64,000 bases of DNA, from the NCBI GenBank assembly GCA_016926475.1, contig JAFGON010000040.1, positions 10,849-74,848 on the forward strand, read 5' to 3'. Position 1 is the first letter of the stretch; the number at the start of each line of letters is the position of its first letter. Made by a program: the position numbers and the translations under genes. Positions 1-64,000 of the stretch are shown here, in pieces. Below the pieces are notes generated by a model, which ran no database searches, was not told the origin of the DNA, and saw only the letters and a list, made by a program, of their open reading frames with translations. The DNA comes from a candidate division WOR-3 bacterium. Its GTDB lineage: Bacteria; SDB-A.

Positions 1-2
1 GG

Positions 3-869
3 CATCCGCTTGTTTTCGGCAACGGTTACGACGCCATAGGCCTCTTGATGAGCGCTGAGCTTTCCTTTTCTGTCATCGCCCTGATGATATTTCTCAAGAT
101 TGCGGCGACTTCTTTTACAATTGGTTCTGGCGGATCCGGAGGCGTTTTTGCCCCTTCTCTTGTAATCGGAGCGATGACCGGCGGAGCTTTCGGAATGATT
201 GTGAGCGGATTTTTCCCTTCTCTGACTGCCGGGTTTCAGGCATACGCGATCGTCGGCATGGCGGCAGTTTTCGCGGGTATGAGCAGGGCGACTCTTACAG
301 CGATAATAATGGTTTTCGAGATGACCGGAAACTACAATATTATTATGCCTCTCATGCTTTCATGCGTGATAAGCGATATTCTGGCTGTCGTCACTCTGAA
401 AGGGAGTATCTACACCATAAAGTTGAAAAGGAGAGGTATTAATATTGAACATGACATGGAAATAAACGTGCTGGACACGGTAAAAGCCGGAGAAATTATT
501 GAAAGACAATCTGCTGTATTTTCCGAAAATGACACCATGGAATATGCCGTTTCTCTTGTGGCTAACACAAGCCAGAGAATTTTTCCTATCCTGAGGGAGA
601 ATGTCGTGAAAGGCGTGGTTTCAGAACATGAAATCTTGTCTTGTAAGGACAGACGCCAAAAGTATGTGAAAGATATAATGCGAAGCGACTTTGTCCAAGT
701 GTTTTCGGATCAGACGCTCGAAGAGATTTTGACGAAGTACTCATCCGAGGACACCTCTGCTTATGTGGTAGTCGAAGAAGAGAAAAAGCTTTTCCTGGGG
801 TTGATAACTCCCGAGGAGATCCTTCAAATTTACGGGGAGAAGAAACGGGCTCTTCTCAAGAAAATATGA
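3..869 (+). CDS. ClC-family chloride channel, C-terminal part with tandem CBS domains (5' end lies outside the window)
   Basis: The frame is open from the window edge. It contains GSGGSGGVFAPSLVIGAMTGGAFG, a ClC helix/selectivity-type motif, and a hydrophobic TM stretch. Two CBS-like repeats follow (VLDTVKAGEII..., VKDIMRSDFVQVF...). Confidence 0.7.
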   Translation, partial: HPLVFGNGYDAIGLLMSAELSFSVIALMIFLKIAATSFTIGSGGSGGVFAPSLVIGAMTGGAFGMIVSGFFPSLTAGFQAYAIVGMAAVFAGMSRATLTAIIMVFEMTGNYNIIMPLMLSCVISDILAVVTLKGSIYTIKLKRRGINIEHDMEINVLDTVKAGEIIERQSAVFSENDTMEYAVSLVANTSQRIFPILRENVVKGVVSEHEILSCKDRRQKYVKDIMRSDFVQVFSDQTLEEILTKYSSEDTSAYVVVEEEKKLFLGLITPEEILQIYGEKKRALLKKI

Positions 870-899
870 TCCGTCTTTAGGTCGGGATTTTGTGAAAAG

Positions 900-2942
900 T
901 CATTTTGTTTTTGGTCTTTTGAAAGAAATAAACCACTGCCTTTTTTTGCGTGCCGGATGAATGGAAGTCCAGAGCGCGTCTGGAAGGTATTGAACAGTTT
1001 CGCAGTAGTTGCATTTGACGTTTCTCGGAGTTTGAGGGGTAATTTTCAGGGGAGCTCCGCATTTGATGCAGCTTATTGAAACCGGTTCAACCCTGCTTTC
1101 AATTTCAGAATCTTCGCTTTGCCTTTCCGCGCTAAAGAGCTGAGCGTCTCCAACTAAATTCTTTAATTCATCGGGGGCGGGGAAAGAAGAATTGTTTTCC
1201 CCGCAAGACCGGCATTGGATAAATGAATCTTTGCCAAAGGGGTAAAGGTCTACTTCGAGTTCAGCCCCGCATTTTGCGCATTTTGGGTTTGTCAAGATTT
1301 TTTCGACTGTCAAATCATGGTATGTGAGCCGTCTTGTGACTCCAAGGTCGGACACCATGACGGTATTCCAAAAATCCGTACCGAGGTCTACCTTAGAAAG
1401 ACAAGATCTGCATTTAACCCAATTCAAGAGTCCGTTGACAAAAAGAGGCTGACTGCAGAAGGGGCATTTCATCTCGATTTTTAAACCCATGAATTCCGGT
1501 TTGAGTTCGTCGAATCTTGTCTTTGCTCTCTCTTTGACGCGGGGGTTGTCTGTTTTATTAAAAACCTCCCAAAGCAGGTGTCTTTTGGGTATGGAATCTA
1601 CCGCAATAAGAGAGACCGAAGTCTTGAAGTAGTTTATCGCGATATCCGTCAGTGTCTTTTCGTTTTCTATTCTGTGTATCGCGGCTTTGCACACCGAAGG
1701 GTCATCGTCTTCTCTTAAAATTCCGAGCAGAAAATCTTCTCCCGGTTTTCTAAGGTGTTCAATTGAAGCGACCCTGCCCTGAAAATGCTTTGAATTTCTG
1801 GAAAGTTCTTTTAAGACGTCGTCGTCTTGGATAAGCGACGCGAGTATTCTCGCGGTTGAGAGAGAACTCTCGTCTGAAAGCAAATCGCGTATCTCGGGAA
1901 TGCTGTCTCTTTGCAGCTTGTGTGCCGCGGTATGTTTTATGGTTTCATCCCGGGATTTCTTGATTATTCGAATCAAAGTCGATTGCCTGCGAGATTTATT
2001 CGCCAAAGCCATCAGAACAGGGCTGTTGTCTTCCCTTTGGGAGCGGCTCTCGAGAAAATCTTCGTCGGCGTCGAACTTCAGGATGGCTTTCGCCCTTATT
2101 TCGTCGCTTTTTGCGTCGACTGCTATTTTTTTCAGATGTCTCGCTATGTTTTTTCTGTTCAGCAGGTCAGAGGCGATTTTGTGGTTGTCTGTTTTCAAAG
2201 CTATATCGAGCAACAAATCTTCGTCTTCAATCCTTTCCACAGCCAGCCAATGAACGTCTGTCAGGTTTTCATCAAGGGCGATTTTGCGGAGTTTTTCCTG
2301 ATCTTTGATCAGAGACACAGCGGTTTCTTTAGCTTTGAAAGCAGGGTCTTTCATGGCGATTTCGAAAAGCGTGTTTTCGTTTTTAATCCGGGCTATATGC
2401 TTTGTCCTGAAGTCGACAAAACTGTGTTTCCACCGCGGCCTGAATATGTCCGCAATTTTGAACCTGACCTTGAATTTGTCCCTCTGGGAGAAAAGGAAAA
2501 GGTAAACGGCGACCCAAAAACCCGTCCAGACCAAAAACGGCATCGGATCGGAATAGACTTTCAAGAAAAGGTCTTCCAGACCGCTGAAAATTGAACTTGG
2601 TCTGACGACCCTGTAATACCCGATTCCATTCATTCCCATCATGGCGAATCCCAGCGCCATCTGACCCACGGCGGCGCAGATCCCTGCGGCGAATTGGCCA
2701 ACGCAGAAATAACCCACGGAAAATTGGGAAAGTGTCAGAAAACCCAAGCCGAACTGACCAATGAATACTATTCCTGTGCCGAACTGAGCAAGAGTTACCA
2801 CGCCCGTCCCCGCAAAACCGATAGAGAAAAAACCTTTTGAAAGAAAGCCTATTGAAATCAAAGGCATTCCGAAAATTCTGATTTTTGAATTCCACATAAA
2901 TTCTCCTGATTTGTAAATTGATTTTATACATGTTTGCCGCAA
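900..2942 (-). CDS. Hypothetical membrane-anchored HEAT-repeat protein with three C-terminal CxxC...CxxC zinc ribbons
   Basis: This is a 680-aa ORF. The N-terminus has glycine-zipper-like repeats (GQFGLGF, VGQFAAG, GxxxG) consistent with TM helices. The central region has repeated DxxxVRxxAxxxL-type HEAT/PBS-lyase-like units. The C-terminus has CPFCS...CRSC, CAKCG...CRSCG and CIKCG...CNYC. No family was recognised. Confidence 0.5.
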   Translation of the reverse strand: MRQTCIKSIYKSGEFMWNSKIRIFGMPLISIGFLSKGFFSIGFAGTGVVTLAQFGTGIVFIGQFGLGFLTLSQFSVGYFCVGQFAAGICAAVGQMALGFAMMGMNGIGYYRVVRPSSIFSGLEDLFLKVYSDPMPFLVWTGFWVAVYLFLFSQRDKFKVRFKIADIFRPRWKHSFVDFRTKHIARIKNENTLFEIAMKDPAFKAKETAVSLIKDQEKLRKIALDENLTDVHWLAVERIEDEDLLLDIALKTDNHKIASDLLNRKNIARHLKKIAVDAKSDEIRAKAILKFDADEDFLESRSQREDNSPVLMALANKSRRQSTLIRIIKKSRDETIKHTAAHKLQRDSIPEIRDLLSDESSLSTARILASLIQDDDVLKELSRNSKHFQGRVASIEHLRKPGEDFLLGILREDDDPSVCKAAIHRIENEKTLTDIAINYFKTSVSLIAVDSIPKRHLLWEVFNKTDNPRVKERAKTRFDELKPEFMGLKIEMKCPFCSQPLFVNGLLNWVKCRSCLSKVDLGTDFWNTVMVSDLGVTRRLTYHDLTVEKILTNPKCAKCGAELEVDLYPFGKDSFIQCRSCGENNSSFPAPDELKNLVGDAQLFSAERQSEDSEIESRVEPVSISCIKCGAPLKITPQTPRNVKCNYCETVQYLPDALWTSIHPARKKRQWFISFKRPKTK

Positions 2943-3037
2943 AAAAGAATTGAAATTACCGGACTGGAATAACTTTGGAATTCATAGGGTAATGATTTAT
3001 AATTCAACCAATGACTCACGTCACAAAAGGAGGTTTT

Positions 3038-5248
3038 ATGCCCAAGCAGGTCATAATATTCGCTTTGCTGGCTTTTTTCGGGTTTTCCTGCAGGGAAATA
3101 GGCACTCAACAAAACAACTTGCCGGACATCGTCAAACCCATCAACTCGCCAACCGAAAGAGTGTCAATGGAAAATGTCGAAATTACGACTGATTTTGGAA
3201 AGCAATTCTATGAGACCACACCTTACAGGTCCGAACCTGGAATGAAAACCGCTGGCCTGCCTTTTGACCAGAACGAAATAATAAACCTCGATGAAGTCCT
3301 GGCTTTCTCCGGCTTATCTTCTGTTCCCGCGGAACTGCTTCAAAACGGATTCATCATTTACACAGGTAAAAACCTTGGAGACAATCCTGTCGAAGCGTTT
3401 GAGATCGTAGAGAGCGCGGACCAGCCCGTTTATGTATCGTCGGGGATACCCCTTCATCTCATGCACATTTTTTTCGACAACTCGCTTAAATACTTGGAAG
3501 AAAAATTTATCTACGCGGATTTATTTGAAGTAATGGAGCATATATACAAAAAAAACATCGAAAGGGGAAATCAAACCGCCGCTTCATACGCCGGTGTTGC
3601 TCTCAAGCTTCTTGAACCGGATTACGAACTCGACATATCGGTTTCGGGTATGGTCGATCAGGAGCTGAAATTGATTGAAGAACACTCGGGTTTTGCGCAG
3701 AGTAACATTTTTGGGTACAAAGAAGATTTTTCCCAATACGTGCCAAGAGGACACTACCCCGCGAGCGATTCACTTAAAAGGTATTTCAAGGCGATGATGT
3801 GGCTTGGAAGGATGACTTTTCCACTTCATGGAAACCAAGGTCAGCAGGATATGTACCTCGTCTCAAACGAGGAAGCAATCTACCTCACTGCTACAGCTCT
3901 GCAGATAGTATCCGATCTTTGCTCCGACACGGCTCCTGACGGATCCAAGTACATAGACAAGTGGCGTAAAATATATACTCTGACAGCTTTCTTCGCCGGT
4001 TTTTCGGACGACATGTCTGTTCCAGAATACGCTGAAGCTTTTCGTGAAGCCACAGACCAGGAATTGACCGCCGGGGAGATATACACAGAGGAATTTCATG
4101 GAAAGATAGCACAAGTTTTGAAAAAATATTCTGATTCAAAAATATACAGCGGAACTGGGAGCCTTGTCTCAATGCCGGATTCCTCAGGAAATTTCGACCC
4201 TGAAGATTTGGATAAAGCTTTGACTATAACCCAGGGTTTCAGGCTTTTCGGCCAGAGATACACATTCGACAGTGAAGTTCTCGGCAAGATGGTCTTCCCG
4301 ACCGTGGGATACAACAGACAGGGAAATCAGCGCTTCATGCCATCCGGACTCGACATCGGAGCAGTATTTGGAAGCAGGAAAGCTTACGAAATACTCTGTA
4401 TTAGAGGCGACACGGCGTTTGCCGATTACGACAAATCACTTCAGTTCATGAAGGATAAAATCGGGAGTTTCGATCAGGATTTTTGGCATCAGACTCTTTA
4501 CAACAACTGGCTTTTGTGCGCACGCCTTGTTTTAAAAGACAAGGGCGAGGGCTACGCGGATTTCCTGAGGACTGAAGCTTGGCAGAACCATTGCCTGTCA
4601 AATTTTCTCGCCTCATGGTCCGCCCTTAGGCACGACAACATTCTATACGTAAAACAGAGCTACACCATGGAAGCTGGGTGCGCTCCTAATGATGAACCAT
4701 ACATCCCTCCGCCTCCCTCCGCAGGTTTTGTAGAACCTGTTCCTGAAGTCTACGCTGAAATACTATCCGTTCTCAACATGCTCCAAAGCGCCCTGGAATC
4801 TTACGGCTATTTCGACGAAGAGCTGAGCTACAAGTTCGAAATGGCGAATTACATGATGGAGACGGTCAAGGAGATATCCGAAAAAGAGCTCTCCGGAGAG
4901 GCGATAACCGCAGAAGAAGCGGATTTTCTGAAAAGTTTTTCTTCCGGTCTTGGAAACGCGATTTCCTCCGGAGGAGAACTATCCGAAGGAACCCAGACGA
5001 GTCTGGTGGCTGATGTCCACACTGACCAGAACAGCTCGTCGGTTCTCGAAGTCGCTTCAGGAAATCTCGACCTGGCTGTCGTAGTGTACGCCAGACCGGA
5101 TGGATACATTGAAGCCGCTATGGGGCCTGTCCTGAGCTACTGGGAGTTCACCTGGCCGATGAGCGACAGACTCACCGATGAGAAGTGGAGGAATTTGATT
5201 CGAGAAAATACAATCGCAAGACCGGAATGGGTCTATACCACCGATTGA
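3038..5248 (+). CDS. Hypothetical lipoprotein (large secreted protein, unknown function)
   Basis: Long ORF. The ATG at 3038 is preceded by aaaggagg. The signal peptide ends in a lipobox-like LLAFFGFSC. No catalytic motif was recognised. Confidence 0.5.
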   Translation: MPKQVIIFALLAFFGFSCREIGTQQNNLPDIVKPINSPTERVSMENVEITTDFGKQFYETTPYRSEPGMKTAGLPFDQNEIINLDEVLAFSGLSSVPAELLQNGFIIYTGKNLGDNPVEAFEIVESADQPVYVSSGIPLHLMHIFFDNSLKYLEEKFIYADLFEVMEHIYKKNIERGNQTAASYAGVALKLLEPDYELDISVSGMVDQELKLIEEHSGFAQSNIFGYKEDFSQYVPRGHYPASDSLKRYFKAMMWLGRMTFPLHGNQGQQDMYLVSNEEAIYLTATALQIVSDLCSDTAPDGSKYIDKWRKIYTLTAFFAGFSDDMSVPEYAEAFREATDQELTAGEIYTEEFHGKIAQVLKKYSDSKIYSGTGSLVSMPDSSGNFDPEDLDKALTITQGFRLFGQRYTFDSEVLGKMVFPTVGYNRQGNQRFMPSGLDIGAVFGSRKAYEILCIRGDTAFADYDKSLQFMKDKIGSFDQDFWHQTLYNNWLLCARLVLKDKGEGYADFLRTEAWQNHCLSNFLASWSALRHDNILYVKQSYTMEAGCAPNDEPYIPPPPSAGFVEPVPEVYAEILSVLNMLQSALESYGYFDEELSYKFEMANYMMETVKEISEKELSGEAITAEEADFLKSFSSGLGNAISSGGELSEGTQTSLVADVHTDQNSSSVLEVASGNLDLAVVVYARPDGYIEAAMGPVLSYWEFTWPMSDRLTDEKWRNLIRENTIARPEWVYTTD

Positions 5249-5279
5249 AAATTGCTGATTCAATAGAAGGTTGAAGACG

Positions 5280-6872
5280 ATGAAAAAAATAATTTTTCTG
5301 ATGGCTTTATCCGCCTCGCTGCAGGCGGAAACTATTAGGGTTGCGATCGCCGCGACTTCGGATCTTCAGAGCGTTTTGGTGCCGTACGAGTTGAAAATCG
5401 GAGACTCTGTTTTCACGGTCGGAGGATTCAGCAGGATATCTTCCTTTAAAAATAACCTCGAAAGCGATACTGCCCTCGACGGGGTCTTTCTCGTATCTTC
5501 GGGGGATGACTTCATCAACCCCATTTATTCGGTTTTTTCCGGGCAACCTGAAGTCAGAGGCATGAACTTAGCCCGTTATGACGTCTATTGTCCGGGAAAC
5601 CACGAATTCGACAACGGAACAAAGATGTTTTCAAACGCCATTTCAGAAGCCGAATTTGAAATAGTCTGTGCCAACATCACCTTTTCAGACAGCGCGCTAA
5701 ACGAAATTGTCAAAGACTATTCCACGTTTGAAATCGAGGGAGTGAAAATTGGATTTTTCGGTTTGATGACCCCGGATTTTTTTAAATTGACTAATCCCGG
5801 AGATTCACAGGTTTTCATGACCGAAGATATTTTTAAAGTCGCCGAGAGGGCGGTTGTCGAATTGGAATCTCTGGGATGCGGCGCGGTCATAGGTGTGACG
5901 CACACCGGTTTCAGGATTGACAGTTTGCTGGCTGAAAATGTCGAGGGCATCGACCTTATTATCGGAGGACACGACCACACCCAGTATTATGAGTACGTCA
6001 ACGGAGTCGCTCTCGTCCAGAACGGTGCTGGTTCGCAGACGATCGGAACCCTGTTTCTGACTTTCGAGGATGATTCTCTGAAGGTTATAGACTTTTGTTC
6101 GCGATACCTCGATTCGACAGTCGGTGAAGACGAGTTTGTCAGGGAAGAGATGGACGAATACTATGAAAAATACCAGGAAAGCCTTTCGGAGAAAATTGGC
6201 GTTTCTTTGACTTCTTTCGACACGAGAAAAGAAGTCGTGCGAGGAAAAGAGTCCAGTATCGGCGATCTGATATGCGACTCGTGGCTCTATTGGTTGGATG
6301 AAACCGATATCGCATTTATAAACGGCGGCTCTATAAGAGGAGACAGGGAGTTTCCGCCCGGAGACATAACCTACGGAACAATAGCTGAACTTCTGCCGTT
6401 CAGAAACGAAATAATTGAATTGAAAATGACTGGCAGCCAGATCAAGAGCGTTCTTGAGGTTTCAGCCTCGGGTCAGCTCGGGGCTCCCAACAACTGTCCG
6501 GATTCCATGAGAGCTTCATACGGAGGCTTTCTGCAGGTCGGTGGCATAAGATTTGTCATCGACACTTCCAAAGTTTCTTTCTGCGGCGTTTATTCGGGAA
6601 GAAACTTGATCGAAATCGTCGAACCCGGCGAGCGAATAAGCGAGGTGGAGGTTTTCGAAGACGGGAAATGGCTGGAACTCGAGTTGGACGGTCAATACAC
6701 CGTCATAGTCAGCGACTGGATAGCCGGGGGTGGAGACGGGCATTATGTTTTTTTGGACTCCTCGTTGGAGAGGGAATCGACTTCTATATACGCTCCTGAT
6801 CCGTTGTTGAACTTCATCCTGGAAAAAGGTGAAATCGAATTTTTTCCGGATGGAAGGATAAAAGTCAAGTAA
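5280..6872 (+). CDS. Secreted 5'-nucleotidase / UDP-sugar hydrolase-like metallophosphoesterase
   Basis: Signal peptide MKKIIFLMALSASLQA. Calcineurin-like motifs GNHEFD and GGHDHT, followed by a 5'-nucleotidase C-terminal-like domain. agaagg lies upstream of the ATG at 5280; the track's earlier start is a TTG. Confidence 0.8.
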   Translation: MKKIIFLMALSASLQAETIRVAIAATSDLQSVLVPYELKIGDSVFTVGGFSRISSFKNNLESDTALDGVFLVSSGDDFINPIYSVFSGQPEVRGMNLARYDVYCPGNHEFDNGTKMFSNAISEAEFEIVCANITFSDSALNEIVKDYSTFEIEGVKIGFFGLMTPDFFKLTNPGDSQVFMTEDIFKVAERAVVELESLGCGAVIGVTHTGFRIDSLLAENVEGIDLIIGGHDHTQYYEYVNGVALVQNGAGSQTIGTLFLTFEDDSLKVIDFCSRYLDSTVGEDEFVREEMDEYYEKYQESLSEKIGVSLTSFDTRKEVVRGKESSIGDLICDSWLYWLDETDIAFINGGSIRGDREFPPGDITYGTIAELLPFRNEIIELKMTGSQIKSVLEVSASGQLGAPNNCPDSMRASYGGFLQVGGIRFVIDTSKVSFCGVYSGRNLIEIVEPGERISEVEVFEDGKWLELELDGQYTVIVSDWIAGGGDGHYVFLDSSLERESTSIYAPDPLLNFILEKGEIEFFPDGRIKVK

Positions 6873-7558
6873 TGACGCATAAGGCTCTTGTCGTAGATTT
6901 AAGCTTTGATCAGGATTTTTACGATATGTTCAAAAAAGAACTCGAAGGTTTTGTGCAACCCGTATACGTCAACGGTTTTGAGATGAAATATCCTTCTTCA
7001 GATAAATTCTCGCTCATCGTCTTTTCCGGTTCCCAGCACTCTATCGAAAACGATTTCAAATGGCTCGATTACGCTATGGAATACTATCTTAAATGCTTTG
7101 AAAATTCCGTGCCGGTACTCGGTATCTGTTTCGGGCATCAACTCATCTCCAGAGCGCACGCCGGAAAAGACGCCGTAGGCAAGGTTAAAGTCCCTGAAAT
7201 GGGATTTGTTGAAATTTCACAATCCAGAGATTGCAAAGTGTTCGAAGGTCTTGAAAATCCTTTTAGAGCCATAGGAGCTCATTATGACGAGGTAAAAACT
7301 CTGCCAAAAGGGTTTAGGATTATAGCCGAAAACCAAAACTGTCATGTTCAGGCCATGATAAACGAGTCCAAATGTGTACTGGGACTTCAGTTTCACCCCG
7401 AGATTGACGGAAAGACAGCAAAAAAATTGTTCGAGAAAGAAGTTGATAAAATGAGAACTTACGGCGTCGATCTCAATAAAATAATCGCCGATACGCCTGA
7501 CGGCAGATTCGGAGCAGAAAGAATTTTCGAAAATTTCCTTCAATATTTTGTAATGTGA
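6872..7558 (+). CDS. Class I glutamine amidotransferase-like protein
   Basis: GICFGHQLI contains the Cys nucleophile in the G-x-C-x-G context; FHPE contains the His. TAATG overlap with the upstream gene. Confidence 0.65.
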   Translation: MTHKALVVDLSFDQDFYDMFKKELEGFVQPVYVNGFEMKYPSSDKFSLIVFSGSQHSIENDFKWLDYAMEYYLKCFENSVPVLGICFGHQLISRAHAGKDAVGKVKVPEMGFVEISQSRDCKVFEGLENPFRAIGAHYDEVKTLPKGFRIIAENQNCHVQAMINESKCVLGLQFHPEIDGKTAKKLFEKEVDKMRTYGVDLNKIIADTPDGRFGAERIFENFLQYFVM

Positions 7559-7566
7559 GGTCTATT

Positions 7567-8061
7567 ATGAAATCAATAGTGGTATTCTACTCGCTCGAAG
7601 GAAACACCGAATTCCTCGCGGCGGAAATAGCTAAAAAAACAGGTTCCGATATCCTGAGATTGATACAGAAAAGGGATTACAACCCCAGGGGAGCCCAGAA
7701 ATACATCCGGGGAGGGAAAGCTGTCATGATGAAGGAGAAGCCGGAGCTCGAACCTTATTCTTTTCGTCAGGAAGATTACGGTTTGTTGTTTTTGGGAACG
7801 CCGGTATGGGCGGGTTCTTTTGCTCCAGCTCTCAGAACATTTTTAAAACAAAACGTTTTCAACGATAAAATGTTCGCTCTTTTCTGCTGTCACGGCGGGG
7901 GAAAGAGAAAAGTTTTTGAAAACCTGGAGAAGATGCTCGAAGGCAACAAAGTTATCGGTAAAATTGATTTTTTGGAACCTTTGAAAAAAGACAGAGAATT
8001 ATCAATTCAAAAAGCTGTTGATTGGGCGCAAGAAATGTCCTTGAAAGCGGGTGGGAATTGA
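7567..8061 (+). CDS. Flavodoxin-like protein
   Basis: MKSIVVFYSLEGNTEFLAAEIAKKTG is a flavodoxin-type N-terminal FMN-binding loop (SxxGNT). The ATG at 7567 has gagg upstream; the track start is an upstream GTG. Confidence 0.55.
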   Translation: MKSIVVFYSLEGNTEFLAAEIAKKTGSDILRLIQKRDYNPRGAQKYIRGGKAVMMKEKPELEPYSFRQEDYGLLFLGTPVWAGSFAPALRTFLKQNVFNDKMFALFCCHGGGKRKVFENLEKMLEGNKVIGKIDFLEPLKKDRELSIQKAVDWAQEMSLKAGGN

Positions 8062-8063
8062 AA

Positions 8064-8978
8064 ATGTTTATTTTTCAAATTTTTGCCGTTTTGCCCATGG
8101 TTTTGTCAGGAGCCGATTTCTCCGGACGCTGGCAGACGACATACGGCGTCATGATCTTGGAACAGGAAGGGCAAAAGGTGACTGGCGGTTATTTCTTCAA
8201 CGGATACTGCCCCATAGAAGGAGAGGTGAATTCCTGGGGCAGGCTCGTTTTCAGGTACAACGAGCCGACAACATCCGGCGAAGGCTGGTTTGAGCTCTCT
8301 TCGGACGGGGATTCTTTTACCGGAAAGTGGAGAGAAGATGGAAAATCTCTTTGGTATGATTGGAATGGCTGCAGAAACGGGCTGTCTCTCGACACTTCGA
8401 AGATCTGGCTCGTAGTCCTCGAGGCTGAATGGCAGGAAACTCTCGACGAAAACGACTATTCTTTCGGCGAGATGCTCGAGGCTTTTTTCTCCCGCCTTCC
8501 AGACATCGAAGTCAGGCAGAGGTATGTCCACGATAAAGACGACCTGAGAAATTTCTGCGCTGAAACAGCTGGTCTTGACGGAAGAGTCTGCCTTTTGTTC
8601 GCGACGCATGGCGAGAAAGACGGCCTCGTCCTCAGGGATGGAATAGCGGGAGCGGAGGATATAGTGAGAGTTTTGGAACCTTGCGGCAATTTAGTTCTCG
8701 TCCATTTCAGCTCTTGCAACATAATGTCGGGTGAAGCGCCGGACAGAATAATAAATTCCCGTGACGACTGGCCCGAAGGTTTTGTCGTATCGGGCTACCT
8801 CAACCCAGTGGATTGGGCAGGCAGCGCCGTTTTCGAATTTTTCTACCTGAATTTGATTTTTGAGCAGGGCCTGACGCCGAGGGAAGCCGCAAAGACCGCC
8901 GAGTATCTCTTCAGATTTTCCGGTGAAGAAACCATAGACGGAATCGACGGACTGGGTTTTGAGTGGAAAGAGCCCTGA
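8064..8978 (+). CDS. Hypothetical secreted protein
   Basis: Starts MFIFQIFAVLPMVLSGA (signal-peptide-like). Contains LLFATHGEKDG ... LVLVHFSSCN, which is reminiscent of a clan-CD His-Gly/Cys dyad; this is a weak resemblance. Confidence 0.45.
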   Translation: MFIFQIFAVLPMVLSGADFSGRWQTTYGVMILEQEGQKVTGGYFFNGYCPIEGEVNSWGRLVFRYNEPTTSGEGWFELSSDGDSFTGKWREDGKSLWYDWNGCRNGLSLDTSKIWLVVLEAEWQETLDENDYSFGEMLEAFFSRLPDIEVRQRYVHDKDDLRNFCAETAGLDGRVCLLFATHGEKDGLVLRDGIAGAEDIVRVLEPCGNLVLVHFSSCNIMSGEAPDRIINSRDDWPEGFVVSGYLNPVDWAGSAVFEFFYLNLIFEQGLTPREAAKTAEYLFRFSGEETIDGIDGLGFEWKEP

Positions 8979-11900
8979 TGGGGCACAATATCAACCTGAA
9001 GATTTACGAAGCTTCCGCGGGTTCCGGAAAGACGACGAAATTAGCCTCTGAATACATCACGCAGTTGTTCAAATCATTCAAGCCTTTGTTCAGAGACAAC
9101 AGCCCTGATAAGACCTACACCGACAAAAACCTCGAAGAGTTCAGAAAAACCCTGAGTTCAATATTGGCGGTGACTTTCACGAATTTGGCTTCCGAGCAGA
9201 TGGGGGAGAGAATTCTCGACTATCTCTATAAATTCCGCGAAATTGAAAACTACAAAACCGATGTAGTAGAAAAGGTTTTTCGGGAAGTCTCGGATAAATC
9301 CGGGGTAAGACCTGAAGACATAAAAAAATGGTCCTCATTTTTTCTCGATTTCATAATTACCTGTTATTCGGATTTCAAAGCGACCACAATAGATTCTTTC
9401 TCCGCCACACTTGTTAAAGTCCTCTCGCCCGAGATAGATGGAATCACTCCAGATTTTAAAATCAGAGAGAGCTTTGGAGAAAACTTAAAAGAGTTGATTC
9501 GCCGTTTTCTTGAAGACAAAGTCCGGGAAGACTGGCCAGAAGTCGAATTATCCCTGATAAACCTTTCCGAGATAGAGAGCAAGAACAATTATAACTACGA
9601 CAATTTGCTGACGGATAAAATCTACCAAATATTTGAAAAATTCAAAGACTTAAAAAAAATTGATGTCACAGAGTTGAACAAAGATTTGGATATGTTTTCA
9701 GAAGAAATCCAGAAAACTTCAGAACCACTTTTTGGATTCATTGAAAAGAACTCTGGCGGAATTAATAAGAAAAAAATCAGCGAAAATATTCTTGAAAAAT
9801 TGGGAGAACTCGGAAAAGCTAAAAAAAGAGAATTAAAATCAAAAGTACCTTTTTTTGCAGAAAAGACCATTTGCCGTGACAATTCACAGGATTTATTAAA
9901 CACCGGTTATAAAAATTTAGACTCTGAGTTTGAAGAATATTTAAAAGCTTTCAGATTTGCGGTTGGAAAGTTCGTCTTCTGCTTAAACAAACTCAAAATA
10001 GCCCATTTTGCCAATTTAACTGTAGAGTTTTCGGAGGTTTTTGACAGCAGAAAAAAAGACGTTGTGTATCTCTATGAAATATCGAATATTTTAAAAGAGA
10101 AACTGAACGTCGAATCGATGCCGTATTTATACTTAAAACTTTCCGAAAAATATTTGCGCTTTCTCATCGACGAATTTCAGGACACGAGTTCAAGACAACT
10201 GGATGTTCTCGTTCCCATAGCTTCAAACGCTATTCTATCCGAGAAGGACCAGAGCTCACTTTTCATAGTCGGAGACCAGAAGCAGGCCATATATTTCTGG
10301 CGCGGCGTCCAAATGGGGATGATGGACGAAGACAAAATTGTAAACGATTTTGAGCTAAAAGACGCCTTGGGCAAAAACAGGGGAAGTATAAAGAACAGCC
10401 TCGAATGCAATTTCCGCAGCGATAGAACGCTGGTCGAATTTTTCAACGATTTTTGGAAAAAGGAAAACATGGAAGGTTTGGACTCATACGCTTTGGAAAA
10501 AACTTTCGAAAAAAGCTTTGCGGATGTCAATCAAAAACCCGCGCGTCGAGACATGGTAAGCGGGTATGTAGAGATAAAAAAAATTGACGCACCAGACAAG
10601 GAGACGATATTCGAGGAAATTTTTATGACGGTGGAAAAGATAAAGGCGAAAGGATGGCGAGACGGAGACATAGCGATTCTTTTGAGAAACAAGAGCTATA
10701 TAAAGGATTTGTTTGATTTTTTGACGAAAAAAGGGCTTGAATGCATAACAGACGAATCAACGTATCTTTTGAGTTCACCTCTCGTGGCGGAGATTATTTC
10801 CTTTATGAAATTTTTGGATTTTCCGCCGGACGACCTCAGTTTTATTGAATTTGCCCGTAGCAACCTGCTGAAAAAAGCCGCTGAATCTGTGAACCTTGAT
10901 TACAAATATGAAGATTCCGTATATTTTAAAGCCGAGGGAAGTTTCTACACGATTTTCAGGGAGAAATATTTCCAGGTCTGGAAAATATTCGTCGAGCCCT
11001 TTTTCAATTCTGTGGGGTTCATGACAGCCTATGACGTTTATGAAGACATCATCTATAAGTTCAAGGTAGAGGAAAACTTTCCCGGAAGCTCTTTTTTTAC
11101 AATTAAATTGGGGGAGATCCTACACGACCTTGAAGTGTCAAACAAAACTTCGATATCTTCTTTTTTGTCTTTTATCTATGAAAACGGAGATAGCGAAGCC
11201 GACTTTAAAATCGACATTCCGAAAGATGAGGACAAAATTAAAATATCGACTATACACAGTTCCAAAGGGCTGGAATTCGAAAATGTAATTCTGGATGTCT
11301 CTGAAAAGCTGGTCAAAAGATTTGATGCAATCTACTCAACTGGAGGGCATCTTATTAAAATTCCCAAGGAAGAAGCCAAAGTAGATGTTTGTATGTTCAA
11401 AACTTACATTGAAGAGACTCGAAAAGGCAATACAGGCGAATTGAATTTGCTGTATGTGGCTATGACGAGAGCCAAACACGGATTGTTCATGATCGGCGAT
11501 AAAACAACAAAAAATGCCGAAAAAAAAATACCCGGAAAATTGATGAAATTTCAAGATATTGTATTTGCTAACAGATCAATCAAATTCGAAAATGACGTCT
11601 ACTCATCCGGAGAGATGAGCTTCAAAATTGAAAAGGATGAGAACAAAGAAAGCGTGGAGCTGACAAACGTGCCAAAGAGAAAAAGTGTAAACGAAATCAA
11701 GGACGCCTACCTTGTCTATGAATCAGGCAAAGCTAAGAGCGCCAGCCAGAAAAGAGGAGATGCTATCCACAACGCGCTTTCTCTTCTGGGGGTGTACAAA
11801 GATAAAAACGATTTTAAAAACGCCCTTTCGGAGGCTCTCGATTTGAATCTCCTGTCTGAAGAGGAGAGAAGACTCTTAGAAGATTTTTTTCTCGAAGAGA

Positions 11901-12172
11901 GTGTTGTAAAGTATTACGTCGGAGATTTTCCGGCTTTGAACGAAGCAGAATTCATTTCGGGTAGCGGCGATATAATGAGGCCCGACAGGATAGCCAAGAT
12001 GAGGGATTGTGTTTGGATAATAGACTACAAGACGGGAAAAGAGTACGAGTCAGAACACAGAAAACAGCTTGAGAAATACCGCGAAAACCTGAAAAAAGTT
12101 TACGCCGGATTAGAAATCAAGGCATGCCTTTTATACCTCGATAAAAAAGAAATGGTCTATGTCGAAAGTTGA
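8978..12172 (+). CDS. addA: AddA-like ATP-dependent helicase/nuclease (UvrD-type helicase with C-terminal RecB-family PD-(D/E)xK nuclease)
   Basis: Walker A KIYEASAGSGKTT, characteristic of AddA/UvrD. The C-terminal WIIDYKTGK is the RecB-type nuclease motif. The ATG overlaps the upstream stop (TGATG). Confidence 0.8.
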   Translation: MGHNINLKIYEASAGSGKTTKLASEYITQLFKSFKPLFRDNSPDKTYTDKNLEEFRKTLSSILAVTFTNLASEQMGERILDYLYKFREIENYKTDVVEKVFREVSDKSGVRPEDIKKWSSFFLDFIITCYSDFKATTIDSFSATLVKVLSPEIDGITPDFKIRESFGENLKELIRRFLEDKVREDWPEVELSLINLSEIESKNNYNYDNLLTDKIYQIFEKFKDLKKIDVTELNKDLDMFSEEIQKTSEPLFGFIEKNSGGINKKKISENILEKLGELGKAKKRELKSKVPFFAEKTICRDNSQDLLNTGYKNLDSEFEEYLKAFRFAVGKFVFCLNKLKIAHFANLTVEFSEVFDSRKKDVVYLYEISNILKEKLNVESMPYLYLKLSEKYLRFLIDEFQDTSSRQLDVLVPIASNAILSEKDQSSLFIVGDQKQAIYFWRGVQMGMMDEDKIVNDFELKDALGKNRGSIKNSLECNFRSDRTLVEFFNDFWKKENMEGLDSYALEKTFEKSFADVNQKPARRDMVSGYVEIKKIDAPDKETIFEEIFMTVEKIKAKGWRDGDIAILLRNKSYIKDLFDFLTKKGLECITDESTYLLSSPLVAEIISFMKFLDFPPDDLSFIEFARSNLLKKAAESVNLDYKYEDSVYFKAEGSFYTIFREKYFQVWKIFVEPFFNSVGFMTAYDVYEDIIYKFKVEENFPGSSFFTIKLGEILHDLEVSNKTSISSFLSFIYENGDSEADFKIDIPKDEDKIKISTIHSSKGLEFENVILDVSEKLVKRFDAIYSTGGHLIKIPKEEAKVDVCMFKTYIEETRKGNTGELNLLYVAMTRAKHGLFMIGDKTTKNAEKKIPGKLMKFQDIVFANRSIKFENDVYSSGEMSFKIEKDENKESVELTNVPKRKSVNEIKDAYLVYESGKAKSASQKRGDAIHNALSLLGVYKDKNDFKNALSEALDLNLLSEEERRLLEDFFLEESVVKYYVGDFPALNEAEFISGSGDIMRPDRIAKMRDCVWIIDYKTGKEYESEHRKQLEKYRENLKKVYAGLEIKACLLYLDKKEMVYVES

Positions 12173-15038
12173 AATTATCGATTTCGGAAAGAGTTTAATC
12201 GATCGAACGGCGGAAATCGCAATCGAAAACGATTTAAAAAATATTTTCATTTTGTATCCGTCAAAGAGGTTTGAAGTCTTTCTAAAAGAAGAGTTCAAAA
12301 AAAGGTTGAAAACCGTCCGTTTTCTGCCGAGGATGGACACGATAGACGAATTTGTGATGAGGCTCTACCAAATGAACCAGCCGGGCTTCAAAATCGCCTC
12401 TGAAATCGAAACTTCTTTTGTGCTATGGAAAACGCTCAAAGAAATTTCGCCGGATGGAATGTATTTGGGGAAAAAAGAGATTTCGAATTTCGTATCCTTT
12501 TATCCATGGGCTTTGAAACTGAAAAAATCTGTCGAGCAGATCCTCGTGGAGTCGGAAAATTTACCTGATCAAAACGCCGTCTATGAAAAATTCGTAGAGA
12601 TGGGCGAATATTTCAGGGAATACAGGGATTTTATAGCGAATTTGCCCCTTGTTGTAAACGCTTACGTCCAAGCGCACAACGAAATGAAGCTGTTCACGAG
12701 GGGTGTAGCTTACAGGGGTTTAACCGGAGAGAAGTGTCTTGATGTCTTGAAAGCTTGGGATTTGAAAAGTTTCGTGTTTTCAGGCTTCAACGCCTTGAAT
12801 TTCGCTGAAAAACTCCTTGTAGAAAACATTTTAAAAAATTTTGAGAATTCGATTTTTCTCGTCAGATATCAAAAACCGGATAAAACCGAGTCCCTATCTC
12901 CCTTCAGGACAATTTCCGAGACAGTCCGGAGTTTGAAGGGGGGGTTTAGAGCCGATGTCGGAAAGTCAGAGGTTTTCAGATATTCTGACATAGTGGATAA
13001 AACCGAGGTCTATTCTTCTTCTAACGTGGAGCACGAGATGATTCTCATGCATGACGTCCTTTTGGATTATCTCCAGACTAACAAGAGTTCACGTAGGATA
13101 GGCGTTTTGCTTCCGGAACCTTCTTCTCTTATACCTTTTGTCGAAAACGTATTGACCCGCGTCGACCCTGAAAACGCGGACATGAAATTCAACATAACAC
13201 TCGATTATCCTTTCCAGAGGACTCCGCTATTCCAGCTCCTGGACTCAATTCTTTTAATATCACAAAGTGTCGAAAATGGATTTATACCGACATCTTTATA
13301 CCTCGAGATGATAAGGCATCCTTATATAAAATTAGCCCAAAAATCAGAAAACACTGATTCTCAAAGGATACAGATACACAGGTTTGAGAGCCATGTGATA
13401 GACCTGAACGTCCTGGAACTCGAGCTTGGAGAAGACGGTGATTTTTTGAACATTAAAAATTTCAGCCAGAACTACGAGTATCTCAGGGGCATAAACCGCA
13501 GGTTTCTTCCGGGAAAAAACGAGAGTGTTTCCGATCTTTGCAGGCGTTTGTTGGATTGCCTACTCTTCATAAACCAGAGCCGCAATTCATACCTGTTCTT
13601 CAGAGATTTTTTGAATTCAGCCCAAATAATTCTCGACGAGGTCTTGGAATTCATTGAAAAACAACCCGATTTAGCGCATTTCAAAGATCCGCATAAAAAC
13701 GCCGATTTCATTAGATATCAGCTCTTGAACATACCCGTTCAATTCACAGGCACTCCGCTTGAGGGCATCCAGGTAATGGGGGCTCTGGAGTTCAGGAACC
13801 TCGATTTCGACGCCGTCTTTATTGCTGACTGCGTCGAAGGAATCATGCCTGACTCTTCGAAATACGACCCGGTACTACCCGGAGATATCAAAGAGATTTT
13901 CAAGCTTAGGTCGTATGGTGAATGGGAGAGCATATACGCTTCGAATTTGTTTTCAATTCTGCTTTCCAGTAAAACGGTGAAAATTTTTTACCCTGAGAAA
14001 ATGAGGGAGCAGAGAACAAAAAGGAGCAGGTTTATAGAGAAAATTTGTTTCAGCGACAAAAGGAGAGCGAAGCCAATCGTGAAAAAGATGAACTTTTCGA
14101 TATCGAAAACCGAAAAGATTCTTGAGGTCGAAAAGACAAAAGAAATCAAAGAAAAAATACTCCAAAGAGGGTTTTCTCCAAGCGCGTTTGAAGACTATAT
14201 ATCCTGCCCGATAAAATTTTATTTCAAGAGAATCCTGAATCTTGAAGAGAGGCAGACGCTGGAAGAAGAACCCGACGCCGCTGGAATAGGGACGATTGTC
14301 CACGAATCCTTAAGGGAATTCTACCAAGAAAGAAAAAACGTCAAAACACCGGAAGACATAACCGAGATACTGAAAAAAAACTTTATGGAACAAAACATTG
14401 AAGTTGAAAGCGGGTTGGGAAAAATAAAATTCTGGGGAGTTGATAGAAACCTGAAAAAATTTTTAAGCTGGGACATGGAGAATCAGAACAGAGAAGAAAT
14501 TGAAATTTTACAACTTGAAAAAGAGATAAAAGCGGATTTTGAATTTGAAGAGCAGACGGTTTCATTCAAGGGAAAAGTCGACCGAGTTGAAAAGGTAAAA
14601 GACGAATTGTTTATCTGCGACTACAAGACGAAAGAGAAAATTGTAAAATTGTTCCTCAAAAATTATTTGGAATTTGATGTCCCCCGACTAAAAGAGATCA
14701 CAGACCCTTGTCAATACAGAAAACATTTCAGAAATTTGTCCAATATGTGTAAATGTCATCAGGTAATGATTTATATCGAGATGTGGTCAAAGAATGAAAG
14801 TGAGCAAAAGGGAGAGCTAAACGGCAAATACTATTTTCTGAAAGAAAAAGACAAGGATGTCCAGAAAATTGTCTTGGAGAAAAGTAAAATTGAGTATCGT
14901 GAAAAATATTTGGAGATATTCAAAAGCTTCATGGATGATTTGCTTTTTGGCGACAAGTTTATAACGGTTCCCCATAAAGATGTTTGCATGTATTGCCCGT
15001 TTGAAAATCTCTGTCAAGTCGAAATAAGTCAAAATTAG
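12159..15038 (+). CDS. addB: AddB-like helicase-nuclease subunit (RecB-family nuclease with C-terminal Cys cluster)
   Basis: Overlaps addA by 14 nt. FICDYKTKEK nuclease motif near the C-terminus. Cys residues (CQYRK..., CMYCPFENLC) are consistent with the AddB Fe-S staple. It is large and follows addA directly. Confidence 0.6.
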   Translation: MSKVEIIDFGKSLIDRTAEIAIENDLKNIFILYPSKRFEVFLKEEFKKRLKTVRFLPRMDTIDEFVMRLYQMNQPGFKIASEIETSFVLWKTLKEISPDGMYLGKKEISNFVSFYPWALKLKKSVEQILVESENLPDQNAVYEKFVEMGEYFREYRDFIANLPLVVNAYVQAHNEMKLFTRGVAYRGLTGEKCLDVLKAWDLKSFVFSGFNALNFAEKLLVENILKNFENSIFLVRYQKPDKTESLSPFRTISETVRSLKGGFRADVGKSEVFRYSDIVDKTEVYSSSNVEHEMILMHDVLLDYLQTNKSSRRIGVLLPEPSSLIPFVENVLTRVDPENADMKFNITLDYPFQRTPLFQLLDSILLISQSVENGFIPTSLYLEMIRHPYIKLAQKSENTDSQRIQIHRFESHVIDLNVLELELGEDGDFLNIKNFSQNYEYLRGINRRFLPGKNESVSDLCRRLLDCLLFINQSRNSYLFFRDFLNSAQIILDEVLEFIEKQPDLAHFKDPHKNADFIRYQLLNIPVQFTGTPLEGIQVMGALEFRNLDFDAVFIADCVEGIMPDSSKYDPVLPGDIKEIFKLRSYGEWESIYASNLFSILLSSKTVKIFYPEKMREQRTKRSRFIEKICFSDKRRAKPIVKKMNFSISKTEKILEVEKTKEIKEKILQRGFSPSAFEDYISCPIKFYFKRILNLEERQTLEEEPDAAGIGTIVHESLREFYQERKNVKTPEDITEILKKNFMEQNIEVESGLGKIKFWGVDRNLKKFLSWDMENQNREEIEILQLEKEIKADFEFEEQTVSFKGKVDRVEKVKDELFICDYKTKEKIVKLFLKNYLEFDVPRLKEITDPCQYRKHFRNLSNMCKCHQVMIYIEMWSKNESEQKGELNGKYYFLKEKDKDVQKIVLEKSKIEYREKYLEIFKSFMDDLLFGDKFITVPHKDVCMYCPFENLCQVEISQN

Positions 15039-15074
15039 GTTTAAAAAAACAACCACAACTTGTAAAATGCTAAA

Positions 15075-16487
15075 ATGTCTTCAGAATATTACGTTTCCAA
15101 TAAGTCTATTTCGGTCAGGCTTTTAGGCGAAAGCGACGCCCAGCTTTTTCAGCCTGACACAGGCTCTAAAATATATCTCAATCAGACCGGGCTTTTCATT
15201 TGGAAGTTACTCGACGGCGGTAATTCAAGGGTTGAAATTGTCAACGCTGTTCAGAATGAATTTGACGCTCCCGACAGCAAGGAACTCGACTCCGATATAG
15301 GGCAATTTCTGAGCGGTCTCGAAGAAAAGGGGTATGCCCATTCACGGAATTTTCTTAGAAGAGAACCCAGAAGCACCTATTTCATTCATGAAAATGAAGC
15401 GCCCAGGTCAATTGACATATCTGTTACGAAAAATTGCAACCTGAACTGCAAGTATTGTTTTTATCGCGAAGAGATGAAAAATAGGGAAGACCTGCCCCTT
15501 TCGGAATGGGAGAAGTTTTTGGAGGAGCTTAAAAGCCTTGCGGTCGAAGAAGTCGTGCTGAGTGGTGGAGAGGTTTTTTGCAGAAAAGATCTCTGGGATT
15601 TCATCGATTTGATCGTGGAAAGCAACCTCAGGTATTCGTTTCTTTCAAACGGAACGTTGTTCGACGATTCTGTTCTCAGCGAGCTCGAGAAGGATGGGCG
15701 TAAAAAGAGGCTATCGAGCATACAAATCTCAATAGACGGTTCAAAGGCGGAAGTTCACGATATGTCGAGAGGGAAAGGAAGTTTTGAAAAGGCTGTAAGG
15801 GGTCTGAAAAACGCCATGGGTGCCGGATTAAACGTCACGGTGAGGTTGACGGTAAACAGACACAACCTCGGCGACCTCGAAGAAGCCGCGAAATTCCTGC
15901 TGGTCGATATCGGACTTCCATCTTTCAGCACCAACGACGCGATTCCTCTCGGGGCGGCGTGCTGGAACAAAGACACGATAACACTCGATCCTTTAATGCA
16001 GTTTGAGGCGATGAAAACCCTCGGAAAACTTCAAAAACAATATGACAACAGAATCACGGCGATGGCAGGGCCTTTGGCGAAATGGCATCTTTACCGAAAG
16101 ATGGAGAGGATGAAAAGGCAAGGCGAAAAACCAGAGCCCTGGATGGGATATTTGACGGGATGCGGATGTCCTTTCAGCAAATTGGCAGTTCACCACGACG
16201 GTGTATTTATTCCATGCAATATGCTCTCGAAAATTGAACTTGGCCAGATGAACAAAGATTCTCTGAAAGATGTTTGGATCAACAGCCCTATTTTGAAGAG
16301 GATGAGGGAGAGGCGAAGAGTGCCTATGAAAGAAGTCCCGGGCTGTGAAAACTGCGAGTACAATTTGTATTGCAACGGCAGCTGTCCAGCTTTGGCCGGA
16401 GTGACTGCTGAAAATTTTATCCTTCCAAACCTCTTCGACTGTTACAAGAAATTCAAAGAAGATACAGGCCGGAATCTTGACGAATAA
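15075..16487 (+). CDS. Radical SAM/SPASM peptide maturase with N-terminal PqqD-like RiPP recognition element
   Basis: The N-terminal ~90 aa (KIYLNQTGLFIWKLLDGGNSRVEIVNAVQNEFD...FLSGLEEKGY) match the PqqD/RRE fold signature. CNLNCKYCF is the CxxxCxxC radical-SAM cluster. The C-terminus has a Cys-rich SPASM-type region (GCGCPFSK...IPCNML...CENCEYNLYCNGSCPA). Confidence 0.85.
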   Translation: MSSEYYVSNKSISVRLLGESDAQLFQPDTGSKIYLNQTGLFIWKLLDGGNSRVEIVNAVQNEFDAPDSKELDSDIGQFLSGLEEKGYAHSRNFLRREPRSTYFIHENEAPRSIDISVTKNCNLNCKYCFYREEMKNREDLPLSEWEKFLEELKSLAVEEVVLSGGEVFCRKDLWDFIDLIVESNLRYSFLSNGTLFDDSVLSELEKDGRKKRLSSIQISIDGSKAEVHDMSRGKGSFEKAVRGLKNAMGAGLNVTVRLTVNRHNLGDLEEAAKFLLVDIGLPSFSTNDAIPLGAACWNKDTITLDPLMQFEAMKTLGKLQKQYDNRITAMAGPLAKWHLYRKMERMKRQGEKPEPWMGYLTGCGCPFSKLAVHHDGVFIPCNMLSKIELGQMNKDSLKDVWINSPILKRMRERRRVPMKEVPGCENCEYNLYCNGSCPALAGVTAENFILPNLFDCYKKFKEDTGRNLDE

Positions 16488-17535
16488 GTTTTACCCTCTT
16501 AAAACGATCTACATGTATCTGATGGGCAGCTGCAACCTAAAATGCAGACATTGCTGGATTGACCCGGATTTTGTGGATGTCCCGCAGAAATACTTGACTT
16601 GGACTGAAATTAAGAGGATCTACCAGGAAGCAAAAATAATAGGCCTGTCTTCAGTTAAATTGACCGGGGGGGAACCTTTCCTTCATCCTGAAATTCTCCA
16701 GATAATAACTGGAATAAAAGAACTCGGACTTGGTTTGACCATAGAGACAAACGGTACTTTGTTGGATGATGAGAGAGTGCATGCGCTGAAAAAACACGCG
16801 AATTTCGTCGCCATTTCCATAGACGGCGCTGAACCCAACAGTCATGAAGACCTTAGGGGTGTCGAAGGCTCTTTTGACGCAGTCTTAAAAGGCGCGGGAC
16901 TGCTAAAAAAAGAAGGCTTGGGGTTTCAAGTCATATTTTCTCTCTACAGGAAAAATCTCCGGGATCTTTTTTTGATGCCCAGCTTTGTCGAAGGAATAGG
17001 AGGCGCAAGCCTCAAGGTAAATCCGATCAACGTCGTAGCGAGATCTGAAAAAATGGAAAGAGACGGAGAACTGTTTTCTGTAGAAGAAATTTTAGAAATA
17101 AAAAATGATTTTGACCGTATATCAAAAAAATCAAAACTGACGATAACATTCGATGTGCCTGCCGCTTTTCATAGTCTTGAGCACATTTCGAAACAGGGAT
17201 TTGGAACGTGCGGAATCCTGACTATTTTGGGGATACTCAGCGACGGAACGGCGAGTATCTGCGGCATAGGATCGGTTAAAAAAGAACTCGATTTCGGAAA
17301 TTGCCTCGACCGAGGAATTGAGAATATATGGCGTGAAAATGACACTCTGAATATGCTCAGAGAGAATATACCTCATAACCTGCAGGGTGTATGCATGAGG
17401 TGTGTCCACAAGCATTACTGCCTGGGCAAGTGCGTAGCGGAAACATACGCCAGAACGGGCAGTTTTTTGTCAGGTTATTATTTCTGCCAGATAGCTCAGG
17501 AAAAAGGACTTTTCCCCCCTACGCGACTTTTATGA
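16477..17535 (+). CDS. Second radical SAM/SPASM-domain protein (no RRE)
   Basis: GSCNLKCRHCWI is a CxxxCxxC motif. GGEPFLHPE is a glycine-rich SAM motif. C-terminal Cys clusters (GTCGIL...ICGIG, CMRCVHKHYCLGKCVA). Overlaps the upstream gene by 11 nt and the downstream gene by ATGA. Confidence 0.8.
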   Translation: MTNKFYPLKTIYMYLMGSCNLKCRHCWIDPDFVDVPQKYLTWTEIKRIYQEAKIIGLSSVKLTGGEPFLHPEILQIITGIKELGLGLTIETNGTLLDDERVHALKKHANFVAISIDGAEPNSHEDLRGVEGSFDAVLKGAGLLKKEGLGFQVIFSLYRKNLRDLFLMPSFVEGIGGASLKVNPINVVARSEKMERDGELFSVEEILEIKNDFDRISKKSKLTITFDVPAAFHSLEHISKQGFGTCGILTILGILSDGTASICGIGSVKKELDFGNCLDRGIENIWRENDTLNMLRENIPHNLQGVCMRCVHKHYCLGKCVAETYARTGSFLSGYYFCQIAQEKGLFPPTRLL

Positions 17536-18404
17536 AAGACAAGCCATCATCGGATATAGCGGTTTTTGTGCTATCGGGAGAAAGTATGAAACCGCTTATG
17601 AAGACCGGCGATGTTTTCATGGCTTCAAAAGTTTTTCCGGAGAAATTGAAATACGGCGACATAGTCGTCTTTGAAAAAAATGGAAAACTCGTATCTCACT
17701 CAATCATCAAAGTGAAAAGAGAAGGAACGGATATCAAAGTCTTGACAAAGGGTTTGAACAGAAACGAGGACGACGGATGGACAGATGGGGATGTTTTGAA
17801 ATTCGAAGTCGAAGCCCTGAAAAAGGGGAAACATTTTTTGGGTTTAAACCGGACAAAAAAGACATTTTATTGTGCGTTGGCGCCGTTGAGGAAAAAAATC
17901 CGCAACTGTCTTTTTGAGTTTTCTGTTAAAATTTCGCCACTGTTTCGATTTATGATGAAAAAAGGGCTGATAAAGGTAAAAAAAATTATGTCTCAAGACG
18001 AAGAATTAGTGGTATTATGGGACAGAAGTGTTTTGAAAAGAAGGGGCGATAATAGAGAAATACACCCCTTTTTTAGAAAAGGCGCGGTGAAAGAAGAGGA
18101 TTTAATGGAGTCTGCAGAAAAACAAGGCAAGACAGGTAACGTTTATATGAACCCTGATCTGGTTTTCAGAATTGAGGGAGACGAGGGTCTTGTATATAAT
18201 GTGAAAACAGGTGATTTTAGAATAATAAACGAGACGGGTTGCGCGATTTTAAAACTCGCCAACGGAAACTTCGACAAGAAAGGAATAATAGACCTTATAC
18301 TTGAAGAATACGAATCAAAGGACCAAGAAGAGATGATGGTAAAAGAGGTGGGTGAATTTATTGACGATTTATCAAAACGAGATATAATAAGATTGATTGA
18401 TTGA
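17532..18404 (+). CDS. Soluble SipW/S26-like (clan SF) serine peptidase fused to a C-terminal PqqD-like RRE domain
   Basis: SGESMKPLMKTGDVF is SPase box B with a Ser nucleophile. YGDIVVF, VSHSIIKV and TKGLNRNEDDG parallel the SipW-type HRV/TKGDNN boxes. There is no N-terminal TM anchor. The C-terminal LVYNVKTGDFRIINETGCAILKLANGNFDKKGIIDLILEEYE is PqqD-like. Confidence 0.65.
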   Translation: MKDKPSSDIAVFVLSGESMKPLMKTGDVFMASKVFPEKLKYGDIVVFEKNGKLVSHSIIKVKREGTDIKVLTKGLNRNEDDGWTDGDVLKFEVEALKKGKHFLGLNRTKKTFYCALAPLRKKIRNCLFEFSVKISPLFRFMMKKGLIKVKKIMSQDEELVVLWDRSVLKRRGDNREIHPFFRKGAVKEEDLMESAEKQGKTGNVYMNPDLVFRIEGDEGLVYNVKTGDFRIINETGCAILKLANGNFDKKGIIDLILEEYESKDQEEMMVKEVGEFIDDLSKRDIIRLID

Positions 18405-18423
18405 TTAATTAATTGGGGGAAAT

Positions 18424-18720
18424 ATGAAAAAGAAATACATAAAACCTTCTATTTTAGATTTTAAACCAAGGGTTGCCCAGGGAAATCTTTTTTCGGGAAC
18501 CAACACCAGCAGCCCGGAAGGCGGCTGTACAGCTGGTTCAGCGGCTGATTATTGCAATTATGGACAAATGGCGACCGGTTTTTCTGATTGCGCCAACGGT
18601 TCTGGCGCTATGGACTGCACGCAGGGCGCTTTGGCGAGTGGAAATCTATGCGCCACGGGCACGAACGCGACAGGAGGCGGAGGAGGATTTTGCGCTTCAG
18701 GGTCAAGCCCTCTCGCTTGA
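18424..18720 (+). CDS. Putative RiPP precursor peptide A1 (Cys-rich, Gly/Ser/Ala/Thr-rich core)
   Basis: 98 aa. Strong RBS (tggggg). Leader MKKKYIKPSILDF..LFS..SPEG, then a core with 7 Cys at ~9-13-residue spacing and GGGGGF. It is paralogous to 19750..20040. Confidence 0.6.
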   Translation: MKKKYIKPSILDFKPRVAQGNLFSGTNTSSPEGGCTAGSAADYCNYGQMATGFSDCANGSGAMDCTQGALASGNLCATGTNATGGGGGFCASGSSPLA

Positions 18721-18746
18721 TGTGAAGGTTTAAAAAAGCTAATTGC

Positions 18747-19559
18747 TTGAATGAATTAAAGATCAAAATAGGTTCCATATCTCTGAAATTACGGTCAAAA
18801 GAGCGTATCGGCTTTTTTTCTGATTTGTTTGAATACTTTAAGACAAAAGATGAATGTCTATATGACACTGAGATCGTTTTTTGGGATTGTGAAGACATCC
18901 TCGACTGCATAAAGAAGAAAATTTTTTGGGTGAAAGACAACATAAAATCCGCCAGAAATACTATTCACATGATTTCTTCTTTCGGATTTAAGACAATTGT
19001 TGACGAAGACCAGGGCAAGATATTTATTTTTTCCCCCCAGGAATACAAAGCCAAGGCTTTGAGGGTTTCTGTGGGCTTTTTTTGCTGGAAAATGTTTCCC
19101 AAAGACAAATATCTTTTTTTTCATGCCGCGTCCTGTAAGTTCTCAGAAAACAGCTATCTCTTTCCGGCGAACAGCGGCAAAGGCAAGACCACTTTGAGTG
19201 AAAACGCAATAAAATGCGGCGAGGTATTCAACGACGAGTTTTCTCTCGTCGAGATTACCACAGACGGATATGTTCTTCATGGCACACCTTTCGGGCAGGT
19301 GACGAGCGGACCGATTTTGGGTCAACTAAAAAAAATATTCTTTCTCGAAAAAAGCGAAAAAAACGACTTCAAGAGGATTACGCCCGTCGAATCAATGAAA
19401 ATTGCTTGGGAGGACAACCTATACAGAACAGGGATAACCAATTCCGAAGAGAGAAAATTGGTGTTCAACGAAATTTTGGATATTTTCGAAAATATTCCAT
19501 GTTTTGAGATGAATGTGAGAAAAGATTTCAACGATTTTAAACTACTCGAGAATTTATAG
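18747..19559 (+). CDS. HPr kinase C-terminal-domain-like P-loop protein (putative precursor-peptide Ser kinase)
   Basis: FFHAASCKF...ANSGKGKTTLSEN is a P-loop G-x-S-G-x-GK-T/S as in HprK/lasso-peptide kinases. It is ~270 aa and sits between the two precursor genes. Confidence 0.55.
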   Translation: MNELKIKIGSISLKLRSKERIGFFSDLFEYFKTKDECLYDTEIVFWDCEDILDCIKKKIFWVKDNIKSARNTIHMISSFGFKTIVDEDQGKIFIFSPQEYKAKALRVSVGFFCWKMFPKDKYLFFHAASCKFSENSYLFPANSGKGKTTLSENAIKCGEVFNDEFSLVEITTDGYVLHGTPFGQVTSGPILGQLKKIFFLEKSEKNDFKRITPVESMKIAWEDNLYRTGITNSEERKLVFNEILDIFENIPCFEMNVRKDFNDFKLLENL

Positions 19560-19749
19560 ATCCCTTTTCTAAATAAAATGTTAAAATGACAGAAAACATT
19601 GGAATATAGAGCTGTTTTGGTATTTTTGAATCTTTTCTAAAACTCCGATTTTATAAATAGATAATTAGAGATATTTGCAGTGAATTGTTAATAAAAATAT
19701 TACTTGTTAATTTCCAAAAAAATCAATAAAATGTCAAAAAGGCTGTTTT

Positions 19750-20040
19750 ATGGGGAAAAAGAAGTATATTAAACCTCAAATAAGGTGTTTTGAAGCAATC
19801 ACGGCATATTCACAGCTTTTTTCGAATGAATCACCTGAAGGGGTTTGCACCATAGGCACCGTTGCAAACGCCTGTCAGGAAGGGGGAAGTGCGTCCGGAG
19901 GTCCAGGACAGTGCCTTTCCGGCTCGACTGCCAATTTTGACTGCCTCACTGGGAGTTATGCGCAGGGTTCGGTATGCTCCAACGGAGACCACGCGGCAAA
20001 TCAAGGCGGACAATGTAAAGTGGGTATGAGTCCAAAATAA
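19750..20040 (+). CDS. Putative RiPP precursor peptide A2 (paralogue of A1)
   Basis: 96 aa. Leader MGKKKYIKPQI..F....QLFSNESPEG. The core has 7 Cys, 6 of them alignable to A1, and a C-terminal GMSPK. Confidence 0.6.
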   Translation: MGKKKYIKPQIRCFEAITAYSQLFSNESPEGVCTIGTVANACQEGGSASGGPGQCLSGSTANFDCLTGSYAQGSVCSNGDHAANQGGQCKVGMSPK

Positions 20041-20354
20041 GCAGTGGACGAAGGGTTTCGGGAGTTTTGCTTCTGATGAAAAAAATCAAAAGCAGATGGC
20101 AAAATGAGTGGACAGCTAAAAGATCTGTTTTAAGATGGATTTCAAAACATAATTTTCCCATAATAGGCGATTGAGGTCGCGTGTTCAAAACCAGCAGGCA
20201 GAGAAAAAATATTTTTTAATGATGCATAAAGTTAGAAATAGGCAAATCGCGAAAAATTTCGGGAATTTTTTACTATCTTGGATTGTCGGTGTCCTAATAA
20301 AATCGTTATAAAGATTCATTTCTGGAGACAGTTCTTTTCAGGACACTGCTGATT

Positions 20355-20855
20355 TTGTATTTTTATCATAGGGGGGATTTTGTTTTGAAGAGTATTATCG
20401 AGAGGAAGATAAAATTGTCTGGTGAAACAGAAGATTTCCAGTGTGAAATCATAGAAATTTTTCCTGATAAAGCAATACTTAAATACACAATTGAAAAGGA
20501 AACCTCAGTGGCTGGTCTCGTGCTGAGCCCGGGTGATGTAACCCGAGCTTATTACAGCGAGAAAGAACCTTATGTACTATACAGGTGGTTTTCCAAAAAA
20601 TCTGTTTTTATGGGGGACTATTTCAACATAGCAGATAGCGTGAAAATTTCAGGTGATTGTGTGAGGTGGAGAGATCTTGAGATAGACCTGCTGTTTCTCC
20701 AAAACGGGACGCACTTAGTTTTGGATGAGGACAAGTTGCCTGAAAATATTTCACTTGAACTCAAAAAGTATATAGACAACGCTGTGGATTTCATCGTAAG
20801 AAACTATGAATCAATCGTAGGGGAATTTGACGGAATTAGACTATTCAGACCTTAA
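20355..20855 (+). CDS. DUF402-like (FomD/YgaC-type) protein
   Basis: WRDLEIDLLFLQNGTHLVLDEDKLPE resembles the DUF402 D-L-x-L-D...DEDEL core. The start is uncertain: there is no ATG, and a TTG at 20385 follows aggggggatttt. Confidence 0.4.
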   Translation: MYFYHRGDFVLKSIIERKIKLSGETEDFQCEIIEIFPDKAILKYTIEKETSVAGLVLSPGDVTRAYYSEKEPYVLYRWFSKKSVFMGDYFNIADSVKISGDCVRWRDLEIDLLFLQNGTHLVLDEDKLPENISLELKKYIDNAVDFIVRNYESIVGEFDGIRLFRP

Positions 20856-21510
20856 AAGGATACAGGAAAGGCTTGTTTCACGGGTCAAGATCAAGCCTTT
20901 GAAAAGCGGAATTAGATATGTCGCAGGTCTTGACTGCGCCGTGACGAAAGACAAAATTGTCGGCGAAGCCGTTCTTATGAGTTATCCCGAACTTCAAATG
21001 GAGGAGGAAAAATTCAGCTTCAGAGAGCTCAGTTTTCCCTATGTCCCGGGTTTTCTCTCGTTCAGAGAAATGCCGGCTCTCATTTCTGCCTACCTCAAAC
21101 TGTCGAGAAAACCAGATATGATTATTGTCGACGGGCAGGGAATTCTTCATCCCCGCGGTATGGGTCTGGCAAGCCATTTGGGTGTAATACTCAACAAACC
21201 TTCAATAGGCTGTGCGAAGAGTCTTTTGTGCGGGGAATATGAAGAACCTTCTTTTAGAAGAGGATCTAAAAGCCCGGTGTTTTTGAATGAAAAGATTATG
21301 GGTTATGCCCTGAGGACGAGAGACGGGGTCAAGCCCGTCATTGTATCTCCCGGACATCTCATTACTCCACTGCAGGCGCAAAAACTTGTCCTAGAAATGT
21401 CTTTTTTCAGGCTTCCGGAACCCGTCAGGCTGGCCGACAAGTATTCAAGGGAGAATAAAAAGTATTCTTCGCAGAATAGTAAGGTTTTGGTCGAAAATAA
21501 TGATTTTTGA
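20827..21510 (+). CDS. nfi: Endonuclease V
   Basis: VAGLDCAV...SFPYVPGFLSFREMPALI...MIIVDGQGILHPRGMGLASHLGVILNKPSIGCAKS are the canonical Nfi motifs. TTG start. Confidence 0.75.
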   Translation: MTELDYSDLKRIQERLVSRVKIKPLKSGIRYVAGLDCAVTKDKIVGEAVLMSYPELQMEEEKFSFRELSFPYVPGFLSFREMPALISAYLKLSRKPDMIIVDGQGILHPRGMGLASHLGVILNKPSIGCAKSLLCGEYEEPSFRRGSKSPVFLNEKIMGYALRTRDGVKPVIVSPGHLITPLQAQKLVLEMSFFRLPEPVRLADKYSRENKKYSSQNSKVLVENNDF

Positions 21511-24500
21511 AAAAATTGACGGATTGATTGGAAAATTATCTGAGTCTGACGCACGGTCGAAGGAAAAGCAATTCCGCCTTGTAGCTGGAGACAGGAGAGA
21601 CGTAGCTGTTTTATTCGCCGATATACACGGTTTCACATCAATTTCGGAAAAACTCGACCCGGAGAAAGTCAAAATTTTGGCTGATAAACTAATGCAGATT
21701 CTGTCTTTCTGCGTCAAAAATTACGGGGGCTTCGTCGATAAATACGAAGGTGACAGAATCATGGCGCTGTTCGGCGCAAAAAAAGCTAGCGACAAAGACG
21801 CGGAAAAAGCAGTCAGAGCAGCTATCGATATGATAGAAAAAATCACTCTTTTGGCAAAAATATTCAAGGAGGACGAGGAATTTAAAGAATTCGACCTTTC
21901 GATGAGAATAGGAATAAACTACGGACTTGTGACGACAGGAAGAATTGGAGAAAAAAGAGAAGGGGATTTCACCGTGTACGGCGACACGGTCAACATAGCT
22001 TCGAGGCTGGAGGAAAAGTCTCCGTTAAATTCGATTTTGGTTTCATCGTCGGTCAGGGAATCCCTAAAACAGATCTTTGAATTTGACCCGTTTGGAGATC
22101 TCGAACTCAAGGGGAAAATCCAGAAGGTAGAGGCTTGGATTGCCAAAAAATACAAAACGAAGAAAACATTGATGGCCGATGACGACAGTCTGTTTTTAGG
22201 AAGAGAAAACGAAATAACAGAGACAACCAGAATAATCAATTCGGCGCTCAACAGAGCAGTATCTACAAAGGACGCCAATTATTTGAGCCTCGGTTTCATA
22301 ACCGGAGAGCCGGGGATAGGGAAAACGAGACTATTAGGGGAAATTTTAAAGTTGTTCCAGGGCAGGGCAGAGTTTTTTTGGGGGAGTTGTGATTCACTGA
22401 AGGTATCGAGATTCGGAGTGATAGAGGAAATGGTTAAAGAGCGGCTCGGCGTGGCGAGAGAAGATGAAAAGAATGCGATCGTCTCAAAAATATCCCAATG
22501 GGCGTTCTCAAACAAAGCGGGTGAGGATCTTAGAAACAATTTGATTGATTTGTACGCGTGCGCAGGCAATCCTTACAACTCGGAGGGAAGAGATGAAAGC
22601 AGGTTTGTTTTCGCAAGGCAGGTTTTTATCGAATTTTTCAAAACAATCGGGTCAAAAGCCTCGGAAAATTCGAAACCAGTAATAATAGCTATAGATGATT
22701 TTCAAGAAGCGGATGAAATTGAAGTATCCTTTCTCGAGTGTTTTCTGGAAGCTTTAAGACATAAAGATGAAAAATTGGTTTTCTCTACCTTCGTTATCCT
22801 TATTGCTTCGAGAAAAGACATCGAAACTGATTTTGGAGCTTCGGGGATTTTGCAAAACAGAATTCGACTATTGCCTCTTTCATCAGAAAACTCAATGAAA
22901 TTACTCGATGGTGTACTGCGCGATGAAAACATTGAGGAGCGCCTGAAATCCTTCATCATCGAGAGAGCGCAGGGTAACCCTCTTTTTATTACAGAGCTGA
23001 GCAAAATAGCCAAAAAAAGAGGAGGAGAGAACCTGTCTGTTAGCGATATCCCTTCTTCCATGAAGTCTCTTATGCTTTCAAGGCTCGATTGTTTAGATGA
23101 AAATTTAAAAGAACCTCTGAAAATCCTCACGGTTTCAGGTGAAAAGATAGAAATAGACATATCTGAATACGTTCTTCGCAGATTTGAAATAGACCCGGAA
23201 TTCTTGATTTCTCGACTCGAGAGTGAAAAGGTCATTTATGAGTATGAAAAAGAAATTTATCGATTCTCGAGTTTATTTTTCAGGGAAATTATCTACGAGA
23301 CTTTTTTGGTCGAAAACAGAAGAATAGTCCACGCTGAATACGCAAAAGCTTTGGAAGACAAAAGAAAACATTCAATCGATAACTACATATCCGAAATCTG
23401 CGGGCACTATTTGGAGACGGATGACGATGAGAAAATAATCGAATACTTGGAAAAAAATGGAAAGCTGCTTAAAGAAAGGTTCGACAACAAAAGCGCCCTT
23501 GAGATTTTTTTAAAACTTGATAGCATGCTTTCGAAAAAGTATTTAGAAAACGCATCGTCTGCATTCGCTTACGCAGAATGCCTTTTGAATATGTCTGAAA
23601 TTTTAAACATTGCCGGAGATTGGGAGTTATCGGAAAAGAAAACAATTCTCTCATTGAGTATAATTGGAGAAAAAAACCTGGAAAGTCTCAAGGGACGGGC
23701 CTTTTTATGCCTTGCGAGAGCATACCTGAATTTAAACAGGTTAAAAGACGCAGAACATGCAGTTGAGAGATCTTTGGCCTATTCTAAAAAATTAAAGAAC
23801 ACCAGCGTAATGATCTCTTCGATGATGCTGAAAGGAGAACTGTATATTTTGTTTTCGGATTATAAGTCCGCCGCGAAATGTTTCAAGAGCATTGAAAAGA
23901 AATCAAAGACCGCCGGCGACGAAAAAGGACTTATGATGTCTTTCTTCAATTTAGCGCATGTTTACATCAAAAAGAGCAAGTTTAAAAAATCGCTCGAGTA
24001 CAATTTGATGGCTTTGAAAATTGCCGAAGACATTTCGGACAAATTGAGCATAGTGAGAATTCTCAACAACATAGGTATCGGTTACAGAAATATCGGGGAA
24101 TTTGACAAAGCATTTAGAGCTTATCAAAAGAGCTTGAAACTCGCCGTGGAAATGGGCAGTAAAAAAAATATCGCTACAGCCTATGGAAATTTATCCATTC
24201 TCTACATGCAAAAAGGCGAGATGAACGAATACGTGAGATTTTTAAGAAAGCATTTTTTGTTGAATTTTGAATTGAATGATAAAATGGGGATGGCTTATTC
24301 GTTGGCAAATTTCGGAAATTACCACAATTATTCAGGCAACCTGCGGGAAGCTGAACTCAGTTACAAAAAAGGTCTTTCTATAGCTAAGATTTTCAAAAAC
24401 AAAGTTCTCGCAATGAACCTCGCTTACAACCTATCTACTGTCTATATGGCTCAAAAAGACAACAGCAAAGCACTTAAATTCTCGGAGATTTCTTACAAAA

Positions 24501-24868
24501 CAGCAGACGAAATAGGAAACTTCAACTGGAAATTTCTAACGAGAGCCATAGGGTTGAGGATAGAATTCAACGCGGCAAAAAGTCTGGTGGAAAAAAATAC
24601 AGTTTTGAAAAAAACCGAAGAAATGCTCAAAGATTACAAAACAAAAGATACAAGGGCTGAAATATTATACCGAATCTGGGAATTCACTATGGAATATTCG
24701 GAGTTGGCGGCAAAGAGAAGACAAATAATAGAAACATACAGAAATGAAGCGATCAAGCTCTTCGCGGAATTGCTTAAGAAAGAAAAAAAGAGCGATTATT
24801 CAGATAAACTTGAAAACCTGACAAACGGCTTTATAACAAAAAGAGGGAGCAGATTCAGTATTCATTGA
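21500..24868 (+). CDS. Class III adenylate/guanylate cyclase fused to a STAND-type AAA ATPase and C-terminal TPR repeats
   Basis: VAVLFADIHGFTSISEKL...YGDTVNIASRLE is the cyclase catalytic core. GFITGEPGIGKTRLL is the Walker A. The C-terminal half is made of TPR-like units. Confidence 0.8.
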   Translation: MIFEKIDGLIGKLSESDARSKEKQFRLVAGDRRDVAVLFADIHGFTSISEKLDPEKVKILADKLMQILSFCVKNYGGFVDKYEGDRIMALFGAKKASDKDAEKAVRAAIDMIEKITLLAKIFKEDEEFKEFDLSMRIGINYGLVTTGRIGEKREGDFTVYGDTVNIASRLEEKSPLNSILVSSSVRESLKQIFEFDPFGDLELKGKIQKVEAWIAKKYKTKKTLMADDDSLFLGRENEITETTRIINSALNRAVSTKDANYLSLGFITGEPGIGKTRLLGEILKLFQGRAEFFWGSCDSLKVSRFGVIEEMVKERLGVAREDEKNAIVSKISQWAFSNKAGEDLRNNLIDLYACAGNPYNSEGRDESRFVFARQVFIEFFKTIGSKASENSKPVIIAIDDFQEADEIEVSFLECFLEALRHKDEKLVFSTFVILIASRKDIETDFGASGILQNRIRLLPLSSENSMKLLDGVLRDENIEERLKSFIIERAQGNPLFITELSKIAKKRGGENLSVSDIPSSMKSLMLSRLDCLDENLKEPLKILTVSGEKIEIDISEYVLRRFEIDPEFLISRLESEKVIYEYEKEIYRFSSLFFREIIYETFLVENRRIVHAEYAKALEDKRKHSIDNYISEICGHYLETDDDEKIIEYLEKNGKLLKERFDNKSALEIFLKLDSMLSKKYLENASSAFAYAECLLNMSEILNIAGDWELSEKKTILSLSIIGEKNLESLKGRAFLCLARAYLNLNRLKDAEHAVERSLAYSKKLKNTSVMISSMMLKGELYILFSDYKSAAKCFKSIEKKSKTAGDEKGLMMSFFNLAHVYIKKSKFKKSLEYNLMALKIAEDISDKLSIVRILNNIGIGYRNIGEFDKAFRAYQKSLKLAVEMGSKKNIATAYGNLSILYMQKGEMNEYVRFLRKHFLLNFELNDKMGMAYSLANFGNYHNYSGNLREAELSYKKGLSIAKIFKNKVLAMNLAYNLSTVYMAQKDNSKALKFSEISYKTADEIGNFNWKFLTRAIGLRIEFNAAKSLVEKNTVLKKTEEMLKDYKTKDTRAEILYRIWEFTMEYSELAAKRRQIIETYRNEAIKLFAELLKKEKKSDYSDKLENLTNGFITKRGSRFSIH

Positions 24869-24884
24869 AAGGAAAAAATCGATT

Positions 24885-26609
24885 ATGTTTAGATCAAGCG
24901 CGTTGATTTTTTTGACGTTGAACCTGCAGGGTTTGTTTTCTTCGGAGTTGAGGTTTGCTGTATTGGGAGACAGAACAGGCGGTCATGTGGAAGGAGTTTT
25001 CGAGAAGGCGCTTCTTAAAGCCGATATGCTCGACCCTGAAATCATGATCTGTGTGGGAGATATAATTGAAGGCTACAGCGAAGACGAAGGAGAAATAAGA
25101 TCGGAGTGGGAAGAGATATTGCCTTACATAAGAGGGATTTCCTGCCCTTTTTATTTCACTCCGGGTAACCACGATATTTCAAATGAGATTCAAGCTGAAA
25201 TTTACAGAGAATTGATAGGAGAACAGGATTATTCTTTCGACAGAAACGGCTATCATTTCGTCATCCTCGACAATTCGCGCATAGAATATCCGACCGATTT
25301 TACATCGAAACAGATGGAGTGGCTCGAGAAGGATCTCAAGAAAAGTAGGGATGCCGAGGCGATTTTTGTCTTCTACCATAAACCTTTTTGGTTTGAGTCG
25401 ATTCTGAGAGGCGAAGTAGACCCTCTGCATGAACTTTTTGTAGAATACGGGGTTGACGCGGTCTTCACAGGTCATTACCACTTTTATTTCACCGCTGAAA
25501 TTGACGGAATAAAATACACCGGTGTCGGAAGCTCCGGCGCCGAATCCCACCTCGGAATTTTAGGACCCAATTTTCATTTTCTTCTCGTAAGCGCTAAAGA
25601 AGATTCGATAAATATTTCCGTGATAGAACTTGAGGGAGTGCATTCCTGGGACGAGATAAAAATGGAGGACATTCAAACAGCCGATAGGGCTATGGAAAAC
25701 GGCATCGAGATAATTCGACCGGCAAGGGTTGATGAAGATCTAAAAGTCTTTGAACAGATGGTAGGTGTTGTCGTAAGAAATTATTCAGAAGATGTCAAGA
25801 TAGAAGATGTTCTGAAAATAGATTTACCCCATGGGTGGTCGTCTTCGGCGGATGAAATACCGATTTCTCTTATGCCGGGCGATTCAACCGTGTTTGAAGT
25901 TGCCTTAAATTCAACTGGGAGCCTATACCCTCTTCCTGTTTTTAGTTTAAATTATCCTGTACGAGACGGCGTGGTTTTTCAACTGCGCCGAACCTTGAGA
26001 ATTCAAAGAAGCGCTGTTTCCTCCCCTGCTTTTCAGACGGCGAAAATAGACGGTGATATTGACGAGTCATTTTGGAAATGTCCCCAGCGGAATTTTTTTT
26101 CTTCGGGTGGTGTTGTTTCTGAAACTGATTACACAGAGTTTTATTTCGCCTACGACTCCGACAATTTGTATTTGGCCGCCAAATGCGTTTTTGAGGATTC
26201 GAGTGAAATAAAAGCGGAAGAAAAGGAAAGAGACGGACAAATATTTTCAGAAGATTGTGTCGGTTATTTTTTTGTTCTTAATCCCGGAGGGGGGGAAATA
26301 TATCAAGTCTATTTCAATCCTCTCGGGACAATATACGACGCTGTCTTGAAAAGGGATTGGTCTGGTTCTTTCCAAGGGGACGAAGAGAGGGATTTCGAAA
26401 TAGAAAGTTATGTCAAAATTACCGAGAACTGCTGGACTTTAGAGGCGAAATTGCCTCTTGAGCAATTTGAAAAAATATCCTTTTCTCCCGGAGACAGCAT
26501 ATTGCTGAATTTCAGGAGAAAACAACCGTCAAAGACTGCAAACGCGGATTGGTTGACGCCGATTGAGTTCGACCCGTCGACTTTTGGAGTCTTGTTTTTC
26601 GGGAGTTGA
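24885..26609 (+). CDS. Secreted calcineurin-like metallophosphoesterase with a C-terminal CBM9/DOMON-like carbohydrate-binding-like domain
   Basis: Signal peptide. Motifs GDRTGG, GDIIEG, GNHD and GHYH. The C-terminal region (FYFAYDSDNLYLAAKC) resembles a family-9 CBM-like fold. Confidence 0.7.
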   Translation: MFRSSALIFLTLNLQGLFSSELRFAVLGDRTGGHVEGVFEKALLKADMLDPEIMICVGDIIEGYSEDEGEIRSEWEEILPYIRGISCPFYFTPGNHDISNEIQAEIYRELIGEQDYSFDRNGYHFVILDNSRIEYPTDFTSKQMEWLEKDLKKSRDAEAIFVFYHKPFWFESILRGEVDPLHELFVEYGVDAVFTGHYHFYFTAEIDGIKYTGVGSSGAESHLGILGPNFHFLLVSAKEDSINISVIELEGVHSWDEIKMEDIQTADRAMENGIEIIRPARVDEDLKVFEQMVGVVVRNYSEDVKIEDVLKIDLPHGWSSSADEIPISLMPGDSTVFEVALNSTGSLYPLPVFSLNYPVRDGVVFQLRRTLRIQRSAVSSPAFQTAKIDGDIDESFWKCPQRNFFSSGGVVSETDYTEFYFAYDSDNLYLAAKCVFEDSSEIKAEEKERDGQIFSEDCVGYFFVLNPGGGEIYQVYFNPLGTIYDAVLKRDWSGSFQGDEERDFEIESYVKITENCWTLEAKLPLEQFEKISFSPGDSILLNFRRKQPSKTANADWLTPIEFDPSTFGVLFFGS

Positions 26610-28981
26610 ACATGCGTAAAAAAATAGCTATAATTATTCTGACGATGATCTCCTTTTCATCTTTTATCGTAGCCCATACGGTAACGGGTAAAGTAACTGA
26701 CATGGACACACACCAGCCTGTGATTGGAGCGAATATAGCGGTTTTTGACCTCGACGGAAATCTGATTGCCGGTGTCCTGGCCGGTAACGACGGAGCATTT
26801 TCGATCGAGAATCTTCCCGCTGGCAGTTATAACCTGAGAGCTATGAGGTTGGGATACAAGACACAGGTAAAAAACAGGGTGACGGTTCGACCAAACATAC
26901 CGACGTATGTTGATTTTGAACTTGAAGAAGAACTCCTGCAGATGGAGGGCATCACCGTCAGGCCAAAATATTTCGAAAAACCCGAAGACGCTGTCGTGTC
27001 GACAAGAAGCATGGATTTTGAAGAAATAATTTCACAGCCTGGCGGTGTATATGACGTACAAAGAGCAGTTCAAGCACTGCCTGCAGTGGTCTCGGGTTCG
27101 GACCAGAACAACGAAATCATTGTTCGAGGAGGAAACTACGGAGAAAACCTTTTTCTGATTGACAACATGGAGATGCTCAACCCCAACCATTTCGGGTGGC
27201 AGGGAACAGGCGGAGGGCCTGTGAGCGTAATCAATACTGATTTTATCAGGAGCATAGACTTCATGGCAGGCGCATTTCCAGCCAGATACGGCGACAAGGC
27301 GTCGAGTGTTTTGGACATCACTTTAAGGGAAGGCGTTCGGGACAGGATTCATTACAAATTCGATCTGAGCATGGCGGGAGCGGGAGGAACCTTGGAAGGA
27401 CCTCTTGGAAAGGGAAGTTTTTTAATATCGGCCCACAGAAGTTTTTTGTCTCTCGTGGCGTCGAGTTTCGGACTGACTGCCGTCCCTCATTACTACAACA
27501 TCCATTTCAAAGCTGTTTACGATCTTTCTCACACACGTAAATTCTCGTTGTTGGGAATTTACGGCAAAGACTGGATAACAATCGAGAGTTCAGAGGAAGA
27601 AGACGAAGAAATCTACGACGACATAAAAAAAATTGAAGCCAAATCCGATCAGTACACAGTGGGTGCGAGTATAAAATCCCTTTATTCAATGGGATACTAC
27701 AACATTACACTTTCAAGGACATACAGCACCTGGAACCATGACATCATCGACACTCTGGACATGAGATACCTTTTCAACGATTCGGACGAGGGGGAGAATA
27801 CAGCGAAAATTGACTTCAACATAAATTTCGCAAGACACACAAAACTGACAATGGGTCTTTTTGCCAAAAATGTATCGTTTCATTACGAGACTTGGGCGAG
27901 ACCTGACACTCTTTTCATTTACGACTCCTCCGGAAACATAGTCGACACCACAGACTACATTACCGTTATAGACGTCGACGAAGAAGCCGATTCGTGGAAA
28001 TACGGGGGTTACGCCCAATTAAGACACGACGCGGGAACTTTTCTGACACTAAACCTGGGGTTGAGATACGACAAATTCGACTACACTGGATTTGATTGCC
28101 TTTCACCAAGGGTGTCTCTATCGGTTCATTTGACTGGAAACACCGACCTCAATGCGGCTTACGGAGTGCATTTTCAATCTCCTCAGTGGTTTGAACTCGC
28201 TTTTGATCCCGAAAACCACTACTTAAAGAGCAAGTACACCGAACAGGTTATATTAGGTGTCGAGCATTTGTTCGCTGACGACATCAAGGCGACCCTTGAG
28301 GTTTACTACAAACGATACAGAGACGTCCCTATCGACAGGGCTTCGACCACTTCCGATCCCAACGACTGGGATGAGGTTTTTGTAAACGAGGGCGATGGCT
28401 TCGCCAAGGGCATCGAGTTTTTTCTGCAGAAAAAGGTGATGAAAAATTTCTGGGGAACGCTGAGTTATTCCTACTCTGTGGCTAAAGCTTTCGACCCGAG
28501 AAACGAGCAGAATGAATACAGTTGGGATTTCGACTACGGAAACGTTTTTACACTGATAGCAGGATACAGAAAAGAGTATTTTAAAGACGCATGGTATCAG
28601 TCCTTTTCAAAATCACTTGTTTATAAATTCATTTCGTTTCTGCCGTTTGTGCCTTCCGACGCGTCGGAATACACAATAAAATACAGATACCTCGGAGGCA
28701 AACCTTACACGCCTGTGACCTATCATCCGGAGTGGAGGAGGTGGGTCGCCGATCCGGACCAGGCTTACAATTCCGATAGAACAAAACCCTACCAGAGGTT
28801 CGACGTGATGTTCTCCAACAGATGGTATTTCAAATCCTGGAACATGGTGTATTATCTCGAAGTGGAGAACCTCTTCAACCACCCCAACGTATGGGAATAC
28901 TACTATTGTGAAGACGGCGAGGTCGAAACCGTCTATCAGATGGGCAGAATGATAGTAGGAGGGGTGATATTTGAGTTCTGA
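26606..28981 (+). CDS. TonB-dependent receptor-like outer-membrane protein with N-terminal CarboxypepD_reg domain
   Basis: Signal peptide. VTGKVTD...GANIAVFD...SIENLPAGSYNLRAMRLGY is the carboxypeptidase-regulatory-like fold. A plug-like region follows. The long beta-rich body ends in a terminal aromatic (GGVIFEF). Confidence 0.7.
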   Translation: MNMRKKIAIIILTMISFSSFIVAHTVTGKVTDMDTHQPVIGANIAVFDLDGNLIAGVLAGNDGAFSIENLPAGSYNLRAMRLGYKTQVKNRVTVRPNIPTYVDFELEEELLQMEGITVRPKYFEKPEDAVVSTRSMDFEEIISQPGGVYDVQRAVQALPAVVSGSDQNNEIIVRGGNYGENLFLIDNMEMLNPNHFGWQGTGGGPVSVINTDFIRSIDFMAGAFPARYGDKASSVLDITLREGVRDRIHYKFDLSMAGAGGTLEGPLGKGSFLISAHRSFLSLVASSFGLTAVPHYYNIHFKAVYDLSHTRKFSLLGIYGKDWITIESSEEEDEEIYDDIKKIEAKSDQYTVGASIKSLYSMGYYNITLSRTYSTWNHDIIDTLDMRYLFNDSDEGENTAKIDFNINFARHTKLTMGLFAKNVSFHYETWARPDTLFIYDSSGNIVDTTDYITVIDVDEEADSWKYGGYAQLRHDAGTFLTLNLGLRYDKFDYTGFDCLSPRVSLSVHLTGNTDLNAAYGVHFQSPQWFELAFDPENHYLKSKYTEQVILGVEHLFADDIKATLEVYYKRYRDVPIDRASTTSDPNDWDEVFVNEGDGFAKGIEFFLQKKVMKNFWGTLSYSYSVAKAFDPRNEQNEYSWDFDYGNVFTLIAGYRKEYFKDAWYQSFSKSLVYKFISFLPFVPSDASEYTIKYRYLGGKPYTPVTYHPEWRRWVADPDQAYNSDRTKPYQRFDVMFSNRWYFKSWNMVYYLEVENLFNHPNVWEYYYCEDGEVETVYQMGRMIVGGVIFEF

Positions 28982-29690
28982 CAAAAGCTCCTACAAGAAG
29001 ATTTCTCTCGATCTGAAAAAAGCGAAAAATCGTGAAAAAGCTTTTATCCTCCAGAAATTTTTCAAGACCGGCAGAGGCGAATACGGCGAAGGTGATGTCT
29101 TCTACGGGATTACAGTTCCGTACCTGAGAAAATTATCTGCAAGATTCGCAGGAGCGGATTTTTTCGTTCTCGAAAAATTGCTCGAATCTGAAATTCACGA
29201 GGAAAGAACGCTCGCTTTGTTCATACTCATCAGAAAATTCGAAAATGGGAACGAAAGCGACAGAAAAGCGGTATTCAAAATTTATTTCAAGAAGAAAAAA
29301 CGCGTGAATAACTGGGACCTTGTTGATTTGTCGGCCCCGAAAATCGTCGGAGCGTATCTTGAGGACAAAGACAGATCTCTGCTTTACAAACTGGCGGCCT
29401 CGAAAAACCTCTGGGAGAGAAGAATCGCCGTTATATCCACCTACACTTTCATTAAAAAAGGTGATTTCAAAGACGCGTTGAACCTGTCGGAAATCCTACT
29501 TGACGAAAAACATGACCTCATCCACAAAGCGACAGGATGGATGCTCAGGGAAATAGGAAAGAAAGACGAAAGCGTTTTGTTGAAATTTCTGGAAAAGCAC
29601 TGCGCGAAAATGCCCAGAACCATGCTCAGGTATTCGATCGAAAAGCTGGACACTAAAAGAAGAAAATATTATCTCGGAAAAAAACAATAA
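28971..29690 (+). CDS. DNA alkylation repair (AlkC/AlkD-like HEAT-repeat) protein
   Basis: NNWDLVDLSAPKIVGAYL, WERRIAVIST and IHKATGWMLREIGKKD match the DNA_alkylation family. TTG start overlapping the upstream stop. Confidence 0.6.
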   Translation: MSSDKSSYKKISLDLKKAKNREKAFILQKFFKTGRGEYGEGDVFYGITVPYLRKLSARFAGADFFVLEKLLESEIHEERTLALFILIRKFENGNESDRKAVFKIYFKKKKRVNNWDLVDLSAPKIVGAYLEDKDRSLLYKLAASKNLWERRIAVISTYTFIKKGDFKDALNLSEILLDEKHDLIHKATGWMLREIGKKDESVLLKFLEKHCAKMPRTMLRYSIEKLDTKRRKYYLGKKQ

Positions 29691-29716
29691 AAAGGGGGCT
29701 TGCGCCCCCTTTTTTA
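29691..29716. terminator. Bidirectional intrinsic terminator between convergent genes
   Basis: aaaaa-GGGGGC-ttgc-GCCCCC-tttttt gives a perfect 6-bp GC stem with an A-run 5' and a T-run 3', so it works on both strands. It overlaps the stop of the minus-strand T9SS gene. Confidence 0.7.
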
Positions 29717-31606
29717 TTCGACAAAGATAAGTTTTACCTGACCTGAATTTTCACCGGCTGTAACTTTCACGAAATAAACTCCCCGGGTCAATTCTTGTCC
29801 CTGGTTGTCATTTCCGTTCCAGTGAACTGTCATCAGTCTGTCAGCGTCGTTCAGACCGAAGTTGAACTCGCGGACTGTTCTACCGGATACGTCGAATATC
29901 TCGACCTCTGAGAGAATCCCAGCCGGCGAGGTGAAAGAGATGAGAACATTCTTTACGAAAGGATTTGGAGAGGCAGTCAAAGCGACCCATGAAGAATTGA
30001 CAGGTGGCTGCTCCGCCACAGCGTTCAGACCGTCGAGGAAGAAAACCATTATGGAGTCGAGAATGTCCGCTCTCGTCGAGGCATCTGCTGCGTCAGTGAG
30101 CATTCCGAGCTCGAAACTGGTTCCAACCGTCCTGTAAGTCGCGGTTTGATTCGCAACTCCGCAGTTGTAGTTGTCGTTTCCGTCGCTGAAAATCACAAAT
30201 CCGGTACCGGTCGCGTTGATTTGGTCAATGTAGCTGTTTTCACCGGCATAGGCGAAATTCATGGAGTTGGTGAATGTTCCGGACGCGCCGACGACTGGTC
30301 CAAGATTCCCGGAACCGTCTGCTACCGCCTGGATTCCGAAAACCGGACCAAAATTGTGGCCGCCTCCGTAACTGGGGTCGTAAAACCACATGTCACCGCC
30401 TTCCATGTAGGCGCATCCCCCGTTGTTGATAAAATCTATTATCGAGGTAGCTATGGCTCCCCCCGATGATATTACGGTATTGTTTGGATAGACGCCAAGG
30501 CAAACAAAAATGGATTTGAAAAAAGATAAATCCGAAGGCAGTTGAATTGAATGTATTCCGGAGTAACCGATTGCGCTGAGAATACTGTCAATTTTGATTC
30601 CGGATCCGGCAGATGGATCGAGATTTAAAACGAGGTAACTGTATTTTCCGACGGTAAGGTCGAACGAGAAGGTGTCGCAGAAACCCGCGTCTGTTACAAC
30701 AAGGTTGAAAGCGGCTTCATACCCTTCCGGTGTTGAAACGTCCACAGAAAGGTTGAATGGATCAGAGACGTTCGTCTTTGTGCTGTCTATCGACAACGGG
30801 CCGAACACTGCGCTGTTGTCGTTTATTGTTATGTTGGGATCAGAAGAAGATAAAACGGAAGTGATGTTCGTGAAATTTGTCCCTCCGACGTTTTTGATGG
30901 TCGCCAGAAGGTTAGCTGTTTCACCGGGGTCCAACCTGCCGTTGCTGTTACCGGCAGCGTCGTCGACAGTTGTACTCAATAAAACAAGATAAGGGGTTGA
31001 CCCTGAATAGGAAAGTGTTATTTCATCGGCGGAGACCTCCGCCAGTTCTGAACCCCCTCAACAGTCGTAGGTAGAGTCGAATAGAGCAATTTCAATTTTG
31101 TTTACTTGCAGGGGATCTACACCTGTCAGATTTGTAAGTTCGGTGCCGACGTTAAAAGAGTAATTGTGCCACTGGGAGTCGACGGCTTGTATCAAGTGCA
31201 TCGTTGGTGAGTTCGCCCAAGGACAGTAGCTGGTCTTTGAACAGATCCTGGTCTGACCGAGGACGTTGCCGGATATATCGAGGTACTTCAGACTCAGTGC
31301 AGTTCCTGCCCAAGCTGTCGAAGTCGCGTAAGCGTAAAGTCTGACGCTTGCCGAAAATACAATGTCGGTTGTGGGAACTGTAACTGTCTGGTTTAAAAGG
31401 GCGTATCCGCCTCCATCGGTTTTGCGGACCATTACTTCGTAATCAGGGTCGGGGTCATAGTTAGTCGCCCGGTTTACACTCGCTCCGGATCCGTTGAGAA
31501 TCTGTTTCCATCCCACGGAGAGATCTTGCTCAAAGTCGCCGTTGACTACGTATTGGGATGTTGAAAAACCGATCAGCAAAGACAGGATTACGGACAGCAT
31601 AGGCAT
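29714..31606 (-). pseudogene. T9SS-sorted secreted protein interrupted by a single in-frame TGA (possible nonsense mutation, sequencing error or recoding site)
   Basis: The upstream part (31058..31606) has an RBS (gaggagg) and the signal peptide MPMLSVILSLLIGFSTS. The downstream part (29714..30979) is in the same frame and lacks both an ATG and a signal peptide; the track's M there is TTG. It ends with a T9SS C-terminal domain (SPNPF...GVYFVKV...KLIFVE). The only stop between the two parts is the TGA at ~31058-31060. Confidence 0.6.
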
Positions 31607-31663
31607 ACCTCCTCGTTTGGTTGGATCTAATTCTAATAGTCCGGCAAAACGAAAGCAACGGCT

Positions 31664-33090
31664 TTAGACGTAAGAAGGAATTTTGTATTTAATCCATCCC
31701 CCTCTTTTGTAAAAAACAAAAAGAAACAGGGATTCAATCAGTAGTGAAAAGCCAATTCCTGACCATACCCCGACTACGTCGAGGAAAAGGTGTTTTGCGA
31801 GAAAGTAGGAAAGGGGGAGCTTGATAAGCCAATTTGCTATTATCGAGGTTATCAGAGGAGGAACATTGTATCCTGACCCTCTGTGGACAGCGTTGAAAGT
31901 CGCGGAAAGAGGATAGAAAAGGAGAGAAATTCCAATTATTTTCAGATACGAGGAGCCACTTTTTACTACCGAGGGATTGACGCTGAAAACTTTCGTCAAT
32001 TCTTCCGAAAAGACAAAAATCAGCGAGCAGGTGATTATCTGAACCAGATACCCCATTCTCAACGACCGCAGAACTACCTCTCTGGCTTTATCAATATTTT
32101 TTTGCCGAGGAGCTGACCGATAAAAGTCTGAACAGCCATCATCAGACCGTCCATGTAAATGAAAGTTACTCCTATTATTCTGCTGCCAATTCCAAAAGCG
32201 GCTATAGATATGTCTCCGTAGAAGGACACTATTTTGTATATCAGCATACCGGTCACCGGCCTTGTAATCCCAAAGAAAAAAGCCGGAATTCCGGTTTTTA
32301 AAAAACTAATGGATAAATCCTTTTGAAAAGAGGGTTTAACGGCGCCGAATTTTTTTAGAAAAAAAAACGTGAACAGAGAAAAACCAATCAGAATCGAGAC
32401 AGAAGAAGCTATCGCGGCTCCAGAAGTTTCCAATCTCGGGAAGAAAAACCAACCGAAAATAAAAAAAGGGTCGAGTAGGATGTTTATAAGCAGAGTCGTT
32501 ATCGTCAGTTTCATCGGGGTTTTGGAATCTCCGGTTCCGAAAAATATATTATACATTATGTCCAGTATGAAGAGAAAAGCGAAACCAAGGAGCATTATTC
32601 GCATGTATGTTTTTGCCTGGGAGAGAACTTCACCTTTGGCTCCGAAAAAACTTAGAATTTGATCTGAAAACAAAATTGAGGGCACGATCAAAACCAGGGC
32701 AATCAGAATCGAGAAAAAAAGTGAAATTGAAATGCTTTTTTTCAGAAGCTCCGTGTCTTTTGAACCATAAGCTCTTGAGACGAAAGCTATGGCTCCAGAA
32801 GAAACAAGAGTCATGGAAGATATAAGAATAAACAAAAACGATCCGACCATGCTCACAGCGGCGACCGAGATATGACCAAGTTTTCCTATCCAGAACATAT
32901 CTGTGACATCGAGCAGTGTGAATGCGAGTGATGATACCATCACAGGCCAGGAAAGATTCCAGATGTTGCCGTAGGTAATATTTTCCGGATCGAAATTTCT
33001 TGTATTTTCAACCATATTTTCAACTTTTCTTTTTAAGTTTTGCGATGATTTCCCAATAGAGTATAATGATATTAAAAATTTATAAAGCAT
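31664..33090 (-). pseudogene. MATE-family efflux transporter split by a frameshift (32062/32074)
   Basis: The 338-aa N-terminal ORF (NIWNLSWPVMVSSLAFTLLDVTDMFWIGKLG) and the 132-aa C-terminal ORF are both MATE-like and together reach the expected ~450 aa. They are in different frames with an 11-nt gap. Confidence 0.7.
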
Positions 33091-33093
33091 TTA

Positions 33094-33423
33094 ATGGATG
33101 ATATGGAAGATTTTACCGGAGCTGTCATCGAGACTGTAAAATTAATCCCTCGCGGAAAAGTGATGACATACGGACAAATAGCATCTTTCGTCGGTTCACC
33201 GAGAAGTTCAAGGCAGGTTTCGAGGATACTGCATTCGTGCAGTGAAAAGTTCTCTTTGCCCTGGCACAGAATTGTCAATTCAAAGGGTGAAATTGCGTTC
33301 AAGAGAAACCAGGCTTATTCAGAGCAAAAAACTCTTCTCGAAGGTGAAGGGATCGTTTTCGACAAAGAGGGAAGGATAGACCTCGATAAATTTTTGTTTA
33401 AGCCTTTCAACGGAAATAGCTGA
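33094..33423 (+). CDS. Alkyltransferase-like (ATL) protein: MGMT-fold DNA-binding protein with Trp replacing the active-site Cys
   Basis: TYGQIASFVGSPRSSRQVSRIL is the HTH. LPWHRIVNSKGEI carries PWHR in place of PCHR, which is the ATL signature. Confidence 0.7.
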   Translation: MDDMEDFTGAVIETVKLIPRGKVMTYGQIASFVGSPRSSRQVSRILHSCSEKFSLPWHRIVNSKGEIAFKRNQAYSEQKTLLEGEGIVFDKEGRIDLDKFLFKPFNGNS

Positions 33424-33438
33424 AAAGGAGGAAAGAAA

Positions 33439-35136
33439 ATGGGCAGGGATAAAGGTCTTTGGGATTCAAGGACGGCTTTTGTTCTCGCTTCTATAGGTTC
33501 GGCTATAGGCCTGGGAAATATCTGGCGTTTTCCCTACATTTGCTACAAATACGGGGGAGGCTCTTTTTTGATAGCCTACATAATAGCACTTTTTGTTGCC
33601 GGGATTCCTCTTCTTCTTCTTGAATTTTCTTTAGGGCATAAAATGGCGGGTTCCGCCCCCTTCGCTTTTTCAAAATTGAAGTTCTCTTTTAAAGGCAGTT
33701 CTTCGGAAGAAGAAATCACCGAAAAAAAAGGCGATTTCCAGTGGGTCGGATGGATCGCGCTTTTCATAGGTTTTTTTATAACAACTTATTACGCCGTAAT
33801 AATGGGGTGGTCTTTTGATTACCTTTACTATTCGGTAAAAATGTCGTGGTCACAAGTCGGCCCGGAAAAGTTTTTCTATGAAAATGTCCTGCATTTAACT
33901 GAAGGCGTTTTCGATTTCGGCAAACTTCAACTGCCTATCATTATTGGGCTCGTCATAAGCTGGATATGGATTGTCTTGTCGATTTGGAAAGGCGCTAAAA
34001 CAGTAGGTAAAGTAGTATTTGTCACGGTGACTTTGCCATGGCTTCTGCTCCTGGTTTTCGTCTTTAGGGGTGTCTTTCTTCCCGGTGCCTCAGAGGGAAT
34101 AAAATACTACCTTTTGCCGGATTTCACGATGCTTTTGAACGTAGAGCTCTGGCACGCGGCGTTTTCTCAAGTTTTCTTTTCTCTTTCGATAGGCTTCGGA
34201 ATTATGGTGGCGTACGCGAGTTTTCTGCCGGAGAAATCCGATATAGCAAACAGTGCAGTCATAATAGCTCTGGCGGACGCCGCGACCGCTTTCGTCGGCG
34301 GATTCGCGGTTTTCTCAGCCCTGGGTTATTACGCCAAAATCCAGGGTGTTGACGTCTGTGATGTCATGCAGTCAGGACCCCATCTCGCTTTTGTTACTTA
34401 TCCCGAAATAATTTCAAAACTGCCCTTCGCGCCTTTTTTTGGTTTTTTGTTTTTCCTGATGCTGCTCACATTGGCCATTGATTCGGCATTTTCACTTGTC
34501 GAAGGTATCGTAGCCGGTCTGATGGACAAATTCAACATAGGCAGAATGAAGACCAACCTCGGAGTCGCCGCCGCCACGTTTCTCGTCGGATTGATTTTCA
34601 CTTTCGGAGCGGGTCTATATTGGCTCGATATAACAGATCACTTTATGAATAACTTTGGGCTTTTCACCGTGGCATTTTTGGAAGCTCTCGTTGTCGGTTA
34701 CGCGGTATCTCCCGAAGAGATAAGAAAATACATAAACCAAAAATCCGAAATTCAAATAGGCAAGTGGTGGACCGTTTCCGTCAAGTACTTCATACCGATA
34801 ATCGCCTTTGTGCTGTTGTTCTTTTCTATAAAATCAGTGTTGTTTTCAAACTATGGAGGGTATCCTGCTCTCGCTGTTTTCCTCGCAGGGTGGCTACCCC
34901 TTCTAATAGCGGCAGTTGGATCTTATATACTCTCAAGCAAAAAAATACCTTGGAGCGTGCTTTTGATCGGCGTGTTGACTGCTGTTTTAATTTGGACTTT
35001 AAAAAGATTCGACCTTCTGTCGGGGTTGAACAAGTTGATACCCGATATTATTCTCACTATAGTGATATTCATATTCACTTTCTTTGTCTTGATAGGAGGG
35101 GTTGTTTATTTTCTCATCATAGCAAAAAAGAGATAG
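33439..35136 (+). CDS. Neurotransmitter:sodium symporter (NSS/SNF) family transporter
   Basis: WDSRTAFVLASIGSAIGLGNIWRFPYICYKYGGGSFLIAYII is the NSS TM1 signature. ~11 TM helices. Confidence 0.85.
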   Translation: MGRDKGLWDSRTAFVLASIGSAIGLGNIWRFPYICYKYGGGSFLIAYIIALFVAGIPLLLLEFSLGHKMAGSAPFAFSKLKFSFKGSSSEEEITEKKGDFQWVGWIALFIGFFITTYYAVIMGWSFDYLYYSVKMSWSQVGPEKFFYENVLHLTEGVFDFGKLQLPIIIGLVISWIWIVLSIWKGAKTVGKVVFVTVTLPWLLLLVFVFRGVFLPGASEGIKYYLLPDFTMLLNVELWHAAFSQVFFSLSIGFGIMVAYASFLPEKSDIANSAVIIALADAATAFVGGFAVFSALGYYAKIQGVDVCDVMQSGPHLAFVTYPEIISKLPFAPFFGFLFFLMLLTLAIDSAFSLVEGIVAGLMDKFNIGRMKTNLGVAAATFLVGLIFTFGAGLYWLDITDHFMNNFGLFTVAFLEALVVGYAVSPEEIRKYINQKSEIQIGKWWTVSVKYFIPIIAFVLLFFSIKSVLFSNYGGYPALAVFLAGWLPLLIAAVGSYILSSKKIPWSVLLIGVLTAVLIWTLKRFDLLSGLNKLIPDIILTIVIFIFTFFVLIGGVVYFLIIAKKR

Positions 35137-35138
35137 TT

Positions 35139-36287
35139 TTGAACTGGGCGCCTTTTCTTTCTCTGGGGTTGAACGCCGCAATGATTATTCTGATAGGAGC
35201 GGCACTTTATTACTTTTCCAAAAAGATATTCGACAAGGAAAAGTCATTTTTCGGCGAAATGGTCAAAGACAACCAATCAACCGAAAAAAGACTGCTCGAT
35301 GAACTCAGCCGCTCGCGTATTGAGAGTGACAACAAGCTTGAAAACATGAGAAATTCAATAAACGAATCGCTGAGAAACGTCCAGGAAGACAGCATGAAAA
35401 ACCTCGAGAAAATCAGGGCGACCGTGGAGGATAAACTGCAGGGAACTCTCGAGAAAAAATTGACTGAATCGTTCGGAATCGTCAGCGAAAGGCTTGAGCA
35501 AGTTTACAAAGGACTCGGAGAAATGCAGAGCGTCGCCGCCGGAGTAGGTGACCTAAAGAAAGTGCTTTCAAACGTCAAGACAAGAGGAGTTCTGGGAGAA
35601 TTTCAACTCGAGAGTATTTTGGAACAGGTCATGGCACCCGATCAGTATATCAAAAATTTCAAACCCAGGGACGGCAGGGGAGAGGTTGAATTCGCTATTT
35701 TGTTGCCCGGAAAAGATAAAGACGAAAAAGGAAAAATATTCCTGCCGGTAGATTCGAAATTTCCAGTTGAAAATTATCTTAAAATGGTTGAAGCGCAGGA
35801 AAACGCAAACAAAAATGAAATTGATAAGTATTCTAAAGCTCTAGAAAACGATATAAAAAATCAAGCGGCAAAGATAAACGAAAAATACATATACCCGCCT
35901 GTGACGACGGATTTCGCTCTTATGTTTTTACCCTCGGAGAGTCTTTTCGCAGAAGTTGTCAGAAGGCCTGGTCTCATAGAAAAGCTTCAAAACGATAGTC
36001 GTATTGTTGTCTCCGGACCGACGACTCTGTGGGCGATTTTGACAAGTCTTCAGATGGGTTTCAGGACACTTGCGATTCAGAAAAGGTCATCAGAGGTTTG
36101 GAAGATACTCGGAGCCGTCAAGACTGAATGGGCAAAATACGGTGAACAGCTCGCGAAAATTCACAAAAAATTGGACGAGGCATCCGGAGCAGTTTCCGAA
36201 GCGGAAAAGAATTTGAGAAAAGTAGAAAAAAACCTGAGAGATGTGGAGGTTTTGCCTGAAGAAGAAGCCAGAAAACTTCTTGAATAG
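35139..36287 (+). CDS. rmuC: DNA recombination protein RmuC
   Basis: An N-terminal TM helix, a long coiled-coil, then the RmuC core (ILLPGKDKDEKGKIFLPVDSKFPVENY...PTTLWAILTSLQMGF). The start is either the in-frame TTG at 35139, directly after the NSS stop, or the ATG at 35181. Confidence 0.75.
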   Translation: MNWAPFLSLGLNAAMIILIGAALYYFSKKIFDKEKSFFGEMVKDNQSTEKRLLDELSRSRIESDNKLENMRNSINESLRNVQEDSMKNLEKIRATVEDKLQGTLEKKLTESFGIVSERLEQVYKGLGEMQSVAAGVGDLKKVLSNVKTRGVLGEFQLESILEQVMAPDQYIKNFKPRDGRGEVEFAILLPGKDKDEKGKIFLPVDSKFPVENYLKMVEAQENANKNEIDKYSKALENDIKNQAAKINEKYIYPPVTTDFALMFLPSESLFAEVVRRPGLIEKLQNDSRIVVSGPTTLWAILTSLQMGFRTLAIQKRSSEVWKILGAVKTEWAKYGEQLAKIHKKLDEASGAVSEAEKNLRKVEKNLRDVEVLPEEEARKLLE

Positions 36288-36623
36288 GACAAATAAAAAC
36301 TTAAATTTTGCAATGGCTTTTCGACGAGATTTTTGAATTATACTTTTGGGGATAAGTTTATAAATAAAAAATAAGACTATCGCCAATAATGCTATATCGT
36401 CAACTTGTCCGAAAATAGGTACAAAGTCAGGTATTATGTCAACCGGACTTAAAAAGTAAATCAAAGACAATCCGAGAAAACTTCTGATATACAAGGGCGT
36501 TTCAGCGTCTTGTAAAATGAAAATAAAAGAGAAGATATGAATTTTATATTTTATGGTTTTGCTTTTCCAGCCTGTCCAATTATTTGTGCGTTTTGATATA
36601 TAATTTTCAGAGAGTTGGCGCAT
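36090..36623 (-). CDS. DUF1232 (YkvA-like) small membrane protein; the 3' end is uncertain
   Basis: SPVDIIPDFVPIFGQVDDIALLAIVLFF is the DUF1232 core. The ORF runs ~200 nt antisense into the rmuC 3' end, and the last ~65 aa are F/L-rich junk, so the true stop has probably been lost or shifted. Confidence 0.4.
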   Translation of the reverse strand: MRQLSENYISKRTNNWTGWKSKTIKYKIHIFSFIFILQDAETPLYIRSFLGLSLIYFLSPVDIIPDFVPIFGQVDDIALLAIVLFFIYKLIPKSIIQKSRRKAIAKFKFLFVLFKKFSGFFFRQNLHISQVFFYFSQILFRFGNCSGCLVQFFVNFRELFTVFCPFSLDGSEYLPNL

Positions 36624-36881
36624 TTTTGTGTTCCCGGATTATATCCTTTTCAACCATTTCTGAAATTTTTCGAATTTTTAATTAAAACTTGAAATTTATT
36701 TTTCAGCAAAATGACAAACATTATTAAATAAAGCAATGTCAAAATTTATTTCTCAAAACAGGTTATCGCAATTTTTTTATTTTGTAAGCTTGCGGAATCC
36801 TTGATTCCACAAAATATCCAGTATTGAGTTTTTCATTGGTAGTATCAATTAAAACATAGTTTTTATCCCTGGGATTTTAAC

Positions 36882-37229
36882 TGGTGGAGGCGGCGGGAAT
36901 CGAACCCGCGTCCGAGAGAGTAGCCTTCAAGGCTTCTACATGCTTATCCCGAAATTTGTTCTCGTCCCAAAAAACTCCATCGGGAAAGATTTTTCCAGGA
37001 CCAGCGCTGTTTGTTTCCTCCCTCCCCGCGCGCGAAGTTCAGGAGTAGCCCATCTGTGTGACCCCTGACATTCTTTGTGATAGGCGACAAAGAAGCAGAG
37101 GAGCCGCTTAGTTAAGCAGCCAAAGAATAACTGCTGTTGGCAGTTGATTTTTTGCCGTTTTTTGACGAGCTTCGGCGGCCCGGCATGCGACCCTGAGACA
37201 TTCAGTCCCGTCGAGACCATTTCGCCCCC
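36882..37229 (-). ncRNA. ssrA: tmRNA (SsrA)
   Basis: Minus-strand 5' end GGGGGCGAAAUGGUCUCGACGGG. The 3' tRNA-like end is ...GGACGCGGGUUCGAUUCCCGCCGCCUCCACCA. The internal tag reading frame ends ...GCC AAC AGC AGU UAU UCU UUG GCU GCU UAA. Confidence 0.85.
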
Positions 37230-37328
37230 TTCTTAAGTAAAGATATCTATAAAAGATAAAAAGTCAAGCTCTTAAGCCTTCATTGAACTTGACACAATAA
37301 AGCGTTGTGTTAGAATGCTTTCGAAAAT

Positions 37329-37418
37329 GGAGAGATGTCCGAGTGGTCGAAGGAGCACGATTGGAAATCGTGTAGGGGGTTAGTAGCTCCCTCGTGGGTT
37401 CGACTCCCACTCTCTCCG
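37329..37418 (+). tRNA. tRNA-Ser (anticodon GGA), class II with long variable arm
   Basis: Acceptor GGAGAGA/TCTCTCC. Anticodon stem-loop cacga-TTGGAAA-tcgtg. Long extra arm. T-arm GGTTCGACTCC. Confidence 0.85.
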
Positions 37419-37695
37419 AAAGTATTATCTCAGAGAAAACATTCGAAGAATTTGTTCTGAAACCCAGTGGGCGGGAGCGGTTTTAAAAAGAAATTTCCCG
37501 CTCTTAATAATATTTTCCTTCCCTTACAATCACAAAGTTTTGTATTTTTTGTGAATCTTTTCACAAACTCAAAAAAAGAAATTGAAAATATCCTTGTTCA
37601 CTGGGATAATCAAGCGAGATATTTTAAGATATGAAAAACAGATATAATTTACCAGTTTTTTTCACCACCCAAATTTTATGTCAAAAGGAGAAAAT

Positions 37696-38052
37696 ATGGA
37701 TGAAACTAAAAAGGTATTGATAAGCGATACATTCGCAAACTTTTTCGGCATCCAATCCAAAGGTTTAAGGCAGATTAGAGGTAACGGTAAATTGGTCTTA
37801 GATCAAGAATTTTTGTATTTTAGAATGCTTTTACCAAAGAGAGTAATTCGAATACCGGTAAATGCGATTATCAAAGCCGAGGAATCTCTGTCTCATTTAA
37901 AAAAGACCAAAGCAGCCCCTCTGTTGAAAGTGACTTTTCAAAACGACGAGGGTAGTATTGATTCGGCAGCTTGGCTTGTAAGAGACCTCAGCAGTTGGAA
38001 AATAGAGATTCAATCGCTTATAGATAAAAAAGGATCCGATACAGAAAAATAA
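37696..38052 (+). CDS. Hypothetical protein
   Basis: ATG at 37696 preceded by aaaggag. No family recognised. Confidence 0.4.
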   Translation: MDETKKVLISDTFANFFGIQSKGLRQIRGNGKLVLDQEFLYFRMLLPKRVIRIPVNAIIKAEESLSHLKKTKAAPLLKVTFQNDEGSIDSAAWLVRDLSSWKIEIQSLIDKKGSDTEK

Positions 38053-38170
38053 ATTCTCTTCTGATATACATAGATGATTATCACATGTTTCATTGACACA
38101 AAAAACAGAATGGTCAGTCCCAATAATTCGGCAAATATCGAAAACCTCCAACATAAGAACCTTGCAATCA

Positions 38171-39109
38171 ATGGAAACAGAAAATAAACAAGGAACACCG
38201 ATTTCTGAGGAGTGCAGGGCAAAAAAGGCAAGCGCGGTGACTCTTTTCAGTTTTGTCGGCAACTTGGTTTTGACCTTTTTCAAGCTTTTTTCAGGAATAA
38301 TCGGGCATTCAGGGGCTATGGTCGCTGACGCCGTTCATTCTCTTTCGGATTTCGCGACCGACCTGGTGATACTGATAAGTTTCAGAATTGTAAAAAAACC
38401 CCGTGACAAGACCCATGATTACGGACATGGGAAATTCGAGACCCTTGCGACGGCGATAATCGGCGTAACTCTTTTTTGGGTTGCAGCCGGCATCTTGATA
38501 TCAGGGGGCAGAAACGCGTATATAATATTAATAAAGAATGAAACTGTACAAGGGCCGACAGCGTTAGCTCTTGTCGCTACAATAGTGTCAATCTTGGTCA
38601 AAGAAATTATATACAGGTATACCGTCTCGGTAGGCAGAGAAATCGAAAGCATGGCTGTTATCGCTAACGCTTGGCACCACAGATCCGATGTTTTCTCTTC
38701 TTTGGGCACTTTTTTAGGAATAGGAGGAGCCTATTTTCTGGGAGACAAGTGGGTGGTTCTCGATCCTCTTGCGGCAATAGGCGTTAGTATTTTTATGTTC
38801 AAGTTGTCGTTTGTAATAATCTACAAAAGCGTAAGAGAATTGATGGAAGAATCTCTCGGTGATGAAACTAAAAAGCAAATATTGGATTTGATAAAAAAAA
38901 CGGAAGGGGTATTTGACCCTCACGACCTCAAGACGAGAAAGATAGGAGATAAAATCGCCATAGACGTGCACATCCGTGTTCCCAACGACATGACAATAGT
39001 TGAAGCGCATAAAATAAACGACAGTATTGAGTTCAAGATAAGGGAGAAATTCGGTGAAAACACTATTATTTACATACACACAGAACCGGAAGAGGAACAG
39101 ATTACATAA
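38171..39109 (+). CDS. Cation diffusion facilitator (CDF) family metal transporter
   Basis: HSGAMVADAVHSLSDFATD is the CDF TM2 signature; HDYGHGKFE is also present. A C-terminal cytoplasmic domain follows. ATG at 38171; the track start is an upstream TTG. Confidence 0.8.
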   Translation: METENKQGTPISEECRAKKASAVTLFSFVGNLVLTFFKLFSGIIGHSGAMVADAVHSLSDFATDLVILISFRIVKKPRDKTHDYGHGKFETLATAIIGVTLFWVAAGILISGGRNAYIILIKNETVQGPTALALVATIVSILVKEIIYRYTVSVGREIESMAVIANAWHHRSDVFSSLGTFLGIGGAYFLGDKWVVLDPLAAIGVSIFMFKLSFVIIYKSVRELMEESLGDETKKQILDLIKKTEGVFDPHDLKTRKIGDKIAIDVHIRVPNDMTIVEAHKINDSIEFKIREKFGENTIIYIHTEPEEEQIT

Positions 39110-39124
39110 AGGAGATGAAAAGAG

Positions 39125-40036
39125 ATGATGCTCAGTCATATTAAAGCCCCGCCCCTGAATTCGACGCTTATGGGAGTAGTAAGCGCCGTTTCTGATTACT
39201 ACAGAAACGGTCACAGCACCGCGGTCCTCTATGGTGGCTCCGGACACGCTTTTCTGATGAACATCCATGAAGATCTCTGCCCGAGCGGACCGTATTGCTG
39301 GAACCTAGAACCTTTCTACAAAAACCTTTTCAACCTTGGAATAGACATGGTGGATGAAGGTTTTTTTACGGTTGAAAGTCCATACGAGGAGAGACAGGAG
39401 ATTGAGAGCCTTCTTAGAAATTCTCTCGACAGAGGTCGTCCGTGCAGCTTGTTGAATATGGAGCATCAGCTAATTCTGGGCTACGACGAAGTTGGGTTTG
39501 TTTTGTATCAGCCCTGGGGTTCTGATTTCGACTTTACACCTGATCGACTGACATTTTCCTCCTGGAATGAGTTCGGAGATTCTGTTCATGTCAATTTTTT
39601 CACTTTCAACAAAGCCAAACCCGCAAACGAAGAAAAGATTATTGTAGAGAGTTTAAGTTACGCCAAAGACCTCTACGACAATCCATCTTCTCATACGGAT
39701 AAACCTTATGCTGTAGGGCTCTCTGCATACGAAAACTGGATTAAAGCGATAAGAAATAAAACCGCGGATGAGCACGGAAACTGGTGGAACGGAAAAGTCT
39801 GGAGCGAATGCAGGTCGTGGGCTTGTCGGTATTTAGAGGAAATCTCAAGTAAATATCCCAGAATATCTCAGATTGCGAGAGAACTTTCTGAGAATTACAA
39901 AAAAATCTCTATGGAACTGGAACTTGTCGGGGACAAAACGGGGAAACCTTCCGATAAATTAGCGGCTCTGCAGAGAGCTGAAGAAATTGAATTTTTGTCG
40001 GTTCAGAGGTTTCGCGAGATATTGGAGAGAATGTAG
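39125..40036 (+). CDS. Hypothetical protein
   Basis: 303-aa ORF. No confident family. Confidence 0.4.
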   Translation: MMLSHIKAPPLNSTLMGVVSAVSDYYRNGHSTAVLYGGSGHAFLMNIHEDLCPSGPYCWNLEPFYKNLFNLGIDMVDEGFFTVESPYEERQEIESLLRNSLDRGRPCSLLNMEHQLILGYDEVGFVLYQPWGSDFDFTPDRLTFSSWNEFGDSVHVNFFTFNKAKPANEEKIIVESLSYAKDLYDNPSSHTDKPYAVGLSAYENWIKAIRNKTADEHGNWWNGKVWSECRSWACRYLEEISSKYPRISQIARELSENYKKISMELELVGDKTGKPSDKLAALQRAEEIEFLSVQRFREILERM

Positions 40037-40041
40037 ATTAT

Positions 40042-40740
40042 TCAATTTCCATCCCATGTCTTGTTGGTTCCCGAAAATAATCTCTTGCCCGTCACCGCTT
40101 CAAATACCTGCAGGTAGTATCCACCTGCCTCATCACCAGCCATTACTATTTTATCGTCTATAAGCCTTATGAAGACTTCGTTCTTGTATTGGCTGTGCCC
40201 AACCGACAACTGTTCGACGTCGGCTCTCCATATCTCGTGACCGTATTCCGCGTCAAGGCAGGCGAGACCTGAACCTGTTGCTATTGGATGGAAGACTGCC
40301 ACAAAGAGAAGCGACTTCTCCTCGTCGAAAATAACCTTAGCGTTTCTGCCGTAAAAAAAAGGCGGTTTCGGATTGCATGTCCAAAGAACTTCGTTTCCCG
40401 AAAAATCTTTCAAGATAATCATGGATCCGACGACAGTGTTCGGTTCTTCCATGACCGGTTCAACGTATATTTGACCAAATACCCGGCCATCTTCATGATA
40501 AACAATGAAAGAATCTCCCGTAAATATCCCGCCGTTGTCCCAGAGAGTCGTTTCGCTGTCCACTGTCCAAACAACATTAAGCGGCTCTTTACCAAGGTCC
40601 TCGACGAGAACCATATCTTCGAGATTCAGAGTCCAGTCTTTAAACATCACCGCTTTGTCCTTTTCAGAAGCAGTCGAATTCTGGGTTGAACAGGACACGA
40701 ATAAAGCTATAAAAAGCGTTGTTTGAACGATTATTTTCAT
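40042..40740 (-). CDS. Hypothetical lipoprotein
   Basis: RBS aaggag. MKIIVQTTLFIALFVSCSTQ is a lipobox. Confidence 0.5.
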   Translation of the reverse strand: MKIIVQTTLFIALFVSCSTQNSTASEKDKAVMFKDWTLNLEDMVLVEDLGKEPLNVVWTVDSETTLWDNGGIFTGDSFIVYHEDGRVFGQIYVEPVMEEPNTVVGSMIILKDFSGNEVLWTCNPKPPFFYGRNAKVIFDEEKSLLFVAVFHPIATGSGLACLDAEYGHEIWRADVEQLSVGHSQYKNEVFIRLIDDKIVMAGDEAGGYYLQVFEAVTGKRLFSGTNKTWDGN

Positions 40741-40824
40741 TGAGATCTCCTTTGAATTACAATCCTTTTATACCATTATACTCTTAAAGAAGATAAAATA
40801 TTCAGGGCTGATTATGGAGGTTGT

Positions 40825-41388
40825 ATGGAGGAGAAAAAAGCTATTTTTCCTGAACTTGTGACGAAACGACTTGTTCTGAGAGAGTTCATACAGAAAGACG
40901 CAAACGCCGTGTTCGAGATGTTTTCTCGAGACGCTGTAACCAAATACCACAACGTTGAAACCATGACCGACTTAGAGCAAGCCAGAAAATTCGTTTCTTC
41001 GAGGATAAATGTTTTCATCACCAAAGCAGGAGTGAGGTGGGCTCTGGCTTTGAAAGAAAATCCGACCAAGGCGATAGGCTCGGTCGGGTATTTTAACCTT
41101 AACAAGCCCAACGGATTTGCCGAGGTCGGATACGACCTCCATCAAGATTTCTGGCGTAGGGGGTATATGGAGGAGGCTCTCAGTAAGTCCATTTATTTCG
41201 GATTCAGCGAAGAATTCTTTTTTTATCTCAACAGAGTAGAAGCTATGACGTACCCTGAAAACGAAGCTTCGACAGGTCTGCTTCTCAAATTAGGATTCAA
41301 ATACGAAGGAGTGCGAAGAGAATATGGTTTAATTAAGGGAAAATACACGGATTTAAAATGCTTTTCGCTTCTGAGGAGAGAATGGTAA
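40825..41388 (+). CDS. GNAT-family N-acetyltransferase (RimJ/RimL-like)
   Basis: LVLREF...DA..VFEMF..., then WRRGYMEEAL and a C-terminal VEAMTYPENEASTGLLLKLGFKYEG. Confidence 0.7.
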   Translation: MEEKKAIFPELVTKRLVLREFIQKDANAVFEMFSRDAVTKYHNVETMTDLEQARKFVSSRINVFITKAGVRWALALKENPTKAIGSVGYFNLNKPNGFAEVGYDLHQDFWRRGYMEEALSKSIYFGFSEEFFFYLNRVEAMTYPENEASTGLLLKLGFKYEGVRREYGLIKGKYTDLKCFSLLRREW

Positions 41389-41406
41389 AAGCTCCGGGAA
41401 ATAAGC

Positions 41407-42123
41407 TTGCTGATAATTGTTTCAAGCCAGACATGTTTTATAGAAGCTGATGTGGATTATTCAGATAATATCATTGCGGAATCAGTTTCTATCGCTGAAA
41501 ATATTTGGGTTAAATCATTCCTGGTCGACATCGAATACATGGATGATGAAGGCAGGAATCCGTATTTCATTCTTGAACCAGGTTATTACCTGAATCTTGA
41601 AGGCTTAGAAGAAGGTAAAGAAACCAGCCTGTACATCCTTGTCACGGATGATACGGAATTAGTCGATGATGCTATGACCAGAATTGTCGAGGAAAGAAAA
41701 TACATCGACGGGAATTGCGTCAGGATTACAAAGAAATTCTGCGCCATTGACACCCGGACAAACAGCGTTTACATCTTCGGAGAACAGGTCGATGAATATC
41801 ACGCAGGTGAAATCACAGGGCATGAAGGTTCATGGCGTTCCGGGGAAAACGGAGCAACTTTCGGTCTTTTGATGCCCGGTCTCGTCATTAAAGGATCGAG
41901 GTTCTTCACTGCTTACGCTCCGGGAAACGTAATGAACAGAGCGGAAATTATAAGCAACGATGTGATCATAGAATTGTTGAACGAGACATTGCATCATTGC
42001 GTCAAAACAGAAGAAACTTCAGCACTTTATCCAGTGACCAAAATGACGAAATATTACGCGGTGAATTTCGGCCTTTTTATGCTTGACGATTTGCTTATGA
42101 CCGGTTACGGATATGTGAAATAG
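41407..42123 (+). CDS. Hypothetical protein
   Basis: ORF only. The start is uncertain. Confidence 0.35.
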   Translation: MLIIVSSQTCFIEADVDYSDNIIAESVSIAENIWVKSFLVDIEYMDDEGRNPYFILEPGYYLNLEGLEEGKETSLYILVTDDTELVDDAMTRIVEERKYIDGNCVRITKKFCAIDTRTNSVYIFGEQVDEYHAGEITGHEGSWRSGENGATFGLLMPGLVIKGSRFFTAYAPGNVMNRAEIISNDVIIELLNETLHHCVKTEETSALYPVTKMTKYYAVNFGLFMLDDLLMTGYGYVK

Positions 42124-42153
42124 TTTTGCCTAAAAACAACAGAAAGATCTGAT

Positions 42154-43014
42154 TTGAAGTATTCGATCGCGTCGGTAGCTCCTACAATCGCAAAATCCTT
42201 CGGGGTGGAATTACCCGAGAAATCAGAGGATAGACCGATAAATTCCGTTTTAGATTTAATTAAAAAAAATTCGCTGGAAAAGATACAGAAATGTTTGATG
42301 TACGCGCCGGACGCCGTAGGCCTTGTTCAGAAAAAAAAATTCCCGTCTTTTTTTAAAGAAATCGAAAGCAGAACAGACATCAAACAGAAACTGTCGTCAG
42401 TTTTACCCCCGAAAACACCGGTTTGCTTTGCGTCAATGTTAACTGGCTTGAAACCGGAAATTCACGGTATCAGGAAATACGAAAAACCAGTTCTGAGAAT
42501 TGACACTATTTTCGACGTGCTGATAAGAAGCGGGATAAAACCGGCGATCGTCGCGGTTAAAAATTCGAGCGTAGACCTGATGTTCAGAGAACGGAAAATG
42601 GAGTATTATTCTGAGAGGTACGACACTGAGGCGGTTGAAAAAACCGTGGAACTCATAGCCGAGAGCGATAACGATTTTATTCTCTGCTACAACCAGGAAT
42701 ACGATGATGCTATACACGCCTGTGATCCATTCGGTCCGGAAGCCGAAAATGCCCTTAAAAACCAAAACCAAAATTTTATGACACTTTTGCGACAAGTAGA
42801 TGAGAATTGGAAGGATTACGACAATTTGACAATGTATACTCCGGACCATGGATGCCATATTGATCCAGAGACCGGCAGGGGAAACCACGGCGACGATATT
42901 TCGGAAGACATGGAAGTAGTTCATTTTTATAGAATAAAAAGAGGAATTCGCCCTGATAAACGAAGGTTGAGTGACAAAAAATATCAGACAAAAAACAGAG
43001 AGGATTTAAAATGA
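42154..43014 (+). CDS. Alkaline-phosphatase-superfamily (type I phosphodiesterase / nucleotide pyrophosphatase-like) protein
   Basis: TPVCFASMLTGLKPEIHGI is the Thr-nucleophile region of the ENPP/PhnA-type fold. YTPDHGCH is a DHG metal site. Family-level call only. Confidence 0.4.
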   Translation: MKYSIASVAPTIAKSFGVELPEKSEDRPINSVLDLIKKNSLEKIQKCLMYAPDAVGLVQKKKFPSFFKEIESRTDIKQKLSSVLPPKTPVCFASMLTGLKPEIHGIRKYEKPVLRIDTIFDVLIRSGIKPAIVAVKNSSVDLMFRERKMEYYSERYDTEAVEKTVELIAESDNDFILCYNQEYDDAIHACDPFGPEAENALKNQNQNFMTLLRQVDENWKDYDNLTMYTPDHGCHIDPETGRGNHGDDISEDMEVVHFYRIKRGIRPDKRRLSDKKYQTKNREDLK

Positions 43015-43589
43015 TAAATAGCATTGGCTGTGCTGTGATAATTTTCTTTTTAAGCTCCCTGTTCGGAGAAAATGATCGTGAATCGGTAAGGTTTACCGGA
43101 AAAGTTTTTAAGGGTGAGGAATTTATAGAGCCCATATCAGCGACACTCATTTTCAAGCTTTTGCCCAAGTCGGACGACGGATGGTTTTTATGGATTGGGG
43201 GAGAAGACAGTCTAAAAAATTACTGCAGTGCGGCGACGCCTCCATTCAGAGGGATAAACGCGACAATAATAGAGGGCTGGCATTTCAGAAACGCTGACAA
43301 TTCAGGCTCAAACGACGGAAAAGTCAACGCTCCGCAGAATGAAAGAGGATTCAGATTCGTTCTGGATGATTCCTGTTACACCATAGCGGAAAAGTATGTG
43401 AAGATGGTCTGCTGGCCGCATGAATACACACAAGACGAAATCGATGCCGCGTCGTATGAATTCAACGGGTTGAAATTCGGCAGAGGAAGGTTAATTATCA
43501 CGGACATGAAACTCGGCAACCTCTTTGTCGGGGAAAGGGCAATTCTGGAATACATCGAATTCGAGGTCGAACTGGAAAATTTCAGGTAA
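43011..43589 (+). CDS. Hypothetical secreted protein
   Basis: N-terminal hydrophobic signal-like segment. ATGA overlap with the upstream gene. Confidence 0.4.
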   Translation: MINSIGCAVIIFFLSSLFGENDRESVRFTGKVFKGEEFIEPISATLIFKLLPKSDDGWFLWIGGEDSLKNYCSAATPPFRGINATIIEGWHFRNADNSGSNDGKVNAPQNERGFRFVLDDSCYTIAEKYVKMVCWPHEYTQDEIDAASYEFNGLKFGRGRLIITDMKLGNLFVGERAILEYIEFEVELENFR

Positions 43590-43642
43590 CGCCATGCAAG
43601 ATTTTTTTGTGAAAACTTGATTTTTTGAAGTCAGTGACGGAA

Positions 43643-43915
43643 TTATTTTATCTGATAATCTTCAAGCTCAAGCGTCAGATCTAGGTCTCTCTGGTAAATT
43701 TTTACCTCTCCAACTCCAAGGGCGTACCAGTGATCCGTTCCACCGCCACGTGAGTTGGTTCCAAGAACATGCACACATTCGAAAGTTCCTGCAGGGACAG
43801 TGACTTCTTCGTTTAAATGGATTACTTCCCAATCAACTTCGTCGCCCAGCCCCTTGGTGGTCCATGTAAAATCCTGATCAATAGGATATTTGATTACAAC
43901 TTCAGGGAGTTCCAA
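43643..43915 (-). CDS. Hypothetical small protein
   Basis: ORF only. Confidence 0.3.
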   Translation of the reverse strand: MELPEVVIKYPIDQDFTWTTKGLGDEVDWEVIHLNEEVTVPAGTFECVHVLGTNSRGGGTDHWYALGVGEVKIYQRDLDLTLELEDYQIK

Positions 43916-44068
43916 CTCACCATGCTCAGAATCACCGTGAAAAAGAACTTCTCCATTTTCATTTACGATTTAGAACAATGAGTAAAGGGCTGGGTTTGGG
44001 ACCTGAACCAACTCATTGATTATTTGTTTATGCTGTCGGATAATAAAATTATATCTTTAAGGAAAATA

Positions 44069-45715
44069 ATGAGAACATATTCAGGAAACATAGCTTTTCC
44101 CTTAGAGCAAAAAATATGTTCCGGGACAATTTTTGTCGAAGATGGTTTGATACAGAAAATTGTCGGAGAAAACAAAAAATTCGAAAATTATATAATACCC
44201 GGTTTTGTCGATTCCCATATCCATATAGAAAGTTCTATGCTTTTGCCGTCTGAATTCGCTCGTGCCGCCGTGTCGCACGGCACGGTTGCCGCTGTATGCG
44301 ATGCCCATGAAATAGCGAATGTAATGGGAACAGAAGGTTTGAAATTCATGATGGACGATGCAAAAAAGAGCCCGTTTAAATTTTTCTTTTCAGCTCCATC
44401 ATGTGTTCCCGCGACTGATTTCGAGACCAGCGGCGCTTGTTTGAACGTTTCAAAGATAAGGGAGTTGTTTGAAAATTTTCCTGAAATCAAATTTCTCGGG
44501 GAGATGATGAACTATCCCGGAGTTATTGCGAGAGATCCGGAAGTGATGGGTAAAATCGAAATAGCAAAAAAATACGGAAAAAAAATAGACGGCCACGCGC
44601 CGGGGTTGATGGGTGAAGACCTGGTTAAATACGTCTCTGCGGGTATAACAACCGACCATGAGTGCTTTATGAAACAAGAAGCTCTTGAAAAAATTTCGCT
44701 TGGCATGAAAATATGGATAAGGGAAGGATCGGCGGCGAAAAATTTTGACGAGTTGATATCAATAGCAGAAGAAAACTTCATGAACTGCGGTTTTTGTTCT
44801 GACGACAAACACCCTGACGATCTCGTAAAGGGTCATATAAACAAATTGGCGAGAAGAGCACGAGGAAAGGGAATCGGCGCCATGAAAACGCTGAAAATGG
44901 CATGTGTCAATCCTGTTTTGCATTATGGATTGAATGTGGGACTTCTGAGAATTGGAGACAGCGCCGATTTTTTGGAAGTAGAAGATCTTGTAAATTTTAA
45001 AGTATTGAAGACAGTTATTGGCGGCGATGAAGTTTACGACGGACAAAATACTTATCAGAGAACCGAGACAGCAAATGTCATCAACAATTTCAGCACAAAA
45101 AAGAAAACAGTTATTGATTTCAAGTTAAAAACCGAAAACAGACCTTTACGCGCAATCCAAGCTTTGGATTGTCAGTTGATAACGAAATCCATTGAAGCGA
45201 TTCCTTTTTCAGAAAATGGAGGATTGGTTTCAGACCCTTCAAATGACATATTAAAAATATCTGTCGTCAACAGGTACGAAAACGTAAAACCATCTGTCGC
45301 TTTCGTCAAAAATTTCGGGTTGAAAAAAGGAGCTGTTGCATCCTCTGTCGCCCATGATTCCCACAACATTGTCGTAGTGGGTGTCACCGACGAAGACATC
45401 TGCGGAGCAGTCAATCTAATTGTCGAAAATCAAGGAGGTCTGAGCGCATTTTGTAATGACGAAAAGATTTCAAAGATTCTTCCCCTTTCGATTGCGGGAT
45501 TGATGAGTGCTGAAGATTTTATTACAGTAGCAAGGAAATATTCGGAGTTGGATCAGCTTGCAAAAAACTGGGGATCGAAACTGAAAGCTCCTTACATGAC
45601 TCTTTCGTTTATGGCTCTTCTTGTCATACCGGAAATAAAACTTAGCGATAAGGGACTTTTCGACAGCGTCAAATTTGAATTTATAAATCAAACAGGCAAA
45701 ACACGGAATAATTAG
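44069..45715 (+). CDS. ade: Adenine deaminase
   Basis: IPGFVDSHIHIESSML is the Ade metal-binding motif. The ~560-aa length fits the family. The ATG at 44069 is preceded by aagga; an alternative upstream ATG lies at 44024. Confidence 0.8.
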   Translation: MRTYSGNIAFPLEQKICSGTIFVEDGLIQKIVGENKKFENYIIPGFVDSHIHIESSMLLPSEFARAAVSHGTVAAVCDAHEIANVMGTEGLKFMMDDAKKSPFKFFFSAPSCVPATDFETSGACLNVSKIRELFENFPEIKFLGEMMNYPGVIARDPEVMGKIEIAKKYGKKIDGHAPGLMGEDLVKYVSAGITTDHECFMKQEALEKISLGMKIWIREGSAAKNFDELISIAEENFMNCGFCSDDKHPDDLVKGHINKLARRARGKGIGAMKTLKMACVNPVLHYGLNVGLLRIGDSADFLEVEDLVNFKVLKTVIGGDEVYDGQNTYQRTETANVINNFSTKKKTVIDFKLKTENRPLRAIQALDCQLITKSIEAIPFSENGGLVSDPSNDILKISVVNRYENVKPSVAFVKNFGLKKGAVASSVAHDSHNIVVVGVTDEDICGAVNLIVENQGGLSAFCNDEKISKILPLSIAGLMSAEDFITVARKYSELDQLAKNWGSKLKAPYMTLSFMALLVIPEIKLSDKGLFDSVKFEFINQTGKTRNN

Positions 45716-45921
45716 TATTATGGACAAATTCAAATTTCCCGTCGGTTATCAAAAATTCAACAGCAAGATCATCTTCATTTTCCACCTAAATGCGAAATCT
45801 GTTACTGGGATGATTTTTAAGGAAAAGGACCGCTCGCAGAAACATTGTCAGATGGGATATTTTAAACTGACCCCTGACCTTATGAAAAAGCGGATTGGTA
45901 TAAAAAGCCTGATTTAGAATT

Positions 45922-46716
45922 GTGGAAATCTCTCAGATATTGAAAATCGCATTCTCTTTTTTCGTCGCGGGATTCTGGATTTCTTTCACTACAGCGCTTG
46001 CCGAAAGACTTGGAAGCAAGACAGGCGGATTAGTTTCAAATCTGCCTTCAAACATCCTTGTCAGTTTCGTATTCATAGCACTCGCGAAAAACACGAATTA
46101 CGTCAGAAACGCTTCTGTTTCGGTTCCGGTGGGCATGACTATAGACACGCTGTTTTTGGTTGTTTTCACCCTTTTTCTTAGGTTTGGGCTTGCAACCGCG
46201 ATAATTTCATCTCTTGTCTTATGGTTTTCAGCCGCTTATATTTCCTGCTCTATTTCTTTGCACAATTACGGGTTAAACTTAATCATCTATCTTGCCGTCA
46301 CCGGAGTTTCTTTTTTAATTCTCGAAAAAGCCCTTAAGATCAGATCTAAACCTGGAGATCTAAAGAGGTATTCATGTTCTCAGATCTTTTTCAGAGCTTT
46401 TTTTGCCGGTTCGGTCGTGTCGACGGTTGTCGCGCTTTCGGAATTTCTCGGACCTCAATCTATCGGAATCATTGCGACATTTCCAGCGGTTCTTCTCTCG
46501 ACAATGGTAATATTGACAGTTAGTAGAGGTAATGAATTCGCCCGGTCAACAGCCAAAATTCTGGTTTTGTCCTCAACAAACATAATAGTTTACATTTTTT
46601 CCGTTTATTTAACCTACCCGGTGATCGGAATCATCTTCGGCACGATTGTGTCGTTTGCCGTATCATTGTTTTACATTGCCGCGTTGAGACAGTTTGTGGA
46701 ACACCTTACCCGGTGA
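45922..46716 (+). CDS. Hypothetical polytopic membrane protein
   Basis: ~7 predicted TM helices. Confidence 0.45.
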   Translation: MEISQILKIAFSFFVAGFWISFTTALAERLGSKTGGLVSNLPSNILVSFVFIALAKNTNYVRNASVSVPVGMTIDTLFLVVFTLFLRFGLATAIISSLVLWFSAAYISCSISLHNYGLNLIIYLAVTGVSFLILEKALKIRSKPGDLKRYSCSQIFFRAFFAGSVVSTVVALSEFLGPQSIGIIATFPAVLLSTMVILTVSRGNEFARSTAKILVLSSTNIIVYIFSVYLTYPVIGIIFGTIVSFAVSLFYIAALRQFVEHLTR

Positions 46717-46793
46717 TCCTAAATGAAACCCGATAAACCTGCAGCATCAGATCCACATAAAAACTATAAAATCCCAAATAATGAAAACAGAAT

Positions 46794-47294
46794 TCAGCCC
46801 CGGCATTTGTTTAAAACTTTCCGAAGCCTGATTGAATAAAATATGCTGAATGCTATGAAAAAAACGAAAGCGGCGAGAAAAGTCAGTGACAAGCCTGACA
46901 ATCTGCCGTATGCAACTTGCTCTATGGTTTGAAGAAGTGAATAAAAAAGGACGCATAGGGAAGAGGTCAATCCGGATATCATTTCCGAAAGCAAATCCCA
47001 AAAGGGTTTTTGCTTATCAGGGGGTAGAGCCAAAAATTTCTCTTTTTGGGGAATGTTTAAAAGAAAAGTATAACGGCGTGAAAGCAACAACAATCCGTAA
47101 AGAAGAACAGCCATGAAAGGCGGAAGCAGGATTAGACCTATCAGTTCCCACCCTTTACCTGTCCATCTGTCGGGTCTCCCTGAAAAACCAAAATGGACAG
47201 GAATTTCATCTGGCATTGTTTTCCATAAATGAAGCCCCCAAAAAGACCCCAATGAAAGAACGACTACGTTGAAAAAATCGTAAAATCTTTTCAT
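46794..47294 (-). CDS. DUF1648 (SdpI/YhfL-like) membrane protein
   Basis: PVHFGFSGRPDRWTGKGW is the DUF1648 core motif. TM-rich. Confidence 0.45.
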   Translation of the reverse strand: MKRFYDFFNVVVLSLGSFWGLHLWKTMPDEIPVHFGFSGRPDRWTGKGWELIGLILLPPFMAVLLYGLLLLSRRYTFLLNIPQKEKFLALPPDKQKPFWDLLSEMISGLTSSLCVLFYSLLQTIEQVAYGRLSGLSLTFLAAFVFFIAFSIFYSIRLRKVLNKCRG

Positions 47295-47329
47295 TTTGTT
47301 CTACCCCTGAATACTTTTAGAAAAGCTTC

Positions 47330-48418
47330 TCACCTCATTAAAATGATTTTTTGTGTTTTTGAAAAATCTTCTGTTCTCAAGCTTGTAAAAAGAACCCCTT
47401 TTGGCAGGTCTCTGACGTCGAGAGAAACTGAATGCGTGCCTTCTGAAAATCGGCCTTCTTCGACAGTTCTGACAAGCCTGCCTGTTACGTTGTATATGTC
47501 GATTGAGACTGTGCGGGATACCGGTAAAGTGAATTGAAATTCAAGGTTTGAGCCCCTTTTTTTTACATCAAATGTGTAATTCCCTGAATTAACCGCAATT
47601 TCTTCCTGGACGGAGTTAGGCGCAAGTTCGTATATGTAAATGGTGTCGTTTGTCCAGCATGAAACCCATAGCCAGTCTATTGTGGAGTCGTACGTCATCC
47701 CTGCAGGATAGGAAGCGGGATTTGCCTGCCACTGGTTTATCCAGGTGGATGATGAAAAATCCCATTGGTTGATGTAGTTTGAAGCGCCGCCGCTACTGCC
47801 GTCGCAAGCCCAAATTTGACCGGTATTCACGGGAACGTAGCAAAGACCCATGGGCCTGACTTCAGGGGTGTAGTAGTTGGCAAAAATTGTATCAACTTGG
47901 CTTCCCGTGGTGACGTCGTACGCTACTATTATGTCGCTGTTTCCGAAAGTCCCCCAGAGGTAAGTGCCGTCCCAAGCTAAATCGAACAGGAAACCCGAAC
48001 CGTATGAAAATGAAGAAATAACTCCCATTGTCGATGTGTCGATTTTATAAATCATGCCGCTTGAAAAATCGGAATGCCAGAGATAAGAACCGTCGAAAGC
48101 CAAACCGTAGGGGCTTGCTCCTGGAGTTGTATAAGTCCCAAGGATTGCTCCTGTGGTGGGGTTGAGCTTGTAGATTTTTGCACCGTTTGTACTGTTGCCG
48201 TCGCCGCTGTTAGCGCACCAGAGGTTAGTTCCGTCAAAGGCGAGACCTCTCGGTGCTCCGTCAGGTGCGGGGATTGAATTTATTAGCACCGAATCTGGAA
48301 AGGTCGGTGTTGTGTTGCTGACATCGACGAATGAGCCTGTCGTCGCGTCGAATTGAAGTGAGAAGAGGTTGAGGGACATAAACAACATCAGTAAAACAAC
48401 CAAATACCATCTTGTCAT
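47330..48418 (-). CDS. Secreted beta-propeller-like protein with T9SS C-terminal sorting domain
   Basis: Start MTRWYLVVLLMLFM preceded by aaaggagga. Repeated ...DG.YLW... blades. The C-terminus (VSIDIYNVTGRLVRTVEEGRFSEGTHSVSLDVRDLPKGVLFTSLRTEDFSKTQKIILMR) is a T9SS CTD. The track start is further upstream. Confidence 0.65.
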   Translation of the reverse strand: MTRWYLVVLLMLFMSLNLFSLQFDATTGSFVDVSNTTPTFPDSVLINSIPAPDGAPRGLAFDGTNLWCANSGDGNSTNGAKIYKLNPTTGAILGTYTTPGASPYGLAFDGSYLWHSDFSSGMIYKIDTSTMGVISSFSYGSGFLFDLAWDGTYLWGTFGNSDIIVAYDVTTGSQVDTIFANYYTPEVRPMGLCYVPVNTGQIWACDGSSGGASNYINQWDFSSSTWINQWQANPASYPAGMTYDSTIDWLWVSCWTNDTIYIYELAPNSVQEEIAVNSGNYTFDVKKRGSNLEFQFTLPVSRTVSIDIYNVTGRLVRTVEEGRFSEGTHSVSLDVRDLPKGVLFTSLRTEDFSKTQKIILMR

Positions 48419-49187
48419 GTTTCCTCCTTTTTTTGCAATTTTCAACAATTGAACAACTGCTTTAAAGATTATAGAACAATAACCTGAATTTTGCATATTT
48501 TTTATGCAGAAAAAATTTCGACAACTCAAAAGAATTGTTGTACCGTTTTCTGTTACCGAAATTTGTTTTTCGATTGTCTGTCAAAAATACATGGAAAGGA
48601 TCAGCAATGAGAAAAAAAAGCCAATACCGCAAGCTTCCTGTTGATCTATCTGTCAGGAATATTGTTATCAGCCCAAGCCCTGGCTTTTGTAACGTCAGCA
48701 TTTTCGGATACGTTTTCATGGCTCTTGAATTTATTGGATTTGTTCTCGGTGCCGGTATGCCGATCAATTACCTGAGGTCGAAAAATTATTGCTCCGAGTG
48801 CGGATATTTTTAATTAAAAAACACGTTCTAAGTGTTTTTTGCATTGGAAGGGGATGTACTTTTGCAGGGCAGTAAATAAGAAAAGTTTAAAATGATAGGG
48901 CACAAAGAGAAAGTTCTCAGAAATGAATTTGCACGAAAAATAAACATGCTTGTAGATAAATCTCTTGAGGAGAACGTAAAAACACTCAAGGCAATTTCCG
49001 GTCAGGGTAAACCAAGGTCGTTTTTCTATCTTGCTTTTTCGTTTATTGCGTGCCCGAAATGCGCTAAACACTCCATTTATACAACCCTTTACTCAATGGG
49101 TGCTGAACAGTGCACAATGACGACACAGGCAATGGAGCACGTTGCATTGATAGCAAAAAAATTGTTTGGTTGAAATTCTTCTCCGGT

Positions 49188-50255
49188 TTAACTGTCGTAG
49201 GCGATAATACCGCCTCCTATCACGGTGTCGTCATCGTAAATTACCGCGGACTGCCCTTCAGCGATACCTGGTTCAGGGCAGTCAAGTATTATTTTAACCA
49301 GGTCGTCTTCCTCAGCGTAAAAATAACACGATGAACCCCTGTGGGCAGCCCTCAATTTTACCTGAGCTTTTTGCTCGCTTTTGTCTGGATTAGCTGACAG
49401 CCAGTTGAACTCTTTGGCGTAGAAAATTCTTTTCAAAGATTCGTTTCTCGTTCCGACCACAATTGAGTTATTTTTGGGATCAATGGAGACTACGTAAAGA
49501 GGCTCGGAATGGGCAATCTTCAAACCGTGGCGCTGTCCCACAGTAAAATTCCACGTGCCCCAGTGGTATCCGAGAAGCGTTTTGTCTGTGTCAAAAATCC
49601 CCCCTTTTTTTGGGGGTGTGTTTAACAAATCCGAATACTTTCCTGAATAAAAATCCTGGCTTTCCGGTTCGGACCAGGAAGAGAAGCCGTTATTTCTGGC
49701 TATCTCGACCGTCTCCTCCTTCAGAAGTCCGCCAAGAGGGAAAAGAGTTCTTGAGAGCTGGTTCTGATTAAGGCTGTAGAGAAAATACGATTGATCTTTT
49801 GAAAGATCCCTGGCTTTTAGCAATTTATAATTGCGGCCGTTTTCATCGAATTCAATCTTTGCGTAATGGCCTGTGGCAAAACAATCGGCTCCAAGTTCAG
49901 CCCTGGCTTTTTCTGCTAGAAACCCGAACTTGATTTTACTGTTGCATAGAACGCAGGGATTGGGCGTTCTGCCAGAAAGATATTCGGACCTGAAATTCGA
50001 AAGAACGACATCGGAAAATTCTCGGGACAGGTCGAAAGTTACGCTCTCAATACCTATAATTTTGCAGGCTTCGTGAATTTTCACTGCCCTTATATCTTTA
50101 TTCTGTCCAAAGCATGTGTTTTTACTTGAATCAGCTTTCCCCGAAACGCCCCATACGTTCATGGTGACGCCGACGACTTCGTGGCCACCCCTGCTGAGGA
50201 GAAACGCCGCCACGGAAGAATCTACACCTCCGCTCATTCCCACTGCTATTTTCAT
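49188..50255 (-). CDS. mnmA: tRNA-specific 2-thiouridylase MnmA
   Basis: MKIAVGMSGGVDSSVAAFLL is the PP-loop SGGxDS. Also Cys102-type CNSKIKF and a C-terminal beta-barrel. Confidence 0.9.
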   Translation of the reverse strand: MKIAVGMSGGVDSSVAAFLLSRGGHEVVGVTMNVWGVSGKADSSKNTCFGQNKDIRAVKIHEACKIIGIESVTFDLSREFSDVVLSNFRSEYLSGRTPNPCVLCNSKIKFGFLAEKARAELGADCFATGHYAKIEFDENGRNYKLLKARDLSKDQSYFLYSLNQNQLSRTLFPLGGLLKEETVEIARNNGFSSWSEPESQDFYSGKYSDLLNTPPKKGGIFDTDKTLLGYHWGTWNFTVGQRHGLKIAHSEPLYVVSIDPKNNSIVVGTRNESLKRIFYAKEFNWLSANPDKSEQKAQVKLRAAHRGSSCYFYAEEDDLVKIILDCPEPGIAEGQSAVIYDDDTVIGGGIIAYDS

Positions 50256-50466
50256 GGGTTCCTTTCTATCTTTGTTTATATATCACAATGATAAATGTTC
50301 AAATACTTTCAAAACAACCCTATAATTTTCGAAGGCTTGTTTTTATGAAAAAGGGTTTGTATCAACCCCTGTAACGCCCTTTTTTATAGGGTGGCATTCT
50401 ACGAATTGTTTTGCAATCATTATGTCAGATTGTAAAATAAATGGGGAAAGGGAAAAATAAAATTAT

Positions 50467-51147
50467 ATGAGCTGGTCTGTAAGAAAAAAACACATTACTG
50501 ATTATAATAACGATAGCGTGGTGTCTTTTGTGACGTGTCCCTGGTGCGGCACAATAGAGACTGAAACAAGGACAAACTGTAAAAATTGCGGCGGACCTCT
50601 TCCTGTATTGAGGACTGTTTTTATTGATGAAGACGAGGAATTCCTGTTTGATCCCCCGCCACTTCCACCAAGACAAATATCCGACAGCTACGTGAAAAAA
50701 ATCGCTGCTTCGAATGCTTTGTTCATCATGAGTTTTGTGTTCAGTATTGTCGGTGGTTGTTTTGGTTTGGTAGGTTTTATTTTGACGATACTGCTGATCA
50801 CCGCTGTAATCGGGATTCCATTTTTGATCTTGGGAACAGTTATTTTGGTGTTCGGGATTTTTACGCTTAAGAATCAATACGAACTGGCAAAAGAAAAGGT
50901 GAATGTTTTGAGAATAGGCGAAGCTACTGAAGGAAAAATAGCAAGTTATGAAGAAAACAAAAATATCACGGTCAACAAAAAACACCCCAAAATTATCAAG
51001 TATGAATTTTTTCTAAATTACATCAAATACACCGGTGAAATTACCACATACAAAGATTTGTCGCATTTATACTATGAAGGAAAAAAAGTATGGATTCTTT
51101 ACATGCCGGAAAATCCAGAAAAAAACACTTTGTACCCTCACCCCTGA
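50467..51147 (+). CDS. Zinc-ribbon / 2-TM / DUF3592-like protein
   Basis: CPWCG...CKNCG zinc ribbon, two TM helices, and a C-terminal DUF3592-like beta domain. Confidence 0.45.
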   Translation: MSWSVRKKHITDYNNDSVVSFVTCPWCGTIETETRTNCKNCGGPLPVLRTVFIDEDEEFLFDPPPLPPRQISDSYVKKIAASNALFIMSFVFSIVGGCFGLVGFILTILLITAVIGIPFLILGTVILVFGIFTLKNQYELAKEKVNVLRIGEATEGKIASYEENKNITVNKKHPKIIKYEFFLNYIKYTGEITTYKDLSHLYYEGKKVWILYMPENPEKNTLYPHP

Positions 51148-51261
51148 AAAAAGTGGTATAAATGAAACCTCTTCTCAAAACGAAAATATCTGAGTTTAAT
51201 AGACGGTAACCCTCAATAATTTGATGTTGAAATGCCTAATTAAATATGAGAACTTATATCA

Positions 51262-51792
51262 GTGAATAAAGATTTCGTTTGGTATGCCGCCTATGGATCA
51301 AACCTGTGTTTCCAGAGGTTTATTTGTTATATCAAAGGAGGCAGGCCTTTTTTCGGTGAATCGGAAAACACCGGATGCGCTGACAGAGAAATTCCAAATG
51401 AAAACAGACAAATTGAAATTCCTTTTTCGATGTATTTTGCTTCCAAGAATGATGGTTTAAAAAGCATAATGTGGGGAAGAGGAGGGGTAGCTTTTCTCGA
51501 CAAGAAAAACAGGGGTTTGACCTACGGCAGAATGTGGAAAATTAAACAAAATCAATACGAAGAAATCAGAAAACAGGAAAGTCTTTCTTTATACGACGAA
51601 GAAATCATCCTGGGGTATGATCTAAACCGTTTACCGATCAAGACAATAACCTCGTCATCAAAAATCGAATTTACCCTAAAGCCTTCTTCAGGCTATTTGA
51701 TGACAATGACAAGAGGTCTTTGCCAGACCTATGGATGGTCGGGTCAAATTTTACGCCGGTATTTTGAAAATATTGAAGGTTATAAAAATTAA
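51262..51792 (+). CDS. Gamma-glutamyl cyclotransferase-like (AIG2/GGCT family) protein
   Basis: VWYAAYGSNL is the GGCT YGSN signature. GTG start. Confidence 0.5.
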   Translation: MNKDFVWYAAYGSNLCFQRFICYIKGGRPFFGESENTGCADREIPNENRQIEIPFSMYFASKNDGLKSIMWGRGGVAFLDKKNRGLTYGRMWKIKQNQYEEIRKQESLSLYDEEIILGYDLNRLPIKTITSSSKIEFTLKPSSGYLMTMTRGLCQTYGWSGQILRRYFENIEGYKN

Positions 51793-51806
51793 AAATCGGA
51801 GGTCTT

Positions 51807-52175
51807 ATGGCCAATATGTTTGATGCCGACAAAGACGGCTTTGACGCTTTTTACTCATTGAAAATATTTTTGGGCGTCTGTCTCGTCGCGGGTGCCGTAT
51901 TGGCGTATTCATGGGTTTTCGTGAGCGTGTACAAGATATTTTCCAATCCTCAGAATATTGCTCCCTTCAAGCAGATATTTCCGGCTACAGAGGAAGGGGT
52001 CAGGATTGAAATTGAAAACAATGACTTAGTTTTGCCCGAAAGCGTGGTTAATTTTATGGCTTATCTGGTGGCGATTTTCTTGCTTCTAATAGCAGTGAAA
52101 ATCGGCGGTGAAATGCTGTCAAAAGGGTTTTATTTATTGATACCGCCGAAAAAACCTCAGTCAAAACAAAATTAG
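51807..52175 (+). CDS. Hypothetical small membrane protein
   Basis: Two predicted TM helices. Confidence 0.35.
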   Translation: MANMFDADKDGFDAFYSLKIFLGVCLVAGAVLAYSWVFVSVYKIFSNPQNIAPFKQIFPATEEGVRIEIENNDLVLPESVVNFMAYLVAIFLLLIAVKIGGEMLSKGFYLLIPPKKPQSKQN

Positions 52176-52190
52176 CCCAAAGGTGGAAGC

Positions 52191-52535
52191 ATGAAAAAAA
52201 TGATCGGATGTTGCGGATTGGTATGCTCTGAATGCCCCGCTTATATTGCCACCATTGAAGACGACGGCGATAAAAGAGAAGAGACGTCGAAATTGTGGTC
52301 GAAAATTTACAATTCAGAGATTAAACCCGAAGACATCAATTGCCTCGGATGTCAGCAGAAAAACGGAGTATTATTCAGCTACTGCAGTATTTGCAAGATA
52401 AGAAGCTGTTGTTTCGACAAAAAAATAGAAAACTGCGCTCATTGCTCTTTGTTTTCTTGCGAAAAGACAGAAGAGTTTTTCTCTTACGCTCCTGAAGCCA
52501 AAAAGAACCTCGATGAAATAAAGCGAAAATTATAA
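52191..52535 (+). CDS. DUF3795 cysteine-rich protein
   Basis: GCCGLVCSECPAY...CLGCQ...CSICKIRSCC...CAHCSLFSC. Confidence 0.5.
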   Translation: MKKMIGCCGLVCSECPAYIATIEDDGDKREETSKLWSKIYNSEIKPEDINCLGCQQKNGVLFSYCSICKIRSCCFDKKIENCAHCSLFSCEKTEEFFSYAPEAKKNLDEIKRKL

Positions 52536-53129
52536 AAACATCACCAAGGGAATAGTCACGTAGACAAAAGTACTGTATTGAGGTGACAAAAAAGACAGTA
52601 TTATCGCCAAAGAAGATAAAGCAGACAAAATGAGAACTCTTCTTTTGGTCTTGTTGAAGTTGAAATTTTCATACTCCGGCTTCAAAAGAACTCTATTTTT
52701 GTGGACTATATAAAGTTGTATGAAAACAAGAATATTCAGCGTCAGTATATGTATGTTGAAGAAAAAAGCGGAAATGAAATATGAGCCGTGATCATCAATC
52801 AGTTCGGTTGAAAAAGGTACGAGAGCGGAAAATAGAAGAAAAATGATCACGGTGAGCATCATAGAGGGTTTAACTTTCTGCAGTTTTTCGAAAATGGAGT
52901 GGTTTAAAAGCCAGAATAATCCAAGTATGGCAAAGCTTATTATGTAGTTGATCAACTGAGGATAAACATAAAGAATGAATTTGTGAGTGACTTCGTCGGT
53001 CTCAAAAGATTTTAAATCAGGAATTTCAATGCTCAACATCAGAAACGTCATCGCTATGGCGTAGATTCCGTCTATCAAGGTTTCTATTCTGCCGGTATTG
53101 TATAAGACTGTTTCATGATTTTTCGGCAA
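52530..53129 (-). CDS. DUF1211 / TMEM175-like membrane protein (putative K+ channel family)
   Basis: RIETLIDGIYAIAMTFLMLSIEIP is the DUF1211 RxxxFSDGxxAIAxTLL signature. Four or more TM helices. Confidence 0.5.
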   Translation of the reverse strand: MPKNHETVLYNTGRIETLIDGIYAIAMTFLMLSIEIPDLKSFETDEVTHKFILYVYPQLINYIISFAILGLFWLLNHSIFEKLQKVKPSMMLTVIIFLLFSALVPFSTELIDDHGSYFISAFFFNIHILTLNILVFIQLYIVHKNRVLLKPEYENFNFNKTKRRVLILSALSSLAIILSFLSPQYSTFVYVTIPLVMFL

Positions 53130-53285
53130 TTTATACCTCCCTCAAACGCTTAAATTCGATTATAGTTTTTCAAGTTCGACAAATCAAGACTCACTGTTTT
53201 CTAATTTGTTTGACAAAAAAAAACATTGCATATAACCTTAATTTGCTTTTTTAAAACCGTAATTCTCACATAACAAGAGGTAAAA

Positions 53286-55763
53286 ATGCACACAAGAAAA
53301 AACTACGACCCCTTCGAGACAGAAAAAAAATGGAGTGAAATATGGAAAAAGGAAAAAACTCATGAATTTGATTTTTCTTCTTCCAAACCTATATATTCTG
53401 TAGATACTCCTCCTCCTACAGTATCCGGAAGCCTGCACATGGGGCACATATTCAGTTACACTCACACCGATTTCCAAGTCCGGTTTTTTAGGATGAACGG
53501 ATTCAATGTATATTACCCAATGGGTTTTGATGACAACGGGCTTCCTTCAGAAATATTGACTGAAAAGAGTTTGAATATTAAAGCCGAAGATCTCCCAAGA
53601 GACGAATTCGTCAAAAAATGCCATAGGACATGCTCCGAATTTGAAGTTTTGTACGAAAATCTTTGGAAAAAAATGGCACTCAGTGTCGATTGGAATGAAA
53701 CTTACACGACAATCGACGATAAGACGAGGAGAATATCTCAAAGATCTTTTTTGGAACTGCTCAAATCCGGTAGGATTTATTACGGTGAAGAACCGGTGAT
53801 GTGGTGCAGAAAATGCGGTACGGCAATCTCTCAGGCGGAAATTGAAGAAAAGAATTTCCAGAGTAAATTCAACGATATAGCCTTTAAGGTTGAAGGCATG
53901 AATGACCTTGAGATTTCTACGACAAGACCCGAACTTCTTCCCTCCTGCGTCGCAGTATTCGTCCACCCCCAAGACGTTAGATACAAAGGATATGTCGGTA
54001 AAAGGGGTGTTGTGCCTGTTTTTGGGCAAAAAATCGAAATTATGTCCGATGCCGCCGTCGACATGGAAAAGGGTACAGGAGCCGTGATGTGCTGCACTTT
54101 TGGAGACAGACAGGATATTGAATGGTGGAAAAACAAGGGTCTGGAGCTCCGCATTTCTATCGATGAAAAGGGGCGCATGAACAATTTAGCGGGAAAATTC
54201 AAGGGAATGGAGATAGACCAAGCCAGGGAGAGTATTTTGGAAGAAGTCCAGAAAAATGGCTGTCTCCTCTCGCGAAGAGATGTAGTTCATCTGGTCAACA
54301 CCCACGAAAGATGTTCGACTCCAATTGAGTTTCTGTCCAAGAAACAGTGGTTTTTGAGAGTAATGGACATAAAAGAAGAACTCATCAGAAGAGCAGATGA
54401 GATAAATTGGTACCCGAAATTCATGAAGAATAGATACGTGGATTGGGTACAAAATTTAGCGTGGGACTGGTGCCTTTCTCGCCAAAGATTTTTCGGAGTG
54501 CCTATTCCCATTTGGCGCTGTTCTGAATGCGGAGAGGTAATACTGCCAGATTATTCGGATCTTCCCGTCGATCCCATTGTCACAAATCCGCCGGTTGAAA
54601 AATGCCCTAGATGCTCATCTTCAGAGATAATACCTGAAACTGACGTCATGGACACCTGGGCTACATCGAGCTTGACTCCACAAATAAACGCGAAATGGAG
54701 GGAAGAAGACGAGAGAAAAGGTTTTCTTCCCATGGACTTGAGACCTCAGGCTCACGATATAATAAGAACTTGGACTTTTTACACGATAGTCAAAAGTCAT
54801 CTGCACAACAACTCAATTCCCTGGAAAAATATTGTGATTTCCGGTTTTGTGACCATCCCTTCACAGGATTCTCTAAATGTCAATGTGAAGGGAGGCAAAA
54901 AGACTTTTAAGTCCGAGAAGCTTTCAAAATCCAAACACGGAGACATAGCTTCTCCTGAGAAACTTCTTGAGAAATACGGCGCTGATGTCATCAGATTCTG
55001 GGCGGCTGGAGCTTCTCCGGGGATGGACTTTCAGCTGAAAAATATGGAAGAAATAGACTATGGTAAAAAAGTTGCCACTAAAATATGGAATGCTTTTAAA
55101 TTCATGTCGCTGCACTTAAAAGGCTACAAACCGGGTTTTCCAGAAAACCTTGAAGTCATGGACGAGTTTATTCTTATGAAGCTCTCTGAAGCCATAGAAA
55201 AGTCGACCGAATTTTTCAATTCATACGATTTCAGAATGGCTCGAAATACAGTGTTGGATTTTTTCTGGAGGGATTTCTGCGATTATTATTTGGAAATAGT
55301 AAAGGACAGGCTTTACAACCCTCAGACGAGAGGTGAAAACGCCACGAATTCAGCTAAGTGGACTGTTTACAATGTCGGGAAAAATGTTTTGCTGCTTTTC
55401 GCGCCTTTTATGCCGTACCTTACCGAAGAAATCAGCAGTTTACTTTTCTGTCCCGAAAATGATTGGAAAAGCATACATCTGGCTTCATGGCCCGTTGGGA
55501 TTCTTTTAAAAGACAACGAAAAGGTTTTGGAGACAGGTCAAATGTTTTTTGAACTCTTGGGTCAGGTTAGAGAGTACAGAGGCGCCAAAGGGATGTCTCA
55601 AAAAGAGGATATTGAAAAAGCGTCGATAGTATCAAACCAAAAAAATATTGAAAATTTTAAAAGAGTTCAAGACGACTTTTCAGCCGTGAGCAGAATAAAA
55701 AATATCGAATTGAAAGCCGAAGAAAGCGTGCAAGGGGCAAAAATGATGAACGTTATTCTTTAA
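53286..55763 (+). CDS. valS: Valine--tRNA ligase (short, archaeal-type without C-terminal coiled coil)
   Basis: PPPTVSGSLHMGH is the HIGH motif. KLSKSKHGD is KMSKS. TTRPELLPSCVAVFVHPQD and WRDFCDYYLEIVKDR are ValRS-type editing and anticodon-domain motifs. IleRS or LeuRS are not fully excluded. Confidence 0.7.
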   Translation: MHTRKNYDPFETEKKWSEIWKKEKTHEFDFSSSKPIYSVDTPPPTVSGSLHMGHIFSYTHTDFQVRFFRMNGFNVYYPMGFDDNGLPSEILTEKSLNIKAEDLPRDEFVKKCHRTCSEFEVLYENLWKKMALSVDWNETYTTIDDKTRRISQRSFLELLKSGRIYYGEEPVMWCRKCGTAISQAEIEEKNFQSKFNDIAFKVEGMNDLEISTTRPELLPSCVAVFVHPQDVRYKGYVGKRGVVPVFGQKIEIMSDAAVDMEKGTGAVMCCTFGDRQDIEWWKNKGLELRISIDEKGRMNNLAGKFKGMEIDQARESILEEVQKNGCLLSRRDVVHLVNTHERCSTPIEFLSKKQWFLRVMDIKEELIRRADEINWYPKFMKNRYVDWVQNLAWDWCLSRQRFFGVPIPIWRCSECGEVILPDYSDLPVDPIVTNPPVEKCPRCSSSEIIPETDVMDTWATSSLTPQINAKWREEDERKGFLPMDLRPQAHDIIRTWTFYTIVKSHLHNNSIPWKNIVISGFVTIPSQDSLNVNVKGGKKTFKSEKLSKSKHGDIASPEKLLEKYGADVIRFWAAGASPGMDFQLKNMEEIDYGKKVATKIWNAFKFMSLHLKGYKPGFPENLEVMDEFILMKLSEAIEKSTEFFNSYDFRMARNTVLDFFWRDFCDYYLEIVKDRLYNPQTRGENATNSAKWTVYNVGKNVLLLFAPFMPYLTEEISSLLFCPENDWKSIHLASWPVGILLKDNEKVLETGQMFFELLGQVREYRGAKGMSQKEDIEKASIVSNQKNIENFKRVQDDFSAVSRIKNIELKAEESVQGAKMMNVIL

Positions 55764-56751
55764 AGGCTTTGGCTATTACGATGAAATGAGCTTCACACCT
55801 TAAAAATGCCTCTACTACCATAGGGTCGAAATGTTTTCCTTTGTTCTGTAAAATAATTGTTTTGGCTGTTTCGTGGCTGTATGGTTCCTTGTAAATCCTC
55901 CTTGAGACCAAGGCGTCGTAAAAATCGGCAAGAGCCACTATTCTTGCAGACAGGGGAATACCCTCACCCGACAAACCTTCCGGATAGCCTGTCCCGTCGT
56001 ATTTTTCATGATGGTATTTGGCTATTTCAGCGCTCATTTTCAAATATTTTGCTCTTGGTGATTTGTTGTATGCTTCGATTAGAGTATTGAAACCTATCAA
56101 AGTGTGGTTTTTCATTTTTTCATATTCGGTATCGTCTAATTTTCCGGCTTTTAAAAGAATTTTGTCGGGTATTCCTACTTTGCCAATATCGTGAAGAGGG
56201 CTTGTCAGGTATATTTCTTCGATAAAATTTCTGTCAATTTCCTGAGGAGGATTGGGTCCCTTGGCAAGAGATTCAGCGAGAGCTTTGGAGTAATGCCTCA
56301 TCCTTTCAAGGTGGTTGCCTGTGTCTGTGTCACGGGATTCGGCGAGTTTCGCGAGCGAGAATATTACGATATCTTTGGTTTGAAGATGGAGAACCCTCTC
56401 GGCTGACTTGAGTCTGACTAATATTTCATCTTTGTTGAAAGGTTTTATAATGTAATCATCAGCTCCCGAATCCAGCCCTTTGACAATGTCCTGTTTTTCT
56501 CCTCTTCCCGTGACGATGATAATGTAAGTGTATTCATCTCCTTCGCTTTCTCTTATTTTAGAGCAAAGTTCCAGGCCGTCCATCAGGGGCATGTTCCAGT
56601 CCGTGATCACGATGTTTGGTCTTTCCCTCCGCCAATTCTCCCATGCGGAAATACCGTCTGAAGCGACAATTACCTCGTAACCGAAACTTTTGATGAAAAA
56701 TTCGAGAGTCATTCGACCTGTGAATTCGTCGTCCGCTATCAGTACTTTCAT
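55753..56751 (-). CDS. Response regulator with HD-GYP phosphodiesterase output domain
   Basis: REC domain (LIADDE...DWNMPLMDG). HD-GYP motifs ([17 protein letters not shown]). It overlaps the upstream histidine kinase gene by 4 nt and the valS 3' end by 11 nt (convergent). Confidence 0.8.
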
Positions 56752-59700
56752 GAGTTTATCTTATCTTTTTCAAGTATTTTATCCCAGTTGATGTTTCCGG
56801 ATTCCGCGATAAAATCGTCAAGTGCCTTTTTTAGTTCTTTCAGCAGATTCACGCAGGCTTGCAAGTCATTGTTCAATGCTGAAACTTCGATATTTTCAGA
56901 CAAGAAACGAATTTTTTCAGCTCCTATGTAAGATGCGCCTCCTTTTATCGAATGAGAAATTCGCGAAGCGTTTTGGAAATCAGACTTTTCAAAGCATTCA
57001 GACAGTGTTACGATTTCATTCGGGGTCTGTTCAATGAAGATCTCCACGAGTTCTTTGAGCATATTCTCTTGTTCCGAATACCTTTTCAGGGCTTCAACAA
57101 TTTTAAAATTTTCTGAGTTGGACAAGTTGCTGAATCTGCTGACATTGTCTGGATCATTCTTGATTTCACCCAAAACCCATTTTTGCAAAGAATGTTTGAT
57201 ATCTTTGACCGTGACCGGTTTTCGTATATAGTCATTCATCCCCCGGGAAATACATTTTTCTTTGTCGTCTTTGTTGATGTTTGCTGTGAGTGCTATTATC
57301 GGAGGTTGGTTGCAGGTTTCACCGAGTTTTCTTATCTCCTCGGCAGCTTGATAGCCGTCCATCTCGGGCATTTGTATATCCATGTAAACTACGTCAAAAG
57401 AACTACCGGACAAAAATATCTCCAGAGCTTTATTCCCGTTTTCAGCGGTTTCTACCCGACAACCTAGTTTTTCAAGCATTGTTTTCACTACTTTGCAACT
57501 GATCAAGTTGTCTTCCACAAGAAGAACAGTGAATGGGTATTTGTCTGAAAATTCGTCGACAATTTTTTGCTTTTTGGTTTGGATAAAATTTTTAGTTTTG
57601 GATGTTTTTTGAGTTTGATCTTGATCGAGAGCCTTTTTTACAGCAAAAAACAAATCAGCTCGGCTGACTGGCTTGGAAAGATAAGATGAAAAACCTGAAG
57701 CTAAGAAAAGGTTTTCATCGACGAATTTTCCTACGGAAGACATCATGATCAGGGAAATTCCGGCGATTCTTGGATCTGATTTGATAGCTCTTCCCAAAGC
57801 TTCTCCGTCCATTTCCGGCATCAAGTAATCTATGAGAGCAAGTTTATACGGGTTGCCTTCGTTGAAAGATCTGTAAATTGCCTTCAAAGCTTCCAAAGCG
57901 TTTGAAAAGATGTCGAATTTCATATTCCAAGTCTGCAGGAATTCAGAGAATATTTTTAGGTTGATTTTATTGTCGTCCACCACCAGAACTTTTATCTCTT
58001 CAAAAGAAGGGTCTTGCAGTTTCTCTTGAACATCGCTTTTATCGATCAGAAGGTTGAAAGTGAAAAAAAATTCGGAACCTTTTCCTTGTTCGCTGATGAC
58101 TCCAATTTTACCATGCATGAGTTCAACCAATTTTTTTGCAATGGATAACCCAAGGCCAGTGCCTCCGTATTTTCTTGTGGTCGAGCTGTCAGCTTGGGTG
58201 AAGTTTTCGAAAATGACGTCAAGTTTTTTTTTCGGAATTCCTATGCCTGTGTCTTTGACTGTTACTTTAACCTTTACATTCTCTCGCGAGAGGTTCTGAA
58301 AGCAACAATCCACGAGAATATAACCTTTTTCGGTGAATTTAACCGCATTGCCGACTAGGTTGAAAATAATCTGTCTCAATCTGTTTTCGTCTCCGATAAA
58401 ACGAGTAGGCGCGTCAGGATCGTATCTTATTATCAATTCGATATCTTTGTCATAAGCCAAAGACCTGAAGGATTCAAGCGTTTGAACTATTACTCGTTCA
58501 AGGTTAAAAGATTTTTTTTCGATTTCAATTTTTCCGGCTTCAACTTTAGAAAAGTCAAGAATGTCGTTGACTATGGAAATCAGTGTTTTTGAAGAAATTG
58601 CCGCCATACGGATATAATCTTTTTGTTCTTCTGTGATTTCAGTGTTTTCTAACAAATTGAGCATTCCGATAATCCCGTTTAGAGGGGTTCGGATTTCATG
58701 GCTCATATTTGCCAAAAATTGACTTTTGGCTTTTGTGGCTAACTCTGCTTCTTCTTTGGCCGTTTTTAGTTGGTCTTCAAAAAGCTTTTGCTGTGTGATA
58801 TCCATCGCAAGTTCATACCTCAGCCATCTTCCGTCCGGCCATTTTATCGCTTTGTTGAAATTTTTATACCATTTCCCTGTTTTCTCATTGAAGTGAATCC
58901 ACTTGTATGATTTTTCCAAATTCTTGCCGAAAATATACTTGTTCGGGCAAAAATCGCAGGGTTCATCTTTGTTGTTAATCGCCTTGTAGCACTTTTGCCC
59001 TGTCAAATCGCCGAAATGGTTTTTCAATGTCTTGTTTGAAAAAACAAATTCATACGTGCTGGGGTCAAGCACGTAAATGATTTCTTCAATGCTGTCGAAG
59101 ACGGAAAGAAGCTGATCGTGTTCTCGTTTGATCTCTTTTTCGGATTTCAGCCTTTCTGAGATATCCCTCGAAAGAGAAAACAAAACTTGTTTTCCCTGCC
59201 AAATTCCCTTTTTTACGGAAGTTTCAACGGGAATATAAGATCCGTTTTTTGCCATCAAAGACAGTCGCCATATTCTGCCGTTTTCCGAAATCATCTTTTT
59301 GAAAATTTTTTCCGACAATTTTCTCTGGTTTTTCGGGTAGATTTGATGGACTTTCATCGTGAGCAGTTTCTTTTCCGAGAAGCCGAGTTTTTTGATCAAT
59401 TCCGTATTGGCTTTTATGATTTTGCCTTCAAAATCTATTATGCAGATAAGGTCTTTTAAATTGTTTAAAATGCTGTTTATTTCATTTGAATAATGCCCGA
59501 TCTGTAGTATATTTTTTGAAATTTCTGTGGAAAATAGGATCAGTATTTTTGAAACATGTACGTGTGGTTCAATAATACGTATAGATTTATTTTTTTCAGT
59601 TTTTTTAACAGCGACAAAAAACAAAATTTCTGATTCTTCAAGCTCTATAAATGGGAATAAGAAGACTTTTTGATTATTTTTTATGTCAAAACAAAAAATG

Positions 59701-59978
59701 TCCCCGGCCAGTTTTTTCTCTCTTTGAGGGAGTTTTGAAAATTCAGACTCGATAATTTTTCCAAGTCTTGACGGAAATTTCGTGAAAATGTGGTTAAAAC
59801 CTGATCTGTCGGTTGCCAAAAAACCCGAGTTGTAGCTTTTATCGATTGAATTCACGGATTTAACCGTTTTTTTTACAATTTCAGGAGGTGTAAGAGGCGA
59901 TGAAAAAAAATAATTCAGAATATCTGCGGACACCTGCAATGAGGTTGCTTTTTCAGCGGTCTTAGTCGCCCTTCGCAT
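56748..59978 (-). CDS. Hybrid sensor histidine kinase (PAS-PAS-HisKA-HATPase-REC-REC-HPt)
   Basis: H-box [17 protein letters not shown]-box region. Two receiver domains with conserved Asp (LVVDDN..., LLVEDN...). C-terminal HPt ([13 protein letters not shown]). Confidence 0.85.
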
Positions 59979-60066
59979 TTTAAAATTATACCACTGGAAA
60001 ATGAATTTGAGTAGGTATGAAAAAAAACTTTATAAAGACAATAATTTCTGATACATTTCCTTTTCC

Positions 60067-60143
60067 GGGCGGATAGTTCAGCTGGTCAGAACGCCTGCCT
60101 TACACGCAGGAGGTCACAGGTTCGAATCCTGTTCCGCCCACCA
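60067..60143 (+). tRNA. tRNA-Val (anticodon TAC)
   Basis: GGGCGGATAGTTCAGCTGGTCAGAACGCCTGCCTTACACGCAGGAGGTCACAGGTTCGAATCCTGTTCCGCCCACCA. Cloverleaf with anticodon loop CTTACAC. CCA encoded. Confidence 0.9.
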
Positions 60144-60236
60144 AAAAAACTGTTTGTGCTCTTTAAACCCTCTTTTCACTTCAACTTCATGGTTTGATGA
60201 CATGAAGTTTTTCAACGCGACTATCAATATAATATT

Positions 60237-60264
60237 GAAAAAGCCCCCGGTTGGACAGGGGCTG
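60237..60264 (-). terminator. Intrinsic terminator downstream of rnfA (minus strand)
   Basis: The minus strand reads CAGCCCC-tgtccaaccg-GGGGCTG followed by TTTTT, 25 nt past the rnfA stop. Confidence 0.55.
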
Positions 60265-60289
60265 AAGGTTTATTAGAGCTAATCGATCA

Positions 60290-60868
60290 TTAGACGTTTA
60301 CGAGGGCGGAAAAACCCATGAAAGCCATTGAAAGAAGAGAGGCGAGAATCAGATTAAGAGGAGTCCCTCTGAAAGGAGCCGGAGGATCTGCTGTTTCAAG
60401 CCTTTCTCTGATGCCTGCCATTATCACGAGAGCCAGGGTAAAACCTATCCCTGCCCCGAGAGCGTAGACAAGAGATACAGCGAGAGAATATTTCTTGAGA
60501 ATGGAATCGATAGCTATACCGAGGATCGCGCAGTTGGTGGTTATCAAAGGAAGGTAAATCCCGAGAGAATGATAAAGGGCGGGGACATTTTTTTTGAGAA
60601 TCATTTCCACGAGCTGGACGAGAGATGCTATGACAAGGATGAAAGTTATAGTTTGTAGGTATGAAATTCCAAGCGGGTTTAAAACATAGTTTTGAAGTGG
60701 CCATGTGACGCTGACAGATAAAACCATGACGAAAATGACGGCAAGCCCCATTCCGATTGCGGAGTCGATTTTTTTACTTACCCCGAGAAAGGGGCAAATT
60801 CCGAGAAATCTGCTGAAGACGAAGTTGTTGACGAGAGCGGCTGAAATGAATATAAGTATAAAGATCAT
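60290..60868 (-). CDS. rnfA: Rnf electron-transport complex subunit A
   Basis: ALVNNFVFSRFLGICPFLGVSKKIDSAIGMGLAVIFVM is a near-identical motif to RnfA/RsxA. Confidence 0.8.
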   Translation of the reverse strand: MIFILIFISAALVNNFVFSRFLGICPFLGVSKKIDSAIGMGLAVIFVMVLSVSVTWPLQNYVLNPLGISYLQTITFILVIASLVQLVEMILKKNVPALYHSLGIYLPLITTNCAILGIAIDSILKKYSLAVSLVYALGAGIGFTLALVIMAGIRERLETADPPAPFRGTPLNLILASLLSMAFMGFSALVNV

Positions 60869-60877
60869 TTTGTCACC

Positions 60878-61486
60878 TCATTTCCTCTTGGCTGTGAAAA
60901 GGTTGACAAAAGCCATCATAAGACCCAACATCAAAAAACCACCCGGTGGAAGAATCATGATGAGCATTGAATTATTCTGGTAAGATTGACCGAGTATATT
61001 TATTCCCAATACTGTACCATTGCCTAAAAGTTCCCTTAAAGAACCGAGGATGAAAAGTGTCAGAGTAAACCCTATGCCCATCCCAAGTCCGTCTAAAAAC
61101 GATAAAAAGATGTTGTTTTTTGAAGCGAAGGCTTCAGCTCTTCCGAGGATAATGCAGTTGACGACGATAAGAGGTATAAATAGTCCGAGAACTTTGTATA
61201 ACTCAAGAAAATAAGCATTCATGACCAGTTGAATTACTGTCACGAAAGAGGCGATGACAACTATGAAGATGGGTATTCTGACTTCGGAGGGCACAAAATT
61301 CCTTATCAATGATATGACTATGTTTGATCCAAGCAAAACGGCTGTCGCGGCTATCCCCATAGCCAAGCCATTTTGTGCGTTGGTTGTGACAGCCAGTGTT
61401 GGACACATCCCGAGGACGATCACGAGAACAGGATTTTCTATTATTATTCCTTTCCAAAATTCGTAGAGAGGAGTGTTTTTTTTCAT
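60878..61486 (-). CDS. rnfE: Rnf complex subunit E
   Basis: VLGMCPTLAVTTNAQNGLAMGIA...LGLFIPLIVVNCIILGRAEAFASK matches RnfE/NqrD-type. Confidence 0.8.
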   Translation of the reverse strand: MKKNTPLYEFWKGIIIENPVLVIVLGMCPTLAVTTNAQNGLAMGIAATAVLLGSNIVISLIRNFVPSEVRIPIFIVVIASFVTVIQLVMNAYFLELYKVLGLFIPLIVVNCIILGRAEAFASKNNIFLSFLDGLGMGIGFTLTLFILGSLRELLGNGTVLGINILGQSYQNNSMLIMILPPGGFLMLGLMMAFVNLFTAKRK

Positions 61487-62073
61487 CTTGATTCCCCTGT
61501 GTTCAATGAATCTACAAGATGAAGACTTTGGTTGACCGCGAAACAGACCGCGCGAGGAGAAATAGTGGCGCCGCTGATCGCATCAATGTCTCCACCGTCT
61601 TTTTTTACAGATAAAGCGCCGTTGACTAAAATCGAGTTGTCTAAAGATTTTCCGGAGAACTGTTCCCTCCAGGTTGAATCGATGACTTTGGCTCCGAGAC
61701 CGGGAGTTTCGCTTTGGCTGAGTATTTCTATTGAAGTTATTGAATTGTCTTTTAAATCGATTCCTGTCAGCACGGTTATTTTTCCTCCGTAACCAATGCC
61801 GGTGTCTTCCAAGGCGATACCGACAGTGTCGCCATTTTTCAGTGCGAGATAACCTTTTTGGATGGTGTCGCCATTTTCTGTCACGAAATAATATGGAGCG
61901 TTAATTGGATTGTTGTCCGGTTCGAGAGATTCGAAAACACTTTCGATTTTAAGCCCTTTCTGGATTATCTCGGCTTTCTGGATCGGCTCTTTTGTAACAC
62001 TGTAAACAATCGCCAGGAGTGAGCCGCATATAACGGTAACTATCGTGAGTGAAAATACCAGTTTAAGCATCAC
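61483..62073 (-). CDS. rnfG: Rnf complex subunit G (FMN-binding)
   Basis: N-terminal TM helix. DAISGATISPRAV is the FMN-attachment S/T-G-A-T motif. Confidence 0.75.
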   Translation of the reverse strand: MMLKLVFSLTIVTVICGSLLAIVYSVTKEPIQKAEIIQKGLKIESVFESLEPDNNPINAPYYFVTENGDTIQKGYLALKNGDTVGIALEDTGIGYGGKITVLTGIDLKDNSITSIEILSQSETPGLGAKVIDSTWREQFSGKSLDNSILVNGALSVKKDGGDIDAISGATISPRAVCFAVNQSLHLVDSLNTGESR

Positions 62074-63167
62074 GCCTCCTTTGTGCCGAAAATTTTAGGC
62101 TTGATGTATCTGTCTATAAGAGGAGTGAAAGCGTTCATTATCAATATCGAATAACTTACTCCCTCTGGGTACCCTCCGTAGGATCTGATCACTACAACCA
62201 GAATTCCCGCTCCCAAACCAAAAATTGCCTGGCCTAAGTTGGACATTGGAGAAGTGACCATGTCCGTTGCCATAAAGAAGGCTCCAATCATCATGCCTCC
62301 TGTTATGACAGCGAAGACGGGGTTGCCAGTGAAGAAACCTTTATGTCCACCGAGAATCCAAGCCAAAACACCAACCGTGAGTATGTAGGTCAAGGGCAGT
62401 CTCCAATTGACTATTTTCATAGCACATAAAAATACCCCTCCGAGCAGCAGGAGAAGAGCAGAAGTCTCTCCTATGCAGCCTCCTGTGTTTCCGAGAAAAA
62501 TATTTTTCAAGGAATCCCACTTATAAAGAGAGGCTACGGAGCCTTCTGCTTTAGCTCTTTGCTCGTCGGTGGAAGCAGGGTTGGAGAGAATTCTCTTGGC
62601 GTCTTTCATGACTCCAAGCGGGGTTGCGGCGGTGACCGCGTCAAGTTCTTCTTGTGTAAGTGTTATCTGAAGATTTGACCTTAATACATCCGCCGAGAAA
62701 CCTGACGAAGTGGATTTGGAAATTACGGGAGCTGTCCAGCTTGCAGTCATGATGGTTGGATAGGCGGCGACGAGAAAGGCGCGACCGATAAGAGCTGGGT
62801 TGAAAATATTGTGACCCAGACCACCGAATATCATCTTGCCGATCAGAATAGCTACAAAAGAACCTACAACCGGTATCCAAATTGGAACTGACGGAGGTAA
62901 ATTAAGAGAGAGAAGCAATCCTGTCAAAGCCGCGCTTCCGTCAGTAAGGCTTTTCAAACCTCTTTTTCGCAGCAGTTCGGCGACAGCTTCAGCCGTCATT
63001 GCTGAAATGACTCCTGTCAGCATTAAAAACCCGGAGTAAGGGCCAAAGAAAAATATTGATGCGATGGAAGAAGGCACCAGTGCAGCTATAACGAGAAGCA
63101 TTATTTTTCTTGTGGTATTTGAGCCTTTTATATGAGGAGAAGAACCGAGTTGAAATCCGTTTGTCAT
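62070..63167 (-). CDS. rnfD: Rnf complex subunit D
   Basis: GGLGHNIFNPALIGRAFL plus the FMN-binding region SGATP...T. The start MTNGF overlaps the rnfC stop (TAATG); the track's longer N-terminus is antisense junk. Confidence 0.8.
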   Translation of the reverse strand: MTNGFQLGSSPHIKGSNTTRKIMLLVIAALVPSSIASIFFFGPYSGFLMLTGVISAMTAEAVAELLRKRGLKSLTDGSAALTGLLLSLNLPPSVPIWIPVVGSFVAILIGKMIFGGLGHNIFNPALIGRAFLVAAYPTIMTASWTAPVISKSTSSGFSADVLRSNLQITLTQEELDAVTAATPLGVMKDAKRILSNPASTDEQRAKAEGSVASLYKWDSLKNIFLGNTGGCIGETSALLLLLGGVFLCAMKIVNWRLPLTYILTVGVLAWILGGHKGFFTGNPVFAVITGGMMIGAFFMATDMVTSPMSNLGQAIFGLGAGILVVVIRSYGGYPEGVSYSILIMNAFTPLIDRYIKPKIFGTKEA

Positions 63168-64000
63168 TAAGCACCTCTCTTTTTCTGAGCGATGATAGTA
63201 TTTTTCGCAAGTCGTATGAGATGAACAAGGTCTATGCCGGCAGGGCAGACAAAACTGCAGGAGCCGCATTCGATGCAATCCATTGCGCCGATCTTTTTGG
63301 CGGTTTCAATGTCTCCGATCTTGGTTCTCTGGGCTAATTCAAATGGCATAAGGCCCATGGGGCAAGCAGAGACGCACTTGGAACATCTAATGCAGTTTGT
63401 TTCTGTTTTTTTCTTCGCCTCGGATTTGTTCAAGACAAGAATTCCTGAAGAACCTTTAAGGATGGGAATTTCATCTGTTCTCTGGTTTATTCCCATCATG
63501 GGTCCTCCCAGAATCAATTTTCCGGGTTCGCCATTGTACCCTCCAAGAAACTTGATTATATCGCTGACAAATGTACCTATAGGCACGTTAAGGTTGGCTC
63601 TCTTGACAACGGCTCCAGTCACCGTAGTCACTCTTGTTACAAGAGGCATGCCATTATAGACAGCGTCGTAAAGAGCGGCGGCAGTTCCTACGTTTTGAAC
63701 GAGGACGTTGACGTCGACTGGAAGACCGCCGGAAGGGACTTCCCTTCCGGTAATCGCATTTATGAGTTGTTTTTCAGCGCCTTGCGGATATTTGGTCTTC
63801 ATGACCTTAACTTCTATCCAATCTTCCTTTTCGCAGATTTTAGTCCATTCTTTGATAGCTTCGGGTTTGTTGGATTCAATTGCTATGTAAGTTTTTTTTG
63901 CTTTGCATGATTTCATCATGAGTTTCGCGCCCAAGAGTATTTTTTCAGGTTGTTCGAGCATCAATCTGTAATCAGCGGTCAGGTATGGTTCGCACTCGGC
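63167..64000 (-). CDS. rnfC: Rnf complex subunit C, C-terminal part (5' end beyond the window edge)
   Basis: Two ferredoxin-type 4Fe-4S motifs (CIRCSKCVSACP, CIECGSCSFVCP) plus the upstream NADH-binding-like region. The ORF is open to position 64000. Confidence 0.75.
   Translation of the reverse strand, partial: AECEPYLTADYRLMLEQPEKILLGAKLMMKSCKAKKTYIAIESNKPEAIKEWTKICEKEDWIEVKVMKTKYPQGAEKQLINAITGREVPSGGLPVDVNVLVQNVGTAAALYDAVYNGMPLVTRVTTVTGAVVKRANLNVPIGTFVSDIIKFLGGYNGEPGKLILGGPMMGINQRTDEIPILKGSSGILVLNKSEAKKKTETNCIRCSKCVSACPMGLMPFELAQRTKIGDIETAKKIGAMDCIECGSCSFVCPAGIDLVHLIRLAKNTIIAQKKRGA

Follow-up and report, generated by a model that had tools for sequence, protein, structure and literature searches.

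Two adjacent reading frames of a WOR-3 bacterium very probably encode one selenoprotein exported by type IX secretion

Two open reading frames (ORFs) on the minus strand of the window, by which we mean the whole 64,000-nucleotide stretch of DNA that was analysed, are very probably a single selenoprotein gene of the SelB/SECIS type, encoding a cargo protein of type IX secretion. Selenocysteine (Sec) recoding of the TGA between them had been one reading in an initial annotation of this DNA, and it is supported by a conserved TGA, a covarying hairpin and Sec machinery in family-bearing genomes. In the proposed mechanism, translation would begin at the ATG at 31600, giving a nascent chain with a hydrophobic, signal-like N-terminus. 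Ribosomes would not terminate at the UGA (31060..31058); instead, the sequence GGCGGA-GGUC-UCCGCC located 14 nt downstream would serve as a bacterial SECIS element, and this hairpin would recruit SelB·GTP·Sec-tRNA(Sec), leading to the insertion of selenocysteine. Translation would then go on through the last strand of a jelly roll (CBM-like), an Ig-like region, an alpha/beta region and the C-terminal domain for type IX secretion. The product of ~628 aa would be exported and probably attached to the surface, with Sec beside a Cys (C-U-G) in the loop preceding the final jelly-roll strand. From sequence comparison, we infer that Sec is physically incorporated at the UGA and that SelB binds the predicted hairpin. 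By analogy with other proteins, the Cys-Sec pair may act outside the cell as a selenenylsulfide redox centre or as a metal/metalloid-binding centre. The features of the locus are collected in Table 1.

Table 1. Features of the putative selenoprotein gene and its surroundings (positions in the window)
Feature	Position	Strand	Remarks
Full selenoprotein gene (proposed)	29714..31600	-	one frame, one internal TGA; ~628 aa; two ORFs in database annotation
Predicted product of the full gene, N to C: signal-peptide-like N-terminus, Sec-bearing jelly roll, Ig-like/CARDB-like, alpha/beta, T9SS C-terminal domain	29714..31600	-	
Ribosome-binding site GGAGG, 7 nt 5' of the second ATG (31600)	31608..31612	-	read from the sequence; the 180-aa P0121 begins at the second ATG
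Upstream ORF as usually called, 180 aa + TGA; hydrophobic N-terminus and most of the jelly roll (CBM-like)	31058..31600	-	
In-frame TGA, proposed selenocysteine codon, C-U-G context	31058..31060	-	conserved across loci
SECIS-like hairpin GGCGGA-GGUC-UCCGCC, 14 nt past the UGA; encodes part of ..AEVSA.., the last jelly-roll beta-strand	31028..31043	-	
Segment directly after the Sec codon (GGSELAEVSADEITLSYSG), predicted final jelly-roll beta-strand	31001..31057	-	AF2 model of P0002; TGA-less distant homologues
Downstream ORF per NCBI, 421 aa, TTG start (MBN1150384.1, 'T9SS type A sorting domain-containing protein')	29714..30979	-	
T9SS type A C-terminal sorting domain	29726..29971	-	TIGR04183, PF18962, PF13860 at residues 546-627
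Intrinsic-terminator-like hairpin and T-run at the stop codon of the gene	29689..29714	-	

As the initial annotation had noted, the two ORFs share a frame and are parted only by the TGA: on the minus strand a single frame is open from 31600 to 29714, where the next stop (TAA) is found, and the TGA is its sole interruption. The residues around it read ...STYDC-TGA-GGSELAEVSADE... The upstream ORF is opened by an ATG at 31606 and ends at the TGA. It had been described as 182 aa long with a ribosome-binding site; the site stands, but the second ATG, at 31600, is the likelier true start, as the GGAGG is well spaced from it and the 180-aa gene call P0121 agrees. The N-terminus is hydrophobic (MLSVILSLLIGFSTSQ; judged by eye only). 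The downstream ORF has 421 aa, a TTG start, no signal peptide of its own, and a T9SS C-terminal domain. The latter matches TIGR04183 with E=9.4e-10 and 38.3 bits (cutoff 23), PF18962 with 28.7 bits (cutoff 27), and PF13860, and this sorting domain marks the gene product, at the level of sequence, as a probable cargo of type IX secretion. Between the TGA and the downstream ORF, the same strand has no site that resembles a terminator or a promoter. Global reassignment of TGA (code 4 or 25) was ruled out because TGA serves as a normal stop more often than any other codon in the window, ending 15 of its 30 long ORFs.

The TGA is conserved wherever the site could be compared. We retrieved two sets of homologous loci by peptide patterns taken from the N-terminal part of the domain, not by the hairpin. 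An in-frame TGA was present in 57/57 site-spanning loci from GTDB genomes, where it was counted when at, or 1-3 codons from, the aligned site, and in 79/79 metagenome loci; in none of these 136 loci is the site occupied by Cys or another sense codon. Tandem paralogues also keep the TGA. A profile search with the N-domain gave 187 protein matches, and the 120 listed are all 165-203 aa long, so they end at the TGA. The sole 'full-length' database protein, P0002, has a W at the site; we rejected this as a real sense residue, since the underlying DNA is TGA and the W is the product of a code-4 gene call. The initial annotation had asked whether orthologues carry Cys or TGA at this position; orthologues and paralogues alike keep the TGA, never have Cys at the Sec position, and conserve the hairpin.

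Could the TGA be a nonsense mutation in a pseudogene, or a sequencing or assembly error of this metagenome-assembled genome (MAG)? Errors do occur in it: an adjoining MATE transporter gene is split over two frames in the window and intact in the orthologous locus L002, so the MAG holds at least one frameshift or error. Such an origin of the TGA is effectively refuted by its presence in tandem paralogues and in all 136 homologous loci, which come from numerous genomes and metagenomes. Read support, which the initial annotation had proposed to check, is given by an independent Logan assembly of the raw reads of run SRR13394437, which shows the same TGA and hairpin. Both halves of the gene show clear purifying selection, with 50-74% amino acid identity, and an artefact of a shared pipeline is implausible across NCBI, JGI, ENA and Logan sources. 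We regard the probability of mutation or error as practically negligible.

The second line of evidence for a selenoprotein gene is the hairpin downstream of the UGA. The 6-bp stem and GGUC loop (31043..31028) start 14 nt after the UGA, and the loop 20 nt after it, as the initial annotation had described; a U·G pair can extend the stem. The bulged U and the C-G extension that had also been proposed are not conserved, and the hairpin of the family is a plain 6-bp stem. Folded as a single sequence the region is unexceptional (z = -0.22 for 86 nt), and the window alone cannot establish the hairpin; judged by sequence comparison, it is beyond chance only through the TGA in 136/136 loci and the covariation of the stem. 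A perfect 6-bp stem with a GGUC loop is found 14 nt (or 11 nt) past the UGA in 135/136 loci, a sequence conservation that is partly protein-driven, the hairpin overlapping a conserved strand of the protein. The one exception, L121, has GGCGCA-GUUA-UGCGCC in the same place.

Among 64 distinct hairpin sequences, all 384 base-pair cells (100%) pair, compared with 20-61% when the 3' partners are slid. A few of these 64 aligned sequences came from a hairpin regex; the sets selected by homology agree. Compensatory changes occur in four of the six stem pairs. Cells with both sides changed number 42 against a shuffle mean of 8.8, and 0/500 shuffles reach 42, although these shuffle statistics, like the binomial ones, overstate independence because the sequences are related. 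RNAalifold gives the same helix. Part of the covariation consists of synonymous changes, such as Ala GCG/GCA with Phe TTC/TTT. The encoded residue pairs track base pairing (K..F 84, E..S 25, R..L 14 and E..F 14, the last with a G·U pair), and the mismatch combination K..S has 0 occurrences. The Val codon in the loop is GTC in 140/141 copies, compared with 33% GTC elsewhere in the same genes, and Ala is GCG in 88%, compared with 26%. Taken together, the covariation and the constraint at synonymous sites indicate that an RNA structure is under selection.

The hairpin fits the consensus for bacterial SECIS elements, in which the UGA is directly followed by a stem-loop whose small apical loop contains G (PMC1088965). 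A covariance-model check, suggested in the initial annotation, did not recover it: Rfam gave no SECIS match at the gathering score in the window, and none at E<=10 on 30900..31200. We do not count this against the finding because Rfam holds few bacterial SECIS models.

The closest known counterpart is the SECIS element of Escherichia coli fdhF. Both consist of an in-frame UGA followed by a short stem-loop inside the coding sequence, both have a GGUC tetraloop closed by an A-U pair, and genomes that bear the family have genes for SelB, SelA and tRNA-Sec, as E. coli does. The loop begins 18 nt after the UGA in fdhF (read from the genome) and 17 or 20 nt after it in the new family. In E. coli, a bulged U17, together with G23/U24 of the loop, is a SelB determinant. 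The likeness to fdhF claimed in the initial annotation thus extends to the A-GGUC-U apex and the distance from the UGA, but not to the bulged U, which the hairpin of the new family lacks. All six pairs of its stem are perfect and most are G-C, and it lacks a lower helix. The host proteins are unrelated, a secreted beta-sandwich here and a cytoplasmic molybdoenzyme in the case of fdhF, and Sec in the new family is not the ligand of a metal cofactor in a known active site.

That the sequences on either side of the UGA form one protein is suggested by the predicted structure of the jelly roll. The upstream part is a high-confidence beta-sandwich in AF2 models. The model of homologue P0002 (pLDDT 87.9) has a 13-residue beta-strand at residues 186-198, just after Sec; the working alignment for AF2 contained eight N-domain and 55 C-terminal sequences, and a deep alignment of the N-domain only left the post-Sec part at low confidence. 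Distant homologues that have no TGA run without a break from the penultimate strand through the loop into the conserved A.V.ADD..L strand. Thus, the strand encoded after the TGA completes the jelly roll of the upstream ORF, which makes both ORFs one polypeptide. The two parts share a frame in all loci, amino acid conservation begins at the first codon after the TGA, and the same architecture is present in 142 distinct homologue copies. Foldseek matched the Sec domain to CBM11/22/61, Fbs1 and the N-terminal sugar-binding domains of GH2 enzymes, with E values of 1e-3 to 1e-10 and low TM scores, and one homologue has a precomputed match to PF02018.

These observations bear directly on the possibility that the locus comprises two separate genes, a secreted protein of 180 aa and an independently translated T9SS protein, with the hairpin serving attenuation, translational coupling or the stability of the mRNA. 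All annotation pipelines treat the locus in this way, and some termination at the UGA is to be expected even in true selenoprotein genes. However, the parts are always in frame, the conservation that starts with the first codon after the TGA includes a Gly in 78% of copies, and no conserved start codon or ribosome-binding site was found between the two parts in the homologues. The downstream calls in homologues begin at any TTG, CTG or GTG that happens to come after the TGA, and the codon taken as 'M' by gene callers for the downstream part reads CTG in the window, with ACG at this place in many homologues. A T9SS C-terminal domain requires export, yet the downstream part has no signal peptide, and the final strand of the jelly roll sits beyond the TGA. 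We consider two separate genes extremely unlikely. The non-recoding readings listed in the initial annotation (nonsense mutation, assembly error, two ORFs) are contradicted by conservation, by the independent assembly and by a domain that spans the site.

Genes for Sec machinery are linked to the family in several genomes. In four loci (L085, L108, L115, L126), selA, selB and tRNA-Sec(UCA) are located within 10 kb upstream of a family gene, and the selA products of these loci are 38-42% identical to E. coli SelA over the full length. A fifth locus, L022, has a tRNA-Sec gene 1.5 kb upstream of the family gene (ARAGORN; Rfam RF01852, 74 bits). Both selA and selB also accompany family genes on contig JACUUY010000021.1 (L009) and on chromosome CP070802.1 (L036). 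SelB matches with 61-100% identity come from many WOR-3 and Stahlbacteria MAGs. Within the 64-kb window we found no Sec machinery, the Zodletone MAGs, which are the closest relatives of the window, are absent among the 120 SelB matches listed, and a tblastn search with E. coli SelD found no selD orthologue in the 1.4 Mb of fetched loci. Under the proposed mechanism, the genome from which the window derives would contain Sec machinery. Several candidates for such genes were set aside. Queries with E. coli SelA, SelB and SelD against the window and the first 62 loci gave weak matches only, to a PurM-superfamily gene (L029) and a GTPase domain (L032), and the SelB protein P0287 was rejected as that of the window's MAG, as it belongs to a different assembly, GCA_013139425.1.

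Read-through of the UGA by means other than selenocysteine has to be considered as well. A near-cognate tRNA (Trp or Cys) or a dedicated suppressor could decode the UGA as a standard amino acid, with the hairpin only slowing the ribosome or hindering RF2. A conserved UGA followed by RNA structure is also typical of some programmed read-through sites, and both the missing Cys homologue at the site and the missing Rfam SECIS match count in its favour. Against it, the GGUC loop is retained in 140/142 copies at a synonymous site and matches fdhF in its apex and distance from the UGA, whereas a mere roadblock would have no need of a fixed loop sequence. Furthermore, four loci have selA, selB and tRNA-Sec physically linked to family genes, a fifth has only tRNA-Sec so linked, and a sense codon would specify Trp, Cys or Gly more simply, yet it is used in 0/136 loci. 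Sec-independent read-through therefore appears very unlikely to us, and selenocysteine insertion remains the preferred reading.

If the UGA indeed encodes selenocysteine, the family lacks the usual Cys counterparts. Cys homologues exist for nearly all known selenoproteins (PMC13188914). We found no Cys-bearing homologue in the 136 loci, in the 120 listed of 187 protein matches, or in the best 150 of 265 matches from a search of 1.84 billion representatives; the Sec column holds Ala, Asp or Pro, or is gapped, in distant non-Sec homologues. The Cys before the UGA, to which the initial annotation drew attention, is present here but not fixed: it occurs in ~75% of copies, the other 25% having Gly, Asp, Ser or Thr, and with the frequent Gly after Sec the common motif is C-U-G. 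The family has a further conserved Cys, in a 'CPW' motif.

A Cys before Sec (~75%) and a Gly after it (~78%) are shared with selenoproteins of the CU-motif type (SaoC, SaoL, HgcA-type, MbdU and KCU-star) and with the GCUG end of animal thioredoxin reductase. By analogy, a vicinal Cys-Sec pair can form a selenenylsulfide or chelate soft metals. There is no kinship in sequence or fold between these proteins and the new family, in which the Cys is not invariant and the predicted place of the C-U pair is a loop within the beta-sandwich of an exported protein, rather than a flexible C-terminus or the product of a metal-handling operon. A location outside the cytoplasm is shared with the Omp28-related selenoprotein (NF045500; 'hypothetical protein GOS_C', UxxC) and the FCYXU-type TonB-dependent receptor (NF049945); Omp28-related and other envelope selenoproteins are included in a 2026 inventory (PMC13188914). 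In the Omp28-related and envelope families the fold is thioredoxin-like or DUF1223, the motif is UxxC, and CxxC (Cys) homologues abound, in contrast to the CBM-like jelly roll and vicinal C-U of the new family, which differs from the Omp28-related proteins also in the lack of any Cys homologue found and in an N-terminal domain that matches no NCBIfam or Pfam model. In its predicted fold and its final strand (...A.V.ADD[VI].L), the Sec domain resembles the sugar-binding jelly rolls of CBM4/9/11/22/61, the GH2 N-terminal domain and Fbs1. No known member of the CBM-like or galactose-binding-like jelly rolls contains selenocysteine, and the matches to them are weak, with no Pfam model at threshold on the window protein.

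The family thus described in uncultured WOR-3 bacteria is apparently large and undescribed. When the fused protein and the N-domain were scanned against NCBIfam and Pfam, only the T9SS/FlgD tail matched, no entry corresponds to it among the 119 families of the 2026 inventory (PMC13188914, Table 1), and our literature search found nothing linking T9SS or WOR-3 with selenoproteins. A broader reading is quite possible and is put forward here tentatively: these genes would constitute an undescribed, obligate-Sec family of type IX-secreted surface proteins, in which Sec and its usual vicinal Cys lie in an exposed loop of a lectin/CBM-like domain and act as an extracellular selenenylsulfide redox site or a soft-metal/metalloid site. 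Such a family would have a non-thioredoxin fold and no Cys counterpart in evolution. It would comprise at least 142 distinct copies in WOR-3, Stahlbacteria and related uncultured lineages, and a single genome can have up to six or more paralogues. The genes would often lie in 'selenoprotein islands', alongside those for Omp28-like UxxC selenoproteins and for a second new protein with C-U repeats, and in one lineage directly beside selA-selB-tRNA(Sec).

If the UGA is indeed read as selenocysteine, all public annotations of the family are wrong, hundreds of genes being entered as two, a 'hypothetical protein' and a 'T9SS sorting domain protein'. One simple rule would suffice to annotate them: a TGA, 11 or 14 nt, and a 6-bp stem with a GGUC loop. 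Pipelines that rely on Sec/Cys pairs, such as Sargasso/GOS-style screens and deep-Sep (PMC1088965, PMC12013277), cannot find the family because it has no Cys homologues, and other obligate-Sec families may hide in the same way. The findings suggest that an uncultured, mostly anaerobic phylum makes heavy use of selenium in proteins that are exported and attached to the surface, and that selenoprotein genes cluster with those of the Sec machinery in the genome. With the putative SECIS doubling as the last beta-strand of the jelly roll, RNA and protein constraints would act on the same 16 nucleotides, and a Sec residue in a lectin-like beta-sandwich may indicate a new extracellular selenium chemistry.

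When all in-frame TGAs were clustered, non-coding frames of conserved genes gave rise to many spurious groups, and we kept only clusters with a clear motif and a conserved hairpin. In related loci, Omp28-related UxxC genes adjoin the family genes, each with a UGA and hairpin of its own. These neighbouring genes match the NCBIfam model NF045500 ('Omp28-related selenoprotein') below its cutoff, and some of them have T9SS C-terminal domains.

The window comes from a candidate division WOR-3 bacterium, and its family gene lies on the minus strand. Read from the sequence, its frame opens at ATG 31606 and reaches a TGA at 31060..31058. Translation more probably starts at a second ATG, 31600: a GGAGG at 31612..31608 is properly spaced from it, and this start agrees with the 180-aa call of the database protein P0121. 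Past the TGA (...FDSTYDC-TGA-GGSELAEVSADEITLSY...) the frame contains no further stop until the TAA at 29714, which is followed by a terminator-like hairpin. The C-terminal 80 residues form a type A T9SS sorting domain (TIGR04183, E=9e-10; PF18962; PF13860). The initial annotation had proposed a single in-frame TGA in a T9SS cargo gene, and this description holds. TGA closes 15 of the 30 longest ORFs in the window; the genetic code is therefore standard. The hairpin reported downstream of the TGA is present, but the 'bulged U' and 'C-G extension' ascribed to it are not real conserved features.

Two neighbouring features are also listed in the table. The MATE efflux gene just upstream is split into two ORFs in different frames, while the syntenic MatE orthologue in L002, a homologous WOR-3 locus, is unbroken (453 aa); the split is a frameshift, so the gene is a pseudogene or the window MAG has a sequencing error here. 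A tmRNA gene adjoins tRNA-Ser(GGA), and the same pair lies near the family gene in locus L003, so synteny is conserved between the window and the L003 MAG.

Positions of features in the window and in retrieved homologous loci (L numbers)
Feature	Sequence	Position	Strand	Remark
Hairpin GGCGGA-GGUC-UCCGCC	window	31043..31028	minus	14 nt past the TGA
Downstream ORF of family gene	window			NCBI protein MBN1150384.1
MATE efflux gene	window	31664..33090	minus	ORFs 33090..32074 (338 aa) and 32062..31664 (132 aa)
tmRNA	window	36882..37229	minus	Rfam, 176 bits
tRNA-Ser(GGA)	window	37328..37419	plus
Gene of protein P0002	L001	102..1988		JGI Ga0190293_1015397
Variant hairpin GGCGCA-GUUA-UGCGCC	L121	about 1203..1260		peptide ..AQLCADD..
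'Selenoprotein island'	L085	439..10522		likewise L108, L115, L126, L022
Omp28-related UxxC genes	L022	3800, 6977
Omp28-related UxxC genes	L015	3943, 5024, 10295
Omp28-related UxxC genes	L027	8212, 11324
Omp28-related UxxC genes	L085	9009, 14057
C-TGA repeat protein	L026	1293..2657	minus	also L082, L084, L105
C-TGA repeat protein	L029	3348..4658	minus
C-TGA repeat protein	L036	169..1524	plus
C-TGA repeat protein	L042	4547..5908	plus

Searched against proteins, the fused sequence matched many 'T9SS sorting domain' entries of 420-445 aa, all annotated to begin at M/L-A-[EK]-V-[FS]-A-D-D, five codons past the window TGA. It also matched one full-length homologue, P0002 (628 aa), with Trp at the site. 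We rejected this Trp, as the underlying DNA is TGA and the W comes from a code-4 gene call, evidently a model picked on a short contig by the metagenome caller. Apart from P0002 the databases have no 'full-length' entry for the family, and records of this kind could pass for Trp-containing homologues. A profile search with the N-terminal jelly-roll domain (N-domain) found 187 proteins, and each of the 120 listed has a length of 165-203 aa and therefore ends at the TGA.

Using only the N-terminal domain, with peptide patterns far upstream of the hairpin, we collected 60 GTDB-genome loci and 79 metagenome loci. An in-frame TGA occurs at, or 1-3 codons from, the aligned position in every site-spanning locus (57/57 from genomes, 79/79 from metagenomes); Cys or another sense codon was found at the site in none of the 136. 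L002 carries two tandem paralogues, each reading ..TGT TGA GG.. and then the identical hairpin. The window gene is present with the same TGA in an independent Logan assembly of run SRR13394437. A pseudogene, nonsense mutation or sequencing/assembly error, which would make the TGA an accident of this one sequence, is thereby excluded, its residual probability being negligible.

A 6-bp perfect stem with a GGUC loop lies 14 nt (or 11 nt) past the TGA in 135 of 136 loci. The sole exception, L121, has a different hairpin at the same distance, perhaps a variant or a degenerating SECIS. Taken alone, the window hairpin is unremarkable (z = -0.22 in an 86-nt region), and no Rfam match to it was found in the window. 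Among 64 distinct 60-nt segments, however, all 384 of 384 cells hold standard base pairs, versus 20-61% after shifting the 3' partners by 1-3 columns. Compensatory changes occur in four of the six pairs, and both sides have changed in 42 cells, compared with 8.8 ± 2.1 in shuffles (0/500 reach 42); these counts are phylogenetically non-independent and include a few copies gathered by a hairpin regex, and homology-selected sets agree with the regex-including alignment on the hairpin. RNAalifold independently yields the same helix.

A number of the changes are synonymous: Ala GCG/GCA/GCT covaries with Phe TTC/TTT or Leu TTA, and an outer pair joins two third-codon positions (G-C 48, C-G 7, A-U 6, U-A 1, G·U 2). 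Non-synonymous changes also obey pairing (K..F 84, E..S 25, R..L 14 and E..F 14, the last a G·U pair), and the K..S combination, which would give an A-C mismatch, does not occur among the catalogued copies. The loop Val is encoded by GTC in 140/141 copies, though GTC accounts for only 33% of Val codons across the rest of those genes; for the 5' Ala, GCG is used in 88% versus a background of 26%. These patterns show that the hairpin is selected for as RNA. The proposed SECIS is encoded within the codons of the last β-strand of the N-domain.

The AlphaFold2 model of P0002 (pLDDT 87.9) predicts an N-terminal β-sandwich, Ig-like domains, an α/β domain and the C-terminal sorting domain, with the 13 residues directly past the Sec position in a long β-strand. 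Foldseek weakly matched the N-terminal part to carbohydrate-binding or galactose-binding-like jelly rolls (CBM11/22/61, the Fbs1 sugar-binding domain and N-terminal domains of GH2 enzymes). When 1.84 billion representative proteins were searched with the profile, most matches were truncated calls of 180-195 aa, but there were also a few longer, distant homologues without the TGA (including P0392, P0416, P0396, P0450 and P0467). The longer homologues run without a break from the penultimate strand through a variable loop into the conserved final strand A.V.ADD[VI].L; their Sec column holds Ala, Asp, Pro or a gap and, among the best 150 of 265 matches, never Cys. P0392 keeps ..DGC-A-EGHCEAR.., much like the ..DGC-U-SGHCEAR.. 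subfamily, and may mark a boundary of Sec gain or loss. The modelled strand and this contiguity place the TGA within a domain. The part past it lacks a signal peptide, and the homologues share no conserved start codon there: where gene finders call 'M', the window has CTG and many homologues have ACG. Two independent genes meeting at the TGA are thus ruled out, with only a very small probability left to them.

Within the 64-kb window we found no matches to SelA, SelB or SelD, and the only tRNA-like genes are tRNA-Ser, tRNA-Val and a tmRNA. Genomes with family genes do carry the machinery, in some cases close to such a gene. L022 has tRNA-Sec(UCA) 1.5 kb upstream (ARAGORN; Rfam RF01852, 74 bits), and L085, L108, L115 and L126 each have selA, selB and tRNA-Sec within 10 kb upstream, the selA products being 38-42% identical to full-length E. 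coli SelA. The best 120 matches to the L085 SelB (61-100% identity, 'selenocysteine-specific translation elongation factor') contain the winged-helix domains of SelB; their sources are WOR-3, Stahlbacteria and 'Latescibacteria' MAGs. Contig JACUUY010000021.1 bears both selA-selB and a family gene (L009), and the complete chromosome CP070802.1 bears selA-selB and two (L036). No selD was seen in 1.4 Mb of locus sequence.

SelB/SECIS recoding is very probably the mechanism, and the best supported one: UGA 31060..31058 would be decoded as Sec, giving a T9SS cargo protein of ~628 aa. The conserved TGA, covarying hairpin, domain across the site and selA/selB/tRNA-Sec in relatives all favour this reading, which the initial annotation had put forward. 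Sec-independent read-through is improbable: the GGUC loop is near-invariant, family genes are linked to selAB-selC, and none of the loci has a sense codon at the site.

The bacterial SECIS consensus is a small apical loop containing G, directly downstream of the UGA (PMC1088965). In E. coli K-12 fdhF, read from the genome, 18 nt separate the UGA from a GGUC loop closed by A-U (GCA-GGUC-UGC). The family has the same loop, mostly A-U closed, 20 nt (or 17 nt) past the UGA; the bulged U belongs to fdhF and has no counterpart here.

We catalogued at least 142 distinct copies, each with ~185-220 codons, the TGA and then ~440-555 codons. Several genomes hold many paralogues, and tandem pairs are common. 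Cys precedes Sec in 75% of copies, with Gly, Asp, Ser or Thr in the rest; Gly follows in 78%, and nearly all copies have a second Cys within a 'CPW' motif. Sec, usually with its vicinal Cys, in a lectin-like jelly-roll loop of a probably exported protein suggests an extracytoplasmic selenenylsulfide redox site or a soft-metal/metalloid site.

The Sec-containing domain has no model in Pfam or NCBIfam, a 2026 inventory of 119 prokaryotic selenoprotein families holds nothing similar (PMC13188914), and our literature search found no publication tying WOR-3 or type IX secretion to selenoproteins. The family appears new; the recoding mechanism is already known. The family is unusual in its predicted secretion, in its non-thioredoxin fold and in having no Cys counterpart among the homologues found. 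Present discovery pipelines demand Cys-containing homologues (PMC1088965; PMC12013277), which would explain why it was missed. Some bearers are MAGs labelled Desulfuromonadaceae/Desulfuromonas sp. SDB, Cloacimonadota, Latescibacterota, Thermoanaerobaculales or Eisenbacteria (L003, L008, L011, L017, L019, L022, L035, L040, L052, L054). Either some of these are WOR-3-like genomes that were wrongly binned or labelled, or the family extends beyond WOR-3/Stahlbacteria.

Other candidate selenoproteins lie nearby. The island of one lineage runs selA, selB, 2-3 genes (including a 752-aa glycosyltransferase-like ORF), tRNA-Sec, an Omp28-like UxxC gene, a gene of the present family and more UxxC genes. 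Flanking the family genes, across 36 loci, are 67 Omp28-related genes with an in-frame TGA in U-x-x-C. Their matches to NCBIfam NF045500 ('Omp28-related selenoprotein') score under its cutoff, and some of the genes close with a T9SS C-terminal domain. They bear their own conserved hairpins, type A GCCAGUG-GNA-CACUGGC and type B GCGCUYGC-GGA-GCRAGCGC. The C-TGA repeat protein, with no match in Pfam or NCBIfam, is apparently a second, undescribed candidate. It comprises a signal peptide, ~100 aa, C-TGA, ~340 aa of YxVVW-type repeats and a T9SS C-terminal domain, and a conserved hairpin, GGAGUG-(CGUGU|GGUCU)-CACUCC, lies 17 nt past its UGA.
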